A DNA stretch of 64,000 nucleotides, taken from the human T2T-CHM13v2.0 reference genome, Homo sapiens. This document shows positions 1 to 64,000 of the stretch, piece after piece (the stretch's first letter is position 1; each line of letters begins with the position of its first letter). The stretch lies in NCBI RefSeq assembly GCF_009914755.1, contig NC_060933.1, one strand, 5' to 3'. The position numbers and the translations under genes were made by a program. The notes beneath the pieces are model-generated. The model searched no databases. It was not told where the DNA came from and saw only the letters and a list, made by a program, of their open reading frames with translations.

Positions 1-94
1 CTCTAGGTCCTTGAATTTCAAATTGTTTACTTGAAATTGTTTCAAATAACCTGAATCCAGTTTATCCCTAATCTATTTGTCATTTTCTAATATG

Positions 95-250
95 GCTGTG
101 CTTTAGAATCATCTAGGGAGTTTTTAATCAGTATTGGGGCCCATCCTGGTGTAAGTCAGAATCTTGGGTGTGTGGCTTGTTCCTTGATTTTTTTTTTTAC
201 CAGCTTGTTAGGAGATTATAATGTGTATGAAAACTGAGAACCATTGCTGT
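95..250. mobile_element. MER5A-like hAT-Charlie MITE, degraded
   Basis: ttagaatcatctagggag...tcagaatct...tgagaaccattgc resembles MER5A (recall). Confidence 0.55.
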
Positions 251-393
251 ACACTTTTATAACCATTTGCATTTTTGTCTGGGTTTTCATTTCTTTTTTA
301 TTGGTTTGTCAGTCTCATATATGTCCCTTATTCAAAACAGATATACTTCTCCTTATTCTTCTAAGTGTAATTTGATTTCCTGTTTTTTTCTAG

Positions 394-640
394 GTGAGAT
401 GCTGCAGTGTGTGTCACTTTATTCACTTGAATCAGAATTCAGCTTTGTATATTGAATCCCAATTTTTATGGTTACATCTGAAGAGATAATCACCTATTTG
501 ATATTAACTGTAGAATCAGTCTTTGAAATTTATAATCTGAAGCATTACTAACTGCATTAAAGAACATTAACTGTTTTGTGACTTACACAGTTATTTCTTA
601 TTAATATGAATAAATTTGCAAAACTACTTGAATCATCCTG
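394..640 (+). other. KDM4C: Candidate alternative terminal exon of KDM4C, or recursive splice site, in the intron before exon 9
   Basis: tttcctgtttttttctag|gtgaga. Phase-0 frame is open for 31 codons (VRCCSVCHFIHLNQNSALYIESQFLWLHLKR, TAA 487-489). ATTAAA 556-561, AATAAA 609-614, GU/U-rich tract 641-668. Confidence 0.55.
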
Positions 641-819
641 CCATTCCTTTGGTGGCATTTGTTAGTTTCAAATAACTCTTAAGCAGAAATGCAGTACCTT
701 TTCTTATAGTAGATATTTATCTGAACAGTAGGATTTCGTTCTAAATATACGTACTTATAAAAGTGACCTTGTAGAAAGGCAAATAGTATTGACATGGTGA
801 TGATATGACACTTTCCTCA

Positions 820-2229
820 TTTTTTTTTTTTTTTTAGTGTGCTGTTTGCATTTTTTTTTTTTTTAATTGATCATTCTTGGGTGTTTCTCGCAGAGGGGGA
901 TTTGGCAGGGTCATAGGACAATAGTGGAGGGAAGGTCAGCAGATAAACAAGTGAACAAAGGTCTCTGGTTTTCCTAGGCAGAGGACCCTGCGGCCTTCCG
1001 CAGTGTTTGTGTCCCTGGGTACTTGAGATTAGGGAGTGGTGATGACTCTTAACGAGCATGCTGCCTTCAAGCATCTTTTTAACAAAGCACATCTTGCACC
1101 GCCCTTAATCCATTTAACCCTGAGTGGACACAGCACATGTTTCAGAGAGCACCGGGTTGGGGGTAAGGTCATAGATCAACAGGATCCCAAGGCAGAAGAA
1201 TTTTTCTTAGTACAGAACAAAATGGAGTCTCCTATGTCTACTTCTTTCTACACAGACGCAGCAACAATCTGATTTCTCTATCTTTTCCCCACATTTCCCC
1301 CTTTTCTATTCGACGAAACCGCCATCGTCATCATGGCCCGTTCTCATTGAGCTGTTGGGTACACCTCCCAGACGGGGTGGCGGCCGGGCAGAGGGGCTCC
1401 TTACTTCCCAGAAGGGGCGGCTGGGCAGAGGCGCCCCCCATCTCCCGGACGGGGCGGCTGGCCGGGTGGAGACGCTCCTCACTTCCCAGACGGGGCGGCT
1501 GCTGGGCGGAGGGGCTCCTCACTTCTTAGACGGGGTGGCTGCCGGGCGGAGGGGCTCCTCACTTCTCAGACGGGGCGGCCGGGCAGAGACGCTCCTCACC
1601 TCCCAGACGGGGTTGCGGCCGGGCAGAGGCGCTCCTCACATCCCAGATGATGGGTGGCCGGGCAGAGACGCTCCTCATTTCCTAGACGGGATGGCGGCCG
1701 GGAAGAGGCGCTCCTCACTTCCCAGACTGGGCAGAGGGGCTCCTCACATCCCAGACGATGAGTGGCCAGGCAGAGACGTTCCTCACTTCCCAGACGGGGT
1801 GGCGGCTGGGCAGAGGCTGTAATCTCGGCACTTTGGGAGGCCAAGGCAGGCGGCTGGGAGGTGGAGGTTGTAGCGAGCCAAGATCACGCCACTGCCCTCC
1901 AGCCTGGGCACCATTGAGCACTGAGTGAACGAGACTCCATCTGCAATCCCGGCACCTCGGGAGGCCGAGGCTGGCAGATCACTCGCGGTTAGGAGCTGGA
2001 GACCAGCCCGGCCAACACAGCGAAACCCCGTCTCCACCAAAAAAAATACGAAAACCAGTCAGGCGTGGCGGCGCGCGCCTGCAATCGCAGGCACTCAGCA
2101 GGCTGAGGCAGGAGAATCAGGCAGGGAGGTTGCAGTGAGCGGAGATGGCAGCAGTACAGTCCAGCTTCGGCTCGGCATCAGAGGGAGACCGTGGAGGGAG
2201 AGGGAGACCGTGGGGAGAGGGAGAGGGAC
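820..2229 (-). mobile_element. SVA retrotransposon, antisense to KDM4C, near full length with short hexamer head; older SVA_B/C-like SINE-R
   Basis: Poly-T 851-864 (and 820-835), SINE-R ~865-1360, GC-rich VNTR ~1365-1815, Alu-like domain ~1815-2175, (AGAGGG)n ~2180-2228. Candidate TSD CATTTTTTTT at 818-827 and 2230-2239. Confidence 0.95.
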
Positions 2230-2439
2230 CATTTTTTTTGTTAATGAAGCCAAAGAATCAGAGATAAATTGATGTTCTTTGTGGATTTTTGAGATCCCTG
2301 CATTAATTGATTTAAGGCTCAAGTATAACTAGCTTATTTAGCCCAAGGAGTCACATTTCTTCATAGTTAACTTTTGAAACTTCTCTGGCCACCCATGTGG
2401 CTGGTTTTTTTTTTTTTTTTGGTGGAGTATCTTTTCTTG

Positions 2440-2555
2440 TTTTTTTTTTTTCCTCAAGCTTTATTGAGATATAGTGGACAAATAAAAATGGTATGTATTT
2501 ACAGCATACAATGTGATGTTTTGAGATACATAAATATTTTGAAATGATTAGCAAA
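2440..2555 (-). mobile_element. L1MA-type 3' end fragment
   Basis: T-tract then ctttattgagatatag...acagcatacaatgtgatgttttgagatacata. Confidence 0.55.
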
Positions 2556-3377
2556 TTTTATTATAGAAGGTTGTCTTGAACCTTAAATTCTCCTTTCCAG
2601 AGGTTTTATTGATGTGAACTATTCTTTCTATAGTTCATTATGATTTTTCCCTTGTGTTTGTTAATGTTGGCATTTTAAATAATCATGGTAAGTAGAAATC
2701 TATGTTTAGAATGAAGAAAATTACACTGATCTAGGCTTTTTTGTTTTTGGTTTTATTTTTCCCTGTCTTTGAGAGTGCAGCCTCTAGGTATGGGGTAAAT
2801 TCATCCATACAGATTTTAGAGTGTTGATAGATTTGAGGGGAAGTATTTATGTGAAAACCTGTACTGGACAGTTGTTAATATGGATCCCTACTAAATTCAA
2901 AGCAAATTTAAGCTGCCTCATTGTCACTTAGCAATTAGATGATCATCAAATGCTGGTTTAAGTGAGATTATCTCTGTATTCTGTTTATTAATACTGATTA
3001 AACTCAAAACTAGCTCTTCTAGCTAGCCAATGTTCCCTCCTGATAACGTTTATTGTAGCTGCTTATTATCATTTACATAAAAGTTGAAGTTTTCAGGGAG
3101 AGAAAGCATACTTTTTTATGGTTAACCAACTAATAAATACCTTTAAGGAGGTGCATATGCCTTTTCATGGTTCATCCGGTTCAGTATCTTTTCTTTGACT
3201 GCTCTACCAAAAAGCTGTGGCTGAGTTAAAATCTCAGATCCTTAGTAGTCATGCCATGAACCTTTCCTTAAATGTTTCAGATAACAGAAAATACTTGAAT
3301 TTTGGGGGGAGGAGGAATAGCTTTACAGTACTTATTCTTTGCCATCTCTGAAGGGAGGCATTCATTTATTCATTCTT

Positions 3378-3682
3378 TAATATTTTTAAATTTTATTTTA
3401 TTAATTTTTTTTTAACTTGACAATAGTTGTACATATTCATTGGGTACATAGTGATGTTTTAATACATACAATTTATAGTGATCAGTCAGGGTAATTCACA
3501 TACCCATCATCTCAAACACTTATCATTTCTTGGTGTTGGGAACATTCAATGTCTTCTTTCTTAGCTATTTGAAATTATATATTTCTATTAACTATAGTCA
3601 TCCTACAGTGGTATGGAACACTAGAACTTATTGCTTCTATCTAGCTGTAACTTTGTATCCTTTAACACATCTCTCCCTGTCC
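3378..3682 (-). mobile_element. L1MA-type 3' UTR fragment
   Basis: T-rich tail then gtacatattcattgggtacatagtgatgtttt...actagaacttatt... Confidence 0.7.
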
Positions 3683-4693
3683 TTATATGCTTTTGAGTTA
3701 TAAATTAAAACCTGATAATAAACTCTGTCTTCTGGACTCTGAAGCCCAGTATCAGTTTCTTCTAGTCATGATCTGATTACATTCTGGTGCCCTTATGGAG
3801 ACTGATACATCCCATGAGATTATGGGCACCACTAGTTGCATTTTGTTTTTTGTTGGGAGTCGGCTTTCTATGAAAAAGAGGAATGTCTTGGGAACAGGAG
3901 TTAAGAGTGTGTATTTATGGTGGGGGCTATTGAGTATCTCTTGTAACCAGAACTGACCATTTAAGCCGAGTGTTAAACTCTGTGCAATCTACAGATAATT
4001 ATAACAGGACAATTACCCATGGTATACAGTTTAGACATAACTTTGGGAAAACACTTAACTGTATTGAGAATTTGACTGTCATTGTCCTATTTCATGCATT
4101 TAATCATGTAGCATAGAGATGCCCAAATTCATTTATAATTAAAAGAGAAAAATTTGTATGATTTACTTCACTTAGTACTTTGTATGTGAATTGGGTATGA
4201 AGTCATGAAAACAATAGCAATATTATTTAAACGACACGTTATAAATATATGATTATGATAATTGATCTTTTGTCATTTTAAGTTTTAAATTTTTTTTTCT
4301 CTTTATGCCTTTAATATTGGGGTATGGCAGTGTGATTTTTGAAAATTGACCCTGCTGTTACTTAGCTCATATTTAAAAAATATAATAACCAGAGTTTATA
4401 AGGCTGAACTTAAATGGGCTTAAAAAATACATTGTTGATGATACTGTAAACTGATTTAATCTTTATGAAAGGAAATTTGAGGAAAATGTTTGAAAATTTA
4501 CAAAATGCACCCCCTACAACCTGACATTTTATTTCTGAAAAGTTGATCTAAGGATTTAGAAATAGTTATTGGTATATGTAAAGATGTTTAACATAGAGTT
4601 ATTTAAAACAGCAAAGCAAAGCAACCTGATGGTACGCCTATGTCCAAGAGTAAAGGGTTAGATAAATAAATCAATCGTGGTACAGTTTTATAG

Positions 4694-5114
<421 letters not shown>

Positions 5115-6199
5115 TAAAAGAAAGATCATGTGCAGTATTTGTTCCAGTGACATAAGTGCTCTTAGAAAGATGAACGTAAGATAAATAGGTTAAATGTGGT
5201 TCTCTATAAGTGGTTGTTATTTTCTTTATGATAGTCCTTGTTACTCAACATTTGTACAGTGAGCACGGTTTGCAGTTGGGGGAGGGAGATCTAATATTTT
5301 TAAAGATTTTACTTCTTTAAATGACTGGTACTTGCATTTTTATGTGATGTCATTTTAAAAATGGTTTAAGGCAGCAGAATGAATATGATAAAATGTAATG
5401 CATTATCTGAGCCATTTTCATGATTAATTGATACTTTACTATTTTAGATGTTAGAAAATTCCTTGCCAACGTTTCTCTGTAAAATAGCTGGAGTAGGCAG
5501 TAGATCTTTTTTGTTCATTTTAGCTTATTTTATGAATGGATATTTATTATGAAAAGCATCAGACATCTCCCTTTCACTCAAACAAGACAGCCTGAGTGTT
5601 CTCACTTGAAATATAGAGTGGTCTGTGTATTTAATCACCAGCTTATTCAGCAGTTTTGATTCTCATGGAGTAAAGGCTTTCCCGCCTTTATTTTTTGAAG
5701 ATGAAATTGAGAGATTTAAACATAATTTATTCTGCTTTGACCTATGGTTTGAATTAACTTGGCTGTTTGCATTTATTTTCAAAAGAAACATTTAATACTT
5801 GCAATGCAATAATCTGATCAATCTCTTTGTCTTTCAAATTGCTCTGGAGGCTGTTCTAAGCTGCCTAGACTATAAAGCTTTCTTTTATTAGAATATGAAA
5901 TATAAAATTGATTTTGATAGCTCATTTTGAAAATAATGTGTATTTAAGGGAGTAATATTTTGTTTCAAATAAAAGTCTCAGTGTACCATGTTATACAAAT
6001 ATTTTACCAATTCATGTGGACCTTTTCTTGCTGATCCTCAGATATGATTTGTGACCTTTGAGAGAACGGAGGATTTTTAAAAACGTCAACTATAGAATTA
6101 GTTATGAGTAATAGTGAATACACTGATTTTCCTAATATGCCACCATATCATCCCTATTTTCTTCTCCCAAACTTGAATGGTATTCTCTGCTTCCTGCTG

Positions 6200-6800
6200 C
6201 CTCATCATCATTACATATTCACTTCTTGACCCTTGGAAATCTGGTTCCTCTTCCAACCATTTAGCTGAATTTGCTCTCCAAAGTCAGCACATACCTAGTT
6301 TTTATATTAAAGTCTTCATCTTGAATTTACCTTTTCAGCCTCTCTGAGGTTTCAGAAGTAGCTGTCGGGGGTCAGCAAACCTTGCGCATAGGACTTCTTT
6401 GCTTTCTCTTCCTTCACTGCATTCATGGATACTTCACCTCATTCTATGCTCACATCAAACCAGTCAGGCAGTATACATTCTCAGCTGAATTGTCTCCTCC
6501 ATGTCTTCTGTCCCTTCGTACACAGATACATAGGATTCTGATCCTATATATCTTTCAGTGTCTAGTTCAAACAGCAGGGCTGCCTTTCCCATGCAATATG
6601 ACTTTCTCCTCTTTTCTCCTGAGACTCTTGGAATGTCTGCTTAGTACTCGGTCACGTCAATGTCTTCATAGTATGTTTGTTTTTATGTTCCTGGAAGAGT
6701 GGGGCTATGGTATAATTAATTATGTCTGTATTTTCGTAGAACTCTGCACAATTCCTGCACCCATCAGCTCATAATTGTTTGTTATATTGAATAAAATGAA
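6200..6800 (+). mobile_element. L2 fragment ending in L2 3' tail
   Basis: Pyrimidine-rich body ending aattgtttgttatattgaataaaatgaa. Confidence 0.5.
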
Positions 6801-8374
6801 GGATTTTATTGACAATGAACTATTCTGGTAGCTACTCTTGACAAGTCTCAGACATGATCTTTTTATTTGTCTGTTCACGATGTGTTAGCCTGGGGACCAA
6901 GGAGAGGCCTTATTGATCTATCTATAAAATTATATGAAAAATCCTTATATATGTTAATAATGTGCAGGTTTCTGGAGTTTGGATTCATAGCTTTGAGGAA
7001 ATTGTGAAAGGCAGCTTTTACAAGGCTAAGATATTCTAATTTAAATGATTTAGCATTCTATGTAACTTCTTAAAAGTACCTAGCCCAACAATGGAGAGTG
7101 AAAGCCAGTAACTATTGTCAGGTCAGTTGAGAATCTCTGAATGGGCAGACTTCATGTACCCACTCCCTATTTCATGGGTTTTAGTATTTGGCAAATTCAG
7201 AAAATTCTTGTTTAGTTCCATTTAGGGTTAAGTAATTTGACCAGGAACAGAATATTGCAAATTGGGAATTAAAGGCCAGAATCCGATACTAATTATTTTG
7301 CTTCAGTCTCTAGTACTGCAGGAGGCATCAGGGACTTTCTGTTGGAAGAGTGGGAACTCTTTATTAGTTTGCTAACGTGAACAATGATGTACTAAAGGAA
7401 TTTTGTGGCTAGACCCCTCTTCCTCCCCTTCAGGAACAGGTGCATCTCCTGGGAGCATAAAAGGTCCATTGCTGGTTACTGGATGGTGAAAGCCTTTGGG
7501 CTTCCAGACTAGAGCCAAGATCTGAATGCCTCTCTATATTTTAGCAGAAATTCTTCTACTGTGGGGTGGTAGGAGTGGACAGAGTTTTAATAGTATCAGT
7601 TTTTGGTCAGTGATAGGAGAAAGAGGTAATCAGTTCCTTAGGTGGGGTAAGGCACAGAGAGATGAAATGCCCAATGCACAGTTGTGTCAGTAGGTTTTGG
7701 TTTTACCTTTGAATAGAGACAAAGCTGTTTGCTGTTTTGTTTCTTGTCCTTGGTTCACCCTTTGTTTTTCATGCAGTGCAGTGGACCATGACTCAGGCCC
7801 TGCAGAGCTGAGTATAGAGGCCCCTTTTCCAAGAGCAGAGCAGGATGCCTTTGATCTGGATTCACATAATCATTCAGCCCTCTTATTGTGTTGCCTGCAT
7901 ATTTGCATGGAATCTGTGCCGCAGCTTTATCGAAGTATGACTCTAGAAAAGGAAAACGTGACCAGCCTCTGATTAATGGCATGATGGCTTTTAACGTTTG
8001 GCGCTTGAAATTTTTTCAGCTTTTCCCTTTCTTCTTATGTAAAATAGTTATAATCTTTTGGCTCCTTGCCACATTTGCCTTATGAGCAGTACCAAGTCAG
8101 TTAACTCAGTTGTGGAGAAAAATACACACTCTGTATCAAAGTGTCTCAGAATTTGATGTATTAACTTTAATTTCCAGAGCAAGTCACTAACCGCAGATGG
8201 AACACAGTGACGCTTTGTCTAGTACAAAATTGTTCTCAATCTTTATAATGCTAGTAAAAGAGCACAATACAACCAGTTGTCTTTAGCTAGGGTTGGAAAT
8301 ACAACAGAACTGTGCCACCTCTGCCTCTGCCTCATTTCCAGAGTGTGTTTTAGTTCCTTCAGAAACTGCAGTGT

Positions 8375-8776
8375 GCACATGTTGTCACTTATTTATGAGA
8401 TCTAAAAATCAAAAGAATTGAACTCATGGACATGGTAGAAGGATGGTTACCAGAGGCTGAGGAGGGTAGTTGGGGGTGGTGATGGGGAGGTGGGGATGGT
8501 TAATGGGTACAAAAAAATAGATTTAATAAGATCTACTAGTTGATACCACAATGTGGTGACTATAGTCGATAATAACTTAATTGTACATTTAAAAATCTAC
8601 TTCAAGAGTGTAATTGGATTGTTTGTAACTCAAAGGATAAATGCTTGAGGGGATGGATACTCCATTCCCCATGATGTGCTTATTTCACATTGCATGCTTG
8701 TATCAAAACACCTTATGTACTCCACAAATATACACACCTACTAAGTACCCATAAAAATTTAAAAAATTAAAAAAAA
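8375..8776 (+). mobile_element. L1MA2/3-like 3' end with A-tail
   Basis: acatgttgtcacttatt...ggttaccagaggctg...gtacccataaaaatttaaaaaattaaaaaaaa. Degenerate TSD aaactgcagtgtg / aaattgtaatgtg. Confidence 0.8.
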
Positions 8777-8879
8777 TTGTAATGTGGGTGCGGACGAAGG
8801 CTATCTTGTAATTGGTGTTTGTTGCCCACTAAAAGGGTCAAATGTCACCTCACCTGTTTTTCTGAAACTCCATTTCTAA

Positions 8880-9075
8880 GTTGGGTTGGCACACTATACC
8901 CCCCTGCCTGTATTTGTAAATAACATTATTTTGGGACACAGCCATGCTCATTTGTTTATGTATTATCTAAGGTTGCGTTTGTACTACAATGGCTGACTTG
9001 AGTGGTTGTGACAAAAGATCATATAATACACAGAGCCTAAAATATTTTTACAGAAAGATATCACCAATCCCTTCT
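8880..9075. mobile_element. MER58A-like hAT-Charlie MITE
   Basis: ctgcctgtatttgtaaataa...cacagccatgctcatttgtttatgtatt...agcctaaaatattt. Confidence 0.7.
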
Positions 9076-10129
9076 TTATGAGGTCTGACCAGGCCCAGGG
9101 ACCTCATGTATTTAGATGTTGTCTGTGCAGCTTAGGTGATTAACCAGCTGGCATGCTTTATGTTTTTTGGTAGCAGAATCTTTCTTTTATCAAGGCATAG
9201 TAGGGTATCCCTTTCTTTGGCTTCAGAGCTCAGCTGGAGCGCTATAGTTTCTGGTAGTGTCTCTGGTACTGAAGCCTTCTCTGCCATCCTCTGGCTTGGT
9301 TCTGTTTCTGAAATAGTGTCTTACTGGTCAGGCAGTGTTAAGTTGCAGTCTTTCTCACAGTTGCAGCTCTTACATTTGGTTACGATGGACAAGGGACCAG
9401 CTGGCTTTGCTGACCCACTTCATAGTGGGGCTGATTAATATGAGCCATTATCTTCTGTTTGTGATATTTTTCAAGCTGCATTATCTAGAGGTAGAAAATA
9501 ATGACTCTGGCATAAGCTGTTTTATTTGTAATGCCTTGCAAACACATGTGCAAATTCTCCCTGGCACACAGCTGCTTAGGAAGATTATGTTCTGCATAAT
9601 GCTGCCTGTTGTCACTTTTGATACTTATTTTTATCACAAGTCCTTTTCTATGTTTCATTATAAATATTGTGCACTAACCCTACCATCTATTTTCTTTACA
9701 AGATGACTAGTTGCAAGAAGGAAAGCTGTGTCCTGCCTTTTATGAGGGTTTTTGGCATTCGCTTTCCATTGAAACTCTCTTATGGGACCCTGTTCTTTCC
9801 AGGGAAAAGAAACCTGCCTTTTGGCCACTTTTAGAGCTTGTCAATACCACCATGATATTAGGTAATTTTTTTTTTTCTGCAGTAATAGCAGCCACAGTGG
9901 TAGTGGCAGCGACATTGTCGGAGAATACTGGTAGGTCACCACCACCACCATAAGAGATCAAACGTGGAGGCTGCTGTTTCTCTGTGTTGTGACTGATATT
10001 TTCTTTTGGTTGCACAATTGTGTTGTTTGTGAAATGGAACCAGGAGTGGGTCTGGGTGTTCATGTTATAGCAGGAGCCATGTCAAGCCAGGGTGGTGGGG
10101 AGGGGGTGAAAACATGGCATGCACTCAGC

Positions 10130-10240
10130 TCCAGAATCAGAGAGCTGGGTCTGCATACTGGCCCTCTTGCTTCTTGGCTAGAAACCCTTGTGCAAACTGC
10201 CTAACCCTCCTGAACCTCATGTTCATGGACAATAAAACAC
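10130..10240 (+). mobile_element. MIR fragment
   Basis: gaatcagagagctgggt...cttgtgcaaactgcctaaccctcctgaacctca. Confidence 0.5.
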
Positions 10241-10655
10241 AATTCGAGTACATATATTTTTAATTGATGATGGTAATAATAAACAGTGTTATCGAAAGCC
10301 TGTAGAATCCGTGTTTGAGGGCCATGGAGAAGTTGGGTGGTGAGACGGTGTGACCTCCAAGTATATTGCTTCTCCGAGGGAGAGAACAATTGTAGACATA
10401 TAAACATTAGTTATAACAACTGAGGGTTTGCTTCAGCAAAGTAGCTTTTTTTTTTTTTTTTAATAATTGCTTGTAGATACTCTTTTTATTGCAGGGACAG
10501 AAAGTTTTTCTCCAACCAGGTGTTTCCAAAAGTGACTCACAATGCCGTCTTTCACCTGTTAACTCTGCAGTCTTGTCAAACAATTAATAATAATACAATA
10601 GTATTTTTACTAGAAATTATTTAACTACTGTGACAGCAGCTAAGGATAAGAATTA

Positions 10656-10966
<311 letters not shown>

Positions 10967-11050
10967 TCACACTGAGTAAGGAATATTTACTTTTTCCCCC
11001 TAGTAGTTTGGCTATAATGTTAAAAATACATTATGCCTTTCTTTATATGA

Positions 11051-11350
<300 letters not shown>

Positions 11351-12622
11351 TGATAGGTTCAATAGAAGGAAATCATAAAGTTCCTTTTATGCCTCCTTTT
11401 TAAAGCCTGGAGCCTAGAATAAAACATTTATAGTCCTGACCAAGTTTTCTCTTCCTTTTTCAGAGATATCCAGGAACCCAGTGAACAAATGACTTAGCTT
11501 GATGTAGATTTACCCCCAAACACTACTTTTAAAAGAAGTAGGTGAGAAGAGGAGCACTAGAGAGCCCAGTTTTCTTCATGGTTTTATCGTCTGTTTGAAA
11601 TCCCCATGCTGGTCCCACCATGTAGTCCCAGATGTTACTTTTTATTTGACCATAGTTAGAGGAGTGGATGTCAGAGTCCCCTCACTCTTGAAAGTGTTGG
11701 TCTGTTTCTTTGCCTCCCTGTCCTTTTCTTCAGATACTAGACTGTGGTACCTGTCAGAGGCTCTTGGAGAATATGCCTTGAAGAATGATTTCTGAACTTT
11801 GGTCTGCCTATTGTATTTTAAGTGTACTCACTCTGTCTTGCTTGTCGTTATCTTAGCATAGTGCCACCTGATACACAGAAGCTACATATTTACTCTGAGC
11901 AACTGCAAGAGCCAGCTGGTAGGTTTTTACACTGGTAAAATTTACTGAGGAAGTTTGTATCTACTGTCATTCTATAGATTTGTTTCAATTTAAGAGTTTA
12001 TATTATAGTTAATAAGACAACTTCAAGAAGAGTATGTGAATTGTAGTATATAGTCATGGCATGTTAATTCTGTGAAATTGTAGTCTAGTTAGGCTACACG
12101 AATTATGACTACTCATAAGTTGTTTACACCAAATAACATGACGGATATATATGTCTTCCTTTCAGTTGTAATAAAAGGAAATGCCTGTCAACTTAATTTA
12201 TCACCAGGCATGTTCTTATTTAAAGCCTCTTAAAATGAAATAAAAGCCTGACCTAAGATTATGGTTACTACGAAAGTGACAACAGCTGTGGGGGCCTCTG
12301 CTGCCATACTAACAACTGTGTAGCCCGTATGAAAAGCTGTTACATCCAGTGAATGCTTGTAGATACAGAAACGATTAAAGTAATCCTCCCAAGCAGAAGT
12401 CTGAGAGGCCATCTGATCCAAGTCCCTGAGAGATTCCTTAGGGGTCAAGACCTTCCCCAAGTCACAATGGAGAAAAAGCTTGGCCAATATTCCTTTCCCC
12501 ATTCCCTCTCTACTCCAGGGCAGAACTGCTGCAGTCCTGATATTTATTACAGATGCATATACTGTTTCATTCCACAAAGACTGTGAAGCAGTTGAAAGAA
12601 GGATAAATGGAAGCTCTTTTAA

Positions 12623-12947
<325 letters not shown>

Positions 12948-13118
12948 TAGGAAAAAAGGAAGTTCTTTAAAGAGTGTCGTAGGGAGAAAGATGGTTTAAA
13001 GATGATTTCACACTGACACAAATTTTCATGTACATGTGTATCCATTTGTCCCATATCTGAATGCCCACCCTTTGTAGGCAGTAAACAGTCTCTTTCTCCA
13101 AGTTGCTTAGACCCAGTG

Positions 13119-13238
13119 CAGACATTCTCAGCTTCAGCAATATTGTCATTTTTAGCAGCATCCTGGCCTTTAGAAATGCCTTCAGGCATTCTCAAATATC
13201 CCCTAGGAAGCAAAAATCACCTGCAGTTGAGAACCACT
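13119..13238 (-). mobile_element. MER20 (hAT-Charlie), internally deleted
   Basis: Reverse complement reads tagtggttctcaac...gatttttgc...ggccaggatgctgctaaa...ctgagaa. Confidence 0.65.
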
Positions 13239-15354
13239 AGGCTAGTGAGCACTACAGTCTAGTGTGGGAAACGGACAACCACACAGAAAAATGACATCCA
13301 TACACGCATTGTGAAACAGTAGACTACTTATGAGCGACATGGGGTTCAGTGATGGAGAACAGCAAGAGGTGGCTTCTAGGACACTCTCAAATTCACTTTC
13401 TTTTTCTTAGGCTGACACTTAAACACCATGTAGTGCCTCTTGAATAGCCACACAAGTTTGTTTATATTATGTCAGCATTGTGAGTTTGCAAACATTTGAC
13501 AAAATTTATTTACTAAAGGTAATATCTAAAATTAGTTGTCCTTTATTTTAAAAGTTAAATATTGCTATAGCCTAATAGTCATGAAATAGAAAAGGATGGC
13601 TTGATAATTATCCAGTGGTAATTATGGAGGACAGTCTTGTCATCATGTTACTAGATGTGTGCAGCACTAAACGTGGGGTGGTGAATAGAAGAACCATATT
13701 ACATCCAGATGGCTTGCATGCATATATAGTGTTTTGTGTTTATGTTACTGCCTTACTAGATGCAGGTACTGAAAGGTATCCACCTACTTTCTGAACAGAG
13801 ATAGTCGTGGTTGTATAAACTGTCAGAAAATGAGTGCATAAACTTTCTGTTTGTAAAGAAGGTAACATTGTAACTATTTCTCATCAGACAGAATATAGTA
13901 TTTATACATAGCATAATTCATTAGTAAGGTATAAATTGTCTTTTTAAATATCTAATGTCTTAAATTATGACTTAACTAAATTCAAAATTATTTATCATAG
14001 TAATCCTTGTTATCAAAATTCAAATAGGTGAGTGTAATATACAAGGTAAGGGTCTGTGGCCCTGTCAAACAAAAACAAAAATAAAAACATGGTGACCTCT
14101 TTGATGGTATTTAGCTTTATTACTTTTCTGTCATCCGTTCATTGTCATGATTATTTTTCCATATTATTGCATCTTCTCAATAGAAATTGCCATCATTTTA
14201 AAGCTTTTTTCCCTTCTAGCTTATGGTGTTTTAAGGATGTTGTGAATGCAGTTTCTGTGTACTACTGAATGAGTGCATGTATAAATCAAAGACTGTAGGG
14301 AATGCCTGCTGGCCTTCACAAGTTCATTTATAAATCAGCTACTGGGTCGGTTATGCTTGGTAACATTAACTTCGTTATGTACTTATGTCAGAGTCGTGAG
14401 GAACCCTAGAGTCACAGTGGGATACAAGAGGAGCACCAGGGGGCTCTATTGGCTGTGATTTTGAAGAAAATGAATTAAATTGATTGATTGAAAAAAGCAA
14501 TAGGAGTGAATTTGATTAGGCATGTATGTACACATTTAAATATATCTTGTACTTTGTATGCTCAACAGCCTGGATGAACACACAGCATACATTATAGCTT
14601 AAGCTCCCTTCCTGTAGCAGTGTTTAATCTAGTTAGCAGTAATTCAAGAAAAAATTATATCCAAATGCATTTGAAGATGAAATGTAGATAAGTTATCCAG
14701 TCTTCTAGTGTTCAGAAACGCAAACTGACCTTTGGACAGTGAATCCATTAATGTTCAGATGAGTTAAGGATAATTGCAATTTTCAGCTTCTGAGATAATC
14801 ACATAATCAGACCGTATGAAGTCAACACTTTATGGTTTCATTTTTAAACAAAGTATGAGCAATGATCTTTTTAATCAGTATGATTTTATTAAAGGAACAA
14901 GAAATCCTATAAATGTTTTCAGCATTTACATTTTCACATAGTAAATTTTTTATAGTCAACATGATAGATTCTGTAAAATAAGATACATTTCTTTGTTCCA
15001 TTAGTAGAGAAAAAAAAAGACATCAGCTGTAATGACTGTCACAACCCTGACTCAGATTTATTTCTTCTTAATTCAGCAGTTCTTCTGGGCATTTAGATTA
15101 TAATACTTAAATGCATTTAGGTAACATGAAAACTTTAAATTGTGTATTTATTTTTAAAATCTCATGTAATTACTCAATTACTAAAAAAAGAAATCAACAT
15201 CAAGAATCAAGTACTAATGTTTTCTGTAATTCATTATGCATGTGAGAATTATCTAGCTAAAATGTTAAATCTCAGACCTATAAATATTTTACAAGATACA
15301 TATAAGCTGTTTATGGACATGATATAGTTGGTTTAAAATTAAAATTTGAGCCAG

Positions 15355-15545
15355 TAATGTCTTGTGGAATCAGGCTTCTTGGGTTTGTATCTTGTGTCCA
15401 CCATGAACTTTATGCAAATTACTTAATCTTTCTGTGCATTGGTTTTCTCATCTGTTATGTGGGGATAATAATTATGCCAACCTCTGAGGATTGAGTTGTT
15501 AAATGCAGTGTACTTAGAATGGTGCTCAGTACTTAGTAAACTGTA
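15355..15545 (+). mobile_element. MIR
   Basis: Core ttacttaatctttctgtgcattggttttctcatctgttatgtggggataataa. Confidence 0.75.
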
Positions 15546-16424
15546 AAGTGATTAAAAAAGTGATTCTTAGCAAGTAGTTTTTAGTAAGCAAATAAAAAAA
15601 TACTAGACAAATGCTTTTAGTAGTATTAATAATTGTTGGAAATATATTCATGGACACATTTTTTATTCAGTTATTAATTCATGCAGTAAATATTTATTGA
15701 CCACTCTGGTTGGGAGTTGCAGTGATGCAGGATAAGCACAATCTTTGTCCTCTTACAGGAAGCCCAGAGGCTGACATTATGAAATAATGATACAACTAAT
15801 TATGACCAGTAGTATCGTGCCTCATATTCATGGCATTGAGTTGTTTGTGGTAGGGGAGCTGACCTAGTCTATGGGCATTTAAGGTGAAATATGAAGCATG
15901 TTAGCTAGATAAATACAGTTGGTGCAACAAGGTAACAATACAGAGAAAGATTCAGGATGTAGCAGAGGGGTAACAGTGGAGAGACAGGACATCTGAGTTG
16001 ATACTGATGGTTTCATTGCTGTTTAAATTTATGAGATCCATTCCTTCTCTTGCAATGTGTCCTGTCATGTGTCTTCCGCACATTCTTCCAGAGAAGCATC
16101 ATTTTCCTGCCTCTCAGTCTTCTTAGACTACCTCAAGGCCCCTAACAGCTATCTATATGTTTTTCTACTTGATGGTGTTTCTGCCACCCTGACAGTTCCC
16201 TCTCACATTTCATTTTTAATCCTTCTGTTTCTTGCTATCACTTTTTTAGCTATTCCTAGATTAACTATTCAGTGCAGAGGAGTATTTGAATGTTTGAAAA
16301 ATGGTTAGAAAGCAGCTTCATTTGCAAGCTGTTGGAGCTAATAATTTTGACTGTTAGAAAGCTAAGAACATAACTCTGATGTTAATATTTTACTATTATT
16401 ATTTTTCTGTAATCTTTGCTTTCT

Positions 16425-17358
<934 letters not shown>

Positions 17359-17785
17359 TTACACCCATTTACATTTTTTATTCTTAAACTTCTCTTTCTT
17401 GAATGCGAAAGTTTAGAAAAATGGAAATTTCCAGGAGGGTGCTTTATAATGGCTTTGTTTCCCATTACTCTTTCTTGCATGTTATTTATTTTTAATGAGA
17501 GAAAAATTATATGTAGGAAATAAAAGAGAAACGTGGCTCTGGCTGTGTAAGCATAGGAAGCCTTGAGCTTAACACAAGGCAAATTGCAAAGAAAAAAAAA
17601 GTCTAAAACCACATATCAATTTTATGTTCTCTAATACATGATATATATATATATATTTGGATATATTAGGTATATTTATGACTAAATTATAAATTTATAT
17701 ATAGAGAGATATATATGACTAAATTATATAAAGTGAGGACAGTAGTGCTAATTGATATTATGTGACATTTATCTCCAGAACACAA

Positions 17786-18283
17786 GTTTGTTAGGGTTCT
17801 CCAGACTAACAATACCAGCAGGATATGTGTGTGTGTATATATGTGTGTCTGTTTATGGATATGTCAGCATACTTAATTATGGAAGCTGAGAAACCTCAAG
17901 ACTCTGCAGTCAATAAGTTGAATACTCAGAACTGATGATGTACTTTTCTGTCTGAGAGCTGGCATTCTTGAGACCCAAGCAAAACCTGTGTTTCAGGTGT
18001 GGTCTGAAGGCAGAAGCAAACTGATGTTCCAGTTCATGCAGTCAGACAAACAGGTCCTACTCCAGGGAGAGGCAGGGTCTCATTCCAAGGCCCTTTCAGC
18101 TTGTTAGATGGAGCCTACCCACTTGAGGGAGAGACATCTGCTTTACTCACTCTACTGATTCACAGTAATCGGATTATCCAAGTATCTAGAAACACCCTTA
18201 CAGAAACACTCAGAATAATATCTTACTACATTTCTGGGTACCTCATGTTCCAGTCAAATTGACACATAAAATTAACCATCACA
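17786..18283 (-). mobile_element. MLT2 (ERVL) solo LTR
   Basis: Ends ccagtcaaattgacacataaaattaaccatcaca, the reverse complement of the MLT2 5' end; other end ttagggttctccaga plus TG/TA tract. Confidence 0.8.
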
Positions 18284-18521
18284 ATAAGTTTGGTTTAACA
18301 TTTAAAAGTCTATCAGTTTCATACACCATGTTAACAGAATAAAGGATAAAAAGCATATGACCATTTTATTAAATGCAGAGAAAGCAGCATGCTTTTTTTA
18401 TTAAAAACTTTCAGAGTTAACTTTGCATTTAGATGGAAGTAAGTCTGAAAAACCTAAAGCAAATACCATACTAAATGGTGAAAATTTAGACACCTTAAGA
18501 TTAAGATTTGGAACAAAGTAA

Positions 18522-18819
<298 letters not shown>

Positions 18820-19448
18820 TCACTCTTAATACTTTTATGTAACATTTTACTGAAGGCCACAGCCACTGCAGTAAGCCAAGGCATGAAGATCAGAAACAAA
18901 TAAGTAAAAATATCTCTGTTTGTAGATATGATTGTTTATGAAGAATAAATCTGTATGTAGATCTAGTTCTTGGTTTACGTCTAGATCTTCCTTAATAGAA
19001 GAGTTAATCCACATCAGATCCATATTTATATATGGTATTTAGTTTTTTGTCAAAGGCATCCAACCATCCAGTAGGGAAAAAAAGTCTTCATTATTTAGGA
19101 CAAAATAAACCTTGAACCTCACCATACACAACTACTAATTCAAGATTTATCTTAGACCTGACAGAGAAAATTAATATAGGAAGCTATTAGATGAAAATAT
19201 AGGGGACAGAGCTATCTTTATAACTTGAGGATAGGCAAAGACTGCTTAAATCACAGAATGCAATAATCATAAAAAAATTGATGATTTAGGGTCTCGTTAA
19301 AGTTAAAAACTGCTGCTCACCAAATATATCACTAAAAAATTGAATTAGCAAGACCCAGAGGAGGATAAAACATTTGCAAAACGTGTCTGATAAGGACTGG
19401 TAGTTGGGACATACAAAGAACCTGAAAAACTCAATCATGAAGTGACTA

Positions 19449-19790
<342 letters not shown>

Positions 19791-20546
19791 TTGTACAGAC
19801 TCTTGAGAAAGGAAGATATGCAAGATTAAAACGTTCACAGAAAGACTTGCACATGAATGTACAGTTGTTCCTAGTAAGTCTGGGTGCAAAAGGAACTAGG
19901 CTGTGAAATTGTTGGAAGGACTGGAGGAGTAAAACGGGCTTGTAGGGAAGATGCTGTTATCTGGAGATCATGACAGGCAGGGGGCTCACCTGCACCTGTA
20001 TGCCTTCTGTTGCAATCTCTTTTTACTTTCTCTGCCTTATAATCTCTGTAAGTTTTCTCAATATGAGAACCATACCAGAGCCCTATTATCCTCGAGTTCA
20101 GAGTTCAGAAGATCCGGGATGATACACATTATTAGTACTCCATATCCTGGATTCTCATTATATTGTGAGTTTTTAGCAGTACAGATACTGATGCCAAAAA
20201 GATATGAGGCTGTGTCTTTACCACTTGCATATTCTATGGCTTTTCATAAGTAAATGGTTCTTTGATTCCAACATTAGTAAAGTAGGGATATTAATAGTTT
20301 CTCATGGGATACGAAGATTAATTGAGACAATATCTATAATGACTGAATGAGAAAATGCTTTACATTTATCATTGTACCTGGTACTTAGTATGCACACAGT
20401 AAGTGGTAGATGTTTGCTATCACTATCAGCGTGAATTTTTAAAAATTATGATCTATTAATTATGTTTTAAAATTTTTCAAAAGTAAGAACTAAGATAGGC
20501 CTCCTTCACCTTATGAACTTAGAAAACTAAACATGAATGAACAATG

Positions 20547-20665
20547 CCCTGGGTGCACTCATGCCTATAATCCTAGCATTTTGGGAGGCTGAAGTGGGAG
20601 ATTCACTTGAGATCAGGATTTTGAGACCAGCCTGGGTAACATAGTTCAGTCCCTGTCTCTACAAA
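20547..20665 (+). mobile_element. FLAM/AluJ left monomer
   Basis: catgcctataatcctagcattttgggaggctga...gagaccagcctggg...tctctacaaaa. Confidence 0.8.
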
Positions 20666-21286
20666 AGTTATTTTTAATAAATGAAGAAATGCCATCAATT
20701 ACTTGCCATTGAGGAAAGGAGACCAAGATTACCATTTATGTGTATGCTGGGTAGTTCTTGGTGAAGCAGTTTTTTATGCAGCCTCTGTTGTAGGAACTTT
20801 GTGTTCTGCTTAGTCAGGTCTTCTCAGAGAGAGGACGTCTGCTCTCTCTGATGTTGCTGTGGTTAAACAATAATTAAGTTAAACTGTTTCCACATATTTT
20901 ATGGTTTCATAAAGAATGTAAAAGAAAAAGTAGTTGAATTCTGCCCTTCTGAGTTATAAGTTTACTTTGTTGGAACTGCTAGAATAATTCCAAAGTGAGG
21001 GTTCGTTGAAAATAGGCTTCCAAAAACCTTTGTAGTTCAATGCCAGTTACTTAACATTATCTTTGGACCTATGTTATTCATTTTCAGGTACTTCATAATT
21101 TTATATCTCTGTGGTTATTGGATGTCATATTTTTGACATTTTATTAAAATTACTGTTTGGATCTATGTATTAAAGTGAGATGGTATTTTATATTGGGCTT
21201 TTACAATAATCTGTTTTAGTTTGAGTGTTTAAAATTTTTATATTGGTTCTGGGATATTGGAATATGTAACTTCTGTTGGGTTAATT

Positions 21287-21618
<332 letters not shown>

Positions 21619-22199
21619 TAATGCTATAGAGCCAGAATTGCATTTTTATATGTATAAACTTTTCATATTAAGGCCTTTTTGTATGTTCTGATTGACATTT
21701 AAAATCTTGGCTGGTTTAAACAGCAATCTAAAAATCAAGCCTCCACATTAAGAACATAGGGTTTTTTTTATCTGCTGATAGGCTTGATATTCCAAGCATA
21801 TTAACTGACTTGAATTGTTTTGAACACATGTAAAAATGGAAATGTAAACAGTCTCTTTTGGCAGATCCTTATATATACTGTTCCATTACTGATTGTCTTA
21901 TTCGTTTAACTTTTACATCCGTGCCTGGATCACATCACATGACTGTCTTACCTGATAACGCATTCCATCCCATGCTGACTATAAAATCATTTTTTCATAT
22001 GTCAAATACAAATTGTTACGCTCTGGTTTCAACCGTAGATGCATTTCCAGTCTGGAGGACCGTTTTTATTTAAAATTTTTTTTCTATGTTCAGAGGTGAT
22101 TTTAACATTTCTTTTGAGTGTTATATACTTAGAGATTAATATTAAGTGCATCGATTCTGCCTAAGCTGGTCCTATGGGTAAGCATTCTCTGGATGCAGG

Positions 22200-22450
22200 A
22201 CTACCTACTTGACATTTCTTGTCATACTTTCTGCTCTGTTGATTTCTTTCTCAGGCAGTTGTTTCCCATGTTGTGGCAGAGATGACTGTTAGCTTCTGTA
22301 GGATAACGAGCTACCGACACATTCCCACTGTACCTCATTGGTGTTGCTTGGGCCATGTGCACATCTCTGAACCAATCACTGTTGCCATTGGGGTGGAATG
22401 TTTGGCCAGTCTAGCTTCCCTAAATTACATGCCTGAGTTTGGGGGACAAT
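22200..22450. mobile_element. MLT1 (MaLR) LTR fragment
   Basis: cattggtgttgcttgggccatgtgcacatctctgaaccaatcactgttgcc resembles MLT1J/K (recall). Confidence 0.55.
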
Positions 22451-24494
22451 CAAGGTGCTCTTTTTAGTCAGAAAGCATCCTAACGAAGAGAAATCTTAGG
22501 AACAAATCATGCGGTGCAATTTTGTCATTTAATTCAGCCACATCAGTTCCAGTAAAATTTTTTAAAAAGATTAAATAATGAGTAATGGTTTCTTATGAAT
22601 AAAATAGCCCTGTTAAGTTTCCCAAAACTTAACCAGTGATGAACATTGAAAACTTTTTATACTTCTGCCCTCCCTCTTGTAGTTTACTTACTTATGAACC
22701 TTGGTCACTGTAATTGTACCTGTTGGGACACATTAGGCACCAAAATATTTGTAGAGTGAATGCTTCATAGCTGGTTACTGTGGACATATTGCTGTAGCAC
22801 AAGTATTAAATTTGAACCAAAGATGGATGTAATTTAATATTTGATTAAAGTGCTGGACTTCCTGTTAGTTTTCTTTCCAATATACATTTCATAGAGAGGG
22901 GAAATTAGAGCTTGTGGTGGCATAGGCTTCATGATTTTGCACTGTGAAGGAAAGGCTTGTAATTTAGTCTTGGGCCAGAGATTATATGGATCAGGTGTGA
23001 TAACTTTGTGGCTAAAATGACTTAGAATAGTTGAGAAGCCATTTTCAACTTATGTCCTGTTCTTGGACAAAGGGAAAGAGAAAGTATGAGCAGAATTGGT
23101 ATGTGATAATTGTTTATTGCTATTTAAAAAACAGTATTCCCACCCCCCGCCCCTGACCCCCACCCCGGTCTCACCCCCAGGGTACCTCCTCTTAGGAACA
23201 ACTCATGGAATGTAGGATGAACCAAAACCGAAATGATGCACTCATACACTAACCCCATCATTCCCTCGGCTCTACCGTCTTCTCCCTTTTAATTTGGTCT
23301 TTCAGACCCCATGAGGAAAGGGTTTTGCATTTTGATTTAATGGATAGCTGCTGCAGCTTATATTTATGCACTGGTGATGACAGCGCATTCCTTTTTTTTA
23401 AAAAGAAAAGATTTAAAAAAATTTTTGTGCCAGTGGATGGATTGTAATAGGCAGCCACATCTGAAGAAATAAGTGAAACTATAGCCATGTAGTGATTTCT
23501 TATTACACATATAGATGAGTAATCTTTGCTGTGATTATTATATAAGTTATACAAATGTGGAGCTTTTTTTTGGCTCTAGAAATATGGATGGATAGTTGGA
23601 ATTGTTTTAAAGTGGTCTTTACTGCTTGGCAGAACATGGGGCTGATTTCAGCTGCATTTATGATTCCTTTTTGGATTTATTCCAGTTTGGATTTAAATAT
23701 ATTAAAAGTGCCTGTGAATATGAGGAAATGTAGATCATTAAAACTGCATTTATTATGTAGCCTGTTTTAAAATTTGGACTGATCAATGAATCTCTGTAGA
23801 GTAAAAATACACCTGATCGTACCAAATCACTTTCTAGATTTTATCAGCGGTCTGTGCCCCTCGGGTAGTCAAGGAATTCTTTTGTCCAGAGCTTGTTAAT
23901 GATTCATTACATCAATGATGATTCTACATTTTATTTGAATTAACCAATTTCTTAACAAGTGTATGCATAGTTAGAAATCTGTATTGTAGTTTGTAGATGA
24001 ATGTCATTTCCTGGGCAAAGAAAGCTCCTTAATATTTATGACATGTTTCATATTAATTAAGGCAGACTTCCCCCATGTAGTAATGCAATACTTTAAGGTT
24101 ATCTAATCAAGGGTTCTACACAATGATCAGGTAATTTAATTTTAAAATAACTTACATAAATAGAAATGAGGGAAGTTATTGAATAATTCAAATATGGTGA
24201 GTCAACATTCGATTTTAATTTTCATTTTTGACTTGTTTCTAACATTGCTGGCATTACTCTAGTGGGCTAGCCATCATTCAACTAATATTTATGGAGCATA
24301 TACTATGTACTGATGACAGATATTCAGTGGTAAAACAGACCTGATGCCTGTCTTCACCGAGTGTAGGTTTTAGTGTTGAAAACAACTGAGAACTAAAAAA
24401 ATACACAAAATATGATTACACGTGGCAAGTGATTTGAAGGGAAAATAACAATGGGTACGAAATAAAACACCTTTGGTTTAAGATAAATATAGAA

Positions 24495-24690
24495 AGATCA
24501 AGAGAGTGAGAGATCAAGAGAGAGACCTTGATCTCTTACTCACTCCATCTATTTAGGGGGGAGCCATTTCCTATTTTGTGAAAATAGGGGTGTGTGTGTG
24601 TGTGTATATATATATACACACATATGTATATAAATATCTGTGTATGTGAAAATAGAAAAAGAAAACACACACACACCTATTTTCTCTACC
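24495..24690. repeat. Cluster of inverted repeats with (TG)/(TA)/(CA) microsatellite
   Basis: 15-bp stem 24504-18/24527-41; 8-bp stem 24570-77/24581-88; gaaaatagg-(tg)n versus (ca)n-cctattttc. Confidence 0.75.
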
Positions 24691-25561
24691 TAATGGTAAT
24701 GCATTTCCATATGATTATATTTTCTCCCATAAAATCAGTTTACATGGTTATACCATAATTTTTTAAAGGAGTATTAGAAAATTTTTTTCTAATTTTAAGA
24801 TATTTGGTAAACACAGATGAGCTGTGCGTTGTTAAAATTAAGTTGGTGTATTAATTCAAAATTATCTGCTTAGGAAAATGCCACCAGTTGTGGTCATAGG
24901 TTATTCATATTTTAAAAGACTGTTAAATATTTTAAACATTCTGGTATGTGTTGCCAAATTGTTGCCATGCTTTATTCTTACCATGTCACAGACTGGTTTA
25001 ATGCAGCTTTGTTTTGCTATTCATGAGTTTCATGTTAGGCAGCTAATGGTAACAGTCATGGGAGTTAGTTCTGCGTGTTGGATACCTGTTGGGTTTAAAC
25101 TGATTTAAATCCAGTTCTTCTCATTTTGATTTATTAGAATAATAATGAATCTTCTTTCAAGAAATGTTTCCCCATATTCTTCCTGATTGATTATGTTTAA
25201 ATTTGGCTAGAGAGAAATTGTAAGAACACTGAAATCCATTGTGTGTTTTTCTATCTTCTGTTTGCTTTTTTTCTGATTCGAGTTTAATACATCTGTCTTT
25301 TGTCCACTTTAAATCATTTCATGAAACTAATAACAGAGAAAATATAATAGTGGGGCCAGACATAGTCTCATACTTGAGAGGGAAGGCAGGGATTGCTAGG
25401 TAAAGTGAATCTGAGATGGTGAATTATTTACTTATAGTACTACTGTTTTTACGGAGAAGTTTGGCTGAAAAAGTATGTTTTGTCATTGAATTGTCAAACT
25501 TTTATTTCAAAAACATGAGTTGTTTTCATTTTCTTATTTAGTGTTAAATTTCTGCTGCTGC

Positions 25562-25693
25562 TTTTTTTCTCCCCAGATATGGGGTCTTGCTGTGTTGCCC
25601 AGGCTGCTCTTGAACTTCTGGCCTCAAGCAATCTTCCTGTGTCAGCCTTCCGAAGTGCTAGGATTACAGGCGTGAGCCCCACTGCACCCAGCC
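25562..25693 (-). mobile_element. FLAM/Alu left monomer
   Basis: ggggtcttgctgtgttgcccaggctg...ggattacaggcgtgagcc. Confidence 0.85.
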
Positions 25694-26709
25694 CCTGACC
25701 ATATTGTTAACATTAGAAAATCAAATAGACTAAAAGCATTACTCTCTTGGTCTAGTTAGCTTTCTTTAGGTATTTTCCCACTTTAGAAACAATGTCAAAG
25801 AGTTTTCACGTGGCAGGAGACATGTAATCAGAGTACATGGAGTGCAGGTTATTGTTTTTGACATGGCTGCTAAATAAATCAAGGTTTCATTTTTTCCAGA
25901 GACTCACACTCAAAATTAGTATGACATATAGCATTTAAAAATATGGTAACCTAGAATTTATTTGAAAATTGTTATTTTTGTTTCTCTCAAGTGAGAGCAC
26001 CCTTGATATACTATTTAGAGCTTCTATTCTGGGAATTTTATTATGCATGCATAGCTAGTTTTAAAATTTTTCTCCTTATTGATTTGTTAATCAATCCTCA
26101 TCCCTTCCCTTCTTTTAAAACATTATTTCCTCATTAATATTTACCTACATTCATACTGCTGTTTGACTTGTGCAGAAAAGATGGAGGAGGACAGGAGATG
26201 CTGTGTTTATCTCATATTCAGCAGAAGTAGAAAAAGGTAAATGTCTTCAACATCGGTCAGACGGTACTTACTGTGGCCAGCATTGTGAAACCTGTGAGAC
26301 AGCTAGTTCTGTATTCAGACCCTTCAATTACTCATTATGTTCCTGTGTACTCAGTGGTTACGAAATTGAAAAACCCAAAGAGGCTGGTGGGCAGGATACT
26401 GAATCTCACATCACTTAAACCCCCTTTTCCCCCAGTTACTATCCTTGTGACATCCAACAAGTCAGTTAGCATTTTTGTGCCTCAGTTTCTTATCCATAAA
26501 TTAGGATATGATGATTCAAGTGGATGACTTACTTCCTAAGGTTCAGGATGCGTTCTAATTGTGTTAACTTCGTCATTGAAAAAGAAATACCTGAAAGACT
26601 CTCTAACAAGGAAATCAGTATACCTGAACATTTTAATAAAAACATTTTAGGAGAAGGATTATATATAACGTTATATTCAACAATATGCATCCATGCTATT
26701 TCTGTCTGC

Positions 26710-27006
26710 TTTTTTGTCTTTCTTTTGAGACGGAGTCTTACTCTGTCGTCCAGGCTGGAGTGCAGTTGTGCGACCGCGGCTCACTGCAACCTACGCCTCT
26801 TGGGTTCAAGCAGTTCTCCTGCCTGTTTCCCGAGTAGCTGAGATTACAGGCATGTGCCACCATGCCTGAGTAATTTTTGTATTTTTAGTAGAGACGGAGT
26901 TTCACCATGATGGCCAGGCTGGTCTCAAACTCCTGACCTCAGGTGCTCTGCCCGCCTCGGCCTCTGAAAGTGCTGGGATTCCAGGCGTGACCCACCGCAC
27001 CCTGCC
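26710..27006 (-). mobile_element. AluS
   Basis: Full dimer; TSD tgtctg(c)tttt. Confidence 0.92.
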
Positions 27007-28111
27007 TGTCTGTTTTCATATGTGATCATATAGACTCATACAAATATTTATGTTTACAAGGAATTTAGATCTCTAAGAGTGTGCAGAGCCCTATTTTTAT
27101 CTGATCTTCCTCAGATTTATCATCCATATAAACTGTGACATGGAGTGCATGAATTCAGAACAAAACAACTTTATCTACCCCCGAATACTAAAGAGTTCAA
27201 TTTCATGCTGTTTTACATGGCACAGCAGGAGTGGATTGTTTAATATCTGTAACTCTGAACTTCCACAACCTTTCTATCAGATATTCAGGTAAGTGCTGAG
27301 AAGCAGAAATTCTAAAAATAATTTCTACTGAATCTTTTGGAGACCCCGGAGCAAACTATTTGAATCCATTCCCCTTCTTTTTGCATAGTTTTTCTTTGTC
27401 TATTTGAACAGTGCTCTCATGGGTCAGAAAGATTGAGTTTCTAGTCCCATACCTTAAATTGCTTTATAATTGCCTTACTTTATAAGGGAGACATATCCTG
27501 GCACAGTGAAGCCTGCAAATATTCCAGAGAAATTAATCTGAACCTATTAGAAGTGGGAGGAGGGAAAGAAACTTATTTTGGAAAATTGTTAGCTAGGCTG
27601 GTTAAACTCTATCAACACAGCATGATATCATGCATAGAAAGCAAATATAATGAGTCCCGGACATTTATTTGCAGCTACAATTTCAGTTTGGTTATGGGTC
27701 ATAGATAAAGAAGATTGAGATGGAAAAATGTGGCCATTTAAATGATAAAGCATGTTATATGTATTGAATGTGGTTTTGTTTTGGAATTTCCACAGTAGAT
27801 TGGGTAAGAGTGTAGAAGTGCTAGATTTGAATCTAGCAAAGTCTCTGTTACTTATTAGGTATGTGACCTTGGACTAATTAATGTGAGTCCTCTGCGCCTG
27901 TCTCTGTTTCTTCATATATTTTTTTAAGGTTATTTAACAAACATTTTTAAGGGACACTTATTCTCTAGGCACCTAGAATATACTTCTGTATAAGACAGAC
28001 ACTGTGTGTAGCTCATGGTTAAGTATAGAGTGGTGTAGGAAGGTCAGATGGGGCAAAGTATCTGAGATAATTCACAGTAATGGTTCATTAAAATTAGAAT
28101 AAGAAATTCAG

Positions 28112-28409
<298 letters not shown>

Positions 28410-29364
28410 TTAGGGTATTATACCTTTTTTTGTTTTTTGTTTTTGAGACTAACGTATCTGAACTTGCACAGATCTATGTGATTATGAGAGTGTAGTCTGA
28501 GGAGTTAGAATAAAATTATGTGTCAGGCCTAATTAATGATTTTGGCCCTGTTAGTTACCACCACCAGACATATTCTTGGTTAAATAAGAGGTTACTTTGA
28601 TGCTAACACTTAGCAGTGCTTTGTTACTTCTTACTATAGAAATAATGAGCAATTATGAATTATGAAGTCATAATACAAGTTAGAAATAACTGTTAATAAT
28701 AGATTCTTAATTCTAACTGTCTTCACTAACATTAGGGTTATTAGAAAACAATGAGATATAGAATGTCTTCCATTTGTCCATAATATTATATATATAGTAC
28801 TATTCAGAGGGCAATTTGTATTAATAACATATAAACTGTTGGGTTCTTAAAGCCATTGAACATTTTGCATTTTAAAGTTTTATACACAGTCCCATGTTTT
28901 TATACCTTATATATTGGGGGATGTTAGGCACTTTCGCTTTGTGTTGGATAGAATATAGAACAGATGCCTTTTTCATGCTGTAGTTCTGATCTAATGTGAT
29001 TTGATTGTGCCTCAAAGATAATTAGCTGATAACCTTCAAGAGCAATAACATTTTTGGGAAAGGAGAGGCTAGAGTTTGATTTAAAAATTTAGGGTGTTTA
29101 AAACTAACTTTTGCTTTTTAAATTATCCATTCCCATTTCTTAAGGAAATAGCAATAAATATGTTGTTTGATTTTTTTTTTTTGGCATAAGTCATTTTTAT
29201 CGGTAAATACATTTTTGGTGGCTACTGTAAAGGGCAGTATTTTAGATCTAAAGGATAAGATAGGACAGGATAGGTCTAGAGATATGATATCTACTCAGGC
29301 ATCACCAGAAGACAACAATTTGTGTTTCATTTGGGCTTATTTGTTTTGAGACTGGATTATGAGA

Positions 29365-29495
29365 TTAATTTTTGTATTTTTGGTAGAAACGGGGTTTTGA
29401 CATGTTTCCCAGGCTGGTCTAGAACTCCTGGGATCAAGCCATCCACCTGCCTCGGCCTCCCAAAGTTCTGGGACTACAGGTTATAGCCATGTGCC
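29365..29495 (-). mobile_element. Alu left monomer (AluJ-like)
   Basis: taatttttgtatttttggtagaaacgggg...cctcggcctcccaaag. Confidence 0.8.
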
Positions 29496-30459
29496 TCGTG
29501 TCATTTGGACATATTTAAATCTTCAAAATAAGAGTTTGCCATCGGCTCCTCCCTTCTTTATGATTGTCCTGTTCAAAAATCTAATTCATCTTCTACATTG
29601 GGTTCTTTTCATAATTGTTGGAAAATTAATAATTTTCTATGAAAGACAGTAATTCTTTTTAAATTTTAAATATTATCCTCTTTAGGTTATAATATGATAT
29701 GTTCGAAATTCACTAGAGTTTTATTTTATGTAAGCAAGAAATCAACTTTTTCCCAGTATGTTCTGAAAGTTATTCTTCAATCCTGAGATTCAAGTGGATA
29801 TTATTTCATGTCTCCCAAAACCACATACATGTGGCCATGTAATACCAAGCTCTTATGTTAAAAGGAGGCCTATTTTGTTTTTTAAATACAGTGGAGAACG
29901 AAGAAGTCCCATGAGTCGAACCCCTGCCTCCATCTTATTTTACTTTACAGCATCCTACCTTGGACACCTGGGCAGTATTAATTCATGTTATGGACATTTC
30001 CTTTCATTAATGCCTGTCATCTGCTGGGCCTCCAGTTTCAGTTGTTTGCTCTAGATGTGAAGCCATGGAGTTGAGTCTGGTTGCAACATATGATCCAAAC
30101 AGGAGCTTGATGTACACTGCTGTCACCTCTCCTGTGACAATGGCCCAGTCCTCTAGGGTTTTTTCAATCCCCCACAAGTCTGGGATTGCTCCTCCTGTTT
30201 GATTCTTCAGAACCACTATGCACTTACTTCCCCTTGACCCTTAAGACCATTTGTTAGATGCAGTATTCTGATTCTTATTTCTTTTGTTGCTTCCACTTTT
30301 TCAGTAAGGCAAAATAAGATAACACTAGAAACCTCAATGTTCTTGTGGTCAGGTTACCAAAAAGCAATTTGTATAAGCCATATTCGGCCTTTTAAAAATA
30401 GGCACTTATCTAGCATTTTCAGCAACATTCTACAAGAACAAAAAGTTTAATTCTATTGT

Positions 30460-30592
30460 GAGCCCCATGAGGATAGTTACCACTGTTACTCTCAGTTTTT
30501 CAGATGGAGAAACTGAGGCACAGAGAGGTTAAATAAGCTGTTCAAGATTTCATAGCTTGTCAGTGTTGAAGCTGGGGTTTGAATTTAGTCTT
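30460..30592 (-). mobile_element. MIR
   Basis: Core cagatggagaaactgaggcacagagaggttaaataa. Confidence 0.8.
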
Positions 30593-31699
30593 TTAAACAC
30601 TATTTGCATTGTGGGTCTTACAGTTTCTCAGCAAATTGATATGATGTAATCTTTTTCACATCTTCCATTGCATAATAATTCCAAATAAACTTTAAAGGTG
30701 TAATCTTTTTATATTATCTTTTATACCATTACTGAGATTGTAATTGTTGGTGGGTTTAGGTTATTTAGAAAAATTTAGTATAGGTGGGTTTTCTGGTTGA
30801 TTTAATCCTCAAGTAACAAATCTTACGACACATGGTGGCATGTTTCTGTACCTCCTGAAGGGTAGTTTGTTAGGGCTGTTGTAATAGCCCAGTGAGGTTC
30901 TGTCCACTCAGTCGTTCTGCATCTGTGGCTTGTCCTTGGAGTCATTCCTTTCTTTTTTTCTGTCTCTGTTCCTTTCAGTTCAGGCTGGCAGCATTTCTGC
31001 TGGTATAAAAGTCTCAAAATCCTTGTCAGTCTTCTGTGTAGTTCATGGACATCCAAGCATCAAGCAAGACAGTCCTGCACAGCTCTCTCCTGGATAACCA
31101 CATTCTCTCTTCCTGGCTTCTGCTGACATGGTTGATTGGATCCACGAGTCACATACTTCATCTGTTTAGCAAGTTTGTCCAGCAGTACCATCCTCCAGTC
31201 TCGGAGCACACTCCTCTTTGACCATGGCTTATCTGCTGTTTCTGTTTAGGCTTCATAGCATCATCTGAGCAAACAAGATGAATATTAATAAGGTCAAAGG
31301 TTTTTTTTTTCTGAGACACTTTCCTCAGAAATAGTGTTCTGTACCTCACCAGCTTATCTGCCCTAGGGATGTTGCAATTGTAATCATGATCAGGCCTAAA
31401 TCAGCTCATTAAAGTGGGGAGCATCACTTTTGTTCACTGTTTATTTTTCTTTGTGAAGCAATATTAGTAACACTTTAAGAAAGTTTCTGGTTGTAAGTCC
31501 AAGCTTTTTTCCCCCTTTTGTCAAAAGATTACATCTTAATCCAAAATATCTTTCAATTTCTCAGGATCTTCATTTTCTTTATTCCAATGGCAAGATAATT
31601 ATGCAAGGTAACTTAGAAACCTCATTATACGTAACCAATAATAGAAAGCAGTAGTGCAGATAAATAGTATTAGGTTCAGAGGAACAGTTGGGACAATTT

Positions 31700-32400
31700 A
31701 TATTCAGAGCCGAGGATGAAGTTTTGCTGGATAGCCGGCTAGTATGCAGGAAGGTGGTGTGGTAGGAGGAAAATACTGAAGTAAATGAAGCATAAGGGGC
31801 ATTTGGGCTCCCATGACTTGGGTTGAAGAGGAATATACATGTTGACTTGCTGTGGGAGAGAAACCTGAAAATCTCATTGGTGGAGTAAAGTCTTGGAGCC
31901 CTTAATGCCAGGCTCATAAATTTAGACCTTATTCTAGGTCTAAGAAAAGCAGGGTGATTACACCTTATTGAACTCAGGAATGAAAGATTGTAAGAGATTT
32001 GGGGGAGACGAAAGTAACAGCTATAACGATGGATTATTGTTAGGAGAGACTACAGGCAGGGAAATTAGCCTTGTTATGCTAGGATTCAAGGCCTGGCAGT
32101 GCAGCTGCAAGGATGCTGGCAGAAGGAATTGAGACAGGAGATGCCGTAAATGGAGACAAGGCTGAATTTTTAGGGGTGAAGACATAGGGAGTGTCTAGGA
32201 ATGTGGACTATGTATGTAGGAGAATAGAAGAACTGTGGTATCATTTGGTAGCGACAGAGTGTGGTTTGAAGTTGAAGACATTAATTTTAGGTATTTTGAA
32301 TGTAATGGCCATTAGGATGAGAACTCTGTGGTGGGAGTTTGGGTTTGGATATATTAAGACTTTGGAGTTAATTTGCATGGAGGTGATAATTGTATCACCA
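31700..32400 (-). mobile_element. L2 remnant
   Basis: Purine-rich antisense L2-like text, e.g. tttagaccttattctagg, ttttaggtattttgaatg, catggaggtgataattg. Confidence 0.45.
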
Positions 32401-33279
32401 AGATATCTAAAGTCTTATTGTGTCAAAACTGTTCAGTCAGTCTGTTACCGGGTATGTTAGGGATTGTCAAGGTCTATCAGTTAAATCTTGGAGATTATTT
32501 ATGCACCACCATTTGAATGATAACTTCCCTGTTGCGTAGTGCTGGCCTAGACCTAATAAAACTTTGTGTGAAGTCTTTATAGAAAACTTGCTTAATAAGA
32601 TGTGACTGATAACTATGTATTCATGAGAATTAAAGGTATAGTAGATTCAAAATAATTTTTTCTTTGAACTTCTCACCTTTACCCCATGTCTTCATTTTAG
32701 TGGATATGTTTGTTGTTGTTGTTGATGGTATTGGATGTTGTATGTGATGTGATGTAGAAAAGGCTGTTCATTTGCTCCTAATTTTGGGTTACCTTATGAG
32801 AGTTCGTTAATAACCATAAATATAATAAAATATATCTTAGAGTAAATTTATCTCAACTCACTGGTTAAAGTATTCTAATCACACATTCATTGGGTTATTT
32901 TATTTGTTGACAACCCAGGTTTTCAGCTTTACAGACCTTTTAGCGCTCAGTTCATTGACACATCATTGTGATGGGCAAATAATCTTTCCATTGCAGGCGT
33001 GCTTCCAAATGAGCACTCTTTCCTTTTAGTTTTTCTTAGTACATAGTTCCCTGTGAGGTCCACAAACCATTATAACCACATTATAAATGTGAATATATAG
33101 ATTCTCATCTCTATTCAGAAGAAATTGGGTTTATCACCCATTGAATGTTTGATAATGTAATGCATTATCCTCCATTATGTAGTGACTAAGTATTCATGGA
33201 TGATGTGTTCAAGGACCAACTCTGTGTTACTGTATAGTTAGCGAAACGTTTAACACTCTCCAACCCGGTTGTGTTTCAG

Positions 33280-33473
33280 TGCACTTGCAGGAAAGACATG
33301 GTGAAGATTTCAATGGATATCTTTGTGAGGAAATTTCAGCCAGACAGATATCAGCTTTGGAAACAAGGAAAGGATATATACACCATTGATCACACGAAGC
33401 CTACTCCAGCATCCACCCCTGAAGTAAAAGCATGGCTGCAGAGGAGGAGGAAAGTAAGAAAAGCATCCCGAAG
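33280..33473 (+). CDS. KDM4C: KDM4C internal coding exon (probably exon 9, ~aa 308-372): Zn-binding CxC and C-terminal helices after JmjC, plus basic RRRKVRK stretch
   Basis: tttcag|TGC acceptor (AG 33278-79) and AAG|gtaatg donor (GT 33474-75). 194 nt, phase 0 to 2. Translates [64 protein letters not shown], recognised as KDM4C. Confidence 0.97.
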
Positions 33474-35808
33474 GTAATGACCCCTCACCCCACTGACCTG
33501 CCTTGCCTGTCGTGTTTTCTCAGTTAAAATGGGTCATTGGATGTGGCAATTTACTTGCTTTTTCTATTTATTCATCATAACTTAATACCTTTCTGAAAAT
33601 GTGAGACATTATTTTTAATTCTTAGGTGTGTAATAAATACAATATAGGAAGAGATGTATATTTATTTTGTTTGAGAATATTCCTGAAGTTGCTCGACATG
33701 GCAAATAGAACAATATAGAACTTGTTAGACCACTTACATGAATGTGTTTTATGGTTGTATTATTCCTTTCTGTGCATTTCCATATTTTAATCAATAACTT
33801 GATTTTCCACTTTTTCATTTTGCCACCATTTTGCTTTTTGGCTTTAGTGGTTATCTTCTTCATTTGTCCAACATCTGAGCTACTGCTCTCTTCTGGATGC
33901 TTATATTTTACTACATTTTATGCACATGGTTTTATTCTTTTGTAAGATGTAAAACACAGCATATAGCATTTCTGTAACATGCTTATCCTTGTGAACTTTA
34001 TTCTCCATTCCATCTTTGTGGCCAGGATCATTTCAAAAGCTTTTAGATGTGCTGTGGGCATCTTGTTGTTTTAAAACCTATTGAATAGGGTGTGTGTGGT
34101 GTTGCTCAGGTCCTTAGGCTACCTTTTAAGGGTCTTATGTTTTCCAATTTTATGTTAAATTTTCCTCTTCAATATTACTCATTGTTTTTCTTTCAGATTA
34201 TAAAAGTAATATTTGTGCATTGGAGGAAATTTGTAAAATAAGGAAAAGAATAATGAAGGAATCCCATATCACTCATAACCTCACTATCCAGAGATAACCA
34301 GTATTAACATTTTGTATATATCCTTTACCTATATATTTATTATATATTTTATAATATTATATATCTTTCCAAAATTGGGGCCATGCTCTGTTAATAATCT
34401 GACAATCAGTTTTGAGTGTTTTTTTCATGTAACTGATTGATTTGCTGCAACATAATTTTTAATGCCTGCATGTATTTAATCCCCTGTAGCTTGTGTCCAC
34501 TTTTTTGATATTAACTAAGTAACACCATAATTTTACATCTTTGCCCAGACTTATGATGCTTATTTTCTGTCTTTTTTTTTCCCTGATATTTATTTTCTGC
34601 TTATTTAGAGTGGTAGTGAGTGGAAGAACCTTAGGAACATGGAGTCAAACTTCGGCATCTTATAAGAGGTAGACCTGAGGTGCAGAACTAACTCAGGTGT
34701 TGATATTTCACCCTGTAGTTTACCGCAATGATCGTCAAAGTGTTTGTTAGTAGGTCAGGACCAACATTTTAAAATGAGGTGGTAAAATAGAATAAAAAGT
34801 ATTATAGTGCTTCCTCTGTGGTAAGGGCAAATATTCACTCATGACATGTGTGAGTATGTGTGTATGTGTGTATATAGTGTCACTATCTGAAATATATAAC
34901 TCACTGTGGGTTACATTCAAGAAAAGTTTGAGAAATACTAATTTGGACAGTCAGTGTCTTTGATAACTGTGTTAATTCACAGCACTAAAGAAGCCAGCGC
35001 TGGAAGGAGGCAGTATCCAATCCTGAGTTCAGAATACACACCAGGAGAACATCTTGAGCATTGTTCTGTCATGGATGGAAAACACAATATTTTCATTAGG
35101 TGTATGACTTGGTTTCCAGGTATTAACCACAGTGGGCCTTTTGGGTTGATAGAGAACATGGATTTATGACACTTGAACAGATCAAAATGCTTGTCAGTAG
35201 GTTCAAATAATCAATGGAACTTGCTCACCTACTTAGAAAGCCTGACTATGGGCTTGTTTAATATGCTCAGCCTTGTGGCTTGATATTTAGAGATTATTGA
35301 TCTCCCTTTGGAAATAGCCCATTTAGGGAAGTCTGATGAAGGGAATGATTCATTGATGTCTCAAGCACATGTCAGCCTTCTTTTTTTCACATATACTACA
35401 CTGTTTATAATGTTGAGATTTTCCCACATCAGCCAATGCATGGATTTGCAACAAAAGCAATGATGGTGATGATCATACTACTGCAGTTACTGCCATCAGT
35501 AGCAGTGAAAGCTAATTTATATAGGTTATCGCAGGCCACCCTATTCTCTGCCCTCCCTGACTTCCTACAGTGCTTAGTCCTGTGTTGGTTTCTTGTGTGT
35601 GTATAATACATATGGGTGTGTTTTGGACACTGTTGCTTTGAGTTGATTTGTAATTGTTCCTAATTGTTAGGAATGTTTGTTTCATATGTAAAAAGCATAT
35701 ATGCCAAAGCTATCAAGTGACCTGCTGGAAAATACTCAGGAAGAAGATAAAAATTGTGTTCACTCTGAAAATAGTATGTTGATGTACGATGTTAAATACA
35801 TAAAATTA

Positions 35809-35926
35809 GGCTGAATGTGGTGGCTCATGCCTGTTATCCCAGCACTTTGGGAGGCAGTGGGGGAGGATCACTTGAGGCCAGGAGTTCTAGACCACCCGGG
35901 ACAATATAGTGAGACAGTGTCTTTAT

Positions 35927-35927
<1 letters not shown>
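35809..35927 (+). mobile_element. FLAM/Alu left monomer
   Basis: ggctgaatgtggtggctcatgcctgttatcccagcactttgggagg... Confidence 0.85.

Positions 35928-35957
<30 letters not shown>
35928..35957. repeat. (AC)15 microsatellite
   Basis: Perfect dinucleotide run replacing the monomer tail. Confidence 0.95.
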
Positions 35958-35958
<1 letters not shown>

Positions 35959-36510
35959 AGTTAGCCTGTGTCTGTTTTAAATCCTTTCGCTATTGATGAA
36001 TTGGCATTTAATTTGAACTATTTTCATACATACCTGACAATTATACAAAACTCAATGAAAAGTAGTCAGTAGTTTACCTTGAAATATAAAAAATTTACTT
36101 TTAGCACTAGCCTAACAGGATATTCTGATTTTTCATTTATTTTCTTCATTTTCTAAATATTTTATTTATTGATTTTATTTCTGTCTCATTTCAACATTTT
36201 TTACTTTATTTTTATTTTCAGACTTTTAAAATGTTGTCACAAAATGTTAGGAATGGCCCTTTTTCAAAATAATGTTTAATAATTATTTACAGTTGTGTGA
36301 ATTTTAAAGTTTTATTGATTGATAAGAAAATTGTGTTTAAGATTTTGATTTCAAATTTAATCATTCAGTTGTGAACATTGACTTGGCATAGTGATTAACA
36401 ATGTCAGTTGTTTCCTTCTTTAAGCAAGTGAAAATGACATTTATATTGGGATGTGTTTTTCATATCCATTGCAGACATCCCGCTCTGACCACTGCTTCTC
36501 TTGTTGACAG

Positions 36511-36749
36511 CTTCCAGTGTGCTAGGTCTACCTCTAAAAGGCCTAAGGCTGATGAGGAAGAGGAAGTGTCAGATGAAGTCAATGGGGCAGAGGTCCCTAA
36601 CCCCGACTCAGTCACAGATGACCTCAAGGTCAGTGAAAAGTCAGAAGCAGCAGTGAAGCTGAGGAACACAGAAGCATCTTCAGAAGAAGAGTCATCTGCT
36701 AGCAGGATGCAGGTGGAGCAGAATTTATCAGATCATATCAAACTCTCAG
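36511..36749 (+). CDS. KDM4C: KDM4C coding exon (probably exon 10, ~aa 372-452), acidic disordered linker
   Basis: ttctcttgttgacag|C acceptor and CAG|gtgaga donor. 239 nt, phase 2 to 1. Translates (S)[33 protein letters not shown]...DHIKLS(G), in frame with the previous exon. Confidence 0.97.
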
Positions 36750-38047
36750 GTGAGAAGATGGTTGATTAGGTTTCACATATAAGTAGTAGGTGGTTGATGA
36801 TCAGATGTCTTAAATGGATGTTCGCTATGACAAGTATCTGACTAGTCCACATAGCTTAATCAGTAATCTACCAAAGTCATGGGTAACTCAACCAATAGTC
36901 CCAGGGAATATTGTAAAAGTCAGGAGCCTCACTGCTATGTGTAGCAGAATTGTGAGACAAGCAGCCAGCAGTGCCTATTTGGTTTAATAAAAAAGAAGAT
37001 TCTAAAATGAGTTTTTTTTTTTTCGTGCAACTCAATTTACAATATACGTTTTTGGAAGGCTTCTTTTGAATTCACATGAGTAGAGAAAACCAATTATAGA
37101 TAATTCTTTGTAGATTCTTAGCTTTCGACTTAAGAAGAAAATAAAGATCAAGGTTTTAAGAACAACAACAATAATGAAAAGTCAACCTAGTGAAATGACA
37201 TGTATAGTCCCCTTGCTTCTCTTTTGTACTAAAGCCATTGTCTGAAAATCTCAGCTACTTTGCCTTTTCTCCCTTTGGTAGCATATTTTTCTGAAACTGC
37301 TTTAGTGATTTGCCTCTTTCATATTTGTTGGAGTTTTTGTATTGTAATAAGCTAATTCCTGTGTTCCTCTCATACTTCTCATCCTGTAAATCCTTCCTCA
37401 TGGGACTCCCCCCTCCGCCAGAATCCGACTCCCTCTGCTGCTTCCTCCTCACTCATGGCACCATAGCTGTTGCCTGGATGACTGCAGCAATTGCTTCCTT
37501 CTTATTCAGGAATGTCAGCTGTAGTCACCCCCGCTAGTCAGTTCTCCAGGTGGCCATTAGAGTGATCCTTTAAAAGAAAAAAAGCTTAGGTCTTGTGACT
37601 ACCTTCTTCTTAGTATTATTCCACCTATAATAAAAGAAAAAGTCTTCACATAGTCCTAAACTGGTCCTCAGCTGCTACTCCAGCCTCATTGCCTTTGCTC
37701 TTGAAATAGCTGTGTGGATAGAGTTTAAACCACAGAACTTTTAAAAAATGAGTTCATGTTTTAGTGGAGAGCTAGGCAAATAACCACATAATTACAATCC
37801 AATGTGGTAAGTAGCATTATAGAGATTGCATAGGATGTTGCTGGTTTACCAAGGAAGGACTTCAAACACACAAGAGCTGGATAGCCAAGGTTTCTTGGCA
37901 AAGGTGATATCTGAATTGAGTTTTGATGAATGGATATAAGATAGCAAGGTAGAGAAGGTAGGGAAGGGAATTACAACAAATGCAGAATAGAGAGTTAGGC
38001 AATACATATGGATATTTCACTATAGTCCCTTTTTTTAAAATTTTTAA

Positions 38048-38338
<291 letters not shown>

Positions 38339-38691
38339 CCTCATCATGCTTTCTCTTACACTGTGTTTAATTAGCCAGTTTATGAATTGCTTTATGGTTT
38401 TGCCTAAGGGCCCTGAATTTCATTAGTTCTGTCACTACATGGTTCTTTGCACATTGATCTCCAGATTTTGAGCCCTGGCATAATACTTGAGTAGAAGAAC
38501 TGGGTTGTTCAGTATCAGAGCTAGTATGTGATGGGTACAAATGAGGTTTGTTTTGTGTGTGTGCATGTATGTGCGTGTGCATGCGTGTGTATGTGTGTGT
38601 AAGATACAGAATCAGTTGGGAATAGTTTACCAATTCTACTTAGTAGTAATACAGTGCATGATTTATTAACAGTCTTCTGTTTTATCCTCAG

Positions 38692-39014
38692 GAAACAGCT
38701 GCTTAAGTACATCTGTAACAGAAGACATAAAAACTGAGGATGACAAAGCTTATGCATATAGAAGTGTACCTTCTATATCCAGTGAGGCTGATGATTCCAT
38801 TCCATTGTCTAGTGGCTATGAGAAGCCCGAGAAATCAGACCCATCCGAGCTTTCATGGCCAAAGTCACCTGAGTCATGCTCATCAGTGGCAGAGAGTAAT
38901 GGTGTGTTAACAGAGGGAGAAGAGAGTGATGTGGAGAGCCATGGGAATGGCCTTGAACCTGGGGAAATCCCAGCGGTCCCCAGTGGAGAGAGAAATAGCT
39001 TCAAAGTCCCCAGT
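38692..39014 (+). CDS. KDM4C: KDM4C coding exon (probably exon 11, ~aa 452-559), Ser/Glu-rich linker
   Basis: tcttctgttttatcctcag|GA acceptor and AGT|gtatgt donor. 323 nt, phase 1 to 0. Translates (G)[27 protein letters not shown]...[10 protein letters not shown]. Confidence 0.96.
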
Positions 39015-39259
39015 GTATGTGGCAATATCCATTTTTTACCATATTCATTATATGGTGAGAGCACATTTTGAAAACAACATGCTGTGCACTGAAATCCTCC
39101 TTTAGGGCACAGATAAATAACATTTTACATTTATGGGTCTTAATCATATTCATTCAATAACTGGGAGGTAAGCCTCCTGTGAGCTGTGGCTCACATAGTG
39201 ATAATTTAGCACATGGAGCTTATGGCCACGTGTCGATGCTTGATTTTCTTTTTTTTGTT

Positions 39260-39445
39260 AAAAAATTAAACTCTTTATTTTGAGGTAATTGTAGACTCGT
39301 ATGCAGTTGTGGGAAATAGTGCACAGTGATTCTTTGTACCCTTTACTCAGTTTCTCACAATGCTACCATCTTAGAAAACTATAGTAGAAAGTCACAATCA
39401 TATCGACATTGATACAGTAAAGATTACAGAATTGTTCTGTCACCT
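39260..39445 (-). mobile_element. L1MC-like 3' end fragment
   Basis: tttattttgaggtaattgtagactc..gcagttgt...gtaccctttactcagtttc...gacattgatacagt. Confidence 0.6.
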
Positions 39446-40222
39446 GCAGAAGAATTCACCTGCTGGGCACTGATCACTTTCTGCCAATAGTTAATACCTC
39501 CTGGTCCCAGCCTTCCCACAGCTTCTGTTTCAGTGTCAGGACTCACCTGGTCATGCTTTCTTCTTACTCTTTCCTCATGGACCCTGAATCTCAGGACCAG
39601 GGTGACCTTTCTTGTCCTGCCCCCTCCTCGAAAGAGGCCCTTTGCCTCTGAGAAAAGACTCCTCTATATTATTTAGCTTCCCATTGTGACTTTTTGGAAA
39701 ATTGTACAATATTGTCCTTGTACAGTATTAATATTCCATATTCAGTAGAAACTGTCCATGTAGCCATAAGAGTGGATCAGGGGAGCTAGGACTGTCTGTA
39801 GCGATTGTCAGAATTCAGTACTTTTTTTTGATGTATCCAGCCTGATTAGGGAATTCAGGTGGATCAGGAAGGAGTAATTGTTTGAGCTGATAGGTTGCGC
39901 TGGCTGCAGAACAGACACTGCTCCTGCTGGTTTCAACTCAAAATAGATCCTTGTGTCCCTGAGTAGGAGCAAGGGAGGTTGTATAAGGACAGCAGCTTTG
40001 AATACCTTGCTTCTTATCAGTCTTAAAATGTTAATTAAAATATACTTTTCTGATTTGACCCAATAGTGTTTATCTTTTTATGTAGAATTGTATATCTCAT
40101 TGAATTATAAACACATCAAAAATATGAAAGATAAAAAAAATATGGTCTGGTTTCTTTGAAAAGGTGCCTAAGAGTAGTTTGAAAATAGCATTCACATACT
40201 AATAAGCAAAATTTACAACTTT

Positions 40223-40534
40223 GGCCAAATGTGGTGGCTTATTTCTGTAATCCCTGCACTTTGAGAGACTGTGGTGGGAGGATCCCCTTGAGCCCAGAGG
40301 TTCGAGATGAGCCTGGACAACATGGTCACACTCTGTGTCTACAAAAAAAAAATAAAAAAAAATTTAGTGGTGTGTGCCTGTGGTCCTAGCTACTAGGGAG
40401 GCTAAGGTAGGAGGATCACTCGAGCTCAGGAATTCAAGGCTGCAGTGAGCTGTGATCCCACCACTGCACTCTAGCCTGGGTGACAGAGTGAGAGACCCTG
40501 TCTCTTAAAAAAAAAAAAAAAAAAAAAAGGAAAA
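40223..40534 (+). mobile_element. AluJ
   Basis: J-type caaggctgcagtgagctgtgat, long A-tail, perfect 14-bp TSD aaaatttacaactt (40208-21 / 40535-48). Confidence 0.92.
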
Positions 40535-41004
40535 AAAATTTACAACTTAATTTCATGAATGGCTTAAATGTAGCCAAGCAGATATTCATTCTTTGGACAG
40601 GTGACTGAGTCAAATGCCTGCTTTAGTTATTTTTAGCGACCTTCTTTAAAGTAGAATGGAGCTGAAAGTAATTCTCAGATTTCTTTGCTCTCAAGGAAGG
40701 TGATTATAGATCTAGTGCTGTTTATCTTCATCTTTATCACTTCCCCAAGCAAAGACTGACAGCAGAGAAACCAACATTGCTACTGAAGGCTGAGAGGCTT
40801 GGCTTGCCTGTAAGAACAGCTGCATGACATCCTTTTCTTACACCATGGTGTTGGATAACTAACTCCTAGATGTAATACAGCCCCACTTAATTTTTGTGTA
40901 GTTTTGGTCAGTGTTTTTTAGTATTCAGTGTAATGCTATGTGTATGCTGATAGCTGCTGGCATTAGCTGATCTACTCAATAAGTATTATGTTATTTTTTA
41001 AAGT

Positions 41005-41060
41005 CATCCATCCATCCATCCATCCATCCATCCATCCATCCATCCATCCATCCATTCATC
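41005..41060. repeat. (CATC)12-CATT-CATC tetranucleotide STR
   Basis: Read directly. Confidence 0.95.
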
Positions 41061-41069
41061 TTGGGCTCA

Positions 41070-41430
41070 AAGCTGTACCTGGAACACACCGAGTATGTTC
41101 TCACTTTACGTGCTATTCTTGCTCCCCCAGATGCTCCTCCCCCAGATAATCATATGTATGCACTCAAAGTTCCCCTCAAGTATCACTGTATCAGAAAGGC
41201 CTTCTCTGATTACCCTATAAAACTGCCCCCTCCCCATCACTTTCTATTCCTTTGTCCTTCTTTATTTTCCTTCGTTACATATTTACCGAGTAGTATTTGA
41301 TAAATACGACTTATTCATTTATTATGTATTCCCTTACCCCTCTATAATCTACACTTCTTGAGAGCAGAAACCTGATGTAATTTATCCTGCTATAGCTCCA
41401 GCTATGACAACGGTATGGTGCATAGTAGTG
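41070..41430 (+). mobile_element. L2 3' region
   Basis: cagaaaggccttctctgattacccta...ttcttgagagcagaaacc...ggtgcatagtag. Confidence 0.65.
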
Positions 41431-42127
41431 TGTTGATATGTCTTCTTGGCTGTGTTATAATTTCCCATATTGTTTTTTAGCTATTATAAACATAGATAGC
41501 TGTCATCCTGTATTGCATTTGTCATTCTTTTCTTATTCCTAGCTTTGATTACAATGGTCTTACACATTTTCTTAGAATCATGTGTTGGAGTCAGAGGCCA
41601 GAGTAGTTTCCCTATATCTGGCCACTGCTTCTTCAGCTTACCGGGAAGAAGACTAAGATTGTTTTCTTTCATAGTCAACTCTTGATGTAAGCCTGCTGGG
41701 TTCAAACTCTCTCTGATATCCTCTTTCCCTTCCCCCTGCCTTTAAAAATTTTGCGTTGTGCGAGCAAGAGAGCTTAAAAGGTGGGTCCTAGCTGGAAGGT
41801 GTAAGGATACACATGACTTTCTACCCGGGAAAGGAATATATAGTCTGTAAATCCCAGGACAAAAAAATCATTGGTAAAATTTAAGTGGTTTCAACATGGC
41901 ATTAATGTATCATTAAAAAAAGGGAATACTTTTGGTTTCTTGTTTAATTGTTATTTATGTGATCTACAAGTGGTGATTCATTTCTGAATGGAAAGAAGTG
42001 TTGCAGTATTGTCTTCTCTGTGAGGATAGAAAATAAAATTCCTTGCTAAATGTTAACATGGGAACATCTTAGAGGTGACCAAGAGCCACAGTCCTGTATT
42101 TTTATGAGAATGCAATCTTAGATTTAC

Positions 42128-42424
42128 TTATTTATTTTTGGCGACAGGGTCTTGCCCTGTCACCCAGGCTGTTGTGCAGTGGCTTGATCTTGGCTCATTG
42201 CAGCCTCCACCTCCTGGGCTCAAGGGATCCTCCCACCTTAGCCTCCTGAGGACCTGGGACCACAGGCATATGCCTCTATACCTGGCTATTTTTTTTTTTA
42301 AAATTATTGACACGGAGTCTCCCTATGTTGCCCAGGCTAGTCTCAAGCTCCTGGGCTCAAGGGATCCCTTCACCTTGGCCTCCCAAAATGCTGAGATTAC
42401 AGGCATGAGCCACTGTGCCTGGCC
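42128..42424 (-). mobile_element. AluJ
   Basis: gacagggtcttgc...ggctcaagggatcc; degenerate TSD aatc(t/c)ta(g/a)attta. Confidence 0.9.
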
Positions 42425-42762
42425 TATAATCCTAAATTTAGATTAGTTGTAAGAACTTTAGAAAACTTGTTAACTGCTGAGCTTATTGCAGGTTTAATAA
42501 GCCTACCCTGCCCTACAGCTTGTATTTTAATACAAAGTGGAAGAAGAATTAATTGACCTCTGGGTAAAATTACTAATAGAATTGATTCCTATTTCTTTTG
42601 ACCTTAAGTTTAAATTTCTTAAAGGACTAGTTCCCCAAGAGGTAAACAACCACAAGATTTCTTCAACATTAAGTGATAAATAATTGTGAACTGTAGGGTT
42701 TTTTTTTTTTGTAGTTTGTTTTTGATAATGGTATTTCTCCACCATTTTTGTTCTATAACTAG

Positions 42763-42871
42763 ATAGCAGAGGGAGAGAACAAAACCTCTAAGAGTTGGCG
42801 CCATCCACTTAGCAGGCCTCCAGCAAGATCTCCGATGACTCTTGTGAAGCAGCAGGCGCCAAGTGATGAAG
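42763..42871 (+). CDS. KDM4C: KDM4C coding exon (probably exon 12, ~aa 560-596)
   Basis: ttttgttctataactag|ATA acceptor and AAG|gtgaga donor. 109 nt, phase 0 to 1. Translates [36 protein letters not shown](E); too short to appear in the ORF track. Confidence 0.96.
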
Positions 42872-43424
42872 GTGAGATGGTGACCCTTTTTGGGATTTTT
42901 TTTTTTTTTTGGTGTGTAAAACAAACTATTGTAAAAAAAATTGCTGAATAGAAAAAAAATTCAACAAGTAGCAAATACGTACTATTAGGAGATCATACAT
43001 AATAAATAATTTACAGGTAAAAGGAATTTGGAACTTAGAGGTAAAGACGTACTTCATATAAGCTAGCCTTATTACTGGTAAAAGTCTTCCAGTTTTATGT
43101 CATGGGGTAAAATCAGTCAGCCTTGACATGTTTTAGGGTTCTACAGAAGAAGCTGAGACTCATTTCTCTAAAGGTGTTAGATTTTAGAGTTAACGTGCTG
43201 TAGGTTTCTTTACATTGTCTTTACTTTTAACTTCAACTCTTTACATTAATTTAACCACCTTCAGTAAAAGTCTATGTGCCATATCCTTTTCCATATCCTT
43301 TTGTAACTGGTGTGGGGTGAAACATCCTTTTTCCTTCACTAGATCGCTGTGATGCAGCTGGATGTAACGCAGTTTCATTTACAATCATTTACCATTCCTA
43401 GATGTAAATTTATCTTTTTCCCCC

Positions 43425-43730
43425 TTTTGTTCTTTTTTCAAGACAGGGCCTTGCTCTGTTATTCATGCTGGAGCGCAGTGGAGGGTGATCACGGCTCACT
43501 GCAGCCTCAACCTCCCAGGCCTAAGTGATCCTCCTACCTCAGCCTCCCAAGCAGCTGGGACCACAAGCATGCACCATCATGCTTGGTTAATTTAAAAAAA
43601 AAATTTTTTTTTGTAGAGATGGGTTTTGCTATTGCCCAGGCTAGTCTTGAACTCCTGAGCTCAAGCATTTCTCCTGCCTCAGCCCCGCAAAGTGCTGAGA
43701 TTATAAGCATTAGCCACTGCATGCCTGGTT
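43425..43730 (-). mobile_element. AluJ
   Basis: agacagggccttgctctg...gatcacggctcactgcagcctcaacc. Confidence 0.9.
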
Positions 43731-44098
43731 ACCCTTCTTACCTTTCTTTTATAAAAAAGAAATTTTTGTTGCCTCAAATTAAAAATCAGATCCCTGACTC
43801 GTAAGTGTCTTGTATATGTCTCTTAGCATCATGAAGGCCTTATTTTTTCTGTGTTTAGAGGATTAATTCAGGCAGGTTTTCTGTTAAGAGTCCTTCTCTG
43901 AAGTATTCTCCAGTTTTACTTATGGAAATTATTACCTAAGGTCATGTGTCTGTGAGAATACTGTTAAGTGAGTAACAAGAAGCTCAAGTTTCTTGTTTAA
44001 ATAAATTTATCAGAGTAGGTAGATATCTTTCACAGATTTTTTCCCCCTTTCACTCACTTTTCACTTATGTCCCATGTTTAGTTAGAAAACAAGATCAT

Positions 44099-44229
44099 GG
44101 CAGGGCATAGTGGCTGACTCCTGCAGTCCCAGCTGCTTGGGAAGCAGAGGTGGGAGCATTGCTTGAGCTCAGGAGTTTAAGACCAGCCTGGGCAACTTGG
44201 GGAGACCCTGTATCATAAAAAAGTAAAAA
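44099..44229 (+). mobile_element. FLAM/Alu monomer
   Basis: ggcagggcatagtggctg...gaccagcctgggcaac; TSD aa(g/t)atcatg. Confidence 0.82.
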
Positions 44230-46306
44230 TATCATGAATGTAGGGATTAGGGATCATAGTAGTTTGTATGAAACCAATCCAGGGTTGAATTCTGATTCAA
44301 GTAATAGAAGTAATGAAACATATTTGCATTGATTTCCATATATCATAATGTTGAGTTCTTTTTCTTTTTTTTTTTTGCTACTTTATTATACCCAGTACAA
44401 ACCATTTTCCCTTTAGTGTTAAGACATATGACAATTCTGTGTAAAGTAATTAATACTTAATGTACAATGCTCATGATTGTAATTTCCCTTTCCCATGGTA
44501 GACTCTCTTCAGTATAACTTTTGTGAAGGGAATAGGCTATGCTAAGGCTGTACCAACACATAGAGAAAGCTGCTTTCTCCTGTGTCCTTATTTGCCTAGG
44601 AAGTTTATTTTGATGTGGGCCATCATAAATTGGCCCAGAGTTTCTTTTTGGAAAGCAGTTCTGATTTCAGTTTGTATAGCTTGCAAGATTTATAAATGGA
44701 TTGGTTTGATGAAGTCGTCTCAAGGGTTTGAGGTTACATATTTTGTAGAAACGATGATTGTAGCTTTTGCAACAGTCTTTCTTTCCTTTCTAATATGTTA
44801 AGGACCCCTGGTGACCTCTGGGGATTTTTCAGAATTGATTAGAAAAATCAGAGAAGTTTTGTGATGGCTTAAAGTTTTTACAAGCTTTCAAACTGGCAAC
44901 AGAGAATATTCTGTTGCCCGAAGTAAATTATTTACATCATTGGGAACTTGAATGTTACCTTAGCCATTTGCCTCTGTGTCTATGTTGCTTGCAAAGTTGA
45001 AAGTGAATAAACATTATCATTGTTAGATTGTGATGTGCAGTGAGTGTTTTACTCACTGGGAGCATACAATTCCAAATCCAACTCCTTTGGGGGATTTTCT
45101 GTCCTAACTATTCTGCTCCTTTTGCACTCCTCATACGTAGGAGCATAACTATATTAGAGCATAGGAGAATTGCATCTTTAAACAACAAACAGTGTCTTCT
45201 ATTGGTGAACGAGCATTTCTCTATTGAAGCTGGAAAGTTTCTCCCTAACAGAAAGGCTGCACAGGGGAAAGTGACTTGGTCCAGGACCTCTGGGAGCTGC
45301 TATGCCACTGGCAGCTGAGAGATGAGCCACTTGTACGTTGCTATTCTCTTTAGGACAGTGCGGTGGCTCTTTGATACCCAAATAACCTGAAACACCATAG
45401 ATCATTCTGACTGGTGGCACATCCTGTAATTACAGGATCAGGAAGGACTTCGTGACTCCTAGCCTGTTATTTTCCGGGAAAAGATTTTCCATGTTGAACA
45501 GCAAAACATGAAAGTTGGTGGTGGTGGAGAAGAGGGGGCTATGTAATAAAAGAATAATGATTAGAATGTATCTTTACATAAAAATTAGCATCTAACTTAT
45601 TCTTTTTTGGTGAAAAATAATGTTAAATATATACTACATGTTTATATTTTATAACTTAAATGAAAATACTAAACTGCCTCTTTTTTTCTTTTAACTGAAA
45701 TGTTTTTCAGTTGCATGTTTTTCTAAGGTTAGGCAGCTGGATAAGGTGACTGAAACTTCAATTAAAATTCTTTTTATTGTCCAGTTGTTTAAAAATTATG
45801 CAAATGTTGTGTTGAAACCTAGACTGATAAGCAAAGCTGTTTGGATTGTTTTATTCTCGAAGCATCCAGGATATGTACGTATTCTTCTGTTGCCATTTGT
45901 TGATATTATTGGCATATTCCTGCTCTTTCCTGAGTTCACTGTCCATAGAGAAGGAGGATGTGTATGAAGTGCATGGGTGAACTATGCATGCTCTGGTGCA
46001 CCCGTGCACTTAGGGGAGAGGGCAATGCTCTGTCTCTGGCCATGGAACGTACTAGATGTGATGAACCCACTGAAGGGCGGCCAGCTTAGAAATCTGCGGC
46101 AGTATTTCTTTCTTTCTTTGTTTTTGGTTGGTGAGGATGCCTGCTCAGAAGCTCTCAGGTTTCCTGGAATTGTAAAATGCTTCAGTACAGGTTAAATGCT
46201 CAATTTCTTTGTGTGGCTTTGAAACCAGTTGTCATTCAATGCTACCTGCTCTCTCTAGCTTCATTTCCCTTAACTTTGCGACGTGAGTCTTCCTTTCTGT
46301 TCAGAC

Positions 46307-46636
46307 CATCATTCCCCTACCTTTTAGCACCAGGCACTGGTTTTGTAGAAGACAGTTTTTCCATGGATGGGGCAGGGGTATAGGGGTGGGGATGGTTTTG
46401 GGATAAAGCTGTTCCACCTCGGATCATCAGGCATTAGATTATCATAGGGAGTGTGCAACCTAGATCCCTTACATGCATGGTTCACAATAGGATTTGTGTT
46501 CCTATGAGAGTATAATGCCACTGCTGATCTGACAGGAGGTGGAGCTTAGGCTTCTGCTCACCCCTTGCTGTGTGGCCTGTTTACTAACAGGCCACGGACT
46601 GGTACTATTCTATATCCTGGGAGTTGGGGACCCCTG
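46307..46636 (-). mobile_element. MER1B (hAT-Charlie) MITE, full length
   Basis: Terminal ...gttggggacccctg and internal atcatcaggcattagatt...caacctagatccc. 8-bp TSD gttcagac / atttagac. Confidence 0.88.
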
Positions 46637-47940
46637 ATTTAGACAACTTCTCCTTACCCTCCCCCTGCTGCTTTTCTTCCATGTATTTGCCCAGGCTGTT
46701 ACATTATGTGTGGCACTCTTTTCCTTCTTGGAATGTTTCAATCCCTTGTCACCACTCACCTCTCCTCTTCCACCTCTACCGCCCATAGACTCCATATGTG
46801 CTTGGTTCTCTTGCACCACTGATCACCTTACACTGTGGTTTGTTATTTGTCTGTCCGTGTATCTGTCTCCCCACTCTCATTCCTCTCCTTTGCTTCCCCT
46901 ATCATGCTTTTGGTAGTGAACATTTCCCTGCAATCATGGTAGCTTAAATCACTTATGGATTCAAGAGTGGGAATGCCCTGGATAAGGCAATCAGTAATAC
47001 TTGAAATCAGCCATTAAAAAGTTAAGTACTTCAACGTGTTACATACTGTCATATTAAAAGAAAAATGTAAATCCTTGTCCAGGAAATAGTCTCCCTATAT
47101 ATGTGTATAGAAAAACATGTTGTTTTAATTACCAATATAAATGTGATAAATTATATATTTAATATGTCAGCTCTTTCAGTTTTGTATCTTGACAGAATTG
47201 AAAATCTCTCTACCACTGTGCCAACTTCTAGAATTACCTCAAAGTTAAAATGCAGCTGACCCATTGTAGATGCGGCTGGTGCCTTGGAGTTTGAGGGCTT
47301 TTGGAGCTGTGACATTACGTTGGGTCAGTAAGTGACTCCTTTTTAAGGACTAGCTTATTTAGGGCTATGGTGGTTGTACAGGCTACGGTGGTCCTGAGAG
47401 TGGTTTTTTTTTCCCCACCCACAACAAAGGAATGATGCATACTGTTGTCTTCAGCACATTAATTAGAGAATGGGTTTTTTCCTAGGATTTTTTTTTTTTT
47501 TTGGATTGCTGAGAAAGGAGTGTTGTGTGAGGAAGAAAAGAAGAAAGATCAAGACTAAGTCAGTTCAGGAGAAGTCACTAGTGAACTTAAATTTCCTGAT
47601 CTTTGCAGTTTGTATTTCTGTTGCTTTATAAAACCATTCTTTGAAACATAAATGTGTGTACATACACCTGTATGGACACACACAGACACACAGGCACAGA
47701 CACACACACACACACAATGTGGTATTTCCACACAGAGAATAGTTGCCATGGAGATGAAAGCCTACCTTGAATAAGGTAAATGTCTCATAAAAGGGAATTG
47801 TTCAAGGGAAGCATGGTCATGGTGTAGCAATTCACTGAAACATTATGCAGCTATATAGAATGTTTTCAAAGTATCATCTTTAGCACTCTTGGGATAATGC
47901 CTCCAATATAAGGTTAAGTGGTAAAATACAGTTCAGCTAG

Positions 47941-48314
<374 letters not shown>

Positions 48315-48329
48315 CTGCAGGTTTTAAGT

Positions 48330-48475
48330 TTTAAAAATATATTTAGGGGGTACAAGTTCAGATTTATTACATGGATATACTGCATAGTGGTGAAGTCTGG
48401 ACTTTAGTCTAACCATCACCTGAATAGTGTACATTGTACCCATGAGGTAATTAATTTCTCATCCCTCACCCACTT
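48330..48475 (-). mobile_element. L1PB-like 3' end fragment
   Basis: ggggtacaag...catggatatactgcatagtggtgaagtctgg...cattgtaccc. Confidence 0.7.
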
Positions 48476-50826
48476 TGGTATCTCTGTTTGTTGCCTTGCT
48501 GCCCATTTTGATGTCATTCACACTCACAAATGTTTTAAGCCATGGCAAGCTTCTTCTCACTAGCATTCTTATCAGCAGCACTTTAATCGTGCTGACGCCA
48601 ACTCCAGAACTTCCCTTGAAGTGACGTTGGGCTAATAATCATCCTGCATTGACATCAGTATCTGAACATGTGCTTTATCACACCCCCTTCCCCCTTCTTC
48701 TGGCCTCATGGTGCATTGTTTGTTCTTTGAAGCTTTCATCCTGCACATGTGTGCATTTGTTTCCCAACATTTCTTATTTTACTATATTGTTTTCAATTAA
48801 AAATGGAAAAATTGTTTTCAATAAAAAATTTCCAGCTTTTCCTACTGTTACTTCTAGTCTGCTCACTGCTTTTGTGCTTATTGTGCTTCCAATCCCCTTG
48901 GTTAAGAGATGAGGTTAATGATGTTTCTAATGCAATTGTAAACTAAGGACAAGCCGTGCTAGTGTACAGAGGACGTCGTGAGCATGGCATTTGCTGACAC
49001 AGTGATACTCCTCTGCTCAGCGATTCCCACCATGTGCTAGTGGTGAGTATAGCTAACATACTTGTGCTGACAGTGAAGTTTTGTTGGAGTCTGTGAAAGT
49101 TAACTGGAAATTTATAAGAAAATTGCAAGACTGTTATTAGGTGATTTTAGTTTTCTTTTTTATGCTGATAATTTTTCATATTTTCTGTGACAAACATTTC
49201 TTTTATATTTGGCCAAACAAGTGTTTTTTACAGAGTGTCAATATGATGGAGTGGGTTATCTGATAATACCCTAGGTATAAAACAACTAGAAATAATGGCT
49301 AATATAAAATAAACAACTTTTATACTTGCATAGAGAGGCAAAAATAGCACAAAGGATAATATCTCTCCATGCCTACAAATGAGGGTCAGTCGGCTCCAGC
49401 ACTCTACTGTGTGATGCCTCGGTGCCTGCGTTTACAAAGTAGTGATGGTAGCAGCACCTGCCGCATGGAGGAATTGTTTTGAGGGTTAAAAAAGTGTTTG
49501 GCACATAATGACTGTTTGTTGTTGCTGTTGTAAGGAGAGGGGGAAAGTGACAGCTGATTGGTAAGGGGGAGCCAAGTTGTGGCCGTTGAGGAGAAATTTT
49601 CCAGGACCAGAATGGGCGCAGAGCGATCAGAACTAGGAAACTAAAGGGCCCCTCAGACATGCGGAGCTGGAGCCTTAAAAGCCTACACCTTTACTTAAGT
49701 GCACACTTGAGAAAAAGAAAAAGTGGAAAACAAAATCCAGAAACAAACAAAAACAAGAGAGCTTGCTTGCCTGAAACTTAGGCTTGGATGGTGAAGGGCA
49801 ATATGATAGAAGAGAAAGTTATTCTAAGAATTCCTACCCATGTGGTCAAGTTTATACCTCTTCTTCTAAGTGAGAAATTTAAAATGCAACTTAGGCTGGC
49901 GATTCATGCCTCTGGGGCATCTGGCACAAGCAGTTGCAAAATCTTTGAACACCCACTGAATAAAAGTCTGGTTGACTAACAGTCAATAGATTTTGGAGTC
50001 TTGACTTTGTGCTTTATATGTTTTTTGACTTTGGGTAAGCCCTCTCTCTGGCCTCTTTCCTCCTGTGTAAAATGTGAGGCTTGGTCATGAATGATAAGTG
50101 TTCCTAACCTGTAAGTTCATATATGGATTTTGGGCATTTTGAATCCCCTGAAATAGCATGTGGTGACAGGTTGAAGGCTGCTTTTCCAAAGAGCTGATTG
50201 CCATTAATCTAAACTTTTACTTATAACTCTTCAACTATAATTTTATGTTTTCTAGAATAATCAACACAGAAAGTTGGAAAGATGCAGATAACCAAGTGTA
50301 CTGTGTTTAGTCAAGTGCAGAGGCAGCCTCATCTGTTAATACAAGTTTGGATATTGGCAATATTCAGATTAAAGCCCTGGTTTTGGGTCTGATTTTCTCT
50401 AATCTGAATTTTCCAAATAACTTTTCATCAGTCATCAGTTCAGCAAGTGCACTACTGTAATGAGCTGTTAAGCATCTTTTTGAAATTAAAGACAGCTTAC
50501 ACCCTGATCCCTATCTCTGTAATGTCTGCATGCCTTGAGGATTAGATTAAGAGTGTATTTCAGGCAATGTTACAGTAATTTATTTCTTGGGAAGTCTGTA
50601 TATATATAATATTTTATTCAGTAATGGATTGAGTGTTTAAATATACAGACAGAAGAGGTGGAATTGGAGATCTTTCTTGGTGTTTAACCATCATTTAACT
50701 CATCTAACCCAGGTTTTCTGTTGTTTTGAAGAATAAAATGTATACATTTATTCACTTTTAAGTAAGTGAAATCTCAGGAAGTCCCGTTTGACTAAATTTG
50801 ATTACTTCCTTAAATGGTTTTCTCTA

Positions 50827-51195
<369 letters not shown>

Positions 51196-53932
51196 TTATA
51201 ACAATTGAATACTAAAGTGGTCCTATGTGTGTTTTCCCAGGACTAGAGCTGCCCACTGATTGCACTTCATTCTAGGTTGTTTTTTTTTCTGGCATCGCCT
51301 GGGATTTCCCGTGGTATTTTCTGAGTACTTCACCCCGTGTCTTGTAGTCATTGTCCTGCTGGTACTTTTACTACACAAGCTGGCTCTTAGACACTTTGCA
51401 ATTGTCCCTCAAACAAAAGGACATTACTTAGAAGTGGAATTTAGAAATAGAACTAGAAATCAAAGAGTTAGAATTTAGAATTGGCTGTTGCCCTTTACCT
51501 TTTGTAGATAGGTGTTTGGGGAAAATTATGCCCTCCTGCTCCTGGCAAGCTGTTACTCTCTGTTTTAACTGTATTGATGTAGATTTGCCAGTCTTAATTT
51601 TGTGTCTCTTATTTTAAGGATTTATTAAGTGAATATGTTGACCAAATATAATGATGATGTCTTTTTGATTCAGAAATTACAAATTTTTTAAAGTATTAAA
51701 TATAAATGTTATTTTAAATATTAAAAACAATCTTTTGTTTTCCAGATGCTACTGGGTACATGACTGTCTGCTTTAGGGTAGGCAGGCTGCGACTTGGCTT
51801 AGCGAATAGGTACATCTCCCATTGAAAGTCTTTCCCCTGCGTAAAAAGTTCTTTTCCCTGCCAGTTTTGAAAAATAAATGCTGTTTGATGGCTGCTGCAT
51901 GTCATGCTCCAAATGTTATTAATTTTTACATAATGATCTCTTTGTTCCATCAATTCTTTTTAGCTTGAGGTATTACTATACTTTCATAATAAGCACATTT
52001 ATAGTTCTGTCTGTTTAAGCAATAAAACAGCAAATTCAGCAGATTACTAAGTAGATTGGCTTGGAATGTTTGTTGATAGGTCACAGCCAGTGTTTTCCTG
52101 CGTTATGTGGACACAAAACATTAGATGTTGTTGGCATTCAGATAAAATGGATATTTTATCTAGTGCTTAAGGTTTGTAATAATAATTTGGTGTTCTCAGT
52201 TTAGCCTTATTTCTGTCAGTAAATTCCACTGGAAGTCCCAGTGGCGTTGATTTTTACTGTAGTATGGTGAATAAAAAAATCAAAACCACCTCACTTTTAT
52301 TATGCTAGTGGCTTGGTCAGGTTTTGATTAAATTAGAGACAAAAATGCTGGCTTTATAATTTATGTGATGCTGTTGCTTTCTGTATTTCTTACTTTCAAT
52401 TTTGAAACTTTTCTAAACAATGATTAGCATGAAATCTTATGATCAGGATTCTGAATGTGCTAAAAGCATGGAGATTGTAAGATGATAAGAAAGAGTTTGA
52501 GTCTTTGGGTTCATGTATGCCTTGTTATTTTTTTAAAATTAACTTATAAATAAATTCAACCATAACCTTGTTACTCTTAAAGTCCTGTAGAAAACTACCC
52601 AGGAACAGATTTTGATAGCACAGTTTCATGGTGCATTCAATTCTTTAGAAAAATAATGATTGTATTAGGTTATAATATATATGAAATTGTCAATATTTGA
52701 AATTTTTTTTACTCTATGAAAACTGCAATTTCATACAACTCAAGTGTGTTACTTTACATTTTTTTCAACCTGAACGCCAGTTTCTTTTTCTTGGAGACAG
52801 AATGTCTTAGCCTTATAGACCACCGAATTAGCACATATTTTGGTACACTTTGTTTTCATTGTTACTTTCACCTTTTCTTTGGTTGTAAAATTAGCTCTGA
52901 AGATGTAGAATCAGCATGGAAAGTTTATGTATATTTTAAATTTTAATATTGTGGTGACTTTATGTCTTCATATTCTTTGTTTTGCCGCTGGCCAATGAAA
53001 ACTTAGTCCTGGCTGGCAACATTCTACAGGTTGGCATTTGTGCACGTTGGTCATGGAAGTTAAGTAACATGTCCAAGACTTCCAGCTAGTGAATGGTTAG
53101 AAGGTGGCTCTCTTTATCAGCATTTTAATTTTCATAGAGTTGTTTTAGTCCTTTTCCCTTTTGGAGGTGTTAGGTTCCCAGGCTTCAGAGAAATGGTGAG
53201 ATGAGTATATCTTTATACCTGTCAAGTGAACCTATAAATTCTGGATTGATATTCCATTGTTTTAGTGTTTATGTTCTTTGTTTTGTTTTACAGAGATTTT
53301 TGTTGTGCTTTAAAAACTAGAAACTTAAGGAGGAATGATTGGGTATGATATGTATATGTGTTTGAGTGTTACATAAATATTTCCATAGTTGTTGATGAAG
53401 TCTTTTCTTGAGGAGTAAACTTGATAATGCCTTCAAGTGAGTGAACCATGGATCTGGGTTAAGAATCTTCTTGGGGACCCCCAGGAGAAGATTGAATCTT
53501 TCATGAGGTAGAGCTGACAGGACCATGTAATGTATTTTGAAGGGAAATGAGAGGAAGAAGATGTATAGCCTTGTTCTCTCCTTATTTCTGTATGCTCCCC
53601 TGAATAGTCCATGTCTTTATCTTCCTTAGTTGGTGTGATGGCCACCCTACTTGAAGTTCTCTCCCTAGCAGCTGTTTTGTGTGATCTGCCACGTGATAAC
53701 TCCTATTAGTTGTTGGGTCAAAATATCTGTGATTCCTGCTGTCATTTACATAGATGACCAAAGCTGACATTTTTTTTTTTTTGGTATGGGGAGCTTCTTT
53801 TTCATGTAGATTGCATCATGCTAGTGTTAATAGTTTCTTGCTTGGAGATCTTGTTTTGCCATCTTTTGACTTTGTATTGTATATGCTGTTAATGAAATAG
53901 CTTATGAATCTGGAGGTTTTTCCCATGAGTGG

Positions 53933-54230
53933 TTTTTGTTTGTTTGTTTGAGACAGAGTCTTACTCTGTTGCCTACACTGGTGTGCAGTGGCACAATCTT
54001 GGCTCACTGCAGCATCCGCCTCCTGGGTTCAAGTGATTCTCCTGCCTTAGCCTCCCGAGTATCTAGGACTACAGGCACGTACCACCACACCAGGCTAGTT
54101 TTTCTATTTTTAGTAGAGACAGGGTTTCTCCATGTTGGCCAGGCTGGTCTCGAACTCCTGGCCTCAAGTGATCCTCCTGCCTTGGCCTCCCAAAATGCTG
54201 GGATTACAGGCATGAGCCACCGCACTTGCC
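53933..54230 (-). mobile_element. AluS
   Basis: Full dimer; TSD tcccatg(a/g)gt(g/a)gtttt. Confidence 0.92.
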
Positions 54231-54349
54231 TCCCATGGGTAGTTTTGAACTCCATAAAGGGAAAGGGCTGTTGCTTTTAATTTCTTATTTCCAGAATCTT
54301 TTATATTACCTAGCATATGGTGAATTTCATATGCTTAGTACCTATCTTT

Positions 54350-54540
54350 GTTTTTTAATTGTAAATTGACAATTTATAATTGTATAAATTTATGGGGTAC
54401 AAAATGGTGTTACGTTTTATTAGTACAATGTGGAATAAGTTAGTTGACTTATGTGTCACCTTAAATACATAATATTTTGTGGTGAGAACATGAGACTTTT
54501 ACTGTGTTAGCAATTTTAAAATGTATTAATACTATTATTT
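54350..54540 (-). mobile_element. L1MA-type 3' end fragment
   Basis: aattgacaatttataattgtataaatttatggggtacaa...tttgtggtgagaaca. Confidence 0.65.
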
Positions 54541-54914
54541 CTCTTCAGATCATGTGGCTCTTTCTCCTTTTTCACCTATCTTTGATTTGATGCTCAGAAT
54601 ATGTTCCTTCTGGTGCCATGTTGACAGCTAAGTTTCCCAAGGATATGCCAGCTTTCTTTAGGAGTTTTCTTCTTCTCATTCCTACCATGATGTGAGAATT
54701 GACTGAGCTGGTTTCCTCCTATTTGTTGTACACATTACTAGTAACCATTACTTATAATTATTTTAGATGATGCTAGCATCATTTTTACTGGTAAGGCAAT
54801 CGAAGCTCATAGACATGAATTCACTTGTCCTAGATCACAAAGCTAGTAAGTGGTAGATAACAGGCTTTAAATACTGTCTGTTCAATTCCAAAGTTTACAC
54901 TCTACACTCTTGTG

Positions 54915-55204
<290 letters not shown>

Positions 55205-56914
55205 TACTCTTTCAACACTAACAACCTCCCAAAATAGCTAGAATACTGGTAAAAGAAGTTGAAGTGGACACATATAAATGTCTGATTATAGCCAGATACC
55301 TTTGTTAATAGTGTAGATAAACTTCCCAGCATTCCTTGTTTTTGTTCATGCGTGTTATAAAATATATATAAAATATGAGCTAATGTTCTGTAAGAAACTT
55401 CAGCCACGCTGGTAATGCCATAGTTCCTGGTGAAACCCATCTCCTCAGAGGTAGCATAATTATCATGGGTGTTTTTTTTTTTTTTGGTAATAGGAATTTT
55501 GAAGTTGTGTCCTTTGGAATGTTTCTTATTTAAAGTGTATATAGAGTCATTTGGAATGTATCCTTCTGAAATACTTTTGTATCAGTGTTATTGAGAGGTG
55601 ATACATAAAGAACAAAACTATATACATCCATTTAATTTCTTAAGTGCTTTAGACTTTAAACTGTAGAATTCTCTGCTATCCATTATTACATTAGCATTTT
55701 GGGGGAACTGTAATGCAGAATTTGATTTTTCCTCAATGTCATCACTTCTTAGTAAAATCATACCTAAAGTCCTGTAATTTTTTTCTCTTTTGTACTTTTG
55801 AACACAGCTTTATAAATGTTTGAAGGTCAGCATTTCAAAAAAATCACTTAAATATAGTTTCATACATTATTCAGTACAGAAATTATAAAGTTCCCAAGTT
55901 TGAATCTTTGCCTTTTTGAGTATCTCACTTCTGCACTTATCCCACCCCACTACACCCCCCATTCCCTGCAGGATGTTTGAAACCATATATAAATGCCTCC
56001 CAGGACTGAGATTTTGCTCAAGTACCTGAAACGTAACAGATGCTGCTGTGCTTTTCATAGTAGAGAATGGTGCTGTACCAGCCAAAACACCTCACTGGAG
56101 CATCACCCCAAGCAGCAGAATGAGTGTGATGACTGGCAAAGGGAAATTATACTGTAGTGGAGCTGATAGCTTTTCTCATCTGCTGAGTTCCATCCACAAG
56201 TCCTGGCAGCAGCCCTTTCACAAATGGCCTGAATAATTTTCCTTAGGGACGTCACTTACATGTAACAAAATTTGTTCAAAGATACTGTCCTGAGTGAGTG
56301 AACGAATCTGGCAAAAATCTGTTCTTAAGGCAAGGTTTCCCCCAGTTCATAGTTCTCACCTAATATTATTTTGACAGCAGTTTTTAAAAAACTTTTAAGA
56401 TGACATATTTTTATAACTATGAAAACTTAAAAAGCCTCTTTATTCCAGACATTTAACCTTTTAAATAGAATTGGCAATGTTCCCTATACATGGTTTTGTG
56501 CTCCCATTTTTTATTGATTATATTATATTCAACTAATATGTTGTGTAATATATATAGTCATACTGTATATTTCATTAATCCTCAAAAGCATTTCTTCTAA
56601 TGTATGCATTATATAGCTATGCCATAATTTATTTGCATATTTTAAAAAAGATTCTTTTAGATACTTTTGTAAAAGACATTAATTTCTTTATTACCATCAA
56701 TTATATTCAATGATGTTTTTGAGTGAATGGGAGAATAAAGGCTTTTATTTTCCCTACAAGGCTAAACCTTTTGATGGAAATACTTATATATAGGAGATAA
56801 CTTGGCGTCTGTCTAGATTGGCTCTGTTCTAATCTGTGTTGTCATCTTAAACACATTACAGTGTTTAAGCATACATTTACAGCATACATTTTCAGAAATT
56901 TTCTGGATGGCTGC

Positions 56915-57693
<779 letters not shown>

Positions 57694-59693
57694 GACCTTT
57701 GCAGAGATTATGTTGGAGGCCTAGAGGGGAAGGATCATCATGTCCTGAAGTACTAGGTTGCGCATACCAGCAAATAGCAGCTTTATGGCTATCTCATATA
57801 ACTTGTTGGAAAACCCTGACATTTAACTAATCTTGTACTCATTTTACAGATTGAGAAATAGGTTTAGAATCATCACCCAACCAAGACTGTATAGACTGCA
57901 TGAATGAAGCATTATTTTAATTTATTCTGATAGGTTGGAGCAGAGCTCTACACTTAAAGCCATGCTTATCTTAGAATAATTTGGTGTCACTTGGACTAAT
58001 GTTTTCAAATATATATTTTCTAGTGTGACTTTTTACTTTACATAAAAGTCGTTTACACTTTTGTATGAAAAGTGATACAAATTAATGTGTATAAAAAGCA
58101 ACGAAAAATAATCATTGAAATAAACACTGTATGTTTACACCGTTGCTAACAACATCTCAGTGTGACCCTCACCTTGGGAAGTTTTATTAATCTGCAGGAA
58201 TACTGCAAATTAGTATAAGTAGAAAACTTTTGGAGTTTCTCTGAATGTCTTAAGATACTCAAAGTGAATTTCAGCAAGCCTGACTTTCTTATTAGAACCA
58301 GAAAGTTTTTAGAATTTCCTGTGCTTCAAATTAATGGGGCCTCCCCTTCTCATAACATGTCCTGTGGGGTTGAGTCTCTTCCAGGCAGACCTCTCTGACT
58401 GTTGGGGAATCATTGCTTGAGCATCAGAGGTGATACTGATTGTCTATTTAATGATCAATGACAAGACAGAAATCTAGCTATCCCTTTGAGGTGTTTGAAA
58501 AACAGAATTGTTTATGGTCCTGAGGAGTGGGCGGTGTGATTTGAATGGCAAGCAGGGAGAATAGCTTTGGAGATGCATTTAAGACACCTTGGAAAGGCTG
58601 AGAAGGGAGGGTTGTAAGCAGGCTGTGAATGGCTAATTACTGTGATTTTACCTATAGGTAATTGTACAAGCAGAAGTTGTGGTCAGTTTCTTAATACCCA
58701 GCTGGCACACATATAAATCAGATATTTTTGTTTTAACTCATATTTCTTTTTGAGGACTATTTTTAGGCCCTGCTTGCATAGCTATTTCTACTACCTTTGT
58801 CCTCGAGTTTTTAATTCTGCCAGAAATATTCAGAGTAAGGGGTGATGATTGGTTTCCTGGGTCTAAGTGAGAATGAATACTTTTAATACTACTATAAAAA
58901 AAATTTCAGTCTATTGTGTATATGATCCAGGAGTTTCATCTATAGGCAAGTTCGTTTATAAAATGAAACAGTTTATAAAATAAATTTTTATTTTTATTGA
59001 CATGGCGATTAAAAAATTTGAAAACAGCTATTGAAGGTATTGTTGCCAAGGTGGCAATATTTTCAACAGGTTTCTTCAGTACATTTATCCAAGTTAGTAT
59101 CTAGTTTCCCGATTTCCACCTCACAGTAGTGTTTGTTTAGGCGCTAGCCCTCTTACATAGGATGGCCCTTTTAGCCACTGCTTATGTTTCCTTATTTAGG
59201 ACAAAGTTCCACATACCTTGGTGCCTGGTATACTGGGCTTCTGTAAATTTAGAAAGGCTTACATAGATTTGAGGAACTGCTTTGTATTTAGGCTCATGGT
59301 TTTCTTGACTGCATGTTACTTGCTACAAGGAATGACAATGTTTTTGTAAAAATCTTAGTCTAGGAGTACGGGTTTCCACCATGAAGTAAGAGGCTCACTG
59401 ACTGAGGAAGAAAAAAATGAAGTGCTCTTGGCATAAAATCTTTGTTTTCTTCAATTTCTGGCAAACCTTGCAGACATTCTTGAAAGAACCTAGGGAGAAA
59501 AGGAGGCCTTTTTGCTGTGTTGACTCTTGTTTTCTTTTTGCTTAAGTATTTCAAGTTGATTAAGGCAAGCTGATTATGAAGTTACTGCTTGGCTTTAAGA
59601 TTGAAGCCTACATCAGGTGTTTTTAAGACCTGTATTGTTTAGCAGTGACTCTTTGATACTAACACTTTTAGAAAAATGTACACATGTATATGG

Positions 59694-61811
59694 CAGTGGT
59701 TCTCAGTCTTTTTGGTCTCAGGAAGCCTTATGTTCTTATCTCTTCTGAGGACCTGAAAGAAGATTGTTTTATTTCCTTTTTTGTGGGTTCATTTTATTGA
59801 TATTTACTTACTGGAAATCACACCAGGGAAAATTTAAATTATATTAATTCATTTAAAAATAGCAATAAAAACAACATTTACATAAAGTTACATTTATTTT
59901 CATAAAAAATAATGATTTTCCCAACCCATAAAAAATAATTAGAAACATCAGCAAGACAGTGGAATAGGACTTCACAGCGCTTGTCCCCTGGCAGAAACAT
60001 CGATTTAACAACTATCAATGCTCAAAAATGCCTTCAAAAGAGATACAGGAACCAGATGAGAGATGATGGCACCTGAGTATAGCACAGACATGAAAAAAGA
60101 TGCATTGAAGAGATAGGAAGGACAGTTTTGCATTACCTGTATTACCACTCCCCTAATCCCAGGCGGTACAGTGAGGAGAGGGATAGGGATACCTGTGTGG
60201 GAAGGAGAGTGATGTGAGAAACAGATTTTGCCTCAGATCCCAATCTAAGGTCCGTTGCAGTGAAACCCAGCACCACACAGTCCCACCGCCCTGGATTCCT
60301 GGCTGGTACCTGCAGACTGAGCCTCCAGGATTGCTCCAGTGTCAGGCCATCTCTCAGCCTCAAGACTAGCTCAAGTGTCAGGTCAGTACCCACATCCTTA
60401 GACTCCAGACCAGCACCCACGGAGCCAGCCTCCAAGTCTGCCTCAACAGTAGCCAGCATTTGCAGTCCCAGACTCCAGGCTCACTCCAGAGCCAAGACAA
60501 CCCCCACAGACCCAGGCTCCAAGCTGGTCCCCTGGTCTAGGATGTAGAGCAGCACTTGTGGACCTGGGTTTCATGCCTGCCCTAGTGAACCCTGGGTACA
60601 GGTCTACCATAGAAGACCCTGGCATTGGGCCAACTCCCACAGACCAAACATCCAGGAACATCCCTGTGGATGCAGTTGACAGGACCACACCAGTGGAATG
60701 TTGGTGCCAAGCTGGCCCCTGTGAACCCAAGATCCTGGCCTAACTCAGTAGACCCAAGCTTCAGTTCTTACGTGGTGGACTTAGGCTCCAGATCCAACCC
60801 CATGAACCCAGGTACCAGGCCAGCTCACATACTGACGCAGACACAAGGCCGGAGGATTCCAGGAGCAAGCCTACCCTTGGACCATGCCAGATGGCCTGCC
60901 TAGAAAATTTGGATGGACTGACTGGTGAAGGGTTGTCCAAGCCAAAGCCAGTCTACAAAGGTTGGAATAAGTCACTAGTTCTTCAAATGCATGGATACCA
61001 ACTCATGGTCACAAGAATCATGAATAATCAGGGAAACATGACACCACTGAGGGAACAAAATAAAACCTCAGTAACCAACAATAAAGAAATATAGATTTAC
61101 AAACTGCCTAAAAGTAATTCAAAATAATAATCTTAAAGAAGCTCAATGAGCTGCAAGTGAATACAGATAGACAACTAAATGAAATCAGGAAGACAATGCA
61201 CAAACAAGTTGAGAATTTCAACAAAGAGATAGAAGCCATAAAAGAGAACCAAACATATTCTGGAGGTAAAGAACACAATAACTGAACTGAAAAGTTCCAC
61301 AGAGGGCTTCACATTTCTGCCAGCCACCCAAGTCTGAATGACTGTAGTTTGTCTGCTAATAATTTTTTTCATGGAAAAAGTGGCGTTCCATGAAAATGGC
61401 AGGTAATTCAACCTGCAATTCAATTAATTGCTCAAGTGCTTTTTTAAAGAACACTCTTGAACTTTAGTGTGTACAGAAATATTTTATGCATACATTCTTT
61501 TTTTTTCACAGATTTAATAAAATTGATGCTTTTTTCCCCCCATCAAAGGTGTTATTAAGAGAAACTGCCTTTTTGTTACCTCTGTAAGTATGAGGTAGTC
61601 AATATTATGATTCCTTTGGTGCCACTGCCTTGATTCATGCTGAGACACCAACAATTTTACTCTCTACTACTTTCGTATCACCGTTACAAATCTCAAATGG
61701 TTAATAGTCAAATCATGGGTGTTATTATGAAAGTAGTTTTGACTATGTAGATGCCATGCAACAGGGTTGTGTATCCCCTGGAGTTCACAGATCATATTTT
61801 GAGAACTGTGG
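59694..61811. mobile_element. Charlie1-family hAT transposon split by an L1 (arms ~59694-59943 and ~61311-61811)
   Basis: cagtggttctcagtctttttggtctcagga at one end and catattttgagaactgtgg at the other (inverted termini). Confidence 0.72.
59944..61310 (+). mobile_element. Old L1M 5' UTR (with internal tandem repeats) plus start of ORF1; 3' part absent
   Basis: catcagcaaga..ggaatagg start, repeated cagacccaggctccag units ~60270-60890, then ORF1-like ttcaaaataataatcttaaagaagctcaatgagct...ttcaacaaagagataga. Confidence 0.75.
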
Positions 61812-61825
61812 TTATCTTTCAATTC

Positions 61826-62230
61826 CACTTGACTCCTTGAACATCATTGGTTTGAATTGTTTGACTCTACTTACATGCAATTTTTTTCAATAAATACATT
61901 AGAACATTTCTCATAGACTCAGAACAATTTGAAAAAACTCACAAATGAATCATGTAGCCTAGAAATATTTAAAAAATTAAGAAAAAGATATGTCATGAAG
62001 GCATAAAATATATGCAGATACAAGACTTTTATCATTTACTACTATAAACATAAATCTATTATAAAAAGTTAAAATTTGTCACAACATATGCACACAAACA
62101 TGGATGTAACCAAATATAAAGGTGCAGTATTAAATCATAAATGCATAAAATTAGCTGTAGTATATCCTATGCTATAATAATTTTTTAGCCATCTCCTTTT
62201 GCTATTATGGTGAGGCCAAGTGCTGCGAGA
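61826..62230. mobile_element. Tigger2-family (TcMar) fragment
   Basis: ttgactccttgaaca...ggtttgaa...gtagcctagaaata...aatctattataaaaagttaaaattt. Confidence 0.7.
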
Positions 62231-62801
62231 AACAGGTTACATTTAGAGTCAGATTACTTCATTGCAAATATAGGCAAAAACTCTTATCTTTTGTTTTCAA
62301 ATACTCTACCCATGGGTGAATACCAAGTGTTTTCCATTGTAAAAATAATAACAACAACAACCATGATAACGTGATTATTATGATAATAATGCCACCCTTT
62401 GTGCTACAGTTGGCATTTGACATATTTTGAGTTATTTTCAGCCTCATTCAGTCCTTCCCATTTTGCCATCAGTGCAAATCTAATTTGACTTTTTCTAAAA
62501 CAGGTAAGTCAACATGGGAAGGGCTGGAACACACTTACTCACCAGTGATTTGTAGTTAAGCACATTGCTCTACAGTATTTATTGATCAGACTTTGAAAGC
62601 TACTTATGCAGATATTTAGAATGTGTCACAGCCCTAGACACTGGGTGCAGCTTTTATTCTGGCCACTTGCTCTGATGTACTGCCCTCTGCTATAGGCATT
62701 GAAGAGTATTTTTCTAACATGTTTGTCTTTCTGTATTTTTCTGGTGCTCTGTAAGATTTTATAAAGTGCTGTTCTTGTGGAGTAAAGAAATATACATTTT
62801 A

Positions 62802-63105
<304 letters not shown>

Positions 63106-63737
63106 AAAGAAATATACATTTTAAAGACTTGACTCTCTAGGGGTATTTTATGAGAAGATCTGACTAGGGATTTTCTTTTATATCCATGTAATGCCAGTAT
63201 ATTGCTTGGTACTTTATAGCTGCTCTGTAAATGTTAATTGTAATAAATTCTTGAACCCAGAATTTAATTCAATGAAGTTCAGTTAAACTTTTATTGAGCC
63301 ATGTACTATGTTAGATGAAGAAAGTAAAAATATTGGCAAAGTAGTTTCTGGACTGTGAATTCCTCTCATAACTAGAAGATAATCTCATACACATAAACCT
63401 GTTTTAGTATTGGAGCTTTTACCGTAGCAGTAGAGACACGGAAGAAGTAATGTGGGAAGGAGGGAACAGTGTAATTATTTCTGGTAGGGATAGGGAGGGT
63501 TACAAAATGAGGGTGGTTGTCTGGCCGTGGGATCTGATCTAGTCTTTGAGGCTTGAGGAGGATTATAAGGCAACTTCCCTTATCCTGGCTCTCTCAGGAT
63601 GTATTTGAAAGACAAAGTAGGTTTGGTTTCCGGCCTTAATATCACAGATTCTGTGGAATGTTTATTTCTTTTGTACTCAGGGTGATTGTTTTCCCTGGTT
63701 CCCATGCTCATGGTATTTTCCTGCCTTCTCCCTTAAG

Positions 63738-63919
63738 AATTGCCTGAGGTTCTGTCCATTGAGGAGGAAGTGGAAGAAACAGAGTCTTGGGCGAAACCTC
63801 TCATCCACCTTTGGCAGACGAAGTCCCCTAACTTCGCAGCTGAGCAAGAGTATAATGCAACAGTGGCCAGGATGAAGCCACACTGTGCCATCTGCACTCT
63901 GCTCATGCCGTACCACAAG
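63738..63919 (+). CDS. KDM4C: KDM4C coding exon (probably exon 13, ~aa 596-656), leading into the PHD region (HCAIC)
   Basis: ttttcctgccttctcccttaag|AA acceptor and AAG|gtaaag donor. 182 nt, phase 1 to 0. Translates (E)[60 protein letters not shown]. Confidence 0.96.
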
Positions 63920-64000
63920 GTAAAGGAGCCTGCTATCATAGTTCCCTTCACTGCTCTGCCTTCCATGTGACCACATACCACAAGATCACTGTAAATTGTT

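What the first reader, a model, noticed from the sequence alone, without database searches (positions are those of the whole stretch)
372..670. Dual-use YAG|GTGAGA switch: recursive splice site or alternative last exon that swaps the Zn-binding CxC for a Cys/His-rich tail
Seen: a strong acceptor (tttcctgtttttttctag, AG 392-393) is followed immediately by GTGAGA, the same donor hexamer used by exons 10 and 12. This is the AG|GT geometry of recursive splicing in long introns. This intron is phase 0 (exon 9 starts on a whole TGC codon). If the site instead starts an exon, the frame stays open for 31 codons, VRCCSVCHFIHLNQNSALYIESQFLWLHLKR* (TAA 487-489), followed by ATTAAA 556, AATAAA 609 and a GU/U-rich tract. 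Known: the KDM4 structural Zn site uses the CxC encoded at the start of exon 9 (C306/C308 in KDM4A, about C308/C310 here). Inference: one junction could choose between re-splicing (full-length KDM4C) and polyadenylation (a ~338-aa JmjN-JmjC protein). The new tail keeps a Cys at the second-ligand position (V-R-C) and adds C, C, H nearby, so it may partly rebuild or poison the Zn site. A short isoform may already be annotated; I cannot check.
Basis: partly seen in the sequence, partly recalled or inferred. Interest (0 to 1): 0.8.

Follow-up and report, generated by a model that had tools for sequence, protein, structure and literature searches.

The report
KDM4C intron-8 recursive splice site
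A strong acceptor-next-to-donor signal deep inside a long KDM4C intron is real and is already listed as a recursive splice site from a few brain RNA reads, while the proposed short protein isoform has no support.

Summary
These are the Py-rich acceptor ending AG 392-393, GTGAGA at 394, a phase-0 intron, a 31-codon frame to TAA 487-489, ATTAAA 556 and AATAAA 609.

The site lies 54,858 nt into the 87,744-nt intron 8 of KDM4C. It is the only YAG|GTRAG site with at least 14/16 pyrimidines in 264 kb of the gene, both strands. Markov simulations expect 0.035-0.065 per intron strand.

It maps onto GRCh38 chr9:6948033, a "finalist, nonexonic" recursive splice site in a 2026 preprint (PMC13622621). Support there is 46 exon-8-to-site target reads and 47-48 spliced reads, out of about 1.0e11 reads from 900 brain samples. 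Four earlier recursive-site sets do not list it.

So the acceptor is used in vivo at a low level. Re-splicing from the regenerated TTG|GTGAGA donor is the likeliest fate but has not been shown.

The alternative-last-exon and 338-aa protein idea is unsupported. No RefSeq or CHESS exon starts there. The open frame (17%), the poly(A) hexamers (13%) and the GU-richness are at chance level, and the Cys-rich tail follows from a (GT)4 tract.

Verdict: already known; modest interest.

The parts
352..365 (+). Candidate branch points: CTTAT (A355, 38 nt before G393) and CTAAG (A364, 29 nt before G393)
   Evidence: Read against the yUnAy consensus, which I recall rather than took from a call. This is inference; no lariat data.
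376..391 (+). Polypyrimidine tract tttcctgtttttttct (15/16 pyrimidines)
   Evidence: The census window -19..-4 scores 14/16.
392..393 (+). AG of the deep-intronic 3' splice site, used with the exon 8 donor
   Evidence: Junction reads are tabulated for GRCh38 chr9:6948033 in PMC13622621.
394..399 (+). GTGAGA, which becomes the regenerated 5' splice site TTG|GTGAGA once exon 8 is joined
   Evidence: It matches 7/9 of the consensus, the best GT between 380 and 934. It is the same 8-mer as the donor of the exon at 42763-42871.
394..489 (+). In-frame open stretch of 31 codons plus TAA; hypothetical tail only
   Evidence: The length is at chance level: 17.4% of intron positions do as well.
407..414 (+). 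(GT)4 inside a TG/GT-rich stretch that produces the Cys and Val codons of the hypothetical tail
   Evidence: 6 TG and 5 GT dinucleotides in the first 30 nt.
556..561 (+). ATTAAA hexamer
   Evidence: There are 80 in the sense strand of the intron.
609..614 (+). AATAAA hexamer, followed by a G/U-rich stretch at about 648-668; a possible but unproven poly(A) signal
   Evidence: There are 82 AATAAA in the sense strand of the intron, and its G/U context is of median rank.
33280..33288 (+). Start of exon 9, TGC ACT TGC (CxC Zn ligands). This is the acceptor for the second step of recursion and for one-step splicing
   Evidence: The Zn ligands Cys234, His240, Cys306 and Cys308 of KDM4A are given in a passage of PMC6010108.

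Best explanation
Window 393|394 is a deep-intronic composite splice site, 54,858 nt into the 87,744-nt intron 8 of KDM4C.

In a small share of transcripts the exon 8 donor is spliced to the AG at 392-393. This step is shown by published junction reads. The join places exon 8's last bases, TTG, in front of GTGAGA, which makes a good 5' splice site (7/9 consensus, paired from -1 to +5).

That site is then most likely spliced to exon 9, which removes the remaining 32,885 nt. This step is inferred. The mRNA that results is identical to the one made by one-step splicing. This is zero-length-exon recursive splicing.

The low read count, and the absence of any annotated exon, fit an occasional and harmless route rather than a regulated switch or a coding exon.
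For: (1) Anatomy: candidate branch points, a 15/16 pyrimidine tract, AG and GTGAGA. Exon 8 ends TTG in phase 0. The regenerated TTG|GTGAGATG carries the same 8-mer as a constitutive KDM4C donor.

(2) Rarity: it is the only such site in the intron and in 264 kb of the gene on both strands at 14/16 pyrimidines. 0.035-0.065 are expected per intron strand.

(3) Use in vivo: PMC13622621 Tables S1 and S2 list chr9:6948033 + KDM4C as a nonexonic finalist, with target coverage 46 and spliced coverage 48 (CHESS) or 47 (GENCODE), in intron 6893233-6980924.

(4) Mapping: the locus-to-intron-end distance is 32,891 nt in GRCh38 and 32,885 nt in T2T. The nearest other AGGT sites are 387 nt upstream and 541 nt downstream. 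Three other KDM4C sites from the same table map onto a T2T AGGT at offsets of 0, 0 and -14 nt.

(5) No competitor: no GT with at least 7/9 consensus lies between 395 and 934, so nothing competes with the regenerated donor.

(6) Donor quality: among the four KDM4C sites of that table that I read, this one has the best donor. The others are GTAGCC, GTAACT and GTCTCA.

(7) Method filter: by the method the preprint describes, retained loci had SPLAM scores of at least 0.5 for both acceptor and donor.
Against: - No evidence for the second step was seen. The site is 0 in the Hoppe 2023 (lariats), Zhang 2018 (junction/saw-tooth), Sibley 2015 and Wan 2021 columns of Table S3. KDM4C is also absent from the supplements I searched directly: the four uncut Zhang files, including the 342-site table S2 (the small sixth file was also searched), and three Hoppe files.
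- Read support is small. It is 46 reads among about 1.02e11 reads from 900 samples, where the stated threshold is 40.
- The reads reach at most 75 nt past the junction. They therefore fit an unannotated exon as well as an intermediate.
- The vertebrate model needs an RS-exon with its own downstream donor (abstract of PMC6224609, seen in the listing). No good donor lies within 540 nt.
- Conservation could not be tested. The held text of Zhang's conservation-filtered candidate list stops at chr6.
Confidence: 0.6

Rival explanations
1. Splicing noise without recursion. The strong cryptic acceptor is occasionally picked, and the products are dead ends. They are either retained or decayed in the nucleus, or they use a weak downstream donor (763 or 797). 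The second case gives a 369-403-nt poison exon with the TAA at 487, which nonsense-mediated decay would remove.
For: - The junction count is very low.
- Other sites of the same list in KDM4C have poor donors: GTCTCA, GTAGCC. The list therefore records acceptor use rather than proven recursion.
- Weak 6/9 donors exist at 763 and 797.
- The preprint's own discussion sets its list against the stochastic splice-site selection view of Wan et al..
Against: The regenerated donor (7/9, the same 8-mer as a constitutive exon donor) is much better than any downstream GT within 540 nt, so re-splicing should win. No exon is annotated here in RefSeq (hub table) or CHESS.
Confidence: 0.22
2. The site opens a cryptic last exon (394 to about 630-640) that is polyadenylated after AATAAA 609 when U1 fails to hold GTGAGA. 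The product would be a protein of about 338 aa, JmjN-JmjC, whose last 31 residues replace the CxC Zn ligands.
For: - The frame is open for 31 codons in phase 0.
- ATTAAA and AATAAA lie 162 and 215 nt downstream, with a G/U-rich stretch after them.
- With no downstream donor, the acceptor could be paired with a poly(A) site for terminal-exon definition. This is inference.
- The published reads are compatible with such an exon.
- A KDM4C intronic-polyadenylation isoform is mentioned in PMC11289681, but the text held does not say where it lies.
Against: - No exon starts here in 25 RefSeq transcripts (hub table), and CHESS v3.1.3 calls the locus nonexonic.
- The frame length, hexamer count and G/U context are what chance gives: 17.4%, 12.6% and the 41st percentile.
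- A good U1 site 215 nt upstream of the hexamer should suppress cleavage. This rests on established knowledge of U1 telescripting, which I recall.
- The Cys-rich start of the tail follows from a (GT)4/TG-rich tract.
- The tail lacks the Arg after the CxC that helps substrate recognition, and ejecting the Zn inhibits KDM4A (passages of PMC6010108). The protein would therefore probably be inactive or unstable.
Confidence: 0.1
3. The motif is a chance match that is never spliced, and the tabulated reads are artefacts of alignment or reverse transcription.
For: About 0.05 such sites are expected per intron by chance, which means hundreds genome-wide. Only 46 reads support it.
Against: The preprint required reads at 23 or more distinct alignment positions, from 28 or more samples, plus independent spliced alignment. 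9 of 100,000 control loci passed these filters. The join falls exactly at a canonical AG, with a branch-point-like site and a pyrimidine tract before it.
Confidence: 0.05

Closest known systems
Recursive splice sites in human long introns (Sibley 2015; Zhang 2018, PMC6110456; Hoppe 2023, PMC10156609; Bass & Salzberg 2026 preprint, PMC13622621)
   Same: YAG|GT composite site deep in a long (87.7 kb) intron. There are junction reads from the upstream exon to the base after the AG. The locus itself is listed as a finalist site in PMC13622621.
   Different: No second-step evidence (lariat or saw-tooth). It is not in the four earlier sets. No downstream donor defines an RS-exon. Read support is just above the cut-off.
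Zero-nucleotide-exon ratchet points of Drosophila (Duff 2015; cited in PMC13622621 and seen in its reference list only)
   Same: A long pyrimidine tract, AG and then immediately GTRAG; no exon sequence is kept.
   Different: The fly sites are conserved and used constitutively, with clear saw-tooth patterns. I recall this. Neither property is shown here.
Cryptic last exons and composite terminal exons, i.e. intronic polyadenylation held in check by U1 or SFPQ (PMC7997972 and PMC4227790, seen as abstracts in the listing)
   Same: An intronic acceptor followed within about 215 nt by AATAAA, with a 5' splice site that would compete with cleavage.
   Different: No 3'-end evidence and no annotation exist here. 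The 'exon' between acceptor and donor has length zero, which is not the usual composite-exon layout.

Membership tests
Recursive splice site | Acceptor (pyrimidine tract plus YAG) directly abutting GT, inside a long intron and away from annotated exons | tested here: met
   The intron is 87,744 nt. CHESS flags the locus 'nonexonic', and the RefSeq table from the hub has no exon there.
Recursive splice site | RNA junctions joining the upstream exon to the first base after the AG | tested here: met
   I have no reads of my own. PMC13622621 Tables S1 and S2 give 46 target reads and 48 or 47 spliced reads.
Recursive splice site | The regenerated 5' splice site is used: a lariat from the site, a saw-tooth in nascent RNA, or kinetic data | not testable with these tools
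   No read data are at hand. The site is absent from the lariat, 4sU, iCLIP and pulse-chase sets as tabulated in Table S3. KDM4C is absent from the Zhang and Hoppe supplements searched.
Recursive splice site | Vertebrate RS-exon: a downstream 5' splice site that defines an exon at the first step (abstract of PMC6224609) | tested here: not met
   No GT with at least 7/9 consensus lies between 395 and 934. Only 6/9 sites occur, at 409, 763 and 797. The scoring is a simple consensus count, not MaxEnt.
Recursive splice site | Evolutionary conservation of the AGGT and the tract | not testable with these tools
   No other vertebrate genome is held. The held text of Zhang's PhastCons-filtered list ends at chr6.
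Alternative or cryptic last exon (intronic polyadenylation isoform) | A mapped cleavage/poly(A) site downstream of the acceptor | not testable with these tools
   Only the hexamers are seen. The place of the KDM4C IPA isoform of PMC11289681 is not given in the text held, and its tables are not held.
Alternative or cryptic last exon (intronic polyadenylation isoform) | A transcript model or junction with an exon that starts at the site | tested here: not met
   No RefSeq exon starts at 394 (hub table). CHESS v3.1.3 flags the locus 'nonexonic'. In the GENCODE v47 run the locus passed the filter against annotated junctions, which has two stated exception classes.
KDM4 catalytic core with intact structural Zn site | Four ligands equivalent to KDM4A Cys234, His240, Cys306 and Cys308 | tested here: not met
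   The hypothetical isoform would lose the CxC encoded at 33280-33288. Whether the tail's Cys residues could substitute was not modelled, because a spliced, joined protein could not be submitted.

The most novel reading that the evidence does not exclude
The AG|GTGAGA is a U1-gated, zero-length composite terminal exon. When U1 occupies the regenerated donor, the transcript re-splices to exon 9 and makes full-length KDM4C. When U1 is limiting, the same acceptor pairs with AATAAA 609, and a JmjN-JmjC fragment of about 338 aa is made. That fragment lacks two Zn ligands and the C-terminal helices, and would act as an unstable or dominant-negative form.
Probability: 0.05. Interest if true: 0.6.

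Novelty: already known. Interest (0 to 1): 0.27.

Why it matters
If recursion here is real, it is one more case of a long human intron being removed in two pieces (54.9 kb and 32.9 kb). It would have an unusually clean fly-like geometry and no RS-exon, which bears on whether vertebrates need exon definition for recursion.

In practice, the site is a strong latent acceptor inside an oncogene-associated demethylase gene. A variant that weakens GTGAGA, or a drop in U1, could turn it into a truncating exon.

The protein-level idea would matter only if 3'-end data showed the isoform, and at present nothing does.

Tried and rejected
**Searches that gave nothing or could not answer**
- Zhang 2018 supplements: 'KDM4C' has 0 occurrences in 6 files. 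File 1, the 36,870 putative sites, is held only up to chr6, so it says nothing about chr9.
- Hoppe 2023 supplements: 0 occurrences in 3 files.
- Phrase searches across table cells ('chr9 694' and similar) found nothing, and the positive control also failed. Searches are therefore uninformative. Number-prefix searches worked.
- Pan-cancer intronic polyadenylation paper: it names a KDM4C IPA isoform but gives no place. Only 2 small supplement files are held.
- Literature searches on KDM4C with recursive splicing (1 paper, irrelevant by title and abstract), with cryptic or poison exon and telescripting (none of the 20 listed holds KDM4C), with short or truncated isoform (nothing on this site among the 20 listed) and with 'intron 8' (5 papers, none on splicing of KDM4C by title and abstract).
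- Sibley 2015 (PMC4471124) is not held.

**Sequence checks that came back negative**
- RNA structure around the site: none beyond shuffles (z -0.14).
- Rfam over 1-3000: only two weak SRP/Alu-like hits, inside the repeat at 1920-2170.
- Repeat origin of 300-700: one match in the genome, itself.
- The exon at 34197-35119 of other transcripts was checked as a possible known short-isoform end. It has a donor (ttccag|gtatta at 35120), so it is internal.

**Steps not completed**
The census uses 264 kb of the roughly 457-kb gene.
- The hypothetical 338-aa protein was not modelled, because it would need joined exons.

Full report
**What is in the sequence**

Window 376-391 is tttcctgtttttttct. AG lies at 392-393 and GTGAGA at 394-399. 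Two branch-point-like sites precede it, CTTAT with A355 and CTAAG with A364. I read these against a consensus I recall.

Translation from 394 gives 31 codons, VRCC...LKR, and then TAA at 487-489. ATTAAA is at 556 and AATAAA at 609, followed by a G/U-rich stretch. The exons at 36511-36749 and 42763-42871 end CAG|GTGAGA and AAG|GTGAGATG. The second is the same 8-mer as at 394.

The exon at 33280 begins TGC ACT TGC, i.e. CTCRKD. It aligns to solved KDM4C, KDM4B and KDM4A chains, with its first Cys at KDM4A position 306. A review passage gives the KDM4A Zn ligands as Cys234, His240, Cys306 and Cys308 (PMC6010108).

**Where it lies**

The window's genome is held. A Pfam JmjC search found the preceding KDM4C exon about 54.5 kb upstream of the window. 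That exon ends ...GCC AAA TTG|GTAAGC on a whole codon.

Intron 8 is therefore T2T chr9:6889536-6977279, 87,744 nt, phase 0. The site is 54,858 nt from the start of the intron and 32,885 nt from its end. After a first splice, the junction would read TTG|GTGAGATG. The stretch 300-700 has only itself as a match in the genome.

**Is it more than chance?**

I counted sites with YAG|GTRAG, no AG in the 15 nt before the site, and a pyrimidine count over positions -19..-4.

| Sequence examined | At least 11/16 pyrimidines | At least 14/16 pyrimidines |
|---|---|---|
| Intron 8, and 119 kb on both strands | 1 (this site) | 1 (this site) |
| 264 kb of KDM4C on both strands (14 motif sites) | 4, all on the sense strand | 1 (this site) |
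| Markov simulations of the intron, orders 1, 3, 5, 200 each (expected per strand) | 0.67-0.87 | 0.035-0.065 |

The composite site is therefore uncommon for one intron, about 1 in 20. Hundreds would still be expected genome-wide, and the thresholds were chosen after seeing it.

The other features are ordinary:
- 17.4% of intron positions are followed by at least 31 open codons.
- 12.6% of positions have at least 2 AATAAA/ATTAAA hexamers within 300 nt. There are 162 hexamers in the sense strand of the intron.
- 41% of those hexamers have an equally G/U-rich downstream stretch.

There is no local RNA structure (z -0.14) and no Rfam family at the site.

**Evidence from print**

A September 2026 preprint (Bass & Salzberg, PMC13622621) aligned total RNA-seq to 150-nt targets. 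Each target joins the last 75 nt of an exon to the 75 nt that start at the GT of an intronic AGGT. The data were 900 brain samples and about 1.02e11 reads.

The authors required 40 or more reads at 23 or more alignment positions, from 28 or more samples, plus spliced alignment. 9 of 100,000 control loci passed (I read the Results and Methods sections).

The supplement, which I searched and read in part, shows:
- Tables S1 and S2 list chr9:6948033, +, KDM4C, 'nonexonic', finalist. Target coverage is 46 and spliced coverage 48 (CHESS) or 47 (GENCODE). The intron is 6893233-6980924, 87,692 nt.
- Table S3 marks the locus 1 for both of their runs. It marks 0 for Hoppe 2023, Zhang 2018, Sibley 2015 and Wan 2021.

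**Mapping to the window**

In GRCh38 the locus is 54,800 nt from the intron start and 32,891 nt from its end. In T2T the G at window 394 is 54,858 nt and 32,885 nt away. The nearest other AGGT sites are 387 nt upstream and 541 nt downstream. Three other KDM4C loci of the same table fall on a T2T AGGT at offsets of 0, 0 and -14 nt when placed by intron distance. The listed site is the finding's site.

**What this does and does not show**

The reads show that the acceptor at 393 is used with the exon 8 donor in human brain, at a low steady-state level. They reach at most 75 nt beyond the junction. They therefore cannot tell a recursion intermediate from an unannotated internal or terminal exon. 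The preprint does not address that distinction in the sections I read.

The other KDM4C sites in its list have poor donors: GTAGCC, GTAACT and GTCTCA. The list therefore records acceptor use first of all.

For this site the donor is good. It matches 7/9 of the consensus, pairs from -1 to +5, and is identical to a constitutive donor of the gene. No GT of at least 7/9 lies within 540 nt downstream. Re-splicing is therefore the expected fate.

That is inference. I found no lariat or saw-tooth evidence. KDM4C is absent from the Zhang files searched (the 342-site table included) and from the Hoppe files. Zhang's large conservation-filtered candidate table is held only up to chr6, so conservation remains untested.

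**The alternative-last-exon and protein idea**

No exon starts at 394 in the RefSeq table supplied with the finding (25 transcripts), and CHESS v3.1.3 calls the locus nonexonic. The frame and the poly(A) hexamers are at chance level. The Cys/Val/His start of the tail is what a TG/GT-rich tract encodes: TGCTGCAGTGTGTGTCAC with (GT)4 at 407-414, and 6 TG plus 5 GT dinucleotides in the first 30 nt.

A strong U1 site 215 nt upstream of AATAAA would be expected to suppress cleavage there. This rests on U1 telescripting, which I recall. The tail also lacks the Arg after the CxC that helps substrate recognition, and Zn ejection inhibits KDM4A (PMC6010108 passages). Such a protein would probably be inactive.

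A KDM4C intronic-polyadenylation isoform is reported in TCGA data (PMC11289681), but neither the text nor the files held say where it lies. A rare terminal exon is not excluded. I put it at about 0.1, and a functional switch at about 0.05.

**Comparison with known kinds**

The site works like a zero-length-exon recursive splice site, the fly-type geometry.

- Features met: the composite motif in a long intron, and the upstream-exon junction reads.
- Not testable here: the second step, and conservation.
- Not met, by a simple consensus count: the vertebrate RS-exon feature.

As a cryptic last exon it has a possible signal but no 3'-end evidence and no annotation.

**Verdict**

The recursive-splice reading is supported at the level of the first step and is already in print as a table entry. 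The isoform and Zn-tail reading is unsupported. Novelty: already known. Interest: modest.

Noticed in passing
window 808-2231, minus strand: An SVA-like composite retroelement lies antisense to KDM4C. It has a poly-T at about 823-870, GC-rich 35-50-nt repeats at about 1370-1800, an Alu-like part (weak Rfam SRP hits on + at 1920-2036 and 2058-2170) and (AGAGGG)n at about 2160-2225. The family name is my own recognition, not a tool result. It begins about 195 nt after AATAAA 609, so the far flank of any poly(A) site here is young, primate-specific DNA.
   Followed up: partly
GRCh38 chr9:6893233 = T2T chr9:6889536 (first base of intron 8; L014 position 1666): Table S3 of PMC13622621 carries a 'Sibley 2015 only' entry exactly on the first base of KDM4C intron 8. 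The sequence there is TTG|GTAAGC, not AGGT. It may be a coordinate or column artefact, or a sign that Sibley's putative list flagged this intron. Sibley's paper and table are not held.
   Followed up: partly
T2T chr9:6890903 (L032), 6840140 and 6822061 (L041, L039): Three other KDM4C 'recursive splice sites' of the same preprint have weak donors after the AG: GTCTCA, GTAGCC and GTAACT. One of them (GRCh38 6894600) is also in intron 8, 1,367 nt from its start. They look more like acceptor-only events.
   Followed up: partly
T2T chr9:7082998 and 7122724 (L043, L047), and 6847582 (L041): Three further sense-strand YAG|GTRAG sites have 11-12/16 pyrimidines. Two carry GTAAGT or GTAAGG donors, and one has the look of antisense-Alu sequence. 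None appears among the chr9 + entries between 6.8 and 15 Mb in Table S3. The motif alone therefore does not predict listed use. I did not check whether they touch annotated exons.
   Followed up: no
intron 8, T2T chr9:6889536-6977279: There is strand asymmetry. The sense strand is 33.9% T. It holds 82 AATAAA against 142 on the antisense strand, and 80 ATTAAA against 100. All 4 composite sites with at least 11/16 pyrimidines in 264 kb are on the sense strand.
   Followed up: no
window -6307..-796 (L037, L036), + strand: The annotated lncRNA LOC124906806 lies in the same intron on the same strand. Its annotated 3' end, at window -796, comes about 20 nt after an ATTAAA. It could mark intronic polyadenylation 1.2 kb upstream of the site. 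I did not examine its relation to KDM4C transcripts.
   Followed up: partly
window 34197-35119: This exon of other KDM4C transcripts is flanked by ctttcag| and |gtatta, so it is an internal exon of 923 nt, not a terminal one. It follows exon 9 and is AT-rich with many stop codons. It is probably a non-coding or decay-targeted variant.
   Followed up: no
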